A DNA stretch of 35,959 bases from Candidatus Amesbacteria bacterium RBG_19FT_COMBO_48_16 (GTDB lineage: Bacteria > Patescibacteriota > Microgenomatia > CAZETR01 > Amesbacteraceae), in contig MEXE01000037.1 in assembly GCA_001775555.1 (NCBI GenBank), positions 1-35,959 on the forward strand, read 5' to 3'. A model generated the notes under the pieces. It was not told where the DNA came from and searched no databases. It saw only the letters and a list, made by a program, of their open reading frames with translations. Shown piece after piece: positions 1 to 35,959 of this stretch. A program made the translations under genes and the position numbers. How positions within the stretch are numbered: the first letter of the stretch is position 1; the number at the start of each line of letters is the position of its first letter.

Positions 1-9
1 TTTCGGGAA

Positions 10-33
10 CTAATTGGGGTAGTGGTATTTTTT
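10..33 (-). repeat. Degenerate copy of the secA 3' terminal 24 bp (att-like scar)
   Basis: ctaattggggtagtggtatttttt matches 2788-2811 at 20/24; on the minus strand it reads KKYHYPN* versus secA KKCHYPN*. Confidence 0.8.
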
Positions 34-44
34 TAATAGTTTAT

Positions 45-875
45 TTATTTGACTGTTTGGCTAAGTCCAGCAATAACATGTCTTTTTAATATTTGAGGAT
101 CAATTTTGATATCTAATATGGTCTCTAGTACAACCAGTCCCTGGTAAGTAAACATATCCCATCCAGTCGCATTCTTCTTCTTTAGCTTTCTGGCTATCGT
201 TATTAAGTTTGTGTCTTCTGTTTCGAATGTAACGTCCGATACAGCGTTAAAGTTTCTGACCACTTTTTCAGTGAATATATTATCCACTACGCTACCTCCC
301 AAGTGAGTAGCATTAATCAGAACGTCACCTCTTATACTGCTAATATCTTTGATCTCTCCAACTTCTTTTACAAAATTATACTTATTAAATTCTTCAAGTT
401 TGGAAATTGTTCGATTTAAAACAATAACACTTTTAGGTAAATTCGCAAGCTTCGATATTTCTGATAATAAAGATTTCACAACGTTACCAGCCCCAACAAT
501 TACAAGTTCTTTACCTGCTACAGAAGTAACTGATTGAACCGAGAGCAATTGGCCCTTACCACCCTGATAATAGCCCTTAAGCTTCCCGTTTTCATTTTTT
601 ATAAACCCTACCCGATTGACTATCCTAGATGATTCATCATGCTCATCAACCAGTTTTGCAAAATCAGCATCAGTTTCAAATCCAACTGTAACAGCACCAG
701 AGAAATTAAGATTTTTTATTCCGTCTACAAGAGGTTTGGGGTCAGAATTATAAAAAAGCAGGAACACTGCATTAATACCAGCTTCTTCGAAAAATGGGTT
801 ATAAATATTTAATGCACGAGGACTGAGCTGTTTGTGCAACCGGGCAATTACTTTAGTATTACCATCATTTATCAT
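45..875 (-). CDS. Shikimate dehydrogenase (AroE)-fold protein, divergent active site
   Basis: LSP near the N-terminus, GAG-N glycine loop, NRTxxK NADP motif, INAT and GWDMFTYQG; the catalytic Lys and Asp motifs are not recognisable. Confidence 0.75.
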   Translation of the reverse strand: MINDGNTKVIARLHKQLSPRALNIYNPFFEEAGINAVFLLFYNSDPKPLVDGIKNLNFSGAVTVGFETDADFAKLVDEHDESSRIVNRVGFIKNENGKLKGYYQGGKGQLLSVQSVTSVAGKELVIVGAGNVVKSLLSEISKLANLPKSVIVLNRTISKLEEFNKYNFVKEVGEIKDISSIRGDVLINATHLGGSVVDNIFTEKVVRNFNAVSDVTFETEDTNLITIARKLKKKNATGWDMFTYQGLVVLETILDIKIDPQILKRHVIAGLSQTVK

Positions 876-1047
876 TTAAGTAAGTTAAATTATATACCAT
901 GTGGTTACGGGTGATTATTGGGAACTGGACCAGCATGACTGGATGTTGAAGTGCGAAGTGGTGAATTAAAAAAGGGCTGAATAAAGCTTTTGGGTCTGGG
1001 ATGATAATTGCGATTGAAATGATTTAACATGCAGGCTGGTTGTTTCG

Positions 1048-1062
1048 TCCCGCAGAGCGGGA
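1048..1062. repeat. Short REP-like hairpin TCCCGC-AGA-GCGGGA
   Basis: Perfect 6-bp GC-rich stem downstream of the antitoxin gene, no U-tract. Confidence 0.5.
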
Positions 1063-1088
1063 TTACTACCGAACCTATTTAAAAACAC

Positions 1089-1382
1089 TCAGGGAGCGTG
1101 TTTCACCTGCAGGTTGAATTCCTCCTTCACTTTTTCATCAAGATATATCTTCACCAAGGACTGATACGGAACATCCTTTTTGTTGGCGATCATTTTAAGC
1201 GATGAGAGCATGCTATCCGGGACTCGGATAGTTATCACTTTTGTCGATGGCTTTAAATTTGGGAGGGATGGGCTTACTATGGCCCGATTTATATCGAAAT
1301 AGTCTGTGGTATCGTACGTTGCCCAAAAATCGGCCTCCTCATCCTCATTTTTAAATTTAGGAATCGTCTTTAGCTTTTTCAT
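1089..1382 (-). CDS. brnA: BrnA/CopG-like antitoxin (type II TA)
   Basis: IPKFKNEDEEADFW N-terminus and RHH-like ITIRVP...VPYQSLVK; overlaps the toxin stop by 1 nt (TAATG). Confidence 0.85.
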   Translation of the reverse strand: MKKLKTIPKFKNEDEEADFWATYDTTDYFDINRAIVSPSLPNLKPSTKVITIRVPDSMLSSLKMIANKKDVPYQSLVKIYLDEKVKEEFNLQVKHAP

Positions 1383-1687
1383 TAATTATCACCTCCCGCT
1401 AAATGGAATTCTTTTTCTTCCTTCCGTTTTAGGTCTCTAGCAGAAATAACCCGAATATTGTTGTTCCTAATAGTAAATATGAGACACAAAACTCTCCTTT
1501 TGTTTGTCTGGCCGTAAACACGAAACCTCTTTTCTGCTTGGGAATGTGTTTCGTCAGGATTAAGAATCAAAGGTTTGTTGAAAAATACAGCTTCGCATTC
1601 CCTGTGGTTAACTTTGTGTTTTTTAATGTGCTCGAGATTTCCACTGTCCCATTTGAACCCAGATAATTTAGACAGATCAAAAGCCAT
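1382..1687 (-). CDS. brnT: BrnT family ribonuclease toxin
   Basis: FKWDSGN...KHKV...ECEAVF...HSQAEKRF...IRVISAR motifs; toxin-first gene order. Confidence 0.9.
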   Translation of the reverse strand: MAFDLSKLSGFKWDSGNLEHIKKHKVNHRECEAVFFNKPLILNPDETHSQAEKRFRVYGQTNKRRVLCLIFTIRNNNIRVISARDLKRKEEKEFHLAGGDN

Positions 1688-1690
1688 TTA

Positions 1691-1727
1691 TGTATTTAAT
1701 GATACAATACAGGATATTTGCTGTCAA
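1691..1727 (-). promoter_or_regulatory. Sigma70-type promoter of brnTA with overlapping inverted repeat (putative autorepression operator)
   Basis: TTGACA (1727-1722)-17 nt-TATCAT (1704-1699); inverted repeat TGTATT 1691-1696 / AATACA 1706-1711 straddles the -10. Confidence 0.75.
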
Positions 1728-1807
1728 TATCCTCAACTTGCCTCGGTTTGCATAGCTAGCCGCGTGGGGCATATACTCAAAAACCCTCGTAAGCAGCCTG
1801 CAAATTC

Positions 1808-1833
1808 AAGCGAAGCTTTCGCTTTGCGAGCGA
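1808..1833. repeat. REP-like overlapping hairpins
   Basis: AAGCGAA-GCT-TTCGCTT (1808-1824) and the alternative TCGCT-TTGCG-AGCGA (1819-1833). Confidence 0.4.
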
Positions 1834-1850
1834 CTTTGTTGGTTATAGCC

Positions 1851-1874
1851 CTAATTCGGATAGTGGCATTTCTT
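1851..1874 (-). repeat. Exact copy of the secA 3' terminal 24 bp (att-like scar)
   Basis: ctaattcggatagtggcatttctt is identical to 2788-2811; junction dyad GCATTTC-TT-GAAATGC at 1866-1881. Confidence 0.95.
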
Positions 1875-1907
1875 GAAATGCTAGTTGAATAAGGTACCTC
1901 ACAGGAA

Positions 1908-2537
1908 TTAACTTTTTGTGGTTATTTTGACTAGTGATTCGCTTAACGCTCTTCCTATTAGATTTTCTAATTTCTCGTAGTTGCTATCGTCGGCTGAATA
2001 CATGGCTTCTAGGTATTTCTTTCTATCTAGGCCTGTATCAGCTTTTATTTCAACCGGGGGTAAATTTAATTTTAGTAAAATTAAGATGGTAAGCATGCGA
2101 GCTACACGACCATTGTAGTCTTGGAATGGATGAATCCAAACGAAACGGTGTTGGAACCAAGCCAAGAGTTCTACTACTTTGTTGATAAAATTTTCATCTT
2201 GAGTAATAAGGTGCTTGAGTCTTTCTTGTAAATCTGCACATAAATTTGCTATTAACTCGGGAATTTGGTGAGGTAAGACCGCTTCTTTTCCTGAAAATTC
2301 AACCCTTATTTTACGATACTTTCCTGCCCAGCTGGGAAATATCCAGCCGAAAGCTTCTTTATGGATAACTAGAATTAAATCGGGAGTAATTTCCTTTTTG
2401 AATATTTTGGCAACTAGCTCAAGTCCCTTCTTGGTTCCTTCAAGCTCTATGTGCAGAAGTTTAGATCTGGGGATGATTCCAAACGCTGTTTCTCTATAAG
2501 TGGTGGCTCCTTTTGGCTTAGTTGATATCTTTTTCAT
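1908..2537 (-). CDS. Fic family protein (putative class I Fic toxin)
   Basis: Fic motif HPFQDYNGRVAR; AGKYR flap region. Confidence 0.9.
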   Translation of the reverse strand: MKKISTKPKGATTYRETAFGIIPRSKLLHIELEGTKKGLELVAKIFKKEITPDLILVIHKEAFGWIFPSWAGKYRKIRVEFSGKEAVLPHQIPELIANLCADLQERLKHLITQDENFINKVVELLAWFQHRFVWIHPFQDYNGRVARMLTILILLKLNLPPVEIKADTGLDRKKYLEAMYSADDSNYEKLENLIGRALSESLVKITTKS

Positions 2538-2701
2538 CCAAAAATTGATTTTACTATTTTTCTGGTTACCGGTTCACCTTCTAATTTAGTTGTCCGAAAA
2601 ATAATTTCGGGCATAAATGAACGCAAAAAATCCAAGACCCTTTTTTGTTCTTTAGACCTTTTTTGATATTTTAGATAGTTTCTTTTGAGGTTTTTCTTCA
2701 T
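2534..2701 (-). CDS. 55-aa Fic antitoxin (VbhA/FicA-like), absent from the ORF track
   Basis: Hand translation MKKNLKRNYLKYQKRSKEQKRVLDFLRSFMPEIIFRTTKLEGEPVTRKIVKSIFG; TTKLEG fits the (S/T)xxxE(G/N) inhibitory motif; ATGA overlap with fic; TG-A-TATAAT 6 nt upstream. Confidence 0.85.
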   Translation of the reverse strand: MKKNLKRNYLKYQKRSKEQKRVLDFLRSFMPEIIFRTTKLEGEPVTRKIVKSIFG

Positions 2702-2787
2702 AACGAAATTATATCATCAGAGGTGTAATATATGGACAAATTGGAAAAGAGAGCTGTTAAAAACGAGCTGGCTGAGTCACATAGTCT

Positions 2788-5550
2788 CTAATTCGGATAG
2801 TGGCATTTCTTATACTTTTTTCCTGAGCCGCACCAGCAGGGGTCGTTGCGGCCGAGATTCTTGCGGGGATTGTCGACACCGCCTTTTTGGAGAGCGGAGA
2901 AAGCGGACATGAAGTCGCCCGGAGGGGGCTGGTTATTAGTTATTGCCTCAGGGTTCACCGCTTCCGCCTGTGCCAGGGCAACGGCGGATGCATCGGGTTT
3001 AATTTCGACCATCTGCGGCGGGGGCTGGACGGGGGGAGGAGCGCCGACCTGGATACGGAAGAGGCGTTTGCTAAATTCGGATTCGATCTGGGTCACCAGC
3101 CTTTCGAACATGGAAAAAGCCTCGCCTTTGTATTCCACCAAGGGATCGCGCTGGCCGTAACCGCGCAGACCAATGCCGGAGCGGAGATCGTCCACGGCGT
3201 CCAGATGATCCATCCAGAGATTGTCTATGGAAGAAAGATAAGCGTATTTGATAATCTCACCCCAGACCGGGTCGCCGACCTGGGCTTTTCTTTGAGTCGC
3301 GGCGTCGGTAATAATTTGACGGGTGAGCTTGATAATTTCTTCGGCTGTTCCCAGTTTTTTGATCTGGTCAGTCAGGGACTTTTGGGAAACATCATCAAAG
3401 GGGACTATTTCCACCAGGGCGGTGGTTATGGGCAGGACTTCGGATTCGATGATGCCTTTGGGGGCATACATATTTACCACATTGGTGACCTGGTCAGACA
3501 ATTTGTTAATTATTTCCTCATCGGGAATTTCCCCGGCTAATACCCTGTGGCGCAAACCGTAAATAATCTCGCGCTGTTTGTTCATAACGTCGTCGTACTC
3601 GACCACGTGTTTTCTGGCGTCGAAATTGAAGCCTTCCACCTTGACCTGGGCTTGTTCGATAGCTTTGCTGACCATCCCGTGCTCGATGGGTTCGGACTCG
3701 GGAATTTTGAGAAAGCCCATGATTTTGGCCACCTGGTCGCCGCCGAAAATGCGCATGATGTCATCATCCAGGGCAAGATAAAAACGGGTAGAGCCGGGAT
3801 CACCCTGGCGGCCGGAGCGGCCGCGCAGCTGGTTGTCGATGCGGCGGGATTCATGACGCTCAGTACCGATAACATGCAAACCCCCCGAAGAAACAACCTC
3901 GTCATGAGCGGCTTGCCACTGGGCCAACTGTTTGGCATATTGCTTGTCGGTAAGTTTGTCTTCCCCTAAAACAAATTTGGGATTGGGCGGAGGAGTGCCG
4001 CCCAAAACAATGTCCACGCCGCGGCCGGCAATATTGGTAGCGATGGTGACAGCGCCCTTGCGGCCCGCTTCGGAAATGATGGTAGCTTCCTGTTCGTGGT
4101 TTTTGGCGTTTAACAGCGCGTGGGGAACCCCCTTGTGTTTGAGAAGACCGGACAGGACTTCGTTTTTTTCAATAGAGGTAGTGCCTACGAGAATCGGCTG
4201 GCCGCGCTGGTGACAGCCGGCAATTTCTTCGGCCAGAGCGGTATATTTGGCGGGGGTATTTTTGTAAACAATGTCCGCGTTATCGATTCTGACCATCGGT
4301 TTGTGAGTGGGGACGATGACCACGTCCAGTTTGTAAATTTTTTGGAACTCTTCGGCTTCGGTGGCGGCCGTGCCGGTCATGCCGGCCAGCTTGGTGTACA
4401 TGCGGAAATAATTTTGGAAAGAAATGGTAGCCAAAGTCCTGGACTCCTGCTGAATGGTGACGTTTTCCTTGGCTTCGACTGCCTGGTGGATGCCTTCCGA
4501 CCAGCGCCGGCCGGGCATAAGACGGCCGGTGAATTCATCGACGATGATTACTTGGTTGTCCCTGATAATGTAGTCTTTGTCGCGGATAAACAAAGTCCGT
4601 GACTTGAGGGCATTTTCCAGATGATGAATGGTGTCGAAATCTTTTTCGTAGAGATTGTCCACGCCCAGCAGTTTTTCCACCTTTTTGATACCGTGCTCGG
4701 TGAGGTTGGCGGTCCGATGCTTTTCGTCAATCACATAGTCGGTATCGCCGGAGAGGCGGTCGACTAATTTGGCAAACTCGTAATATTTTTGGGTGGGCTC
4801 GGTATCGGGGGCGGAAATGATCAACGGAGTCCGGGCTTCGTCGATCAAAATCGAATCCACCTCGTCGACAATGGCGAAGTGATGGCCTCTCTGGGACATG
4901 TCTTTTAGGTTCCCGACCATGTTGTCCCGCAAGTAATCGAAGCCAAACTCGTTGTTGGTACCGTAAGTAATATCAGCCGCATAAGCTTCCTGACGGGTAA
5001 CAGGGCGCAGGTGGGCCAGCCGGTCGTCGCCGTGGGCAGGGTCAAAAAACTCAGGATCGTAGAGAAGAGATTTCTCATGCATAATGACTCCGACCGACAG
5101 GCCCAAAAGATGAAAGGTGGGACCGTTCCAACCGGCGTCGCGGCGGGCCAGGTAATCGTTGACCGTTACCAGATGGGCTCCCTTGCCGGACAGGGAATTG
5201 AGATACAGGGCGGGAACGGCGGATAAAGTCTTGCCTTCACCCGTTTTTTGTTCGGCGACCTTACCTTCGTGAAAGGCGGTCGCGGCCATGAGCTGAACGT
5301 CAAAGGGGCGAAGACCGATGGCCCTTTCACTAGCTTCCCGGACCAAAGCGAAGGCTGGGGGTAAAAGATCGTCCAAATTTTCCCCTTCGGCCAGGCGGTG
5401 TTTGAGATCGGCGGTATACGCGGCAAAGTCCTCGGCATTTTTGAGACGGGAAAACTTGTCGGTCAGGGTATTGATTTCGTTTACCCGCAGCTGCAAACGG
5501 TTGATTTCCTTTTGGTTGAGATCTAAGAATTTGTTGAGAAATTTGAACAT
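2788..5550 (-). CDS. secA: Preprotein translocase ATPase SecA
   Basis: KTGEGKT Walker A, DEVDSILIDEARTP, TNIAGRGVDI, QLRGRSGRQGDPG and C-terminal SEC-C GRNDPCWCGSGKKYKKCH. Confidence 0.99.
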   Translation of the reverse strand: MFKFLNKFLDLNQKEINRLQLRVNEINTLTDKFSRLKNAEDFAAYTADLKHRLAEGENLDDLLPPAFALVREASERAIGLRPFDVQLMAATAFHEGKVAEQKTGEGKTLSAVPALYLNSLSGKGAHLVTVNDYLARRDAGWNGPTFHLLGLSVGVIMHEKSLLYDPEFFDPAHGDDRLAHLRPVTRQEAYAADITYGTNNEFGFDYLRDNMVGNLKDMSQRGHHFAIVDEVDSILIDEARTPLIISAPDTEPTQKYYEFAKLVDRLSGDTDYVIDEKHRTANLTEHGIKKVEKLLGVDNLYEKDFDTIHHLENALKSRTLFIRDKDYIIRDNQVIIVDEFTGRLMPGRRWSEGIHQAVEAKENVTIQQESRTLATISFQNYFRMYTKLAGMTGTAATEAEEFQKIYKLDVVIVPTHKPMVRIDNADIVYKNTPAKYTALAEEIAGCHQRGQPILVGTTSIEKNEVLSGLLKHKGVPHALLNAKNHEQEATIISEAGRKGAVTIATNIAGRGVDIVLGGTPPPNPKFVLGEDKLTDKQYAKQLAQWQAAHDEVVSSGGLHVIGTERHESRRIDNQLRGRSGRQGDPGSTRFYLALDDDIMRIFGGDQVAKIMGFLKIPESEPIEHGMVSKAIEQAQVKVEGFNFDARKHVVEYDDVMNKQREIIYGLRHRVLAGEIPDEEIINKLSDQVTNVVNMYAPKGIIESEVLPITTALVEIVPFDDVSQKSLTDQIKKLGTAEEIIKLTRQIITDAATQRKAQVGDPVWGEIIKYAYLSSIDNLWMDHLDAVDDLRSGIGLRGYGQRDPLVEYKGEAFSMFERLVTQIESEFSKRLFRIQVGAPPPVQPPPQMVEIKPDASAVALAQAEAVNPEAITNNQPPPGDFMSAFSALQKGGVDNPRKNLGRNDPCWCGSGKKYKKCHYPN
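2963..2988. repeat. In-frame palindrome in the SecA C-terminal linker (SAVALAQAE)
   Basis: TCCGCC-N14-GGCGGA inverted repeat in a low-complexity linker. Confidence 0.45.
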
Positions 5551-5564
5551 AGTGAAAATTAACT

Positions 5565-5610
5565 CCCCCTGTCATCCCCCTCTTAATCTAAGAGGGGGAA
5601 CTAAAGGGGG
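5565..5610. repeat. REP-like palindrome in the secA 5' leader
   Basis: TCCCCCTCTTA-ATC-TAAGAGGGGGA perfect 11-bp stem, outer CCCCCT/AGGGGG; lies between TATAAT (5631-5626, minus) and the secA ATG. Confidence 0.8.
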
Positions 5611-5637
5611 TGATATCGAACTCTTATTATACCTGTT

Positions 5638-6357
5638 TTAGCTACAAATAATCAGCAGGTTGGTGAGGACGCGGTGAAGCCGGACAGAGGGAAATATCTT
5701 GCCCAGCTTGGCTACCAACTGACTGGCCGCTTGGCGTTTGGGGGGGTCGTAAAAGAGATGATTGAGAATAACTAATTGACCCTCCCCATCTTGCCATTCG
5801 CCTTTAGGATCTATTCGATCACGGCTCATGGAGCGATGTTGGGAGGGCAGGCCTAATTGACGCAATTTTTTTAAGAACTTCTCTGAATATACAAAACCCG
5901 GGAGACGATCGCCGAGATAGAGATCCACCAGGATAACATCATATTGGTCTCTGGTCGTTAGCAGATAGTCTTTAGCGTCATTGATGATTATTTTTAAATT
6001 CATAATTTTGTCCAAATCAAAATATCTTTTACCGATATAAATCATGACCGGGTCGATTTCGACACCGGTTATTTTTTTGGGCTGAAACCAGCCGGAGATC
6101 ATCTGCGCGGCCGTTCCGGCTCCCAAACCGAGAATAAGCCAGGATTTAGAGGTTAGGTTATAGGTTTTTGAGATCTTTTTAAACACCGATTCCCAGACAT
6201 TTTTGACCAGTCCCCCACTCTGGGTCAGGCCGCCGGTGGATACATAGACAGAATTACCTGTCCGGACGACCTGAATAGGCCCACAGAATTGTGACTGAAC
6301 TTCGTAAATAACCTGCGGGGAGAAAATTGAGCGGAGGTTAAGGGGCATTGAGATCAC
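5638..6357 (-). CDS. SAM-dependent methyltransferase / spermidine synthase-like protein
   Basis: LILGLGAGT motif I, GVEIDP, NDA, YDVILVDLY; exact start uncertain. Confidence 0.85.
   Translation of the reverse strand: MISMPLNLRSIFSPQVIYEVQSQFCGPIQVVRTGNSVYVSTGGLTQSGGLVKNVWESVFKKISKTYNLTSKSWLILGLGAGTAAQMISGWFQPKKITGVEIDPVMIYIGKRYFDLDKIMNLKIIINDAKDYLLTTRDQYDVILVDLYLGDRLPGFVYSEKFLKKLRQLGLPSQHRSMSRDRIDPKGEWQDGEGQLVILNHLFYDPPKRQAASQLVAKLGKIFPSVRLHRVLTNLLIICS
5772..5861. repeat. In-frame palindromic insertion in the methyltransferase gene
   Basis: CCCTCCC (5780-5786)...GGGAGGG (5841-5847) imperfect hairpin flanked by CTAATTGAC direct repeats 81 bp apart. Confidence 0.7.
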
Positions 6358-6805
6358 GCTGGCCGGAATCCTTGTAGAAAAAATAGAAGAGAGCGGATTT
6401 GGTTTTTCTAAGTGCGTGAATTTTTTTTAAAACCTGGATATAGGCGTCATGGAGGTGCTGGTTTAACAGCATGGGCAATCTTCTTTCCAATTGGCGGACA
6501 CGGTAATCCAAGCTTTCGGTCCGGGCCATCAACTGGCCTTCGGGGGTACGAACCCGGAAAGCCTCAAGATCATCCAGATTGTCCCATTCGCCGGATTCGA
6601 TGCGGGAACGCAAGTCGTCCTCGGCGCTTTTGGAAGCGGCCGGGGAAGAAACAGGTGTTGGGGTGGGGCCGGGAAAGGACTCGTCCACCACCGTTCCTTC
6701 CAGCACCTCCTCCTCTTTGACTTGGGATTCGTTTTGGGTATTTAACTGGCGGGCCAGTTCATCCGTAATTTGCCCTGAAGTGACCACAACATTCGTATCC
6801 ATCAT
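6338..6805 (-). CDS. Hypothetical protein
   Basis: 155-aa ORF filling the gap in a minus-strand run; TG-C-TAAAAT lies 6 nt before the second ATG (6802). Confidence 0.65.
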   Translation of the reverse strand: MMDTNVVVTSGQITDELARQLNTQNESQVKEEEVLEGTVVDESFPGPTPTPVSSPAASKSAEDDLRSRIESGEWDNLDDLEAFRVRTPEGQLMARTESLDYRVRQLERRLPMLLNQHLHDAYIQVLKKIHALRKTKSALFYFFYKDSGQRDLNAP

Positions 6806-6820
6806 AGGATTTTAGCATTT

Positions 6821-8647
6821 CTACCTGTAGCTTTTGGCCTGGAGGGAGAAAAGGCGGGCGTAGGTGCCATTTTTGGCCATCAGCTGCTGGTGGGTGCCGG
6901 ATTCGGAAACTTTGCCGTTTTCCAAGACTAAAATGCTGTCAGCCTTGCGGACAGTACTGAAACGATGGGAAATAAACATAATAATCTTATTCTTACCCAA
7001 TGAGAGAATCTGCTGGAAAATCTTTTCCTCCGCTTCGGGATCTACATTACTAGTAGGCTCATCCAGAATCAGGACTTCGGGGTCCCGATATAAAGTTCGG
7101 GAAATTATCAGCCTTTGCCATTGGCCGGTGGATGGAGTAACCCCTTTCTCGAAATCACGGTTGATGGGATTGTCATATCTTAAGGGTAATTTTTCGATCC
7201 AGTCATCAATACCGGAAGCCCTGGCCATGGCTTTGATTTTATCCAAATCTATTTTGCGATTCACATTACCGACACTGATTACTTCCTTGGCAGTGATTCC
7301 AAATTCCGAGCTTTCCTGGAACAGTGTACCCAATTTTTGCCAATAGTCGGGTTTATTGAGATCCGCTACTTCGATACCATCCACACTAATCCGGCCCTTG
7401 TCCGGCTGATAGAAACCGCAGAGCAATTTTACCAAAGTAGTCTTACCGGCCCCGTTTTTGCCGATAATAGCGATGTTTTGGCGGGGAAGTATTTCAAAGG
7501 AGACATCTTTGAGAACATAATCCGTGGTCCCCGGATATTTGAACCAAACATGATCAAAGCGGATACCCCGGGAAATCGGACCGGGAAGTTTTTTGCCCAA
7601 ATTGTTAAAATACGGATTTTCCAATTCCAGGAACCAGACTAAATCCGCCAAGTACAAATAATTTTCGTACATTTCCAGGATCGCGGCGGTGAGATCGGAA
7701 ACACTTTGTTTGAAAGTACCAATAGCCCGAATGTAAGCCTGGGTAGTCCCGATGGTAATCCGGCCTAATAAAGCCTGAAAAGCAAAGACGCCGTCGAAGG
7801 TGTAAGAAACCGCGTCGTCGCTGATACCAGCTATAAACCCGTAGAACCGACGGCGGGCATACAGGCTGCTGCGCCTGTCGATAATCTGATCCCAAAAGTG
7901 CATGATGTGAGAAGACAAATATTTGTGGATACTTAAGATCCGCTGTTCCAAATAAGACCGAGTCCGGCCCAGATACCAGTAATATAGTCCTCTCTTGCGG
8001 TGGAGTTGGGCAACGGCTGTATCCAGTTCGTAATCCCGACGGATAAACCAGCGCTCTACCAATACGGAGGGCACAAGGGAAATCAGGGAAACCAGAATGA
8101 CCCAGGGTTGGGTGAGAGCGAAAATTGATAGCGATGAAGCGATACCGACAATGTGTTGGGGAAGCCTAATGTAATTTTCACCGATCCGCTGGAGTTTGTT
8201 CAGGCCTTCCCGCTCTATTTTGCTGTATCTGTCCTTAAACTGGGGATCTTCCAAGGTGGGGACGGCAATGGTGGCATATTTTTCCCCGACCAGAATCTCG
8301 ATACGCTGGTAATTACGCCAAAAAAAGAGCCGGGTGTAATAACCGGAAAGAGCCCGGCCGGCCGTACGTACTAACTGTAAACCCAACCGGGCGATTACCA
8401 ACATTATTACCAACCTAATCACTTCGGAAGTTAAGGGGCGGCCAATATTGCCAACCAGGGTATCAATAAAAGCTTTGTCTATTAACAGATTGGGGATAAT
8501 TACCAAGCTATTAATGGAATTGAAGAAAATAGTAATCAGAAGGATAGAAGGGCTGGTGGCCCAAAAAAATTTACCGGCAAACTTAAGGATGAACCAAAAC
8601 TGGAACAGCGCGGAGCGGGTGGTAAGGGATTGATTTTTGGCAGACAC
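6821..8647 (-). CDS. ABC transporter, fused permease/ATPase (exporter type)
   Basis: N-terminal TM helices, GKNGAGKTT, signature variant PSTGQWQR, LILDEPT, ISHRFST. Confidence 0.95.
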   Translation of the reverse strand: MSAKNQSLTTRSALFQFWFILKFAGKFFWATSPSILLITIFFNSINSLVIIPNLLIDKAFIDTLVGNIGRPLTSEVIRLVIMLVIARLGLQLVRTAGRALSGYYTRLFFWRNYQRIEILVGEKYATIAVPTLEDPQFKDRYSKIEREGLNKLQRIGENYIRLPQHIVGIASSLSIFALTQPWVILVSLISLVPSVLVERWFIRRDYELDTAVAQLHRKRGLYYWYLGRTRSYLEQRILSIHKYLSSHIMHFWDQIIDRRSSLYARRRFYGFIAGISDDAVSYTFDGVFAFQALLGRITIGTTQAYIRAIGTFKQSVSDLTAAILEMYENYLYLADLVWFLELENPYFNNLGKKLPGPISRGIRFDHVWFKYPGTTDYVLKDVSFEILPRQNIAIIGKNGAGKTTLVKLLCGFYQPDKGRISVDGIEVADLNKPDYWQKLGTLFQESSEFGITAKEVISVGNVNRKIDLDKIKAMARASGIDDWIEKLPLRYDNPINRDFEKGVTPSTGQWQRLIISRTLYRDPEVLILDEPTSNVDPEAEEKIFQQILSLGKNKIIMFISHRFSTVRKADSILVLENGKVSESGTHQQLMAKNGTYARLFSLQAKSYR

Positions 8648-8657
8648 GTCTTAAATT

Positions 8658-9896
8658 CTACTTCCGGGGAGTGATTTTGTCGTGACCCATGTAGGGGCGG
8701 AGGACTTCGGGGATGGTGACCGAACCATCAGCGTTTTGGTAATTTTCCAGGATGGCCAAGGGGGTGCGGGAAGTGGCTATAGCGGTACCGTTTAACATAT
8801 GGATAAAATCGATGGCTCCGTTTTGGCGCTTGAACCTAATGTTTAAATTCCTGGCTTGGTAATCAGTACAATTGGAGGTGGAAGTGACTTCCCCGTAGTC
8901 ACCCCGGGTGGGCATCCAGGCCTCGATATCAAATTTTCTGGCGGCCATGCCGCCCAAGTCCCCGGTGCACATTTCCAAAACCCGATACGGCAAACCTAAG
9001 GCCTGATATATTTTTTCTTCCATATCCAAAATATGTAAATGATATTTGTCGGATTCTTCGGGGGTACAGTAGATAAACATTTCGGCTTTGGTGAATTGAT
9101 GGACACGATATAAACCCTTGGAGTATTTACCGTAGGCGCCTTGTTCCTGGCGGAAGCAGTGGGAATAACCGATATATTTAATGGGAAGGTTTTGAACGGG
9201 TATTATTTCATCGGCATGTTTACCGGCCAGAGTAACTTCGGCTGTGGCAATTAACCCGAGGTCTTCGCCTTCGATGGTATAGGTCTGGGCTTCATTGCCT
9301 TTGGGCATGTAGCCGGTACCTAAATAGTATCGGGCTTTGGCCAGGTCCGGGGTGATAACCGGCAGGAAACCTTCTTTCTGCAATAAATCAAAAGTAAACC
9401 GGACCAGAGCCAGTTCTAATAGTGCGCCGTCACCGTACCAGTAGTAAAACTGGGAGCCAACTACTTTGGCCCCGGTAACGAAATCCAAAATATTTAGATA
9501 TTTACCCAATTCCAGATGATCCTTGGGCTGAAAGTCAAATTTGCGGGGGACTCCCCACTTTCTGACTTCGACATTCTCTGTTTCGTTTTTACCAAGCGGA
9601 GCTTCGGGTCGGGGGAGGTTGGGAATTTGACTTAATATTTCTTCCAATTGAGATTTTGTCTTATCTGCTTCCGACTCAATTTGCTTGAGCTCGGTTTTAA
9701 GTTTCTTACCCTCGCCTATCTGATCTTTGGTAAGGGCATTGCGGGAAGCGCGCAGGGTTTCACTGGTATGCAGGTGCCGGCGATACTGAGTGTCCAGTTT
9801 TTGTGCCTGGTCAACCAGGTCGGGATCGTAACCTTTGGCAGACACACCTTTTTTTACCAGGTCGGATTGTTCGCGAATTAGCTTGATGTCTAACAT
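8658..9896 (-). CDS. serS: Serine--tRNA ligase
   Basis: MLDIKLIR N-terminus, LIATAEV, FRQEQG..GLYRVHQF.K.E, STSNCTDYQAR, LNGTAIA. Confidence 0.99.
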   Translation of the reverse strand: MLDIKLIREQSDLVKKGVSAKGYDPDLVDQAQKLDTQYRRHLHTSETLRASRNALTKDQIGEGKKLKTELKQIESEADKTKSQLEEILSQIPNLPRPEAPLGKNETENVEVRKWGVPRKFDFQPKDHLELGKYLNILDFVTGAKVVGSQFYYWYGDGALLELALVRFTFDLLQKEGFLPVITPDLAKARYYLGTGYMPKGNEAQTYTIEGEDLGLIATAEVTLAGKHADEIIPVQNLPIKYIGYSHCFRQEQGAYGKYSKGLYRVHQFTKAEMFIYCTPEESDKYHLHILDMEEKIYQALGLPYRVLEMCTGDLGGMAARKFDIEAWMPTRGDYGEVTSTSNCTDYQARNLNIRFKRQNGAIDFIHMLNGTAIATSRTPLAILENYQNADGSVTIPEVLRPYMGHDKITPRK

Positions 9897-9916
9897 AATT
9901 TAATCTTAACAGTAAT

Positions 9917-9941
9917 AAAAAAACTCGCAAATGTTTGCGAG
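9917..9941 (-). terminator. Intrinsic terminator of the serS T-box leader
   Basis: CTCGCAA-ACAT-TTGCGAG followed by T7 on the minus strand. Confidence 0.9.
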
Positions 9942-10012
9942 CTGCGGTTTCAGGTGCCACCTCAACTAATACTTAATTTGGAAGCTGTTACGGGCTGACC
10001 CGGGCTACTTCG

Positions 10013-10031
10013 CCCTTCGACAAGCTCAGGG
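10013..10031. repeat. Dispersed palindrome CCCTTCGACAAGCTCAGGG, copy 1 (inside T-box Stem II)
   Basis: 19/19 identical to 17704-17722. Confidence 0.9.
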
Positions 10032-10091
10032 CTATGAAGCCAGCATCGTCCGATGGAATTCGGACTCAAGCGCTTTTTTAACTTAGAGCGT

Positions 10092-10120
10092 ATTTTAATC
10101 CTTTTGCAAGGGTTGATCAA
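10092..10120 (-). promoter_or_regulatory. Promoter of the T-box/serS transcript
   Basis: TTGATC-17 nt-TAAAAT; the -10 reuses the upstream TAA stop; predicted start about 10 nt before Stem I. Confidence 0.7.
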
Positions 10121-10637
10121 GCGTCAAACTGGGTGCCGATTTTCTTTTTTCTCTTTTCCTAAATGCCTGGTCATTTTCCATGGCAATTATTCTTATTCTA
10201 TCTAAAATCTCTCCTGGTACAGCCGCCAGAGACGGAAAATTTAAGGTGTTTAAAGCTCCCGTAAAACCGTATTGAATACACCATTCCATGGCTTTTATTT
10301 CTTCTTGAGAAGGATAAAAATTAGCAGACATATGACCTGCGTTTGGATTTTTTGGCATAGAATCGGAAATGGCAATCGCAGCTTCGGTAAGTTTAAATAA
10401 ATAGGAAGCAGGGCCTAAAAGAGCATTCGGATCATCCCGAACTACAAACCTGGCTGTTCGGGCTTCATCGATAAGAACTTGAATTGCTCCAATTTGTAAT
10501 ACCGCAAGACGGACCGGCCCTAAAGCAGGATAAATTTCTGCCGTTAAATTATCGATATTTCCAGCGCCCACATCTTTTCTTGCGTTTTCAACCTGCTGAT
10601 TGTAAGTTAATTCTGAAGGTGGTTCCTGTTCGGCCAT
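10095..10637 (-). CDS. Hypothetical protein
   Basis: 180-aa ORF; TATAAT 8 nt before the ATG; no recognised motif. Confidence 0.7.
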   Translation of the reverse strand: MAEQEPPSELTYNQQVENARKDVGAGNIDNLTAEIYPALGPVRLAVLQIGAIQVLIDEARTARFVVRDDPNALLGPASYLFKLTEAAIAISDSMPKNPNAGHMSANFYPSQEEIKAMEWCIQYGFTGALNTLNFPSLAAVPGEILDRIRIIAMENDQAFRKREKRKSAPSLTLDQPLQKD

Positions 10638-10651
10638 GATGGCTGATTATA

Positions 10652-11218
10652 CTACAGGCCGATCTGTGAGGCAATTTGCTGCATGGCGGAGAGGGAGAGA
10701 GCGATAAAGTCATCGAGCTCTATACCCAGTTTTTCCTGACAGAGTGCGATTTGTTCGCGATGCGCTCCGGCGGCAAAAGATTTTTGGGGGAATTTTTTCA
10801 GAACCGCTTCTACAGTCACCGAAGAAAGTTTTTTGTCCGGCATGACTAAAGCTACAGCCACTATCAGGCCGGTGAGCTCGTCACTGCAGTAAAGGGACCA
10901 TTCGAGGTAGTTTGCGGGCTGGTTTTGGCCGGTATGGACGAAGTTGTGAGAAAGGATGGCGGAGAGAATCTCCTGATCAGTCTCCCCCATTTCAGTCAGC
11001 CACGCGTGCATTAGAAGAGTGTGTTTGGCCGGAGTATCTTTGGATAATTCATAATCGCCGTCGTGCAGAAGTCCCACTATCCCCCACTTCTGGGCTGAAG
11101 CTTCGAAGTGCTTCGCTAACGCTCGCATCACCGCCTCCACTGCCAGACAATGGCGGCGCAAGTTCCGGTTTTGCATCCGGGAAGTCAGTAGCTGCCAAGC
11201 TTGGTCCCTGGTGATCAT
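10652..11218 (-). CDS. HD-domain (HDIG-type) metal-dependent phosphohydrolase
   Basis: H(CLAVE)...GLLHDGDYE...H...ILSH...DELTG. Confidence 0.9.
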   Translation of the reverse strand: MITRDQAWQLLTSRMQNRNLRRHCLAVEAVMRALAKHFEASAQKWGIVGLLHDGDYELSKDTPAKHTLLMHAWLTEMGETDQEILSAILSHNFVHTGQNQPANYLEWSLYCSDELTGLIVAVALVMPDKKLSSVTVEAVLKKFPQKSFAAGAHREQIALCQEKLGIELDDFIALSLSAMQQIASQIGL

Positions 11219-11233
11219 AAATATAGGTTTAAA

Positions 11234-12724
11234 CTAAGGTGAATGGGTCTTTGAGGATGAAAAAGGGCGGAGGGTAGGGAAAAGAATGACTTCTTTGATA
11301 ATGGGGGTGTTGGTAAACAGCATTACCATTCGATCGATACCGATTGCTATTCCACAAGTTGGCGGAAAACCATGTTCAATAGCTTCTAGGTAGTCATAAT
11401 CTGTTTGATGGGCTTCTTCGAATCCGGCTTTTTCTCTTTTCTTTTCTTCAATAAATCGCTGATATAAATCCAGTGGATCATTTAATTCTGTATAGTTATT
11501 ACCCAGTTCGGAACCGAAGGCAAACATTTCAAATCTCTGAGTAAATCTTGGATCGGGACATTTTTTAGCCAAGGGAGAAATTTCGATAGGATAGTTGTAT
11601 ATAATTGTTGGTTGGACAAGCTTTTCTTCTACGGCTTCCTCAAAAACAAACGCGATAATTTCGCCAATTTTATTCAATTTATTGAGCAATTTTAATTTTT
11701 CTTTGGGAATTTCCAGCTTTGAGATGGCGATTTTTGCTTCCTCAGTCGTTTGCCAATCTAAAGGATTTAGATGACAAAATTCTTTGATAGCTCCAACATA
11801 GCTGTATCTTTTCCAAGGCCGTTTTACATCCATTGCTAAACCCTGGTAATTAATTTGAGTGGTACCTAGTACTTTTTTGGCCGCATACTCAAATATTTCT
11901 TCGATCATGTCCATCCCATACTGATAATCTTGAAAAGCTATCATAGCTTCAAACATGGTAAATTCCGGATTATGGTCATGATCCACTCCTTCATTTCTAA
12001 AGACCTTAGTAATCTCGTACACTTTCTCAAATCCACCGACAATTAGTCTTTTTAAGTACATTTCATCCGAAATTCGCAGATAAAAATCGCTACCCAAGAC
12101 TTCGTGGTGAGTAATGAATGGTTTGGCAAAACCTCCGCCATATATGGGTTGAAGAGTGGGGGTTTCAACTTCTAAAAAACCTTTGGTGTCCAGGTATTTT
12201 CGAATAGATGATATAATTTTAGTTCTGAGTTCGAACTTAGTTTTTATCTCCGAATTTAATAGCAAATCCAAATATTTTTTGCGATATCGCTCTTCGACGT
12301 CTTTCAGACCATCCCATTCGTTGGGTATGGGGCGCAGAGTTTTGGCAAGAAGCTCGAAATAGGCTATATCGATCGTGATTTCACCCGCCTGGGTAGTAAT
12401 GATTTCGCCGGAAACACCCAGGAAATCTCCCACATCAAAATACTGCAGGAGGTCAAATTTGTCCGCCAGTTTATTTTTGGCAAACATGAGCTGAATTTCA
12501 CCCGTTGCGTCACGCAGATCGGCAAAAATTACCTGCCCGTGCTGACGCCAGCGCCAGAGACGGCCGACTGTGGAGACGCTCTTGCCGTGTTTCTGGCGAG
12601 CGCTAGAGACAGAGATAGAGACTTGCGAATACTTTGACGGGTAGGGATCGATACCGAGACTGCGGAGTTTGGCCAATTTTTGCAAACGGATATTACGTAT
12701 TTCCTCAAGACGGGAGTCGGCCAT
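11234..12724 (-). CDS. lysS: Lysine--tRNA ligase (class II)
   Basis: OB-fold N-terminal domain, FLEVETP, FRNEG...HNPEFTMFE, ELGNNYTELNDP, GIGIDR. Confidence 0.98.
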   Translation of the reverse strand: MADSRLEEIRNIRLQKLAKLRSLGIDPYPSKYSQVSISVSSARQKHGKSVSTVGRLWRWRQHGQVIFADLRDATGEIQLMFAKNKLADKFDLLQYFDVGDFLGVSGEIITTQAGEITIDIAYFELLAKTLRPIPNEWDGLKDVEERYRKKYLDLLLNSEIKTKFELRTKIISSIRKYLDTKGFLEVETPTLQPIYGGGFAKPFITHHEVLGSDFYLRISDEMYLKRLIVGGFEKVYEITKVFRNEGVDHDHNPEFTMFEAMIAFQDYQYGMDMIEEIFEYAAKKVLGTTQINYQGLAMDVKRPWKRYSYVGAIKEFCHLNPLDWQTTEEAKIAISKLEIPKEKLKLLNKLNKIGEIIAFVFEEAVEEKLVQPTIIYNYPIEISPLAKKCPDPRFTQRFEMFAFGSELGNNYTELNDPLDLYQRFIEEKKREKAGFEEAHQTDYDYLEAIEHGFPPTCGIAIGIDRMVMLFTNTPIIKEVILFPTLRPFSSSKTHSP

Positions 12725-12733
12725 GAAGTGATT

Positions 12734-13192
12734 TTACTCGATGGTTACGATGGTGTACAGAATCTTACCCGCGGGAGCAGTGACTTCCACTTTGTCCCCG
12801 ACTTTCTTGCCAATCAAAGCCTGACCCAGTGGTGAAGACATAGAGATCTTCTTTTCGGCAGGATCGGCTTCCCACTCCCCCACTATTTTGTAAACCACGT
12901 GGGTTGAGTTCACCCGGACGGTGACGGTGTGGCCAAAGCTAATTTGGGAATTAGAAGACGGGGTTGTCACCTTGGCAATTCTGATAATATCCTCGAGCTC
13001 GGCAATACGGCCGTCTATAAAAGTCAGCTCTTCCTTGGCACTAATGTAATCGCTATTCTCGGACAAATCACCCATATCACGGGCGGCGGTTAAGCGGGCT
13101 ACCTGGGCAGGGCGGCGGTTATCGACCAGATCCGCTAACTCGGCCTTGAGAGTATCCAAGCCGGCTTGAGTGATGAGTATGTTTTGGTGCAT
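12734..13192 (-). CDS. greA: Transcription elongation factor GreA
   Basis: ARDMGDLSENSDY, IS..SPLGQALIGKKVGD. Confidence 0.98.
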   Translation of the reverse strand: MHQNILITQAGLDTLKAELADLVDNRRPAQVARLTAARDMGDLSENSDYISAKEELTFIDGRIAELEDIIRIAKVTTPSSNSQISFGHTVTVRVNSTHVVYKIVGEWEADPAEKKISMSSPLGQALIGKKVGDKVEVTAPAGKILYTIVTIE

Positions 13193-13212
13193 AGATTTCA
13201 GAAAGAATTTCT

Positions 13213-13245
13213 AAAAAAAATAAGCCGCGCCTGGTTGGCGGGGCC
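13213..13245 (-). terminator. Intrinsic terminator within the greA 5' leader (attenuator)
   Basis: GGCC-C-CGCC-AACCA-GGCG-C-GGCT followed by TA-T8, between the promoter and the greA ATG. Confidence 0.75.
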
Positions 13246-13265
13246 AATGTTACTTTACCTAGGGT

Positions 13266-13294
13266 ATTTTACTCACCTGTCAAGTAGTTGTCAA
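13266..13294 (-). promoter_or_regulatory. greA promoter
   Basis: TTGACA-17 nt-TAAAAT. Confidence 0.85.
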
Positions 13295-13374
13295 TCGAGG
13301 CTAATTACATCTAATTCAGCCTGTTTAATCAGGCTATTTATGAGAAAACAATCCTGGTAAAATACATTACGACC

Positions 13375-13447
13375 GGCCCCATCGTCTAGTGGCCTAGGAC
13401 ACCAGGTTCTCATCCTGGTAACCGGGGTTCAAATCCCCGTGGAGTCA
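13375..13447 (+). tRNA. tRNA-Glu (anticodon CTC), CCA not encoded
   Basis: Cloverleaf: CCAGG-TTCTCAT-CCTGG anticodon arm, CGGGG-TTCAAAT-CCCCG T-arm; acceptor GGCCCCA/TGGAGTC has a C4-A69 mismatch; TG-G-TAAAAT upstream. Confidence 0.92.
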
Positions 13448-13514
13448 CAAAATCCCCTGTTTCCAACCTTTAGAAAAAAGTATAGGTTGATAATTAACAG
13501 AATTTAAACAACTT

Positions 13515-14822
13515 ATGTTAGACCAGCTTGACCTACAGGAAAAAGACCAAACTTCTACGCATAAGGAAAACCCGCAGGGGATAGCGCCAATATTGAAAGG
13601 TCTTGCGCGTATAGCTATCACAAGAACAAGAACTTATAATCCAGAAGAAGTTGGGGGTTTGGCTCGTACTGAACGATTTCGCAGAAATATTGAGAAAGTA
13701 CAAATCATTGCACATAAGGCCGGGGGTGGTGAAATGCCCGAAGGAACACTTGTCGCAATGGAGAAAGCCTTAAAAAACGGCGCTGACTGGCTTGATGTTG
13801 ATTTGCGGATGTCAGAGGATAACATACTTGTAATATCTCACTCTCCTACGGCTGAAGATGTTGATGAAAGTAGCAAAGTGAAAGGTGATATTTCAGAACT
13901 AAATTTAGCAGAAATAAAAAAACTTGACGCCGGTCATAATTTTACAAATAATGAGCATGATTTTCCTTACAGGGGGCAAGGAATAACGGTTCCTACTCTA
14001 GATGAAGCATTGACGGCTTTTCCTCAAAGTCGTTTTACAATCCATTTATTAGGGCAGAAGGAAGACATTGAAGAAGAACTAGTAAAAGTAATCGAAAAAT
14101 ATAATGCATTCGACAGGGTATTTGTAGCTGGTTTTTCGGAAGGACCGCTTATTAAAGTCAAAGAATTATCCGGTGGTAGGATAAAACGAGGTGCGGGCGC
14201 AAAAGAAACAATTGGCTTTATGGACGCTGTTAAACGCGGGGAAATGCCTTCGTCGGTAGATTTTGATTTTTTCGTTCCCGGGGGTGAAGAAGCTCAATCT
14301 GCTGGGAAAATGTACGAGAAACTTGGAGCTAAACTTATGGATATAGCGAGACAGAAGAAACTGCCCGATATAGATTTTATTGTCACATGTAAAAGTCTGG
14401 GGATTCCCATTTATATTTGGACTGTAAACGACAAAGAAGAAATGATGCTTTGGATTGCGCTTGGAGTGGACGGTATATATACGGATTATCCGTCTCAACT
14501 TAACGAGATAAAAATGCAATATCCTGAAAAACCCTTTGATTTTATTGAAAACTTTGGGGAATACCTCGTTGATGGTCTTGCCGACTGGGTTATTACTTAT
14601 GCCGCAGCAAATAACTTAGGTTGGGAGAACCGCATGCCTACAGCGGATGAAATAGTAGCAGAGGTTAAAAATATGGAATTTAATTCTACAAAGAGAGCAG
14701 ATGGAGTAATCCGTATTGAAAGGCAACTGCAAGATATTGCTGATAAGGTTCTGCAAGAGAATGCTCCAGAATTGGATCCAAGGCTTGAAGAAGTGTTAAT
14801 ACTTGCTACAAACAAACTTTAA
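13515..14822 (+). CDS. Glycerophosphodiester phosphodiesterase (GDPD)-family protein, divergent
   Basis: IIAHKAG..EMPEGT, GADWLDVD, VISH, VPTLDE, WTVND, GVDGIYTDYP. Confidence 0.85.
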   Translation: MLDQLDLQEKDQTSTHKENPQGIAPILKGLARIAITRTRTYNPEEVGGLARTERFRRNIEKVQIIAHKAGGGEMPEGTLVAMEKALKNGADWLDVDLRMSEDNILVISHSPTAEDVDESSKVKGDISELNLAEIKKLDAGHNFTNNEHDFPYRGQGITVPTLDEALTAFPQSRFTIHLLGQKEDIEEELVKVIEKYNAFDRVFVAGFSEGPLIKVKELSGGRIKRGAGAKETIGFMDAVKRGEMPSSVDFDFFVPGGEEAQSAGKMYEKLGAKLMDIARQKKLPDIDFIVTCKSLGIPIYIWTVNDKEEMMLWIALGVDGIYTDYPSQLNEIKMQYPEKPFDFIENFGEYLVDGLADWVITYAAANNLGWENRMPTADEIVAEVKNMEFNSTKRADGVIRIERQLQDIADKVLQENAPELDPRLEEVLILATNKL

Positions 14823-14978
14823 GCGAAAAAGTTTATTTAATCCTCTGCAGAAAAATTTAAATTAGACCTATTAGTAGATTACTCATGTAAATCTCTTAAA
14901 GTTATAAATTGACTATTCTGTGAGTTTGGAATAATAAAACGACGGGTCACAAATAAACTTCACTTTCCGGCAGGGCTT

Positions 14979-15141
14979 GATATACCCATTAAACTGGAAT
15001 TTGCGAAATGGCTTGAAGCCGGAATACCCAGAGAACCCTTTCCAGACGCTGCTGCGTTGGTCTCTTTGGTATCCCTCGCTTTGCTCGTGATGGGTATATA
15101 TCCAGCGTACCGGTTTTGCAAACCTGAGTACGCTGACTATA
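14979..15141. repeat. Double-hairpin dispersed element, copy 1 (with 66-bp nested insert at 15026-15091)
   Basis: Near-identical to 17394-17558 and, without the insert, to 31552-31650. Confidence 0.95.
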
Positions 15142-15176
15142 GTAAGATTAAAATATAGTAATTTGGGAAAAGCGTC

Positions 15177-15719
15177 ATGAATAAAACACTGGCAGTCGGG
15201 ATTGGGGGTGTGGTAATGTTGGCAGGTGCAGTCTGGTTTTTTGGCCGGGGGGTCTCAGGTAACGCTGGCTCCCTAGCCTTGGCGGTACCAACGATGGCTC
15301 TGCAGCCAACAGCCGGGGTTTCTACAAATTCCGGTACACTTGTTGAAGCGACAGCAGCGGTAAAACCTACAACTTCTATGCAGGATATAACGGAATTAAA
15401 AATCGAAGATATCAAGATCGGTGAAGGTGAAACAGCGGAATCGGGAGATACGGTAGTAATGCATTATACCGGTACATTTGTGGACGGAACTAAATTTGAC
15501 AGCTCGCTGGGTCGGGGCCAACCGTTTAGTACCAAGGTCGGGGTGGGGCAGGTAATTGAAGGCTGGGACAAGGGAGTCCCGGGAATGAAAGTGGGAGGCC
15601 GGCGGAAACTGTATATTCCATCTGAGATGGGGTATGGCGCAAGAGGGGCAGGGGGGGTAATCCCTCCGAATGCGGATTTAATTTTTGAAGTGGATTTGCT
15701 TGAGGTAAAGAAAAGTTGA
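15177..15719 (+). CDS. FKBP-type peptidyl-prolyl isomerase, membrane-anchored
   Basis: N-terminal TM; HYTG..DGTKFDSS, VIEGWDKG, MKVGGRRKL.IP...YG, IPPNADLIFEVDL. Confidence 0.97.
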   Translation: MNKTLAVGIGGVVMLAGAVWFFGRGVSGNAGSLALAVPTMALQPTAGVSTNSGTLVEATAAVKPTTSMQDITELKIEDIKIGEGETAESGDTVVMHYTGTFVDGTKFDSSLGRGQPFSTKVGVGQVIEGWDKGVPGMKVGGRRKLYIPSEMGYGARGAGGVIPPNADLIFEVDLLEVKKS

Positions 15720-15837
15720 TCAAAACAATAACTCTTATTGGCATTAGGTCACACTTTTTGGTAAATCATAATATCCATAATGCGGTGGTTCATGCGATTG
15801 CATATCAAAGTCGAGGGCCACAAGTTGGTGGAGTAAG

Positions 15838-15857
15838 TATCACACACCGGGTGTGAA
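15838..15857. repeat. TATCACAC-N-GTGTGAA palindrome family member
   Basis: tatcacacaccgggtgtgaa; related to 30303-30329, 30547-30599 and 31010-31036. Confidence 0.7.
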
Positions 15858-16078
15858 ATGTCGGCTTCTGGCCAAAGCCTCGCGTTTCACGAGCAAATCC
15901 GGGTGGGGTTACCTTTCGGCAAGTTTGTTCTAAATGTAGTCAAAAAGTTTAGTGTGTTTGAAAGACTTTGAAGAATAGTAATGCCCTGATCCACACTCCG
16001 GACTGGAATAAAAATCCGTAAATAGCATAATTGGAACATTGATGACATAGTATATAAATACAAGCTAGAACAAGGAAA

Positions 16079-17353
16079 ATGAAAATCTTATGCAGAATAT
16101 TAATAATAAATATTTTGATATTGGCTTTATTTATTCCTTACCTTGTGTTTGCCGGGAAATCTGCCGCAACGCAGGTAGCGACTCCTGGTGATGCAAATAA
16201 CGATGGACGGGTTGACGGAATAGATTATGTGATATGGTTTAATAATTATGGACAAATTTCTCAAGGAGGCAGTAGTGTCGGAGATTTTAATAACGATACA
16301 AAGATAGACGGAGTGGATTATGTGATATGGTTTAATAATTACGGTTTTGTTGTACCACCCTCGAGTCCAACACCTTCAAAAATTCCAACTTCGACACCGG
16401 CACCATCGTCTTTTCACTCATGTACGGGGCCGGTGGTAACTCTGAGCGGAATCGTTGATCAGTATTATAGAGTAGGTACCGTCGTTAACGGAACGACGTA
16501 TGATTTACGATCCTGGTATTCTAATGCTGTTGGTGTCACAAGCAGCATGGCGTTCAAAGTAGGTTTGGATAACGGGCCGCTTGATTTATGTGTGAAGGGT
16601 GGTGTCGTCAATGGACATATAGATCCGACGTGGGATTGGGCGACAACTCATAATTTTGGGGGTGGCGGGTTAGAAACCTGGTCGAGTCGATACGATTCAA
16701 TGGAATTGGTGCGGATTCATAATGTAGAAGACGGTTGGAAACCCCGGGAATTTCCGGAGTTTGGCAATACCGGTATTATGCAGATGAGATACGCATATAT
16801 GACCGGCATCCGTGATGATTCAATAGAGAATGACGATTTCATGCCCGGTTTTGTCGAAGATAGCCTTTTTGACGGCGTAGACACATTTCTCTCTGAGCAG
16901 AATCAAAGCGGAGGAATACCGACTACTTTGGGGCCGGGTGAGGACCTTAATATTCGTGTTACCCGAAGTTATATTAGACTGTATTCGACCAACAGCAGCG
17001 GGAAGAGTAATCCCGGACGGTGGTTTAAATGGCAACCCCGTGGTACCCAAAATCATAATTTGGTTATTACTGATTCTGTGTTTGCTACTCACGGACCATC
17101 TCCGCGGGATGGCTGGTCTGCTCTCAATTTTCCTGAGGGTACTATTTTTGTCGGGACAAACTATATCCTGTGGTTAGGTACTCCCGGGGGGTATAAAGCG
17201 GTGATTCCGTCCGGTGTCATATTTCTCGAAGGCCAACCCGCACAAGATAAATGGAGCCAGACACGAAACACCTGGTTGACTGCTCACGGTTATGATCCAC
17301 GACCTGTAGATGATTGGAATCCTATGGATGACCCTGTCGTAGCTCCCAGATGA
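16079..17353 (+). CDS. Secreted dockerin-domain protein with a putative parallel beta-helix domain
   Basis: Signal peptide; two GD.NNDxxxDG.DYVIWFNNYG dockerin repeats; Pro/Ser/Thr linker; beta-helix-like RIHNVEDG, IRDDSIEND, VEDSLFDG. Confidence 0.8.
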   Translation: MKILCRILIINILILALFIPYLVFAGKSAATQVATPGDANNDGRVDGIDYVIWFNNYGQISQGGSSVGDFNNDTKIDGVDYVIWFNNYGFVVPPSSPTPSKIPTSTPAPSSFHSCTGPVVTLSGIVDQYYRVGTVVNGTTYDLRSWYSNAVGVTSSMAFKVGLDNGPLDLCVKGGVVNGHIDPTWDWATTHNFGGGGLETWSSRYDSMELVRIHNVEDGWKPREFPEFGNTGIMQMRYAYMTGIRDDSIENDDFMPGFVEDSLFDGVDTFLSEQNQSGGIPTTLGPGEDLNIRVTRSYIRLYSTNSSGKSNPGRWFKWQPRGTQNHNLVITDSVFATHGPSPRDGWSALNFPEGTIFVGTNYILWLGTPGGYKAVIPSGVIFLEGQPAQDKWSQTRNTWLTAHGYDPRPVDDWNPMDDPVVAPR

Positions 17354-17393
17354 CCTTGCATACCCCCACTAAATTTCGAGCTTGAAATGCCCG

Positions 17394-17558
17394 GATATAC
17401 CCATTTTAATAGAATTTGTGTTAATGGCTTGAGGCCGAAATACCCAGAGAACCCTTTCCAGACGCTGCCGCGTTGGTCTCTTTGGTATCCCTCGCTTTGC
17501 TCGTGATGGGTATATATCCAGCATATCGGTTTTTGCAAACCTGAGTACGCTGACTATA
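17394..17558. repeat. Double-hairpin dispersed element, copy 2 (with 66-bp nested insert at 17442-17507)
   Basis: Near-identical to 14979-15141. Confidence 0.95.
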
Positions 17559-17630
17559 ATGGAAAGAAGGTTTCATGATCATAAGCAAAGTCGATTAGCA
17601 ATTGAAAAATTGATAAGATTCAGCATGTCC

Positions 17631-17703
17631 GGCGCTATCGTCTAGAGGCCTAGGACACCAGGTTCTCATCCTGGTAACCCCGGTTCGAATCCGGGTAGCG
17701 TCA
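17631..17703 (+). tRNA. tRNA-Glu (anticodon CTC), CCA not encoded
   Basis: Acceptor GGCGCTA/TAGCGTC, anticodon arm CCAGG-TTCTCAT-CCTGG, T-arm CCCGG-TTCGAAT-CCGGG. Confidence 0.95.
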
Positions 17704-17722
17704 CCCTTCGACAAGCTCAGGG
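17704..17722. repeat. Dispersed palindrome CCCTTCGACAAGCTCAGGG, copy 2
   Basis: Abuts the tRNA discriminator base and lies 2 nt from the convergent stop codon; identical to 10013-10031. Confidence 0.9.
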
Positions 17723-17724
17723 TT

Positions 17725-18795
17725 TCACAAGCTGCTGGAGTAAGGGGTGAGACGGGAGGTGATACTTTGGTCTGTTAAGGTTTGGGGATTAATCCGGGCG
17801 CAAAGCTGCCACAGAGCCTGAACGGTTAAACCAAGTGCGGAGAGCTCTTCTACTGAAGCCGCGGCATGTTCTTCTGCAGTACCTAAATATCTCATCGTCC
17901 AATTACCGCCGATGCACCAGCGGTGAATATCCGGGCCAAACGAAGCGGCGGCAAACTGATGCAACCGGGGATCGACTACCATTTCCGGCGAAGCCGGGTA
18001 AGGCGAATAGTACATTTGGGGCGGGACGCTGTCCAGAAGGGCGGCGCAGCCAGCACCAGTAAAGCCGATGTCGTGTCTGCGGCAAAAAGATGCGATAGTT
18101 GTTAACCCATAACGGCTGGCGATAGGAGCAACTATAACCACCTGGCCTATAGGATATTTGCGGGAGAGAAGATGCTCGAGTACTGCCACATGCTGCATCC
18201 CGGAAGCCACGGGATCGGAGAGAAAAAGAGTATAGAGGTATGGGTGAAACCCTTCCAGATCGACGGGGATAGGCAGGTAAGGCTCCCGGCTAAATAAATT
18301 ATCGGCGTCCCGATGTTTAACAGTGGCTATAGTGGTGGGAATGGTTTGGCGGGTAATTTGCCAAATAACCTTCTGTAAATTTGTAAGGTGACCTTCACGG
18401 GTGAATTTAATAATCGCTGAAGGACCAGAACGAACTGCCCACCAGATAAGATCTTTAAGGTGGGTAGAGTGGACCAATTGAAAGACAGCCAACTCCAGAT
18501 CGAGTTGAGCAGGAACTCCGGTGTGAAGACGGGGAAGAATATATCTACCATCGGCAGTTAAACCGCCGACACCGGCAGTAATTTCGGCTTCCGGGCTGGA
18601 AGATATAATGATTGTAGAACCATTGCTACCCAGTTCGTATTTTCGGTAATTGACTGCAGCGGAGGTGGTCTGACCGAGCAGTGGATAAGGCGGGACGTCT
18701 ATGGTCTGTAATTCTGTACTGGTGACAGGGGGGAGGCCGGAGGCGGCTAAATTACTGGCAATTTCAAAAAACTCGCTTTCTTGATTGTGGCTCAT
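17725..18795 (-). CDS. Divergent type I phosphoribosyltransferase (UPRTase-like)
   Basis: IIKFTREG (like ILRAG), LFLSDPVASG (like DPMLATG PRPP loop), VVIVAPIASRYG; start moved to the ATG at 18795 to avoid overlap with lon. Confidence 0.6.
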   Translation of the reverse strand: MSHNQESEFFEIASNLAASGLPPVTSTELQTIDVPPYPLLGQTTSAAVNYRKYELGSNGSTIIISSSPEAEITAGVGGLTADGRYILPRLHTGVPAQLDLELAVFQLVHSTHLKDLIWWAVRSGPSAIIKFTREGHLTNLQKVIWQITRQTIPTTIATVKHRDADNLFSREPYLPIPVDLEGFHPYLYTLFLSDPVASGMQHVAVLEHLLSRKYPIGQVVIVAPIASRYGLTTIASFCRRHDIGFTGAGCAALLDSVPPQMYYSPYPASPEMVVDPRLHQFAAASFGPDIHRWCIGGNWTMRYLGTAEEHAAASVEELSALGLTVQALWQLCARINPQTLTDQSITSRLTPYSSSL

Positions 18796-18862
18796 GACGA
18801 GTCCTGCCTCCTGGTAATTAAGAAGCCCAAGGAACAACTTGTCAAGATGAAGTTTGCTACTC

Positions 18863-21328
18863 TTAAGCCAGGGCGGGGAGGGGGACGGGGCGGGGGTGAA
18901 GAGGGTGGAGGTGAGGGCGGGAAGGGGAAGGCGAAGGTTTGCCGTTGGCGGGAGGAGAGATCCGCAAGGCCAGTTTGAGGACGTCATCCAGATGGGAAAC
19001 AAAATGAAAAGTCAGGTCGCGTTTGACGCTGCCCGGGACATCTTCCAGATCCTTGCGGTTGTCTTTGGGCAATATTACCCGGCGGATACCAGCCCGGTGG
19101 GCGGCGATAACTTTTTCCTTGACTCCGCCGATTTCCAGGACCCGACCGCGGAGAGTAATCTCGCCGGTCATGGCCAGATCCCGGCGGGTGGGGGTTTTGG
19201 TCAGAGCTGAAATAATGGCTGTGGCTATAGCAATACCGGCAGACGGACCGTCTTTGGGCACGGCTCCTTCGGGAACGTGAATGTGGATATCAATTTTTTT
19301 GTAAAAATCTTTGTCGAGCCCCAAAGTCTGCCAGCGGGTTCGGACATAGGAATAGGCCGCTTTGGCCGACTCCTTCATGACGTCACCCAACTGGCCGGTC
19401 AGCTGGACATCCCCTTTGCCGGGCATGACAGCCACTTCGATGAACATGATGTCACCTCCAGCCTCGGTCCAAGCCAGGCCGGTACTCATGCCGATCTCGT
19501 CTTTTTTCTCCGCCAAAGTTTCCGGAAAACGCTGGGGGCCCAAGAATTTTCTGATATCGAGGACGGAAATATCGGAAGTAATCTTTTTCTTTTCGGCCAA
19601 ATTGCGGGCCAGCTTGCGGCAGATTTTGGCCAGATTCCGCTCCAGGTCACGAACTCCGGCTTCGCGGGTGTAACGCTTGATTATTTCCTTTAAGCCTGAG
19701 TCGGCCAGCCGGTAATTTCCGCCCAAACCGGTGGAGCGAAGCTGTTTGGGCCAGAGGAACCCCCGGGCAATATTCTGCTTTTCGTCCAAAGTGTAACCGG
19801 GGAAAGTAATCACTTCCAGCCGGTCGCGCAGAGCCGGGGGAATGGTATCCAAAAGATTTGCTGTCGTAATAAACATCACCTGGGACAGATCGAAGGGGAC
19901 TTCCAAATAATGATCGGAAAACTCCCGGTTTTGTTCGGGATCGAGAGCCTCAAGCAGAGCCGCGGACGGATCTCCGCGGTAGTCGCTGGCCAATTTGTCA
20001 ATTTCGTCCAGCATGAACACCGGGTTTTTGGTACCGGCATTTTTGATACCCTGGATAATCCGGCCCGGCATACTGCCGACGTAAGTCCGCCTGTGACCAC
20101 GGATTTCGGCTTCGTCCCTGACGCCTCCTAAGGAAACCCGGACAAATTTGCGGCCTAAAGCCCTGGCGATCGAACGGCCGATTGAGGTCTTGCCGACTCC
20201 GGGAGGGCCGACAAAACAAAGAATAGTAGGGCCGGAATCAGCGGAGGCAACCGGCTGTTTGGCCTTGAGTTTCATAACCGCCAGATATTCCAGAATCCGC
20301 TCTTTGGCTTTTTTTAAACCAAAATGGTCGGCGTCCAAAACACTAGCCGCGGCGGCCAGAGAAACGTGATTGGACGAGACCCTGGCCCAGGGCATATCTA
20401 CCAGCCAATCGACGTAGGTCCGAATATAGTTTGATTCCGGATTTTGGGGACTCATCTGCGCCAACCGGCTGAGCTCCTTTTCCGCTTTTTGCCGGACCGG
20501 GGCGGGCATTTTGGCCGCTTTTATCTTTTTTTTGAGCTGGGAAATGTCGTCGTCCCCGTCTTCGGTGTCGGCACCAAGTTTTTCCAACTCCTCCTGGATG
20601 GTTTTTTTGCGCTCGCGGAGGACCTGCTCGCGCATGCCTTTTTCAAACTTGGCGTGGGTTTTTGAAGAGATTGATTTTTCCAGCTCCAACACTTTTATTT
20701 CGTGTACCAGGTGGTTGAGAACTTTCTCCAGACGGGAGTCCACCGAAAAAGTTTCTAAAAGCTGCTGCTTGACCCCTGTCGCGACTTCGAGGGAATTGGC
20801 TACCTGATCGGCCAGCTCAGAAGCGGAAACCCCGGCCATCAAGCGCATAAAAACGGGGAATTCAACCGACTTACCCAGATTGAAAGCGTTTTTGAACTCG
20901 GTTACCACCTGGCGGGCAAGAGCCACCGACCGATCATTTTCCGCATCCGACTCGACGACCGGTTCAACCTGAGCCGTAAAATAAGGGTCGGAATTTATAA
21001 AGGGGCCGATTTTTACCCGGGTAACGCCGCGAACCAAAGCCAATATTTCCTGCCCGTAAGGAGCGACTTGTTCTACTACGCACAAAGTACCGAAGGAAAA
21101 TAAATCCTGAGGAGAGGGCGTGGCGGTAGGAGTTTTTTGGGCGACAAAGACGATTTGCTTATCGGAGGAGACTGCGGCTTCGATAGCGGCATTGCTTTTG
21201 GGTCTGCCGAAAGTAAGATGGGCCTCAGTGTTGGGAAAGACAACGCCTTCACGCAAGGCAACCACGGGGTATGAACGGACGACAGGCACGGGAGAAGCTG
21301 AAGAGGAACGGGACAGGGAAAAAGCCAT
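18863..21328 (-). CDS. lon: ATP-dependent protease Lon
   Basis: [34 protein letters not shown] catalytic Ser, GGVKEK catalytic Lys. Confidence 0.99.
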
Positions 21329-21332
21329 AACT

Positions 21333-21366
21333 TTAGCAGTCTAACACTCGGAGTGACAGCTGTCAA
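21333..21366 (-). promoter_or_regulatory. lon promoter overlapped by a CIRCE-like (HrcA) operator
   Basis: TTGACA-17-TAGACT (minus); TTAGCAGTC-N9-GAGTGACAG at 21333-21359 versus CIRCE TTAGCACTC-N9-GAGTGCTAA (14/18). Confidence 0.8.
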
Positions 21367-21800
21367 TTACGAAAGTATTTATGCACCAGCAGACTGATCA
21401 GCAGGCCCAATAATAAACCGCCGCTGACATCAGCCCAGGTGTGAACCCCGATGCTCACCCGGGAGACGGCGACCAGGACAGCCAGGATAAACAAAAAGAG
21501 TCCCAGACGAAGCTGTCGAAAAATAACAAAAAAAGCCAGGGAAAAAGCCACCAGCGCATGGTTACTGGGAAAAGAGCCGTCCAGCAGGAAAGGGACAGGG
21601 GGAATTCGGCCTGTGGTGATAAAAGGCCGGGGAAGGTAATAGAAGTTTTTGATAACTAACCCAGTAACCCAGGCGAGGAATACGCTGACGAGGCTTCCCT
21701 GAGACAGTTTTTTTTGACCTGAAAACCAGAGAATTAGCGGACTGAGAAAAAGAATGAAGATAAGATACTGGGCTAGAAAAACTGTGATTGACACAGGCAC
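21363..21800 (-). CDS. PAP2-family phosphatase (undecaprenyl-diphosphatase-like)
   Basis: KxxxxxxRP, SFPSNH and SRVSIGVH motifs; multiple TM helices. Confidence 0.92.
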   Translation of the reverse strand: MPVSITVFLAQYLIFILFLSPLILWFSGQKKLSQGSLVSVFLAWVTGLVIKNFYYLPRPFITTGRIPPVPFLLDGSFPSNHALVAFSLAFFVIFRQLRLGLFLFILAVLVAVSRVSIGVHTWADVSGGLLLGLLISLLVHKYFRN

Positions 21801-21814
21801 AGGATTCGCGAGAA

Positions 21815-22489
21815 TTAATTATGGATAACGACTCTGGTACCGGGGTTTTCAGCGGTGGCTGTAACCGTGGCTTTACCTTCAGGCAGGGGGGGATCCGTCC
21901 AATAAAATAATTTTTCTGCGATCGGAGTCGGGGCGTTGACACAACCGTGGCTCATGCGGTTGCCGAAGTTATTGTGCCAGTAAGTGCCGTGGATGCCGTA
22001 ACTGCCGAAGAAAAACATGGCGTAAGGGACGTTGGGAAGATAATAATAACTTTTGGTAAGGCGGTTGCCGCCCTCCATTTTGGTCGACCGGATTTTGTAC
22101 CAAATGCGGTATTCACCGACAGGAGTCCGGTTTCCCAATCCGCTGGAGATCAGGCTTTCGAGAAAAATCTGATCACCGTCGTGGGCAATCAGTTTTTGCC
22201 GACCTAAATCAACCTCGATCCAGCGGCTGTTATTGGCTCCCAAGACCTGATCCGCACCCGGTTCCGGGCGGTAAGCGACTGCTGAATCGTTGATTGCCTG
22301 AGGAGGAACCAGAGGATGGTTTTGCCAAATAGCCACAGTCTCGGAGGGGTCGACCAAACCGGAGGTAGTGACGGCGGAACAACCGACCGGAGTTTGAGAA
22401 ACGACAAAAGCAGACAGGCTGAACTTGAGAATAAAGATGGCGGCCAAACCTCCGACAGTTACAGCCAGAAGAGATGCAGGCAGGCGCAT
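21815..22489 (-). CDS. L,D-transpeptidase (YkuD domain)
   Basis: GIHGTYWHNNFGNRMSHGCVN; N-terminal TM; ATG 22489 preferred over the TTG inside the tandem repeat. Confidence 0.93.
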   Translation of the reverse strand: MRLPASLLAVTVGGLAAIFILKFSLSAFVVSQTPVGCSAVTTSGLVDPSETVAIWQNHPLVPPQAINDSAVAYRPEPGADQVLGANNSRWIEVDLGRQKLIAHDGDQIFLESLISSGLGNRTPVGEYRIWYKIRSTKMEGGNRLTKSYYYLPNVPYAMFFFGSYGIHGTYWHNNFGNRMSHGCVNAPTPIAEKLFYWTDPPLPEGKATVTATAENPGTRVVIHN

Positions 22490-22513
22490 ATTAATAGATA
22501 AGTATCCGATATC

Positions 22514-22599
22514 CAATATTCAATATTCAATAGTCAATATTCAATTATTAAAAAAATCCCCAAAGGGGATTTATTAGTTGTTAGGTGTTAGGTGTTAGG
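22514..22599. repeat. Two heptamer tandem arrays flanking the pilin terminator
   Basis: (CAATATT)x5 degenerate at 22514-22548; (TGTTAGG)x3 at 22579-22599. Confidence 0.8.
22550..22572 (-). terminator. Intrinsic terminator after the major pilin
   Basis: AAATCCCC-TTT-GGGGATTT running into a T-tract on the minus strand. Confidence 0.8.
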
Positions 22600-23076
22600 T
22601 TAGCGGGTGACGGAAATGACTTCGGAAAGCTCGGCATCGGGGGCGTAGATGGTGATGCGGTTATTGGTGGCACTTTTGGAAACGGTATATCCGGTATCAT
22701 AAGCGGTGGTGCAATCAGTCACGGGAGCGCCGTCGTTGGTTAAAGGATCAACCGGGAGGGCGGCTACATAATCGGTAACAGTATCAGTACAGATGTCCGC
22801 TTCAGTAGCCGGATCCGGGACAGCACTTCTCCTGATAGGCATGGGGGTAGCGGCGACATTGGTCATACCGGCAGGCAGAACACCGCGATTGTCGGCGGCG
22901 TATTGGTGAATAGCGTTGAGAATGGTGTTGACGTCACTGCGCCTCTTGGTATTGTTGCTCTGGGAAAACTGACGGGCGGGATTGATAGCAATCAGAACGA
23001 TAGTGAGAAGAACAGCTAAAACTCCGATAACAACCAGAAGTTCGATAAGGGTAAAGCCGCGGCGAAGCTTGGGCAT
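22600..23076 (-). CDS. Type IV pilin, probable major pilin
   Basis: RRG|FTLIELL class III signal, AINP, paired Cys, LPVDP; has its own promoter and terminator. Confidence 0.92.
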   Translation of the reverse strand: MPKLRRGFTLIELLVVIGVLAVLLTIVLIAINPARQFSQSNNTKRRSDVNTILNAIHQYAADNRGVLPAGMTNVAATPMPIRRSAVPDPATEADICTDTVTDYVAALPVDPLTNDGAPVTDCTTAYDTGYTVSKSATNNRITIYAPDAELSEVISVTR

Positions 23077-23083
23077 TAAATAC

Positions 23084-23113
23084 ATGTTAGAACCGGTCTG
23101 TTTGGTTTGTCAA
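23084..23113 (-). promoter_or_regulatory. Internal promoter for the major pilin (leaderless-type)
   Basis: TTGACA-18-TAACAT, 7 nt before ATG 23076. Confidence 0.65.
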
Positions 23114-24171
23114 GGGTTAACTTTTCCGGTAGTGAGAATGACGTCATATAAAGTATCCACGTTTTCGCGTACCGAAAGCGACGGAAAAACTTTTTGGACG
23201 ACTGAGGTTAACAAAGCCTTGACTGCGGGCGGAAGGTCGGGGCGAAGCACCATATAAGAAGGCCCGGAATTGATTAGGGGAGCATTACCCGTACGAACTG
23301 TAGTGAATCCGGCAAGTTTCAGCTGAGCCTCCACAGAAGCGGCCAGACCGGCAACGCCACTACCGTTGAGGACTTGGACGGTAATTTGTCCCAAAGCTTG
23401 AGCCGACGGCGAAGCCGTGGGAGTAGGGGTTGCAGGAACGGGAGAAGGAACAGAGAGAACGGATGCTGCGGGCAGGGCTTTTTTGCGGGGTATGGCCTGC
23501 GGCCGGAACAGGGTGATATAAGCCATTACAGCTGAGAAAATGATAAAAGCTGAGGATATAATCGCCAGGGAAATCTTGTATTTTTGGATAAAAACCTGCT
23601 CTTTGCGATGCAAATCACCGGCATTGGTAAACGGGGTGGTAAAACTGTTGTCGGAGAGAAAATCAAGCTTTTTGTAAATGATCCTGCAAGTCTGGGCGGA
23701 AAATTCCGCCGGAGCGTTGATTGCTCCAAGTACAAAACCGGGAACCACGGAATGAAGCTGGAATCCCAGCCGGTCGAAAACCTGCTCAAAGATTTCATAT
23801 ATATCCCGGTTTATAACTACCAGCCGGTAACCGTCGGGGGTATGGAAAAGCTTGGAACTGACATTGGAAAAGGGGACGGAGTCGATAAATTTTTGCGTTT
23901 CTTCTTCCGCGGGGGGGGCAACTTTGGGAAAATCCTTGTGAAAGTAGATATGTTCAGCCAGAATTATAACCAGAGGTGAAGGTTTGATCTGAGTTTTTTG
24001 CATAAACTCGCCCAGTTTTGCGTCTAACTCATTTTTGTCTTTGATTTCCAAATCGGAGATCATTGTCGGGGTAAAGGGAAAAACCACAGGATCGGTCAGG
24101 GTGTGAGTGCACAAAAACAGGCGATCCCGAGCGATGTTGATAATAACGGGAAGAGGAGAGATTTTTTTCAT
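23110..24171 (-). CDS. Membrane protein: PilM/GspL-like cytoplasmic domain, TM, LytR C-terminal domain
   Basis: C-terminal VQVLNGSGVAGLAA...GF...TGNA is LytR_C-like; N-terminal ISDLEI.D, IYFHK, SVPF pattern resembles PilM; start taken as ATG 24171. Confidence 0.7.
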   Translation of the reverse strand: MKKISPLPVIINIARDRLFLCTHTLTDPVVFPFTPTMISDLEIKDKNELDAKLGEFMQKTQIKPSPLVIILAEHIYFHKDFPKVAPPAEEETQKFIDSVPFSNVSSKLFHTPDGYRLVVINRDIYEIFEQVFDRLGFQLHSVVPGFVLGAINAPAEFSAQTCRIIYKKLDFLSDNSFTTPFTNAGDLHRKEQVFIQKYKISLAIISSAFIIFSAVMAYITLFRPQAIPRKKALPAASVLSVPSPVPATPTPTASPSAQALGQITVQVLNGSGVAGLAASVEAQLKLAGFTTVRTGNAPLINSGPSYMVLRPDLPPAVKALLTSVVQKVFPSLSVRENVDTLYDVILTTGKVNP

Positions 24172-24178
24172 ATGGATT

Positions 24179-24550
24179 TCAGGGATACATCTCCTGCCAG
24201 GAGGAAACGGACAATATGCCTTCGGAATAACCGGCAATCACTCTGACCTGGCGGGAAAAACTGCCTTCCGTCCCGGTAACATTAATGGTAAAGGGGTCGG
24301 AACCGGTTACTTCAATTGTGGCCTGACCCTGCCCGACTGTCAATGTGCCGCCGGAATAAGCGGGGTTGCGCAATAAGTTGAGAAGGGCATTTTCCGCTCC
24401 GGATTCGGCAATTGTCAAAGTATGGGCGGCCATTTCCTGTCCCGTGGTAGTTTGGGAATTGGCAATGGCCAAAATCACGGCCGCGGTAGTGATTACCAGA
24501 GACATACTGACAAAAACCAAGAGAAAAACCAGGGTTTGTCCGCGCTTCAT
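24179..24550 (-). CDS. Minor pilin, PilX/GspK-like
   Basis: KRG|QTLVFLL lacking Glu5; A...AESGAE.A motif. Confidence 0.8.
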   Translation of the reverse strand: MKRGQTLVFLLVFVSMSLVITTAAVILAIANSQTTTGQEMAAHTLTIAESGAENALLNLLRNPAYSGGTLTVGQGQATIEVTGSDPFTINVTGTEGSFSRQVRVIAGYSEGILSVSSWQEMYP

Positions 24551-24559
24551 ATGTTTTTT

Positions 24560-25042
24560 TTAACGTAAAGCATAAGTAGTTTGGAAATTGCGGATTTCGG
24601 GTTTTTGGGACAACGAAGAAGACCTACTGGTAAGGGTGAAACTGATACGCAGACTGGGTTTGCCGCCGACGTTGCCCAGCCGGGTGACGGAAAAGGCAGA
24701 GATAAGAGTATCCCAACCAGTAAGACCGGCGGTTCCTTCCGGAGCGGTCAGCTGCAGGACAGAGGTGGCTGCGGAATAAGTATAGTTGCCGTCCGGAAAG
24801 GAAAGAGTAAGTGCGGATGAGGATTCCCCGTCTGTCGCGGGAGCCACAACGGATACAGCCCGGTGAATATCGTACCCCAGGCGATTTAGAATAAACGACC
24901 CGTCCTGAACCACCGATGATACGGTCTGGGACTTGAGCTGGGCATCCAACATGGCAAAGAAAACCTGGCCTAAAACCAACAGAAATACAGCTAAAAGGCC
25001 CATATAGATAAGCATTTCAATAAGAGTGAAGGCCCGGGTCAT
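24560..25042 (-). CDS. Minor pilin, PilW/GspJ-like
   Basis: RA|FTLIEML class III signal; L.YDIHRA. Confidence 0.85.
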   Translation of the reverse strand: MTRAFTLIEMLIYMGLLAVFLLVLGQVFFAMLDAQLKSQTVSSVVQDGSFILNRLGYDIHRAVSVVAPATDGESSSALTLSFPDGNYTYSAATSVLQLTAPEGTAGLTGWDTLISAFSVTRLGNVGGKPSLRISFTLTSRSSSLSQKPEIRNFQTTYALR

Positions 25043-26943
25043 GGTGAGTAATTGACTGATAAATCGTATAAAACCGGAGTCGAGCCCGAATCCTGGGTGG
25101 AAAAGTAGCCTTTATAACGCAAACAACGGGCGGGATTTTCGAAACCGTTACCGTCGTCGCTTAACGGCAAAGCTGCGGCGGCCGTATAAAATGTGGCGCT
25201 GGTACCGTCCGGGCCGACGTAGACATAATCGGCCCCAAGACAGGTGCCGCCAACGGTATCCGCCGCGGCAATCTGGAAATTGAGATCGGTTTGATTAGGA
25301 AGGGCCGTGGTAAAAGTGACCCGGTTAAATGCGGTCTGGTAGCCGGGATCGAAAATGCTGCTTTCAAAAGTCCCGGAGGAGGCGTACCGGCCGCCGGGAC
25401 CGCCCTCGATGATTTTGAATTCCGAAGAAACGTCACCGGTAATAATATAAGAGTAGGCGTCCCCGTCGGTTTCCAGAACGGAAGCGATACCGTTGACACC
25501 CACATCCAGATTAAGGCCGCCGCAGCGGAGGGGGTGAGTTTCGTCAGTGATATCCAAGACCTGATACTCCTCTGCCCCGGTACCCACGATGATGGCTTTG
25601 TTGCCGGAAACAACGGAGAGATTCTTGGGATTCATACCGCCTGATTCGTAACTGCCAAGCGTGGGACGGGCTCCGGATTTGGATGAGATATCAAGAACAA
25701 AAAATTCCCGTTTGGAATCCGAAGCGCCGGTAACCAGGTAACCCCGGGTGCTCGAATCGTTGACAAAAATCCGTTTACCGTCCTGGCCGTTGACATCGGC
25801 ATAACCTGTCTGGAATATGCTCCAGGGATTGGTAATATCGATGATCTGCATTTCAATCGGTGAGTTGGATATGGAAACGTAAGCATAATTGCCTTTGACA
25901 ACCACGCTGGTCCCAAGTCCCAGTAAGAGATTGAATCCCAAAAGCGGGCGCGAGCCGGATTTGGAAGACAAATCAAATATATAAAGGAAATAGCCGGCAG
26001 TAACGTAACCGCGATTGCCGGAAACGAAAATGCTGGTGGCGTCGGCGGTGGCAAAAGGGGTATTGAAGAAACCTACCTCGGTGTAAGGGTTTGCGGAAAA
26101 ATCAATGATAATTACCTCCTTGGAATTGGTATCGGTGGCTATATAACCGTAGTTAGCTTCACCGAAAACATCGTTGGTTTTGTAATTGCTGAAGGTACCT
26201 AATATTGCAGGCTGGGGAGGGTTGGTATCGGAGACACTTATATTGACAAACGATTCTCCGGAAGCATTGTTGCCGGTGCCGGCAAAAGCCCGGCCTGCAA
26301 AGGCGGTGACGGCGTTGGCGATACCGCTTTTGGGCAGGTCCAAAGAGGGCAAAGTCAACTCGGGATTGCACCAATCTCCGTAACCTCCCGCACCCAAAAT
26401 AACTTCGCCTCCGGCAGTGTTTGTGACCGCGGTGCCGGTTAAGATGCCGGCCTCGAAATCTGCCTGGGTCGTCTGGGTATACAACAGGTTGTCCAAATAA
26501 CGGGTGAGATAAGACTCTTCGGTCAGGCTGGACGGCAAGGGAGTAGACCAGGAAACGGAATGATTGATTTTTTTGGTGGAGGGATCCAGGTTGCCGCCAG
26601 TGGTGACGATAAGGCCTTCGGCATCACGATAAACGTCGGCAATAGCCAGAGAACGGGTAAAATCACCTAAAGTTTCTGCTCCGGCGGCCAGGTACCAGGT
26701 ACCGGACTGGGGTACCAGGTGATATGTGCCGTTAACGGCAAAACCTGGCCAATTTCTTTCCCGGACTACCCGCAGGGCTTCGACATTTTCTCTTAACAGG
26801 CCGACAGCCGCCGCCCGCTGCTGGGTTTGCGGCTGGCCGGCCCGGGAGGCGACCAATCCGGTCAAAAGTGCGGGCAGGAGAATTGCCATCAGACCCATGA
26901 CAAGTATTATTTCCACCAAAGATGCGCCTTTAAGAAGTTTCAT
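25039..26943 (-). CDS. Large modular minor pilin with LVIVD-type beta-propeller repeats (putative tip adhesin)
   Basis: KG|ASLVEII class III signal; repeated V.GN.(G/A)YV...I.D(I/L)(S/T) blades. Confidence 0.8.
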   Translation of the reverse strand: MKLLKGASLVEIILVMGLMAILLPALLTGLVASRAGQPQTQQRAAAVGLLRENVEALRVVRERNWPGFAVNGTYHLVPQSGTWYLAAGAETLGDFTRSLAIADVYRDAEGLIVTTGGNLDPSTKKINHSVSWSTPLPSSLTEESYLTRYLDNLLYTQTTQADFEAGILTGTAVTNTAGGEVILGAGGYGDWCNPELTLPSLDLPKSGIANAVTAFAGRAFAGTGNNASGESFVNISVSDTNPPQPAILGTFSNYKTNDVFGEANYGYIATDTNSKEVIIIDFSANPYTEVGFFNTPFATADATSIFVSGNRGYVTAGYFLYIFDLSSKSGSRPLLGFNLLLGLGTSVVVKGNYAYVSISNSPIEMQIIDITNPWSIFQTGYADVNGQDGKRIFVNDSSTRGYLVTGASDSKREFFVLDISSKSGARPTLGSYESGGMNPKNLSVVSGNKAIIVGTGAEEYQVLDITDETHPLRCGGLNLDVGVNGIASVLETDGDAYSYIITGDVSSEFKIIEGGPGGRYASSGTFESSIFDPGYQTAFNRVTFTTALPNQTDLNFQIAAADTVGGTCLGADYVYVGPDGTSATFYTAAAALPLSDDGNGFENPARCLRYKGYFSTQDSGSTPVLYDLSVNYSP

Positions 26944-26977
26944 GTATGGAGGTTTTAGATGATAATGAGGATGTAAT

Positions 26978-27442
26978 TTAATTAATTGAAGTGATGACTC
27001 CGTAACGGTTTAAGTTAAATGTTTTGGAGATACCTTCTAAAGAATCGGCGAGGGTGAAAATATAACCTCCGGGTATAAAACCGACGATTTCCCCGCTGCC
27101 ACTATTAAAAACCACCGTCAGGCCAGGTGAAGAAAATGTCTGGCTGGGTTCCAGACTGACCTCAAAATTGTCCGGGTCAGCCGGGGAATACACCGAACCC
27201 TTAAATAAAGTATAGCTTCCCGCAGAAAAGTAGATACCATAAGGGGACACAGCTCCTGAACCGGCGGTATCCCCGACCATGGCTTTGGCCTGCTGGCCCT
27301 TTAAGTCCGCCGTAATTTCGGCGGCTGCGGAATTGAGAGAGGTATGCTGACGGGAGGACAGGAGACTGACTCCGGTTAATGTCAGCAAAGCCGTTAACAC
27401 TCCTAAGGTGATCACAATTTCAACAAGAGTGAAGCCGCGCAT
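26978..27442 (-). CDS. Minor pilin, FimT/GspH-like
   Basis: RG|FTLVEIV; QAKAM, YGIYF and C-terminal N..G motifs. Confidence 0.85.
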   Translation of the reverse strand: MRGFTLVEIVITLGVLTALLTLTGVSLLSSRQHTSLNSAAAEITADLKGQQAKAMVGDTAGSGAVSPYGIYFSAGSYTLFKGSVYSPADPDNFEVSLEPSQTFSSPGLTVVFNSGSGEIVGFIPGGYIFTLADSLEGISKTFNLNRYGVITSIN

Positions 27443-27445
27443 ATA

Positions 27446-28507
27446 TTACCGACCGCCGACCTGGCCGATGAGTCCGTAAATCGGGGCAATTATGGCCAAC
27501 ATCATTCCCCCAACGCAGATACCCACAATTACCAACATAACCGGCTCAAGAATGGCAGTAAAAGCCTTGAGAATATTGGAAACCTGATAATCCAGGTATT
27601 CGGATATGTCTTTCATAGCCTTATCCAGAGTACCGCTTTTTTCACCCGATTCGATTAATTTGACCAGGATGGAAGGAAAATATCCTCCGGCCAAACGAAA
27701 GCCTTCGGAGAGGCGCTTGCCGGACATAACCAACTCGCGGCTATGGGCAATGATCCGGGAAGTTTTGGACTTGAATACGACGTCGCGGGTCAATTCCAGG
27801 GCAGTGATAATGGGCAAACCGGAAGATAAAAGCAGATACATACTCCGGGAAAAACGGGTAAGATCGACCATTTTAATCAACCCTGAGACCAAGGGAAGGG
27901 AGAAAAAAACTTCCAGGACCAACTGTCTTTTGCGACGGAAAAAAATAATAAACAAGAGAATCCCCGCGACACTGCCGATGATCAAAGCCCAGGTCTGACG
28001 GATCAGAATGTCGGACATAAATACCATAATCCGGGTCGGGAGAGGCAACTCAACGCGGAGGCGGCTGAAGACCATGGAGATCTTGGGGACAACAAAAATG
28101 AGGATGACAAAAAGGACAAGCGCAAACACGATCATGATAATCACGGGGTATAAAAGGGCAAATTTGATTTTGTCGATAAACTCCATCTCTTCCCGGATAT
28201 GATTTCTTAAGTCCACTAAAGTGACTTCGAGAGTACCGGCCTCCTCTGATGCTTTGATCAAATTGACGGTGACTTTGTCAAAACTGCGGGGAAAATGCGC
28301 CAGCGAGGCGGACACCCGCTTGCCCTGCATCAGGTCATTTTTGATAGTTTCGAGGATTTTTTTAACGTTGCCTTTGGAATCCTCCATCATGGAGTTGACA
28401 GCGTCGAGAATGGGAATACCGGCCCCCAACATTGTAGACAAATTGCTGATCAGTTCGATTTTTTCATTACCTGACAAAGAAACGGGGGAGATGTGTTGTG
28501 TATCCAT
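27446..28507 (-). CDS. pilC: Type IV pilus platform protein PilC/GspF
   Basis: Two GspF repeats (LSTMLGAGIPILDA; LLLSSGLPIITA), GEKSGTLD, ILEP. Confidence 0.95.
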   Translation of the reverse strand: MDTQHISPVSLSGNEKIELISNLSTMLGAGIPILDAVNSMMEDSKGNVKKILETIKNDLMQGKRVSASLAHFPRSFDKVTVNLIKASEEAGTLEVTLVDLRNHIREEMEFIDKIKFALLYPVIIMIVFALVLFVILIFVVPKISMVFSRLRVELPLPTRIMVFMSDILIRQTWALIIGSVAGILLFIIFFRRKRQLVLEVFFSLPLVSGLIKMVDLTRFSRSMYLLLSSGLPIITALELTRDVVFKSKTSRIIAHSRELVMSGKRLSEGFRLAGGYFPSILVKLIESGEKSGTLDKAMKDISEYLDYQVSNILKAFTAILEPVMLVIVGICVGGMMLAIIAPIYGLIGQVGGR

Positions 28508-28513
28508 GTAGTA

Positions 28514-30208
28514 TCAGGATAGGAATTCAGCTTTGGTAACCCGAAGGACTTCCTCCACTGTAGTCACACCGTGTTTTATCTTGTCCAAACCATCTTCCAG
28601 CATGGTCTTCATACCCTGCTGACGGGCGGTCCCGGCGATGACATCAGAATCACTTTTTTGGGTAATCAGCTTTCTAATATTGTTATTCACTTCCAATACT
28701 TCAAATAAGCCCACCCGACCGGCATAGCCGGTAAAGCGGCAGGCTTTACAACCGCGGCCGGTGTATATAGTGAGAGTCTTGGCAGAACCAATAATTTGCC
28801 TGACTTCCGCTTCGGGAAAATTTTTGACCAGCTCGACCAGAGTTATGGAGTGACTTTGCTTACACTGATTACAGATCCGGCGGACCAGGCGCTGGGCAAT
28901 AATGACGGAAACGGTAGAAGCTACCAGAAAAGGCTCGACTTTCATATCCGAAAGCCGGGGAATAGCTGTGGCGGCATCGTTGGTGTGCAGGGTAGAAAGG
29001 ACCAAGTGACCAGTGAGAGCGGCGTTGACCGCGATACCGGCAGTGTCCGCATCCCTGATCTCACCTACAAAAATGATGTTTGGATCCTGGCGCAGAATAG
29101 AACGCAATCCGGTGGCAAAAGTGAGGTTGGCTTTGGGGTTGACCTGGATTTGGTTCGCACCCTTGATCTGATACTCGACCGGATCCTCCACAGTGGTAAT
29201 GTTTTTCTCGCGGGTGTTGAGAATTTTCAGGACGGAATAGATGGATGTGGTCTTGCCGGAACCGGTGGGGCCGGTGGAAAGAATCATGCCGTAGGATTTG
29301 GAATAGGCAGCAGCTACTTTTTTGAGATCCGCCTCGTTCATACCCAGGTCGGCGAAGGACAGTTCCCGCGTCCGGGTGGACAAGAGGCGTAAAACCGCTT
29401 TTTCCCCTGCGACGACGGGGATAATAGAAACCCGGATATCAATAGTCTCTTCCTCCAGGGCAACCCGCATTTTGCCGTCCTGGGGAGCCAGATGCTCGTC
29501 GGTGCGCAGATTGGAAAGAACTTTGATCCGGGTGACAATCCGGTCATGAAGGAATTTGGGAACATGCAAAGCGTCCTGCAGGAGACCGTCGATTCTGAAC
29601 CGGGCCAGGCTGTCATTTTCTCCCGGTTCGATATGGATATCCGAAGCTCTGGCCTGGTAAGCGGTGTCAATCAACAGGTCAACTATTTTGGCTACCGGAG
29701 GGTCTTCGAGCAGAGTTTTGGGACTCCAGACCTCTTCTTTGAGGAGGCTGTCGACTGTTTTTTGCAAATCTTTTTCATAAGCTCTAAGGACGGTGACGAC
29801 ATCCAGAGCCGTGGCGTAATGGGGAATTACCTTGGTCCGGGTCTTTTTGGCCAGAAACCCGAGAATTTCTTTTTGGGTAGGATCATAAGCGGCTATCTTG
29901 AGACCGGCAGAGTCGCGGGCAAAGGCAATTATTTTGAATTTTCTGGCCATCCGCTCGGGAATCAGGTAAAAAACCGATTCCGGGATGGTGAGTTTAGCTA
30001 GGTTTATAAAGGGGACCTGATAGTATTTTGCGATAAGTGTTCCAAGCTGTTCATCAGTTACCATGCCCTTTTCGACAAGTGTGTCTTCGAGTGGACGGGC
30101 GGTAGTAACAGCCTGGGAGACGGCTTCTTCCATGAGTTTGGAGGTAACCAGCCGACTTTTCAATACCAGATTTTTCAGCTTGTCATCGGGCAGGGACATC
30201 CACTCCAT
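28514..30208 (-). CDS. pilB: Type IV pilus assembly ATPase PilB/GspE
   Basis: ASDIHIEP, TGPTGSGKTT, EDPVEY, LRQDPN, GEIRD, STLHTN, two CxxC; true start may be 30199. Confidence 0.96.
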   Translation of the reverse strand: MEWMSLPDDKLKNLVLKSRLVTSKLMEEAVSQAVTTARPLEDTLVEKGMVTDEQLGTLIAKYYQVPFINLAKLTIPESVFYLIPERMARKFKIIAFARDSAGLKIAAYDPTQKEILGFLAKKTRTKVIPHYATALDVVTVLRAYEKDLQKTVDSLLKEEVWSPKTLLEDPPVAKIVDLLIDTAYQARASDIHIEPGENDSLARFRIDGLLQDALHVPKFLHDRIVTRIKVLSNLRTDEHLAPQDGKMRVALEEETIDIRVSIIPVVAGEKAVLRLLSTRTRELSFADLGMNEADLKKVAAAYSKSYGMILSTGPTGSGKTTSIYSVLKILNTREKNITTVEDPVEYQIKGANQIQVNPKANLTFATGLRSILRQDPNIIFVGEIRDADTAGIAVNAALTGHLVLSTLHTNDAATAIPRLSDMKVEPFLVASTVSVIIAQRLVRRICNQCKQSHSITLVELVKNFPEAEVRQIIGSAKTLTIYTGRGCKACRFTGYAGRVGLFEVLEVNNNIRKLITQKSDSDVIAGTARQQGMKTMLEDGLDKIKHGVTTVEEVLRVTKAEFLS

Positions 30209-30226
30209 TGTATACCAAAATGGAGT
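30202..30226. promoter_or_regulatory. Inverted repeat over the pil operon promoter/start
   Basis: ACTCCATT-N9-AATGGAGT overlapping TACAAT and the first ATG. Confidence 0.5.
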
Positions 30227-30247
30227 ATTTGATCATTTGGTCATTAC

Positions 30248-30301
30248 ACCCATCTCTTAACTCGAGCCTTCGGCTCGCGTCTTACGCCGTAAGAGAGGGG
30301 A
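30248..30301. repeat. Composite REP-like palindrome related to 5565-5610, with nested hairpins
   Basis: TCTCTTA...TAAGAGA-GGGGA outer arms; internal CGAGCC-TTC-GGCTCG and TCTTACG-C-CGTAAGA. Confidence 0.6.
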
Positions 30302-30302
30302 A

Positions 30303-30329
30303 TATCACACCTTTAAGGTGTGAAGGCTA
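30303..30329. repeat. 27-bp palindromic direct repeat, copy 1
   Basis: tatcacacctttaaggtgtgaaggcta identical to 31010-31036. Confidence 0.95.
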
Positions 30330-30338
30330 TCCGGTAAG

Positions 30339-30536
30339 CTAGCGGAGAAGGAGAAGATAGGATAAGAGACAACAAGCAGAGATACCTACTAAACCCAGGC
30401 CTATTTCTAAAGCGTCGGGGCGGACTTTGGCCGGGTAGAGGTATTCGGCGGTATGAAAAATCTGTTTATCTCGAAGGCGTTGTCGCAAATATCCCCGAAT
30501 GCTGTAGACGATGGTTTCCGGACCGGTATACGGCAT
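30339..30536 (-). CDS. Small hypothetical protein with C-terminal TM helix
   Basis: 65 aa; fits between two repeat copies; TG-A-TACAAT 6 nt before the ATG. Confidence 0.5.
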   Translation of the reverse strand: MPYTGPETIVYSIRGYLRQRLRDKQIFHTAEYLYPAKVRPDALEIGLGLVGISACCLLSYLLLLR

Positions 30537-30546
30537 GGCCGGATTG

Positions 30547-30599
30547 TATCACAAACCATCACACACCCGGTGTGTGATGGTTTCCGGCGTGTGAAGGCT
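30547..30599. repeat. Expanded copy of the TATCAC...GTGTGAAGGCT repeat with an internal 15-bp perfect palindrome
   Basis: AAACCATCACACACC-C-GGTGTGTGATGGTTT at 30553-30583. Confidence 0.85.
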
Positions 30600-30603
30600 G
30601 GTA

Positions 30604-30963
30604 TTAAAGTTTTAGGAGGACTTTGATGGCTGACAATAAATTTCTCCTCGTCCGAGCGCCGTGGGCGGCAGCCCAACCTCTCATTCTCTCTGAAGAAGCA
30701 CCATAGACCATTGGCTGCATCATAGCTAATAATCCGACTCCTGAGGATACTTTCCCTTCCATCTCCAACTTTGTCACATTCCTGGGTTCCATTAAACAGG
30801 CGTCGGGGTTTTGACTCCGGCAAGCTGTAATACCCTTAACACAAGCATGCGCCTGCTTACCAATACCGCCTTTCTGGCCTAATACTGCTGTCTCCAAATC
30901 GCCGCAAACTTCCGGCATGGGGCACTCCTGGGGAACCGGATAGGAGGATACTTCTCTTGCCAC
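30604..30963 (-). CDS. Cys-containing hypothetical protein
   Basis: 119 aa; TAAAAT 6 nt before the GTG; stop lies just before a repeat copy. Confidence 0.55.
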   Translation of the reverse strand: MAREVSSYPVPQECPMPEVCGDLETAVLGQKGGIGKQAHACVKGITACRSQNPDACLMEPRNVTKLEMEGKVSSGVGLLAMMQPMVYGASSERMRGWAAAHGARTRRNLLSAIKVLLKL

Positions 30964-31009
30964 AACCTTATTTTACTATTTTTTTGGCAAGACTACAGGT
31001 TAATGAACG

Positions 31010-31036
31010 TATCACACCTTTAAGGTGTGAAGGCTA
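31010..31036. repeat. 27-bp palindromic direct repeat, copy 2 (supplies the VIT1 stop codon)
   Basis: Identical to 30303-30329; encodes AFTP* on the minus strand. Confidence 0.95.
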
Positions 31037-31544
31037 GAAGGGTCTGGAGGTAGTTGCCGGCCAGGATACCGAAAGCAACCACAACTCCGCCTAATACCAG
31101 CATCCGCAGACTGTTTTTGAACAGTGAAGTGCCGGAAATATAAGCATTCAGATAACCCAGCAGGAATAAGGCTGCAAGTGAGAAACTGACAGAAAGAGAC
31201 AAAGCGATAGACCTGGGAAAGAAAATATAGGGGAAAAGCGGGATGAAGCCCGACCCCAGATAGGAAAAAAACATGATCACAGCGCCGGGGAGAGAATTTT
31301 TTGAGGCTATGTCGTGATGTAATTGATATTGGCCAACGGATTGGTCGGAGAGAAAACTACCGATACCCATAGACAGAGCCTCAATGAATATTAAAATCAG
31401 GCCGGTGGTAATAATGGCCGGAGTGCTCATTTGAGCCGAGGCAACACCGGTTAAAAGGCCGACCGACGAGGAGAGACTGTCCTCAACCCCGAATGTAAAA
31501 TTGCGGACCAAGGAGGCGGATCGGGAGTCTTTCAGACGGAACAT
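31020..31544 (-). CDS. VIT1/CCC1 family Fe/Mn transporter
   Basis: RNFTFGVEDSL, ALSMGIGSFLS, G.FIPLFPY; ATG 31544 preferred. Confidence 0.9.
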   Translation of the reverse strand: MFRLKDSRSASLVRNFTFGVEDSLSSSVGLLTGVASAQMSTPAIITTGLILIFIEALSMGIGSFLSDQSVGQYQLHHDIASKNSLPGAVIMFFSYLGSGFIPLFPYIFFPRSIALSLSVSFSLAALFLLGYLNAYISGTSLFKNSLRMLVLGGVVVAFGILAGNYLQTLLAFTP

Positions 31545-31551
31545 GATACAA

Positions 31552-31650
31552 GTGTACACCCATTTTACTGGAATTTGCCTTAATGGCTTGATGCCGAAAT
31601 GGGTGTATATCCAGCGTACCGGTTTTGCAAACCTGAGTACGCTGACTATA
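31552..31650. repeat. Double-hairpin dispersed element, copy 3 (no insert)
   Basis: TACACCCATTT...AAATGGGTGTA and CAGCGTAC...GTACGCTG stems. Confidence 0.92.
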
Positions 31651-31666
31651 GCATTTTGGGCGACAA

Positions 31667-31698
31667 TTTCAGCTGGTTTTCAGGTGCGAGAGTATAAT
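31667..31698 (+). promoter_or_regulatory. Promoter with OmpR/PhoB-type tandem box
   Basis: TTTCAG-N5-TTTCAG (11-bp period) at the -35 position; TATAAT at 31693-31698. Confidence 0.6.
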
Positions 31699-31708
31699 CT
31701 GGGGCGAT

Positions 31709-32380
31709 ATGAGAATACTGATCGTCGAGGATGAGCACCGGATAGCCAATTCGATTAAAAAAGGCCTGGAGCAGGAACATTTTGCCGTGGACGTGGCTTA
31801 TTCAGGAAGTGATGGCTGGGACCTGGCGGAGGGCGAAGAATATGACCTGATTATTCTGGATCTGATGCTGCCGGGAATGGATGGCCTGGAAATCTGCCGC
31901 AAGTTGCGCCGGGCAGGTATTAATACTCCGGTATTGATGCTGACAGCCAAAGGCCAGGTCCAGGACAGAGTAACAGGGCTGGACACCGGAGCGGATGACT
32001 ATGTGACCAAACCGTTTGCTTTTGAGGAACTTCTAGCCCGGGTGAGAGCATTGACGCGGCGGCCGAAAGTAACTCTGGACCCGGTATTAACAACTGACGA
32101 TTTATCGCTGGATACGAAATCTTATGAGGTCAAGAGGGGAATTCATTTAATTAAACTGACAGCCAAAGAGTTCTCCCTGCTGGAATATCTCCTGCGAAAT
32201 AGCGGCAATATCCTGACTAAAGAGCAGATTATCAGCCACGTGTGGAATTATGATGCAGATATCCTGCCGAATACGGTGGAAGTAAATATCCGAAATTTGA
32301 GAAATAAGATCGACCGGCCGTTTAAGGGTAAAAAAGCGTTAATTGCCACGGTCAGGGGTTTTGGCTACAAAGTGGGTTAA
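31709..32380 (+). CDS. OmpR/PhoB family response regulator
   Basis: ILIVEDE, LDLMLP, GADDYVTKPF, winged helix with TVRGFGY. Confidence 0.97.
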   Translation: MRILIVEDEHRIANSIKKGLEQEHFAVDVAYSGSDGWDLAEGEEYDLIILDLMLPGMDGLEICRKLRRAGINTPVLMLTAKGQVQDRVTGLDTGADDYVTKPFAFEELLARVRALTRRPKVTLDPVLTTDDLSLDTKSYEVKRGIHLIKLTAKEFSLLEYLLRNSGNILTKEQIISHVWNYDADILPNTVEVNIRNLRNKIDRPFKGKKALIATVRGFGYKVG

Positions 32381-32381
32381 T

Positions 32382-33380
32382 ATGTTCAGATCGGCCCGGA
32401 TCAAACTGACTGTCTGGTACCTGCTGATTATCATGCTGGTGAGCCTGATGTTCAGCGCAGTAATATATAGACTGCTATCTCTGGAAATTGCCAGGTTTGA
32501 GTACGCGCAGAGAATTCGCATCGAGAGACGATTTGGAGGAATGACGATGCATATTCCGGAAACAACTGAGCTGGTAGAGGAGACGCGGAGACGGATACTG
32601 ACCATGTTGGCAATCATCAACGGAGGAATTCTGGTGGTTGCAGGAGCTTTCGGTTATCTACTGGCGGGACAGACACTTCAACCAATTAAAGTAATGGTGG
32701 ACGAACAAAATCGGTTTGTGACTGATGCTTCCCACGAGTTGCGCACACCACTGACCGCTCTTAAAAGCGCCATGGAGGTACACTTACGGGACAGGCGGCT
32801 GACGCTAGTTCAGGCAAAAACCCTAATCGCCGGCAATATCAAGGACGTGAACAGGCTACAGGCACTGGCGGATGCTTTGCTGCAGCTAGCCCGGTATCAA
32901 AAAGCCAACGGACAAACGGTAAAAGAGAGACTTCAGGGTGAAGAAATAGTGAAAGAGGCTGTGAAAAAAATAGAACCGCTGGCGCACAAAAAACAAATAG
33001 GAATTAAAACCGAGACGACGGGCTTTTCGATCTGGGGCGATAAATACGGACTGACAGAGCTACTGATTATTTTATTGGATAATGCGGTCAAATATAGCCC
33101 GGCTAAAAGCACGGTGACAGTCCGGGGCAATAAAACCGACGGGTGGGTGACGATTTCGGTCACCGACTCCGGAACCGGTATTGATAAAGAAGACCAGCCA
33201 CATATTTGGGACCGGTTTTACCGGGCAGAAAGAGCCAGATCGGACAGTGAATCCGGAGGTTATGGTCTGGGCCTGGCAATTGCCAAAAAAATTGTGGAGG
33301 CAAACCGGGGAATGATTTCATTTACCAGCAGAGAAGGCCGGGGAACTACATTTACCGTCCGGCTGCCTGCTGCCCCTTAA
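32382..33380 (+). CDS. Sensor histidine kinase
   Basis: Two TMs, DASHELRTPL H-box, LDNAVKY, DSGTGI, GYGLGLAI; ATG 32382 follows the regulator stop. Confidence 0.96.
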   Translation: MFRSARIKLTVWYLLIIMLVSLMFSAVIYRLLSLEIARFEYAQRIRIERRFGGMTMHIPETTELVEETRRRILTMLAIINGGILVVAGAFGYLLAGQTLQPIKVMVDEQNRFVTDASHELRTPLTALKSAMEVHLRDRRLTLVQAKTLIAGNIKDVNRLQALADALLQLARYQKANGQTVKERLQGEEIVKEAVKKIEPLAHKKQIGIKTETTGFSIWGDKYGLTELLIILLDNAVKYSPAKSTVTVRGNKTDGWVTISVTDSGTGIDKEDQPHIWDRFYRAERARSDSESGGYGLGLAIAKKIVEANRGMISFTSREGRGTTFTVRLPAAP

Positions 33381-33400
33381 ATAATTAAGCCTTGCAACTT

Positions 33401-34618
33401 ATGCCACAAATAAAAAGGGTGTTTGAGGGTTTTTTTAAAAAATCGCTGCTTTTTAGGATTACAACCCTACTATTGGCTGCCGGGATGGTCTGGCTGGTTT
33501 ATACCAATACTATCGGTAAAAAGTCATCCATGCCCCAATTTCAGACTGCCAAGGTCGAAAAGGGTACCATAGTCTCGACTGTTTCCGCATCGGGTCAGGT
33601 GTTGACCACGAATATTTTATCCATAACTACAGAGGCGTCCGGGGTGGTCAAGAAAGTATATGTCAAGGACGCAGACAGGGTCTTTGCCGGGCAAAAGCTG
33701 GCCGAAGTAACTCTGGATACGGCGGGACTGGAAAAAAACGCACAGGCATTTGCCTCACTGGTCAGCGCCCAAAACGGAGTAAACTCGGCCAGGAATAGTT
33801 ACAGATCGGCTGTGGCAACTGCTGAGAAAGTATTGGACGAAGTCAAAGGGCATGACAAGGATGAGACATTTACCCAGAAGGAGTCCCGTACCAAAGCGGA
33901 AGTAGCCCGGGATAACGCTTACGACGGCATGAAATCCGCCGAAGCAAATTTGGCTGCCGCAAGTCTGAGTTACCGATCAACGACCCCGATAATTACCGCG
34001 CCTTTCTCGGGAGTAATCGGAAGTATCAATTTGGTCGAGGGGATGGTTCTGGAAAGCGCTGCTTCCACTACCAGCATTAATTCCCAAAGAGTGGCGGTCA
34101 TAAAAGGAGATTCGCTACCCGTTATTTCCGTGGGGTTAAGCGAGGTCGATGTGCCGAAGGTCAAAGTCGGACAAAAAGTGACTGTGACACTGGATTCCCT
34201 GGCCGACAAAACCTTTACCGGAGTTGTGGCAACCGTGGACAGAGTCGGGGCAACCATCAGCAATGTGACCAGCTACACCGCAAAAATAAAACTGGATCCC
34301 GCTTCCGGGGAAATCCTGCCAAATATGGCGGCGACGGCAAATGTGATTCTGGATACAAAAACGGAGGTGTTGATTGCTCCCGCGAGTGCAATTTCAACCC
34401 GCGACGGGATAAGTATTGCCAGAGTACTGAAGAATGGAAAAGAAGAGGAAATCCAAGTCGAGGCAGGACTTGTCAGTGATACAGGGGTCGAAATTATATC
34501 AGGTTTGGCTGAGGGGGAAACAGTAATTACCGGCACAATTTCCGCTGCAAGATCCTCCGGAACCCAAACCCGGTCCATATTCAGCGGAGGCTTTGGGATA
34601 GGAGGGGGATCCAGGTAA
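33401..34618 (+). CDS. Efflux periplasmic adaptor subunit (MacA-like)
   Basis: N-terminal TM, SGVVKKVYV..., ITAPFSG, SEVDV.KVK.GQ, EIISGL.EGE. Confidence 0.9.
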   Translation: MPQIKRVFEGFFKKSLLFRITTLLLAAGMVWLVYTNTIGKKSSMPQFQTAKVEKGTIVSTVSASGQVLTTNILSITTEASGVVKKVYVKDADRVFAGQKLAEVTLDTAGLEKNAQAFASLVSAQNGVNSARNSYRSAVATAEKVLDEVKGHDKDETFTQKESRTKAEVARDNAYDGMKSAEANLAAASLSYRSTTPIITAPFSGVIGSINLVEGMVLESAASTTSINSQRVAVIKGDSLPVISVGLSEVDVPKVKVGQKVTVTLDSLADKTFTGVVATVDRVGATISNVTSYTAKIKLDPASGEILPNMAATANVILDTKTEVLIAPASAISTRDGISIARVLKNGKEEEIQVEAGLVSDTGVEIISGLAEGETVITGTISAARSSGTQTRSIFSGGFGIGGGSR

Positions 34619-35280
34619 TGATTCAAATATCGGGGGTGAGTAAAATTTACAAAATAGGCGATGTTGAGACTGTAGCCCTGGATAATGTTTCTTTTGAAAT
34701 CAAAGCCGGGGAGTTTGTGGCTGTAATGGGGCCTTCGGGAAGCGGAAAATCAACCCTCATGCATATCCTGGGAGCGCTGGATAGACCGACGTCGGGGAAA
34801 TATATCCTGGACGGGGAGGAAGTCGAAAATCTGGGCGATGACGAGCTGGCAGAAATAAGAAACAAAAAAATAGGCTTTATTTTTCAAAGCTTTAATCTTC
34901 TTCCCCGGACTTCGGCAGTAAAGAATGTGACCATCCCCATGATGTATGCAGGGGTTGACAGAGATAAGAGATTTGGGACGGCGGTAAAGTATCTGAAAAT
35001 GGTGGGCTTGGAAGACAGGATGGAACACACCCCGGCACAACTTTCCGGAGGCCAGCAACAAAGAGTGGCTATTGCCCGAAGTCTGGTTATGGATCCGGCA
35101 ATAATACTGGCAGATGAACCGACCGGGAATATTGCCAGCGTTCAGGCAGAAGAGATAATGGCGATTTTCCGAAAATTAAACGACGAAGGGCGGACAATAA
35201 TCATGATTACCCATGAGGCAGATATCGCCGAACATGCAAAAAGAATAATCCATATCAGGGACGGGAGAATAAGAATATGA
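34618..35280 (+). CDS. ABC transporter ATP-binding protein (MacB/LolD-like)
   Basis: GPSGSGKST, FIFQSFNL, LSGGQQQR, ADEPTG, ITHE. Confidence 0.96.
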   Translation: MIQISGVSKIYKIGDVETVALDNVSFEIKAGEFVAVMGPSGSGKSTLMHILGALDRPTSGKYILDGEEVENLGDDELAEIRNKKIGFIFQSFNLLPRTSAVKNVTIPMMYAGVDRDKRFGTAVKYLKMVGLEDRMEHTPAQLSGGQQQRVAIARSLVMDPAIILADEPTGNIASVQAEEIMAIFRKLNDEGRTIIMITHEADIAEHAKRIIHIRDGRIRI

Positions 35281-35959
35281 ATTTGGGGGAAATCATACTG
35301 GAGTCGCTGCAAACTCTGAAGGTAAATAAACTCAGGACCGGTTTGGCAGTTTTGGGCATCGTGATCGGCATAGGAAGTGTCATTACTCTGATTTCTCTGG
35401 GTACCGGTTCACAAAAAGCTGTGGAAAGCCAGATCCAGTCTCTGGGGAGTAATTTATTAACCGTCAGACCAGGATTTGTAACCAGCGGCAGAATAAGAGG
35501 GGCTGCGGGAGGCGGAACGACTTTGACTTTGGCCGACGCCGAGGCAATTGCCAGTTCCCCCAAAGTAACTAACGTTTCCCGGGTTTCCCCGGAGGTGGAA
35601 AGAAGAAGCCAAGTGACAACCGCGAAGGCAAATACGAATACCCAAGTCTACGGAGTAACTCCGACCTACTCCGAAGTCCACAAGGTCGAAATACAAGTAG
35701 GATCTTTTATCACCCAAAGGGATACGGATTCGATGACCAAGGCGGCTGTTTTGGGACCGCAGGTAGTCAGTGACCTGTTTGGAGAAGGAGCTGTACCCGT
35801 AGGTCAGACTATCCGGATAGAAGGACAAAGTTTCAGAATAATCGGGGTAACTGTAAGTCGGGGAGGTACGGGTTTTCAGAATCGGGACGATGTGGTCTAT
35901 ATTCCCCTAACCACAGCGCAAAAAATATTGTACGGGATAGATTACCTCTCCTCGATTGC
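35277..35959 (+). CDS. ABC permease (MacB/FtsX-like), truncated at the window end
   Basis: ATGA overlap; MNLGEIILESLQTLKVNKLRTGLAVLGIVIGIGSVITLISLGTG...LGSNLLTVRPG; frame open to the end. Confidence 0.92.
   Translation, partial: MNLGEIILESLQTLKVNKLRTGLAVLGIVIGIGSVITLISLGTGSQKAVESQIQSLGSNLLTVRPGFVTSGRIRGAAGGGTTLTLADAEAIASSPKVTNVSRVSPEVERRSQVTTAKANTNTQVYGVTPTYSEVHKVEIQVGSFITQRDTDSMTKAAVLGPQVVSDLFGEGAVPVGQTIRIEGQSFRIIGVTVSRGGTGFQNRDDVVYIPLTTAQKILYGIDYLSSI

What the first reader, a model, noticed from the sequence alone, without database searches (positions are those of the whole stretch)
10..2811. secA 3' end is a tandem integration site for integrase-free gene cassettes
Seen: the last 24 nt of secA (2788-2811, KKCHYPN*) recur exactly at 1851-1874 and at 20/24 at 10-33. 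Three of the four mismatches are synonymous third-position changes (KKYHYPN*), as expected for an older secA end from another allele. Each copy lies just after the last cassette gene (33 nt after fic, 11 nt after the aroE-like gene). The enclosed blocks are AT-rich: [antitoxin-fic] and [brnT-brnA, aroE-like]. The exact copy forms a dyad across the junction (GCATT-N6-AATGC, 1866-1881), which resembles a tyrosine-recombinase core. Known: integrative elements restore and duplicate gene 3' ends, usually of tRNA or tmRNA. Inference: 1-2 kb cassettes accrete sequentially at the SEC-C coding sequence, with the recombinase supplied in trans or lying beyond the window. I do not know this target and architecture from the literature.
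Basis: partly seen in the sequence, partly recalled or inferred. Interest (0 to 1): 0.85.

Follow-up and report, generated by a model that had tools for sequence, protein, structure and literature searches.

The report
Gene-cassette array at secA's end
In this small groundwater bacterium and many of its relatives, short foreign gene blocks have stacked up one behind another exactly at the end of the essential secA gene, each marked by a copy of secA's last codons, and no enzyme for inserting them lies nearby.

Summary
The last 24 nt of secA (2788-2811) recur exactly at 1851-1874 and at 20/24 at 10-33. Random windows gave no such matches. Independent assemblies span all three copies.

The window is a whole contig. 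Its left end overlaps another contig of the genome, where GC content returns to normal and no integrase lies within 9 kb.

The pattern is a lineage-wide system. In a 401-genome sample of the class, 14 genomes carry 2-3 same-strand secA-end copies on one contig. Non-proximal copies follow a conserved cassette-end motif, TGTGnGGTACC-N9-10-TrrCAyTTC. This motif forms an inverted repeat with the secA codons around a central AA. The composite motif hit 17 times in 14 of 401 genomes; its control hit none.

Cassette content differs even within the genus. One block is 93% identical between two genera whose secA genes are 74% identical, and its shared sequence starts exactly at the copy.

Best reading: site-specific cassette accretion in which each cassette brings a replacement secA end, with the recombinase acting in trans. 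The site is neither a replication terminus nor an attC-like hairpin. None of 10 other array genomes has a tyrosine recombinase near its array. The enzyme is unknown, and excision was not observed.

The parts
2788..5550 (-). secA (920 aa). Its SEC-C zinc-finger tail ends in KKCHYPN*.
   Evidence: ORF. Pfam gives SecA_DEAD 1e-113, P-loop_SecA, SecA_SW, SecA_PP_bind and SEC-C 1.5e-10.
2788..2811 (-). Core copy 1: the working end of secA (AAGAAATGCCACTATCCGAATTAG). It is the proposed attachment-site half that arrived with the newest cassette.
1875..2787 (-). Cassette A (913 nt). It holds a 55-aa ORF (2534-2701, likely antitoxin) and a Fic-domain protein (1908-2537).
   Evidence: The best NCBIfam hit for the Fic protein is 'mobile mystery protein B', E 1e-14, below cut-off. 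GC is about 0.38.
1875..1905 (-). Conserved cassette tail: cctgtgaGGTACC-N10-TAGCATTTC. GGTACC lies at 1893-1898 and the L arm at 1875-1883. The L arm abuts core copy 2 and forms the inverted repeat TAGCATTTC-AA-GAAATGCCA.
   Evidence: The composite motif matched at C37:1870-1898. Alignment of 18 junctions is.
1851..1874 (-). Core copy 2, an exact 24/24 copy of the secA end.
1089..1687 (-). Cassette B genes: brnT (1382-1687) and brnA/CopG antitoxin (1089-1382).
   Evidence: Pfam BrnT_toxin 4e-20 and CopG_antitoxin 3.8e-27. NCBIfam BrnA 6.7e-11, below cut-off.
880..1000 (-). Probable degenerate junction. It holds the conserved cassette leader (..ccagttcccaataatcacccgtaaccacatggtatataat, about 890-945), preceded by CACTTC-like remnants, but no core copy.
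   Evidence: MAFFT alignment with the leaders of 6 other cassettes. In the whole genome the leader motif is found only here. That a core was lost here is inference.
45..875 (-). Cassette C gene: shikimate-dehydrogenase-like protein (276 aa).
   Evidence: Pfam Shikimate_DH 24.6 bits against cut-off 24.3. NCBIfam aroE 2e-28 at 99 bits against cut-off 200.
10..33 (-). Core copy 3 (20/24, KKYHYPN*). It is the most distal copy and probably the displaced ancestral secA end. The assembly breaks here.

Best explanation
Window 10-2811 is a tandem array of three small foreign gene cassettes: antitoxin+Fic, BrnT/BrnA, and a shikimate-dehydrogenase-like gene. They were inserted one after another by conservative site-specific recombination. 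The attachment site overlaps the last eight codons of secA.

A cassette consists of four parts in order:
- a copy of the secA end up to its stop codon;
- often a conserved leader;
- one to a few genes, mostly pointing the same way as secA;
- a conserved tail, TGTGnGGTACC-N9-10-TrrCAyTTC.

Strand exchange happens at or next to the AA that separates this tail from the secA-end copy. The incoming copy therefore becomes the new working end of secA, and the old end is pushed behind the cassette. The newest cassette lies next to secA.

The recombinase is not in the array and acts in trans. The only site-specific recombinases found in every array genome examined are two Xer-like tyrosine recombinases. 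I rate them the likeliest enzymes at about 35-40%. A serine recombinase or an unknown enzyme is not excluded.

Shown: the anatomy, the conservation of the junction, variable content, empty versus filled sites, and horizontal sharing of a block. Inferred: the crossover point, the order of arrival, the enzyme, and present-day activity.
For: (a) Repeats and foreign composition.

(b) Recurrence of the secA-end pattern.
- Pattern AARAARTGYCAYTAYCCNAAYTAR at <=2 mismatches: 20 of 27 family genomes match. Eight of them have 2-3 same-strand copies 55 nt to 8.4 kb apart. The reversed-pattern control gave 0.
- At <=4 mismatches, 11 of the 20 fetched loci have >=2 copies and 9 have one.
- In the class sample, 14 of 401 genomes have >=2 copies on one contig. 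The control gave 7 single hits.

(c) Conserved junction.
- 18 non-proximal copies align with TGTGnGGTACCCTATTTrrCTrrCAyTTC directly before the core.
- Conservation stops at the stop codon.
- GGTACC is exact in 12 of 18.
- Composite motif: 8 hits in 6 of 27 family genomes, all inside secA arrays. It gave 17 hits in 14 of 401 class genomes from 9 families, with control 0 of 401.
- In GTDB-wide contigs the motif occurs in 7 stretches only. Their titles name Candidatus Amesbacteria and Roizmanbacteria, plus three MAGs labelled Gammaproteobacteria.

(d) Variable content. The same-genus G022 shares none of this window's cassette genes. Other arrays carry MntA/HepT, an HNH homing endonuclease, an FtsK-gamma protein, glycosyltransferases, radical-SAM proteins and many proteins without a family.

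(e) Empty versus filled sites and horizontal transfer.
- In G010 a block follows secA directly. In G022 the same block lies behind 8.4 kb of other cassettes.
- The homology starts exactly at the core: 86.8% over 114 nt, then 92.8% over 3944 nt. The two secA genes are 74% identical.
- G033 compared with G345 and with G197 behaves likewise.
- The downstream neighbours (tRNA-binding, GT39-like and Clp-like genes) are shared with G001, G004, G020 and G007, at varying distance from secA.

(f) The copy tracks the stop codon. In G088 secA ends in KKCHYPDPGPN*. The distal copy, preceded by ..TAGCACTTC, mimics the whole longer tail up to its stop. This is expected if the copy must be able to complete secA.

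(g) No recombinase in cis.
- None lies within 9 kb on C21.
- 0 of 10 other array genomes has a tyrosine recombinase on the array's stretch of contig.
- Every family genome with hits has the same two Xer-like paralogs.
- Resolvase-domain genes were not found in 3 of 10: G002, G062 and G104.
Against: - No excised circle and no empty-site joint for this genome was seen. None of the 15 joints listed is the expected 1874>2812 joint (17 more joints were not shown). The one JGI contig with the secA-core junction has the full array.
- No recombinase is tied to the site by position or by co-occurrence.
- The secA side of the site has no left arm resembling the cassette tail. A classical two-armed attB is therefore missing.
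- L and R arms do not co-vary strictly across junctions. The model does not require that they do.
- Copies were found with a pattern that tolerates third-position change. The 'synonymous-only' look of internal copies is thus partly built in. 6 of the 18 aligned junction copies are degraded.
- Many arrays may be old and static.
Confidence: 0.65

Rival explanations
1. The blocks are fossils. They are remnants of larger integrative elements, such as prophages or ICE-like elements that once carried their own integrase and targeted the secA end. Deletions have cut them down to gene fragments between att relics, and nothing moves any more.
For: - No integrase lies in or near any array.
- Several copies are degraded: KKYHYPN*, QKCHYPNK, KKCHYPQL.
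- The flank beyond copy 3 holds gene remnants that are intact in another strain.
- No excision product was seen.
Against: - Cassettes are uniformly small. Each ends in the same roughly 30-nt tail in 9 families. Random deletion would not leave that pattern.
- G001 has a 146-nt unit made of leader plus tail only.
- No integrase-bearing version turned up in 11 genomes or in the viral contig collection.
- The flanking copies in this window are exact (24/24), and a 93%-identical block is shared across genera. Both point to recent events.
Confidence: 0.15
2. The cause is homologous recombination, not site-specific recombination. The conserved roughly 60-nt junctions and secA itself would act as portable homology, so that blocks taken up from relatives are swapped in, as with 'minimal mobile elements' between conserved flanks.
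For: - No dedicated enzyme is found.
- The junctions are conserved in sequence rather than in structure.
- The 24-nt exact repeat is near the minimum length for RecA-type exchange. That length is recalled, not tested.
Against: - Homologous replacement does not create direct duplications of the target's end.
- Boundaries are fixed to the nucleotide on the left (TTC|AA) and track the stop codon on the right, even where the tail is 12 nt longer.
- The tail motif is not secA sequence, yet it is conserved with an inverted-repeat geometry.
Confidence: 0.1
3. Homing-endonuclease-driven insertion. A free-standing HNH gene beside secA would cut secA alleles that lack it. Repair would then copy the HNH gene together with a replacement secA tail, leaving the old tail as a relic.
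For: - In G002 and G019 the first cassette is an antisense HNH homing endonuclease (HNH_repeat 4e-9 and 1.6e-12). G022 has a related 102-aa remnant.
- These genomes have a variant secA tail (..CGKKKPDGTPVKYKHCHYPN*).
- In G002 and G138 the relic reaches further upstream than 24 nt.
Against: - This window has no HNH gene.
- Most arrays with the tail-core junction have none.
- In G019 the HNH block is itself bounded by an L-arm|core junction. HNH therefore looks like one passenger, or a second mechanism at the same site.
Confidence: 0.05
4. Transposition-like insertion, in which staggered cuts 24 nt apart are filled in and duplicate the target (a target-site duplication).
For: The newest cassette is flanked by exact 24/24 copies with sharp ends on both sides.
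Against: - The duplicated length follows the stop codon: about 36 nt in G088 against 24 nt here.
- The cassette ends are not inverted repeats of each other.
- No transposase or Cas1-like gene lies in any array examined.
- The tail mirrors the target itself.
Confidence: 0.03

Closest known systems
Integron cassette arrays, including integrase-less attC clusters (CALINs)
   Same: Both are tandem arrays of small cassettes, mostly of one or two genes and mostly co-oriented. Toxin-antitoxin pairs and proteins of unknown function are common. Each cassette ends in a recombination site. The newest cassette probably lies nearest the platform.
   Different: - The platform is the coding end of an essential gene, not an attI site beside intI.
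- The junction is conserved in sequence and does not fold.
- There is no GTTRRRY boundary.
- No IntI was found.
- Cassettes often carry a conserved leader ending in a -10-like box.

The integron features listed here are recalled.
IMEX: integrative mobile elements exploiting Xer (CTX-phi, TLC-phi, gonococcal island) and the Legionella LME-1/dif case
   Same: Both involve integrase-free elements that pile up in tandem at one chromosomal site, are flanked by direct repeats of it, and use host recombinases in trans. I saw only the listings and abstract starts of PMC6744903, PMC5357621 and PMC9765430.
   Different: - The site is not at the replication terminus. G088's skew flips at about 190 kb and 650 kb, while its secA lies at 407.6 kb. 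There is no flip across C21/C37.
- It lies inside a protein-coding end.
- The elements are 0.15-5 kb gene cassettes, not phages.
Accretion of integrase-less cis-mobilizable elements (CIMEs) beside ICEs at the 3' end of fda in Streptococcus thermophilus. Also tandem SCC / pseudo-SCC elements at the 3' end of rlmH (orfX) in staphylococci, and tandem ssrA islands in Dehalococcoides.
   Same: In each case the 3' end of a conserved gene is the target and is restored and duplicated. Tandem accretion occurs, and some units lack a recombinase and depend on one in trans. I saw only the listings of PMC5704250 and PMC3146451. The SCC and CIME details are recalled.
   Different: Those systems have a known cognate integrase-bearing element in the same array or species (Int, Ccr, serine recombinase). 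None was found here. Units here are an order of magnitude smaller and share one conserved tail across at least 9 families.
pdif modules of Acinetobacter plasmids
   Same: Both are 1-2 kb modules, often toxin-antitoxin pairs including brnTA, bounded by short recombinase sites and lacking their own recombinase. I saw the listing of PMC7399989. The module content is recalled.
   Different: pdif sites alternate in orientation and sit on plasmids (recalled). Here all copies are direct repeats on the chromosome.
Orphan C-terminal modules downstream of rhs / cdiA genes
   Same: In both, a new gene end displaces the old one, which stays behind as a relic carrying the conserved junction sequence (recalled).
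   Different: There the swapped end changes the protein (a new toxin tip), and exchange is by homologous recombination. Here the protein end stays the same and the payload lies after the stop codon.

Membership tests
Integron / CALIN | attC sites: imperfect inverted repeats that fold as single strands, with the cassette boundary in GTTRRRY (feature recalled) | tested here: not met
   RNAalifold predicted no consensus structure for the 18 junctions. Single-strand DNA folds gave z -0.4 to -1.7. The boundary reads TTC|AARAA.
Integron / CALIN | IntI integrase next to the array's first site | tested here: not met
   The genome's own tyrosine recombinases lie on C23, C17 and C32, not on C37 or C21. 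0 of 10 other array genomes has one near its array. The C23 protein scores 205 bits against the integron-integrase cut-off of 265. Its homologues occur in 12 of 400 other class genomes, none of which is among the 14 genomes with the composite junction motif.
Integron / CALIN | Tandem small cassettes, mostly co-oriented | tested here: met
   All 5 cassette genes here point the same way as secA. 17 of 24 main ORFs, chosen by me, do so in seven arrays.
IMEX (Xer-exploiting elements) | Integration at the chromosomal dif site in the terminus region | tested here: not met
   In the complete genome G088, GC skew flips at about 190 kb and 650 kb, while the secA end lies at 407.6 kb. There is no skew flip across C21/C37 or within 10 kb of secA in G006.
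IMEX (Xer-exploiting elements) | No recombinase of its own; host XerC/XerD catalyse integration | tested here: inconclusive
   The absence of a recombinase is met. Two Xer-like paralogs are present in the family genomes with hits. Whether they bind the junction cannot be tested with these tools.
CIME / accretion with an ICE or IME | A cognate element with integrase that uses the same att site | tested here: not met
   None was found in 11 genomes or in IMG/VR viral contigs with the junction pattern. The GTDB-wide scan found 7 stretches, which were not inspected for integrases.
Type II toxin-antitoxin modules (cargo) | Adjacent small toxin and antitoxin genes of known families | tested here: met
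   BrnT 4e-20 with CopG/BrnA 3.8e-27, overlapping by one base. Fic 3.8e-16 is preceded by an overlapping 55-aa ORF with no family hit. Its TTKLEG stretch resembles the Fic-inhibiting helix motif, which is recalled.
SecA | DEAD motor, preprotein-binding, wing/scaffold and C-terminal SEC-C zinc-finger domains | tested here: met

The most novel reading that the evidence does not exclude
A previously undescribed gene-capture platform of the Microgenomates-type candidate phyla. It works like an integron without an integron integrase. The attachment site is written into the SEC-C zinc-finger codons of secA. Every mobile cassette carries a working replacement end for secA, a conserved roughly 30-nt tail and often its own leader. 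Insertion is done in trans by housekeeping Xer-like recombinases acting away from the terminus, or by an enzyme family not yet recognised. This would allow cassettes to move between genera.
Probability: 0.4. Interest if true: 0.9.

Novelty: new variant of a known kind. Interest (0 to 1): 0.78.

Why it matters
Candidate-phyla bacteria have tiny genomes, and few mobile elements have been described in them. How they acquire accessory genes is poorly understood.

This finding points to a fixed docking site at the end of an essential, highly conserved gene. It is shared by at least nine families. There, small cassettes accumulate and are exchanged across genera. They carry toxin-antitoxin pairs, a homing endonuclease, glycosyltransferases and many unknown membrane proteins.

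Two consequences follow:
- It gives a defined 60-nt DNA site and a short list of candidate enzymes to test.
- It gives a simple marker for finding the flexible gene pool in metagenome-assembled genomes. Assemblies tend to break at exactly this place.

If host Xer-like enzymes are responsible, it would extend Xer hijacking to a non-terminus site inside a coding sequence.

Tried and rejected
1. attC-like folded site: rejected. There is no consensus structure, and single-strand DNA folds are no better than shuffles.

2. Chromosomal dif/terminus site: rejected from GC skew. G006's skew is negative along the whole 1-Mb contig, so that genome was uninformative.

3. Known RNA family in the junctions or leaders: none. 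Rfam at gathering threshold on 14 loci found only an AdoCbl riboswitch elsewhere. Window 1-6000 at E<=1 gave nothing.

4. The third tyrosine recombinase of this genome (C23:1-801, low-GC contig end) as the cassette enzyme: rejected.
- It has no homologue above 32% identity in the 26 other family genomes.
- Its 52-69% identical homologues sit in 12 of 400 other class genomes, none with the junction motif.
- C23 has no core-like site.

5. Serine recombinase as a universal enzyme: weakened. None was found in 3 of 10 array genomes, two of them 99-100% complete. No recombinase of either kind is adjacent to an array. The nearest are 19-41 kb away.

6. L|R pattern alone at 2 mismatches across the class: too noisy, with roughly 50 control hits. 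I used it only for its 0-1-mismatch rows as leads.

7. Per-position variability of the copies: not used as evidence for synonymous drift, because the copies were selected with a codon-degenerate pattern.

8. Contig breaks. In runs X9 and X12, Logan contigs stop exactly at both exact copies and leave a 973-nt piece (1845-2817). This could mean strain variants. No joint proves it, so I treat it as inconclusive. A listed joint 1883>2836 in X12 (side 20) does not fit the expected product and may come from a relative.

9. Search for other contexts of this secA allele in JGI metagenome contigs: one contig only, with the same array.

10. Viral contigs with the junction pattern: 0.

11. Literature. 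Searches found no paper on cassette arrays or integration at the secA end, or on integron-like arrays in these phyla. I saw only listings and abstract starts, read no paper, and saw no supplements.

No earlier findings were used.

Full report
**Observation**

secA occupies 2788-5550 on the minus strand and ends in ...CWCGSGKKYKKCHYPN*.
- Its last 24 nt recur exactly at 1851-1874 and at 20/24 at 10-33.
- Exact matches were expected 0 times in 100 shuffles.
- Copies with <=4 mismatches numbered 3 observed against 0.0 on average in 200 random windows.
- Three of the four differences in the distal copy are synonymous third-position changes. The fourth turns the zinc-binding Cys codon into Tyr.
- Between the copies lie a 55-aa ORF plus a Fic gene, then brnT-brnA and a shikimate-dehydrogenase-like gene. 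All point the same way as secA.
- The array has GC 0.373, against 0.528 on the secA side and 0.495 beyond it.

**Extension and reality of the structure**

The window is the whole contig C37 of a 0.91-Mb, 56-contig genome.
- Its first 53 nt overlap the reverse complement of the start of contig C21. C21 is therefore the leftward continuation.
- There the GC content returns to about 0.5. The first 9 kb encode YdjM, a peptidase-like protein, a tRNA-binding protein, a glycosyltransferase-like protein, an acylphosphatase-like ORF and a Clp-like ATPase. They hold no recombinase and no further copy.
- Logan contigs of runs X1 and X14 cross all three copies and continue about 930-960 nt past the window's start. 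So does a JGI metagenome contig, L118, at 99.95% identity over 3977 nt, which runs 870 nt past it.
- X1 may be the source sample. The independence of the others is not known.
- L118 differs from C21 just beyond copy 3. It has an intact 159-aa DnaQ-like exonuclease gene where C21 has a deletion of roughly 440 nt. Such strain variation probably explains why the assembly breaks at copy 3.

**The same architecture in relatives**

A codon-degenerate pattern for KKCHYPN* (<=2 mismatches) hits 20 of 27 family genomes.
- Eight of these have two or three same-strand copies within 55 nt to 8.4 kb. The reversed pattern hits nothing.
- At <=4 mismatches, 11 of the 20 fetched loci have two or more copies and 9 have one.
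- In an even sample of 401 genomes of the class, 105 match. Fourteen have multiple copies on one contig, from families f1, f3, f8, f14, f27 and f47. The control gave seven single hits.
- Array regions are AT-rich relative to their flanks in every multi-kb case.

**A conserved junction**

I printed the flanks of every copy in coding orientation.
- The first copy is always preceded by secA codons.
- Later copies are preceded by TGTGnGGTACC-N9-10-T[GA][GA]CA[CT]TTC, which abuts the core.
- In this window the junction reads cctgtgaGGTACCttattcaacTAGCATTTC|AAGAAATGCCAC.
- Eighteen such junctions align well up to the stop codon and not beyond it. GGTACC is exact in 12 of 18.
- The composite pattern GGTACC-N7-12-TRRCAYTT[CY]AARAA occurs 8 times in 6 of 27 family genomes, always inside a secA array.
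- It occurs 17 times in 14 of 401 class genomes from nine families, with no control hit.
- Across one genome per species of GTDB, a stricter version occurs in seven stretches only. Their record titles name Candidatus Amesbacteria (three stretches), Candidatus Roizmanbacteria (one), and MAGs labelled Gammaproteobacteria (three).
- It does not occur in IMG/VR viral contigs.
- The junction is conserved as sequence, not as a fold. RNAalifold predicts no pairs, and single-strand DNA folds are unremarkable.

**Cassettes vary and move**

- The same-genus genome G022 has an array of at least five copies over about 18 kb. Its only matches to this locus are secA and a 74-nt junction.
- Cargo elsewhere includes MntA/HepT, a 100-aa FtsK-gamma protein, glycosyltransferases, a GH26-like protein, a cytochrome-b5-like protein, a radical-SAM/SPASM protein and HNH homing endonucleases. 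Many proteins have no Pfam hit.
- In G010 a block follows secA directly. In G022 the same block lies behind 8.4 kb of other cassettes.
- That similarity begins exactly at the first base of the core. It is 86.8% over 114 nt and 92.8% over 3944 nt, running to the end of G010's contig. The two secA genes are only 74% identical. This is both an empty-versus-filled comparison and evidence of transfer between genera.
- G033 (one copy) compared with G345 (a 1.4-kb insert) and with G197 gives the same picture at lower identity.
- The downstream neighbours of this genome (tRNA-binding, GT39-like and Clp-like genes) recur in G001, G004, G020 and G007 at different distances from secA.
- G001 has only 146 nt between two copies: a leader and a tail without a gene.
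- Several otherwise different cassettes share a roughly 50-150-nt leader ending in ..ggtaaccacatggtataaat.
- The same leader lies at about 890-945 of this window, before the aroE-like gene, and nowhere else in the genome. The block 34-1850 is therefore probably two cassettes whose junction lost its core.

**Where the exchange happens**

- The shared sequence starts at the AA after the tail's ...TTC in all junctions and ends at the stop codon.
- In G088, a complete 818,817-bp genome of another family, secA ends in KKCHYPDPGPN*. The distal copy is preceded by ..ctatttggcTAGCACTTC and mimics the whole longer tail up to its stop.
- A right-hand limit that follows the stop codon is what selection would produce if the cassette-borne copy has to finish secA after integration. 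This places the exchange at the left edge, at or near AA.
- It follows that the copy next to secA came in with the newest cassette and that distal copies are older secA ends.
- In keeping with this, copy 3 here differs at only two positions from an internal copy of G022.
- Degraded copies tend to be distal in this genome and in G022.
- These steps are inference.

**The enzyme**

- This genome has three tyrosine recombinases (C17, C32, C23) and one large serine recombinase (C8). None lies on C37 or C21.
- The C17 and C32 proteins are XerC/XerD-like. The same two paralogs are found across the family.
- The C23 protein lies on a low-GC contig end and is XerA/IntI-like but below both cut-offs. It has no close relative in the family. 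Its 52-69% identical homologues in 12 of 400 other class genomes do not coincide with the junction motif.
- In 10 other array-bearing genomes, no tyrosine recombinase lies near the array. Three of them have no detectable Resolvase-domain gene.
- The array is not at a skew switch in this genome or in G088, so it is not the chromosome's dif site.
- The geometry (short inverted arms around AA) would suit either a tyrosine or a serine recombinase.
- The universal presence of the Xer-like pair makes it the leading candidate, but nothing here tests binding.

**Comparison with known systems**

The logic matches integrons, Xer-exploiting elements, CIME/ICE accretion, SCC composites at rlmH and ssrA islands of Dehalococcoides. 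It shares their tandem, site-specific accretion at a restored gene end, with some or all units lacking a recombinase. It is not a member of any of them:
- attC structure and IntI are absent.
- The site is not dif.
- No cognate integrase-bearing element was found.
- Orientation differs from pdif modules.

Six literature searches found no description of this target or architecture. I saw only listings and abstract starts.

**Verdict**

This is one instance of a class-wide cassette array anchored in the last codons of secA, with a conserved junction and no linked recombinase. Present-day mobility and the enzyme are open.

Noticed in passing
window 10-33; L066 (G027) 1002-1025; L067 (G197) 4444-4467: Three distal copies in three families read KKYHYPN*. 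All three carry the same Cys-to-Tyr codon change (TGY>TAY). The change hits both the zinc ligand and the R arm of the junction. It is either a recurrent mutation or a selected 'dead' terminal site.
   Followed up: partly
L041 (G013) 4878-4956; L048 (G007); L054 (G017); L065 (G027) two sites; L045 (G024) copy 2; variants in L060 (G068) and L059 (G028): These are 'doublets': two secA-end copies only 48-88 nt apart. After the stop codon comes a reverse-complement of the KKC codons, which co-varies with them (GAAGTGTCA/TGACACTTC, GCGATGTCA/TGACATCGC). Then comes a conserved small hairpin (..GTCCTGAGCGAAGTCGAAGGAC, identical in two families), and then the second copy. In G024 this hairpin sits exactly between an L arm and its core. 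Its meaning is unknown.
   Followed up: partly
L039 (G002) 4698-5300(-); L042 (G019) 475-1140(+); L044 (G022) 12609-12917(+): An antisense HNH homing-endonuclease gene lies directly after secA. It is linked to a variant, longer secA tail (..CGKKKPDGTPVKYKHCHYPN*). The displaced old tail relic reaches further upstream than 24 nt in G002 and G138. This may be a second, homing-type mechanism at the same site.
   Followed up: partly
L044 (G022) 12087-12389(-): A 100-aa protein made of a coiled coil plus an FtsK gamma domain (Pfam 9.6e-18) lies inside the G022 array. In FtsK this domain activates XerD (recalled). It is a lead for Xer involvement. It was found in no other fetched array.
   Followed up: partly
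L118 1-960 against G000:C21 1-420: Another strain has an intact 159-aa DnaQ-like exonuclease gene and a 110-aa ORF right after copy 3. In this genome both are cut by deletions (about 440 nt and about 70 nt). GC over C21:1-500 is 0.436, so the island may reach a little beyond copy 3.
   Followed up: partly
G000:C23:1-801 (L006): A third tyrosine recombinase (XerA/IntI-like, open at the contig start) lies on a low-GC contig end. Its homologues are patchy, at 52-69% identity in 12 of 400 other class genomes. It looks like a separate mobile element whose target is unknown.
   Followed up: partly
window 890-945; leaders in L040, L043, L044, L045, L050, L039: A conserved roughly 50-nt cassette leader (CCAGyCTCAnTGrTCyAGTT..GTAACCAyaTGGTAtAAAT) lies in front of unrelated cassette genes. 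It may be a promoter with an extended -10-like box or an accessory recombination site.
   Followed up: partly
window 1908-2701: The Fic active-site loop reads HPFQDYNGR (Tyr where the usual motif has Gly). The upstream 55-aa ORF contains TTKLEG, which resembles the inhibitory-helix motif of Fic antitoxins. Both motifs are recalled, not tested.
   Followed up: no
L040 (G009) 199-272(-): An AdoCbl-II riboswitch (44.3 bits, above gathering) lies a few kb from the G009 secA. It is unrelated to the array.
   Followed up: no
G006:C1, sampled 20 x 20 kb (L078-L097): GC skew is negative along almost the whole 1.0-Mb contig, with a step near 480-500 kb rather than a sign change. This is an unusual profile for a near-complete genome.
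   Followed up: no

What the first reader, a model, noticed from the sequence alone, without database searches (positions are those of the whole stretch)
9917..10120. Minimal transcriptional T-box riboswitch with an ultrashort Stem I controlling serS
Seen on the minus strand, in order: promoter TTGATC-17-TAAAAT; Stem I of only 33 nt, AGCG-CUU-GA-GUCCGA-AUUCCA-UCGGAC-GA-UGCU (a K-turn, a 6-bp helix and a 6-nt apical loop holding UCC followed by A); Stem II with AGUA (10003-10041); CGGG-UCAG-CCCGUAA (Stem IIA/F-box variant); Stem III (9964-9978); GAGGUGGCACC-UG...CAGCUC antiterminator sharing CUC with the terminator; U7. Three features agree independently: UCC is a Ser codon, the C in UGGC can pair with the usual G73 discriminator of tRNA-Ser, and the gene is serS. 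Known: ultrashort Stem I T-boxes are described for actinobacterial ileS and act translationally, while terminator T-boxes normally have a long Stem I that binds the tRNA elbow. Inference: a hybrid class in a CPR-like organism that standard models could miss. I cannot confirm novelty without a search. The antiterminator pairing register is slightly non-canonical.
Basis: partly seen in the sequence, partly recalled or inferred. Interest (0 to 1): 0.9.

Follow-up and report, generated by a model that had tools for sequence, protein, structure and literature searches.

The report
Ultrashort T-box riboswitch controlling serS
The leader of the seryl-tRNA synthetase gene is a real tRNA-sensing T-box riboswitch of a stripped-down kind, with the serine codon in the tip of a tiny hairpin and a transcription terminator behind it, and this kind turns out to be common in these ultra-small bacteria although standard models miss it.

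Summary
Window 9917..10120 (- strand) carries a promoter-like site, a 33-nt K-turn-like hairpin with UCC+A in a 6-nt apical loop, Stem II, Stem IIA/F-box, a GGUGGCACC T-box core, a 9-bp hairpin with U7, then serS.

Rfam RF00230 does not hit it, even at E<=10. A covariance model built only from 8 Arg-type ultrashort T-box 5' domains of relatives, with no serS sequence in the seed, hits it at 39.7 bits (E 9e-9).

Fourteen serS-linked leaders all keep UCC+A and UGGC while the stem covaries. In 36 of 36 testable elements the loop codon fits the downstream gene (serS, valS, ileS, aspS, glyS, proS/proB, argS, tRNA-His, tRNA-Trp). UGGN fits the discriminator base wherever I could check.

"Stem III" is not conserved. 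The antiterminator is better read as a 7-bp helix closing a 12-nt UGGC loop, without helix A2. It overlaps the terminator by only 3 nt here, but fully in two relatives.

The papers I read describe ultrashort Stem I T-boxes as translational and ileS-only. This is therefore a new variant: multi-amino-acid, often terminator-linked, and widespread in Microgenomates-like bacteria. tRNA-dependent read-through is inferred, not shown.

The parts
10092..10120 (-). Promoter-like site, TTGATC-17-TAAAAT. It lies inside the 3' end of the upstream ORF (10095..10637).
   Evidence: 9 of 12 consensus matches. The spacing to the AGCG of the K-turn base (about 20 nt) resembles that of the stronger TTGACA/TATAAT sites before other T-boxes of the family (by eye).
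10042..10074 (-). Ultrashort Stem I, 33 nt. It has a 4-bp base helix (10074..10071 with 10045..10042), a 3-nt bulge, tandem G.A/A.G, a 6-bp helix (10065..10060 with 10053..10048) and a 6-nt apical loop (10059..10054).
   Evidence: Aligned to model R1. All 6 pairs of this helix show changes on both sides across 37 aligned matches.
10054..10057 (-). Specifier UCC (10057..10055), a Ser codon, followed by the conserved purine A (10054).
   Evidence: Same UCC+A in 14 of 14 serS-linked leaders. It is complementary to the anticodon of the own tRNA-Ser(GGA).
10003..10041 (-). Stem II, with AGUA on its 3' side. It is capped by an inserted hairpin module (10032..10012) that the same-genus relative G001 lacks.
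   Evidence: helix 3: 4 of 4 pairs with changes on both sides. The module is repeated in the genome.
9988..10002 (-). Stem IIA hairpin plus F-box-like CCCGUAA.
   Evidence: helix 4: 97.7% of cells paired.
9970..9979 (-). Conserved single-stranded linker AAAUUAAGUA. It takes the place of a Stem III region.
   Evidence: Kept as AAUYRAGYA in all 14 Ser-type leaders whatever follows it. Its role is inferred only.
9960..9966 (-). Antiterminator helix A1, 5' strand (GUUGAGG), directly 5' of UGGC.
   Evidence: Positions 1, 4 and 7 switch G-C to C-G (or U-A) between leader groups.
9948..9959 (-). T-box loop of 12 nt. UGGC (9959..9956) is predicted to pair with the 3' GCCA of uncharged tRNA-Ser. There is no A2 helix.
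   Evidence: G004 has a hairpin inserted in this loop, where A2 would sit. G73 in the tRNA-Ser genes parsed.
9941..9947 (-). Antiterminator helix A1, 3' strand (CCGCAGC). Its last 3 nt (9943..9941) are also the first 3 nt of the terminator stem.
   Evidence: In G018 and G016 this same strand is itself the 5' arm of the terminator.
9917..9943 (-). Intrinsic terminator: 9-bp stem with a 4-nt loop (9943..9922) and U7 (9923..9917).
   Evidence: -11.4 kcal/mol. A hairpin plus U6-U8 is kept with different stem sequences in 7 Ser-type leaders.
8658..9896 (-). serS, the regulated gene. It starts 20 nt after the U-run.

Best explanation
This is a serine-specific T-box riboswitch of an ultrashort-Stem-I class, and it most likely acts by transcription attenuation.

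Proposed mechanism:
- Transcription starts near 10085.
- The nascent RNA folds a K-turn-like base and a 6-bp hairpin. Its 6-nt apical loop presents UCC+A to the anticodon GGA of tRNA-Ser.
- Stem II and Stem IIA/F-box buttress that codon-anticodon helix. They stand in for the missing tRNA-elbow platform, as in actinobacterial ileS leaders.
- If the bound tRNA is uncharged, its 3' GCCA pairs with UGGC (9959..9956). This stabilises a weak 7-bp helix A1 (9966..9960 with 9947..9941).
- A1 takes the bottom 3 nt of the terminator stem, so RNA polymerase reads into serS.
- With charged tRNA, or none, the 9-bp hairpin plus U7 forms and transcription stops at about 9917.

Shown: homology to T-box 5' domains, covariation of the helices, the fit of codon, discriminator and gene, and conservation of a terminator.

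Inferred: tRNA binding, the charge sensing, and that the terminator is the regulated step.
For: Homology
- A paralogous element in the same genome (C11) has the same Stem I design and is recognised by RF00230 in its 3' half (37.8 bits, E 2.7e-7).
- Model R1, built from 8 such Arg-type 5' domains, hits the serS leader at 39.7 bits, E 9e-9.

Covariation
- On 37 aligned matches, 96.4% of cells pair, against 33-45% when partners are slid. All 17 pairs show changes on both sides (the alignment is fitted to the model).

Specifier and gene
- All 14 serS-linked leaders have UCC+A and UGGC over differing stems. serS is in the operon in each.
- The loop codon plus purine fits the gene in 36 of 36 testable elements: Ser 14, Val 4, Ile 4, Asp 3, Gly 2, Pro 3, Arg 4 (argS 1.1-2.7 kb downstream on the same strand), tRNA-His 1, tRNA-Trp 1.

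Discriminator
- UGGN fits the own-genome discriminators: Ser G, Arg A, His C, Val A, Ile A, Gly U, Pro A, Cys U.

Terminator and A1
- The terminator is -11.4 kcal/mol with U7.
- A hairpin plus U-run is kept with compensatory changes in 7 Ser-type leaders. In G018 and G016 the terminator 5' arm is the A1 3' strand itself.
- A1 shows G-C to C-G switches at 3 of 7 positions between leader groups.
Against: - RF00230 gives no hit on this leader even at E<=10.
- There is no A2 helix and no conserved Stem III.
- A1 alone is only -4.0 kcal/mol. In this single sequence it is not better than chance: 453 of 500 shuffles reach 6 of 7 pairs.
- A1 overlaps the terminator by only 3 nt. A residual 6-bp hairpin (-6.6) can coexist with A1, giving -10.6 in total against -11.4 for the full terminator. 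Secondary structure alone therefore does not show mutual exclusion here.
- Six of the 14 Ser-type leaders lack a recognisable terminator, and a seventh (G063) has a different U-run design. The expression platform is not uniform.
- No RNA data exist for it.
- The covariation counts rest on related genomes and a model-fitted alignment.
- Many hits listed without loci were never inspected, so a counter-example to the codon rule could exist among them.
Confidence: 0.8

Rival explanations
1. It is a genuine T-box, but the regulated step is not intrinsic termination. It could be translation initiation, RNA stability or Rho-dependent termination. The hairpin plus U7 would then be a constitutive or leaky terminator, or a stabilising structure.
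For: Six of the 14 Ser-type leaders have no U-run hairpin yet keep the T-box core. The A1-terminator overlap in the window is only 3 nt, and a 6-bp residual hairpin can coexist with A1. The papers read describe ultrashort Stem I T-boxes as translational.
Against: No Shine-Dalgarno sequence is sequestered. The 20 nt between U7 and the ATG lie outside any predicted helix. Seven Ser-type leaders keep a GC-rich hairpin plus U6-U8 with compensatory changes, and two of them have full antiterminator/terminator exclusion. A run of 5 or more U follows UGGN within 130 nt in 31 of 44 elements examined (a crude measure).
Confidence: 0.12
2. It is a decayed or non-functional T-box relic. The promoter and terminator would simply bracket a structured leader, or end the upstream gene's transcript, without sensing tRNA.
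For: It lacks A2, Stem III and the Stem I distal platform, and it gets no Rfam hit.
Against: The specifier loop, UGGC and linker are unchanged across 14 genomes whose SerRS proteins are only about 30-80% identical to the window's, while the stems covary. A relic would not keep this. The same reduced design serves many other amino acids with matching codons.
Confidence: 0.04
3. The similarity is chance: a hairpin, a GGUGGCACC word and a terminator that happen to lie before serS.
For: The whole-leader fold z-score is only -1.65. A loose T-box-core regex gives 72 places in the genome.
Against: R1 scores E 9e-9 in the window and 2.7e-8 in the genome. Orthologous leaders exist in 13 other genomes.
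Confidence: 0.01

Closest known systems
Ultrashort (US) Stem I translational ileS T-boxes of Actinobacteria (Sherwood, Grundy and Henkin 2015). I know these only through passages of PMC7583486 and bioRxiv 10.1101/2023.02.28.530422. The 2015 paper itself is not held.
   Same: Stem I is reduced to a short hairpin with the specifier in the terminal loop, followed by a purine. There is no distal double-T-loop platform for the tRNA elbow. Stem II and Stem IIA are retained. A UGGN element reads the tRNA 3' end.
   Different: The known class is described as translational (Shine-Dalgarno sequestration), as regulating only ileS, and as mostly actinobacterial. Here the gene is serS, the platform is a hairpin plus U7 with no sequestered Shine-Dalgarno sequence, and the host is a Microgenomates-like CPR bacterium. 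The same design also serves Val, Ile, Asp, Gly, Pro, Arg, His, Trp and Cys. A K-turn-like base is kept, and A2 and Stem III are missing. I did not compare sequences with actinobacterial leaders, so common descent versus convergence is open.
Canonical transcriptional (class I) T-box, Rfam RF00230
   Same: K-turn-like GA motif at the base of Stem I. Stem II with AGUA. Stem IIA/F-box. A GGUGGNACC core with N complementary to the discriminator. A terminator that shares nucleotides with the antiterminator. An aaRS gene downstream.
   Different: The specifier sits in an apical loop, not an internal loop. About 60 nt of distal Stem I (AG bulge, distal loop) are absent. There is no A2 helix, so UGGC sits in a 12-nt hairpin loop and not a 7-nt bulge. 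There is no conserved Stem III. The Rfam model gives no hit. The review states that transcriptional T-boxes generally require the long Stem I (PMC7583486, section 6.2).
Long-Stem-I Tyr T-box of the same genome (C25, locus L001)
   Same: Same genome, same T-box core and terminator logic. It carries the same small hairpin module, in its A2 position.
   Different: It has a full-length Stem I with an internal specifier loop and distal platform, and scores 54.7 bits with RF00230. Both architectures therefore coexist in one genome.

Membership tests
T-box riboswitch (general) | Specifier codon for the amino acid of the regulated gene, followed by a purine | tested here: met
   UCC+A at 10057..10054 before serS. 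Same in 14 of 14 serS-linked leaders. The codon fits the gene in 36 of 36 testable elements.
T-box riboswitch (general) | UGGN element whose N is complementary to the discriminator base of the cognate tRNA | tested here: met
   UGGC at 9959..9956. The own tRNA-Ser genes have G73. Other specificities fit too: Arg U/A73, His G/C73, Val, Ile and Pro U/A73, Gly and Cys A/U73. For Asp, no tRNA-Asp was found in the own assembly, so G73 is recalled.
T-box riboswitch (general) | Antiterminator with helices A1 and A2 flanking a 7-nt bulge | tested here: inconclusive
   A1 is supported by G-C to C-G switches between leader groups. A2 is absent in the window, so UGGC lies in a 12-nt loop. A2-like helices or an inserted hairpin occur at that place in relatives. 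A1 is not significant in the single sequence (453 of 500 shuffles).
T-box riboswitch (general) | Mutually exclusive terminator (or sequestrator) sharing nucleotides with the antiterminator | tested here: inconclusive
   The terminator is present. The overlap is only 3 nt in the window, and a residual hairpin can coexist with A1. The overlap is full in G018 and G016.
T-box riboswitch (general) | Stem II and Stem IIA/B with F-box | tested here: met
   Aligned to R1 with covariation in both helices. The IIB pseudoknot pairing was not resolved.
T-box riboswitch (general) | tRNA-dependent, charge-sensitive read-through | not testable with these tools
   Needs in vitro transcription or in vivo reporters.
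Rfam RF00230 (class I T-box model) | Score at or above the gathering cut-off (93 bits) | tested here: not met
   No hit at gathering and none at E<=10. Across the family, 0 of 27 genomes have any hit over the cut-off, and none of the 42 listed places is a serS leader.
Class I (transcriptional) T-box architecture | Long Stem I with an internal specifier loop and a distal double-T-loop platform that stacks on the tRNA elbow | tested here: not met
   Stem I is 33 nt in all, and the hairpin ends in the specifier loop.
Ultrashort (US) class as defined in the literature | Specifier in the terminal loop of a short Stem I | tested here: met
Ultrashort (US) class as defined in the literature | Regulates ileS and responds to tRNA-Ile only (bioRxiv 10.1101/2023.02.28.530422) | tested here: not met
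   serS with UCC here. Relatives serve at least ten specificities.
Ultrashort (US) class as defined in the literature | Translational control by a Shine-Dalgarno sequestrator | tested here: not met
   No sequestered Shine-Dalgarno sequence. A hairpin plus U7 ends 20 nt before the ATG.

The most novel reading that the evidence does not exclude
Patescibacteria (CPR) carry a large, so far undescribed class of minimal T-box riboswitches. In these, a hairpin of about 33 nt with an anticodon-loop-like specifier loop replaces the whole Stem I. The class serves at least ten amino acids and commonly ends in an intrinsic terminator. Co-transcriptional tRNA sensing would then work without the tRNA-elbow contact that is held to be essential for transcriptional T-boxes. 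Some members sit directly in front of the cognate tRNA gene, so a tRNA may gate its own transcription.
Probability: 0.55. Interest if true: 0.85.

Novelty: new variant of a known kind. Interest (0 to 1): 0.75.

Why it matters
The current picture rests on passages I read in review PMC7583486 and in bioRxiv 10.1101/2023.02.28.530422. It ties the long Stem I and its elbow-binding platform to transcriptional control, on the argument that fast tRNA capture is needed before RNA polymerase reaches the terminator. It also confines ultrashort Stem I leaders to translational ileS control.

A class of ultrashort leaders with terminators, serving many amino acids, challenges that kinetic argument and gives it a natural test case.

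Practical consequences:
- Rfam-based annotation misses or under-scores these elements. No hit in 27 family genomes reaches the cut-off.
- The codon in the loop gives amino-acid labels to unknown genes in poorly understood organisms. Examples are an unknown 445-aa protein under an Arg leader, a CsaA-like tRNA-binding protein under Pro leaders, and a histidine-phosphatase gene co-regulated with serS.
- Leaders of about 105-190 nt are attractive minimal parts for tRNA-responsive switches.

Tried and rejected
- Rfam on the window at gathering and on 9850..10200 at E<=10 gave no T-box. RF00230 on the own genome at E<=10 found three other leaders, not this one.
- Whole-leader folding gave z -1.65, which is uninformative.
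- A regex for the T-box core plus a U-run in the own genome gave 72 places, mostly noise. I abandoned it.
- The MAFFT alignments A1 and A2 put Stem I out of register in several rows. I replaced them with the Arg-only alignment A3 and the model-based alignment A4.
- A single-sequence shuffle test of helix A1 was not significant for any leader, for example 453 of 500 for the window. Only the between-group changes support A1.
- I considered that the unknown 445-aa protein under the Arg leader replaces ArgRS, because argS was not found in the own assembly. I rejected this. argS is found in 24 of 27 family genomes and lies downstream of the Arg leader in four. The own assembly is 90% complete, and contig C11 ends about 1.2 kb beyond that ORF.
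- Expression: no RNA holder listed.
- Papers: Sherwood 2015 is not held. A recalled PMC id for Vitreschak 2008 was not held and may be wrong.
- Not-in-print searches: T-box with Candidate Phyla Radiation, with Patescibacteria and with Microgenomates each returned 0 papers. "Truncated Stem I" returned 3 papers, none on such organisms. A five-term search listed 10 of 444 papers, none holding "T-box riboswitch".
- The library lacks most subscription journals, and supplements are closed. The TBDB supplementary lists of class II and truncated-Stem-I entries, which I could not see, may bear on novelty.
- I did not use structure prediction, complex prediction, the protein atlas or the large protein searches.
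- I did not compare the model with actinobacterial ileS leaders.
- The Stem IIB pseudoknot pairing and the mechanism of the terminator-less Ser leaders were looked at by eye and left unresolved.

Full report
WHAT IS THERE

On the - strand of 9917..10120 (indexed), in order:
- A promoter-like TTGATC-17-TAAAAT at 10120..10092.
- A 33-nt Stem I at 10074..10042. It has a 4-bp base helix, a 3-nt bulge, tandem G.A/A.G, a 6-bp helix and the 6-nt loop AUUCCA.
- Stem II at 10041..10003.
- A Stem IIA/F-box hairpin at 10002..9988.
- A linker AAAUUAAGUA at 9979..9970.
- GGUGGCACC, with UGGC at 9959..9956.
- A 9-bp hairpin at 9943..9922 with U7 at 9923..9917 (-11.4 kcal/mol).
- The ATG of serS at 9896 (8658..9896; Pfam Seryl_tRNA_N and tRNA-synt_2b).

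IS IT A T-BOX?

Rfam says no. There is nothing at gathering, nothing at E<=10 on 9850..10200, and the leader is not among the three sub-threshold RF00230 hits in the 912-kb genome.

Those three hits were the key to the answer:
- C25 is a long-Stem-I Tyr-type leader (54.7 bits).
- In C11 (37.8 bits) the model's Stem I is collapsed to a 27-nt insert. The sequence shows the same design as the serS leader: an AGCG base, a 6-bp hairpin and a 6-nt loop. A small Stem II, a IIA/F-box hairpin, a canonical T-box core and a terminator follow.
- C17 (20.6 bits) has the same kind of hairpin, with CAC+G in the loop and UGGG in the core.

INDEPENDENT MEMBERSHIP TEST

RF00230 on the 27 genomes of the family gave hits in 20 of 27 at E<=1e-3. 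None was over the 93-bit cut-off. It listed 42 places, and none of them is a serS leader.

I aligned eight Arg-type 5' domains (A3) and built model R1 with a structure I specified: base helix, Stem I, Stem II and IIA. No serS sequence is in the seed.

- R1 hits window 9982..10079(-) at 39.7 bits, E 9e-9, with filters off. The next match scores 14.5 bits.
- Genome-wide it is the second-best of three matches at E<=5 (43.1 bits, E 2.7e-8).
- On the 37 matches aligned to R1 (A4), 96.4% of cells pair, against 33-45% when partners are slid. All 17 pairs show changes on both sides, and 0 of 500 shuffles reach the covariation score.

Caveats: the alignment is fitted to the model, the genomes are related, and two of the 37 rows are not ultrashort leaders (L084:594-666 and L055:2488-2575).

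THE SERINE LEADERS

SerRS was found in 28 of 31 relatives. Fourteen leaders are linked to serS.
- Seven stand directly before serS: the window, G009, G011, G012, G002, G003 and G063.
- Seven stand before a 204-211-aa histidine-phosphatase-like gene that is followed at once by serS: G001, G018, G013, G004, G016, G008 and G033. Pfam and NCBIfam were run on the G001 copy only.

All 14 have UCC followed by A in the apical loop, and UGGC in the core. The hairpin stem differs between them in at least nine versions.

The own genome has tRNA-Ser(GGA). G follows the acceptor stem in three of the four tRNA-Ser genes by my script, and in the fourth by eye.

DOES THE LOOP CODON TRACK THE GENE?

Among the ultrashort elements that I read from loci, 36 have an operon gene that names one amino acid. 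All 36 fit.

| Specificity | Elements | Codon + purine | UGGN | Evidence |
|---|---|---|---|---|
| Ser | 14 | UCC+A | UGGC | above |
| valS | 4 | GUC+A | UGGU | NCBIfam, |
| ileS | 4 | AUC+A | UGGU | |
| aspS | 3 | GAC+A | UGGC | |
| glyS | 2 | GGC+A | UGGA | |
| proS 1, proB-like 2 | 3 | CCC+G | UGGU |; proB below cut-off |
| Arg leaders | 4 | CGC+purine | UGGU | argS 1.1-2.7 kb downstream, same strand |
| tRNA-His gene | 1 | CAC+G | UGGG | |
| tRNA-Trp gene | 1 | UGG+A | UGGU | |

Three more fit, but I judged the gene only from its N-terminal sequence by eye (L059, L178, L180).

Not testable:
- Eight Arg-type leaders with no argS inside the locus.
- L075 (His codon, M20 peptidase).
- L095 (Cys codon, UGGA, BshB1-like).
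- L055, L090 and L094 (Pro codons, CsaA-like protein).
- L083, L079 and L179.

Hits listed without loci were not read. These are 12 of 42, 1 of 31, and most.

The codon plus purine always abuts the 3' side of the loop, with 0-1 nt after it and at least 2 nt before it. This resembles an anticodon loop. The resemblance is my reading, not a test.

THE EXPRESSION PLATFORM

It is also broken in G009.

The canonical register works better. The 7 nt directly 5' of UGGC (9966..9960) pair with 9947..9941, with one A.G mismatch. They close a 12-nt loop that begins with UGGC (-4.0 kcal/mol). There is no A2. G004 has a hairpin inserted in that loop, exactly where A2 would be, and the terminator-less Ser leaders have a 3-4-bp A2.

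Between leader groups, A1 changes G-C to C-G (or U-A) at positions 1, 4 and 7, and it keeps the mismatch at position 5.

In single sequences A1 is not better than chance (453 of 500 shuffles for the window).

Seven Ser leaders share this core and are followed by a GC-rich hairpin and U6-U8 with different stem sequences. In G018 and G016 the terminator's 5' arm is the A1 3' strand itself, so the two folds exclude each other fully.

In the window, G001, G013, G009 and G004, only 2-3 nt are shared. In the window, a residual 6-bp hairpin (-6.6) could coexist with A1, giving -10.6 against -11.4 for the full terminator. The switch is therefore plausible, but secondary structure alone does not prove it here.

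It keeps 48 of 70 pairs overall and 1-3 of 5 in seven leaders, with no compensatory change. It also overlaps A1.

HOW WIDESPREAD

| Sample | Genomes with an R1 match |
|---|---|
| Family, E<=0.01 | 20 of 27 |
| Class, E<=1e-4 | 45 of 151; one is the unpublished G093, so 44 of 150 without it |
| Phylum, E<=1e-4 | 14 of 151, ten of them outside the class |

Two of the loci outside the class are valS leaders with GUC+A.

The nearest named SerRS relatives are Candidatus Amesbacteria (80% and 78% identity), Beckwithbacteria and the Microgenomates group.

A run of 5 or more U follows UGGN within 130 nt in 31 of 44 elements examined (a crude measure).

COMPARISON WITH WHAT IS KNOWN

From passages of review PMC7583486:
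- Most translational ones have intermediate or ultrashort Stem I.
- The translational class is "mostly identified in Actinobacteria".

From passages of the TBDB paper PMC7778990: its class II model was run on Actinobacteria, and on class I hits with a truncated Stem I.

Searches for T-box together with Candidate Phyla Radiation, Patescibacteria or Microgenomates found 0 papers.

I therefore file this leader as a T-box by mechanism and by most defining features. It is a new variant: it fails the class I architecture and the Rfam cut-off, and it fails the literature's definition of the ultrashort class on gene, mode and host. Prior listing in TBDB supplements, or in papers not held, cannot be excluded.

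VERDICT

- Two structural details are corrected.
- The element is one member of a large class.
- tRNA-dependent antitermination remains inferred.
- Confidence is 0.8 for the stated mechanism and about 0.95 for T-box identity.

Noticed in passing
L003 (own genome C17:26407-26754, - strand); L047 (G015); L035, L036, L037 (G006, G013, G037): T-box leaders sit directly upstream of the cognate tRNA gene. A His leader (CAC+G, UGGG) stands before tRNA-His(GUG) in the own genome. A Trp leader (UGG+A) stands before tRNA-Trp(CCA). Long-Stem-I Tyr leaders stand before tRNA-Tyr(GUA) in three genomes. I do not recall a T-box gating a tRNA gene, and I did not search the literature for this.
   Followed up: partly
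L002:147-1484 (- strand; own genome C11) and the homologous positions in L042, L056, L061: Arg-specific leaders (CGC, UGGU) precede a 445-466-aa protein with no Pfam or NCBIfam hit. In other genomes they precede GNAT-like or other small ORFs. argS lies 1.1-2.7 kb further downstream in G009, G011, G031 and G005. The unknown protein is therefore probably arginine-related.
   Followed up: partly
window 10012..10032 (-) and about 17706..17724 (next to tRNA-Glu 17631..17705); own genome C2, C7, C13, C25, C29, C42, C44: A small hairpin module (pattern YUGAGC, 2-4 nt, GUCGAAR, with complementary flanks and possible tandem G.A pairs) occurs 10 times in the genome, against 0.8 expected in shuffles. It caps Stem II of the serS leader but is absent from the G001 orthologue. 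In other T-boxes it sits in the A2 position (own C25, G004, G126, G085). It may be a mobile or protein-binding hairpin.
   Followed up: partly
L005, L029, L078, L089 (G002, G003, G008, G033); L006, L008 (G011, G012): Six Ser-type leaders keep Stem I, the linker, UGGC, A1 and a short A2, but have no hairpin plus U-run. Three of them (G002, G003, G033) are only about 105 nt from Stem I to the ATG. The A1 3' strand (GCGGAAG) lies 9-14 nt before the start codon, and no sequestrator helix is evident. How they regulate is unexplained.
   Followed up: partly
L093 (G063, another family), serS leader: The two arms of the U-run hairpin flank the whole T-box helix: the 5' arm overlaps the conserved linker and the 3' arm lies just before U6. 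The terminator encloses the antiterminator and does not follow it.
   Followed up: no
L071:817-1437 and the homologues in L072, L080, L073, L084, L078, L089: A histidine-phosphatase gene (Pfam His_Phos_1; the best NCBIfam hits include phosphoserine phosphatase PspA, below cut-off) lies between the Ser leader and serS in 7 genomes. It may be a phosphoserine phosphatase co-regulated with serS. Family searches were run on the G001 copy only.
   Followed up: partly
L055, L090, L094 (G013, G126, G082): Leaders with Pro codons in the loop (CCC+G or CCG+A) precede a 111-118-aa CsaA-like tRNA-binding-domain protein.
   Followed up: no
L095 (G067): A leader with UGC+A and UGGA, which fits tRNA-Cys U73 of the own genome, precedes a BshB1-like deacetylase (71 bits, below cut-off). 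This hints at Cys-linked control of thiol biosynthesis.
   Followed up: no
window 13375..13448 and 17631..17705 (+): There are two tRNA-Glu(CUC) genes 4.2 kb apart in the window.
   Followed up: no
own genome G000: No argS was found in the own assembly (best 18 bits), although 24 of 27 family genomes have one. This is probably an assembly gap (completeness 90%).
   Followed up: partly
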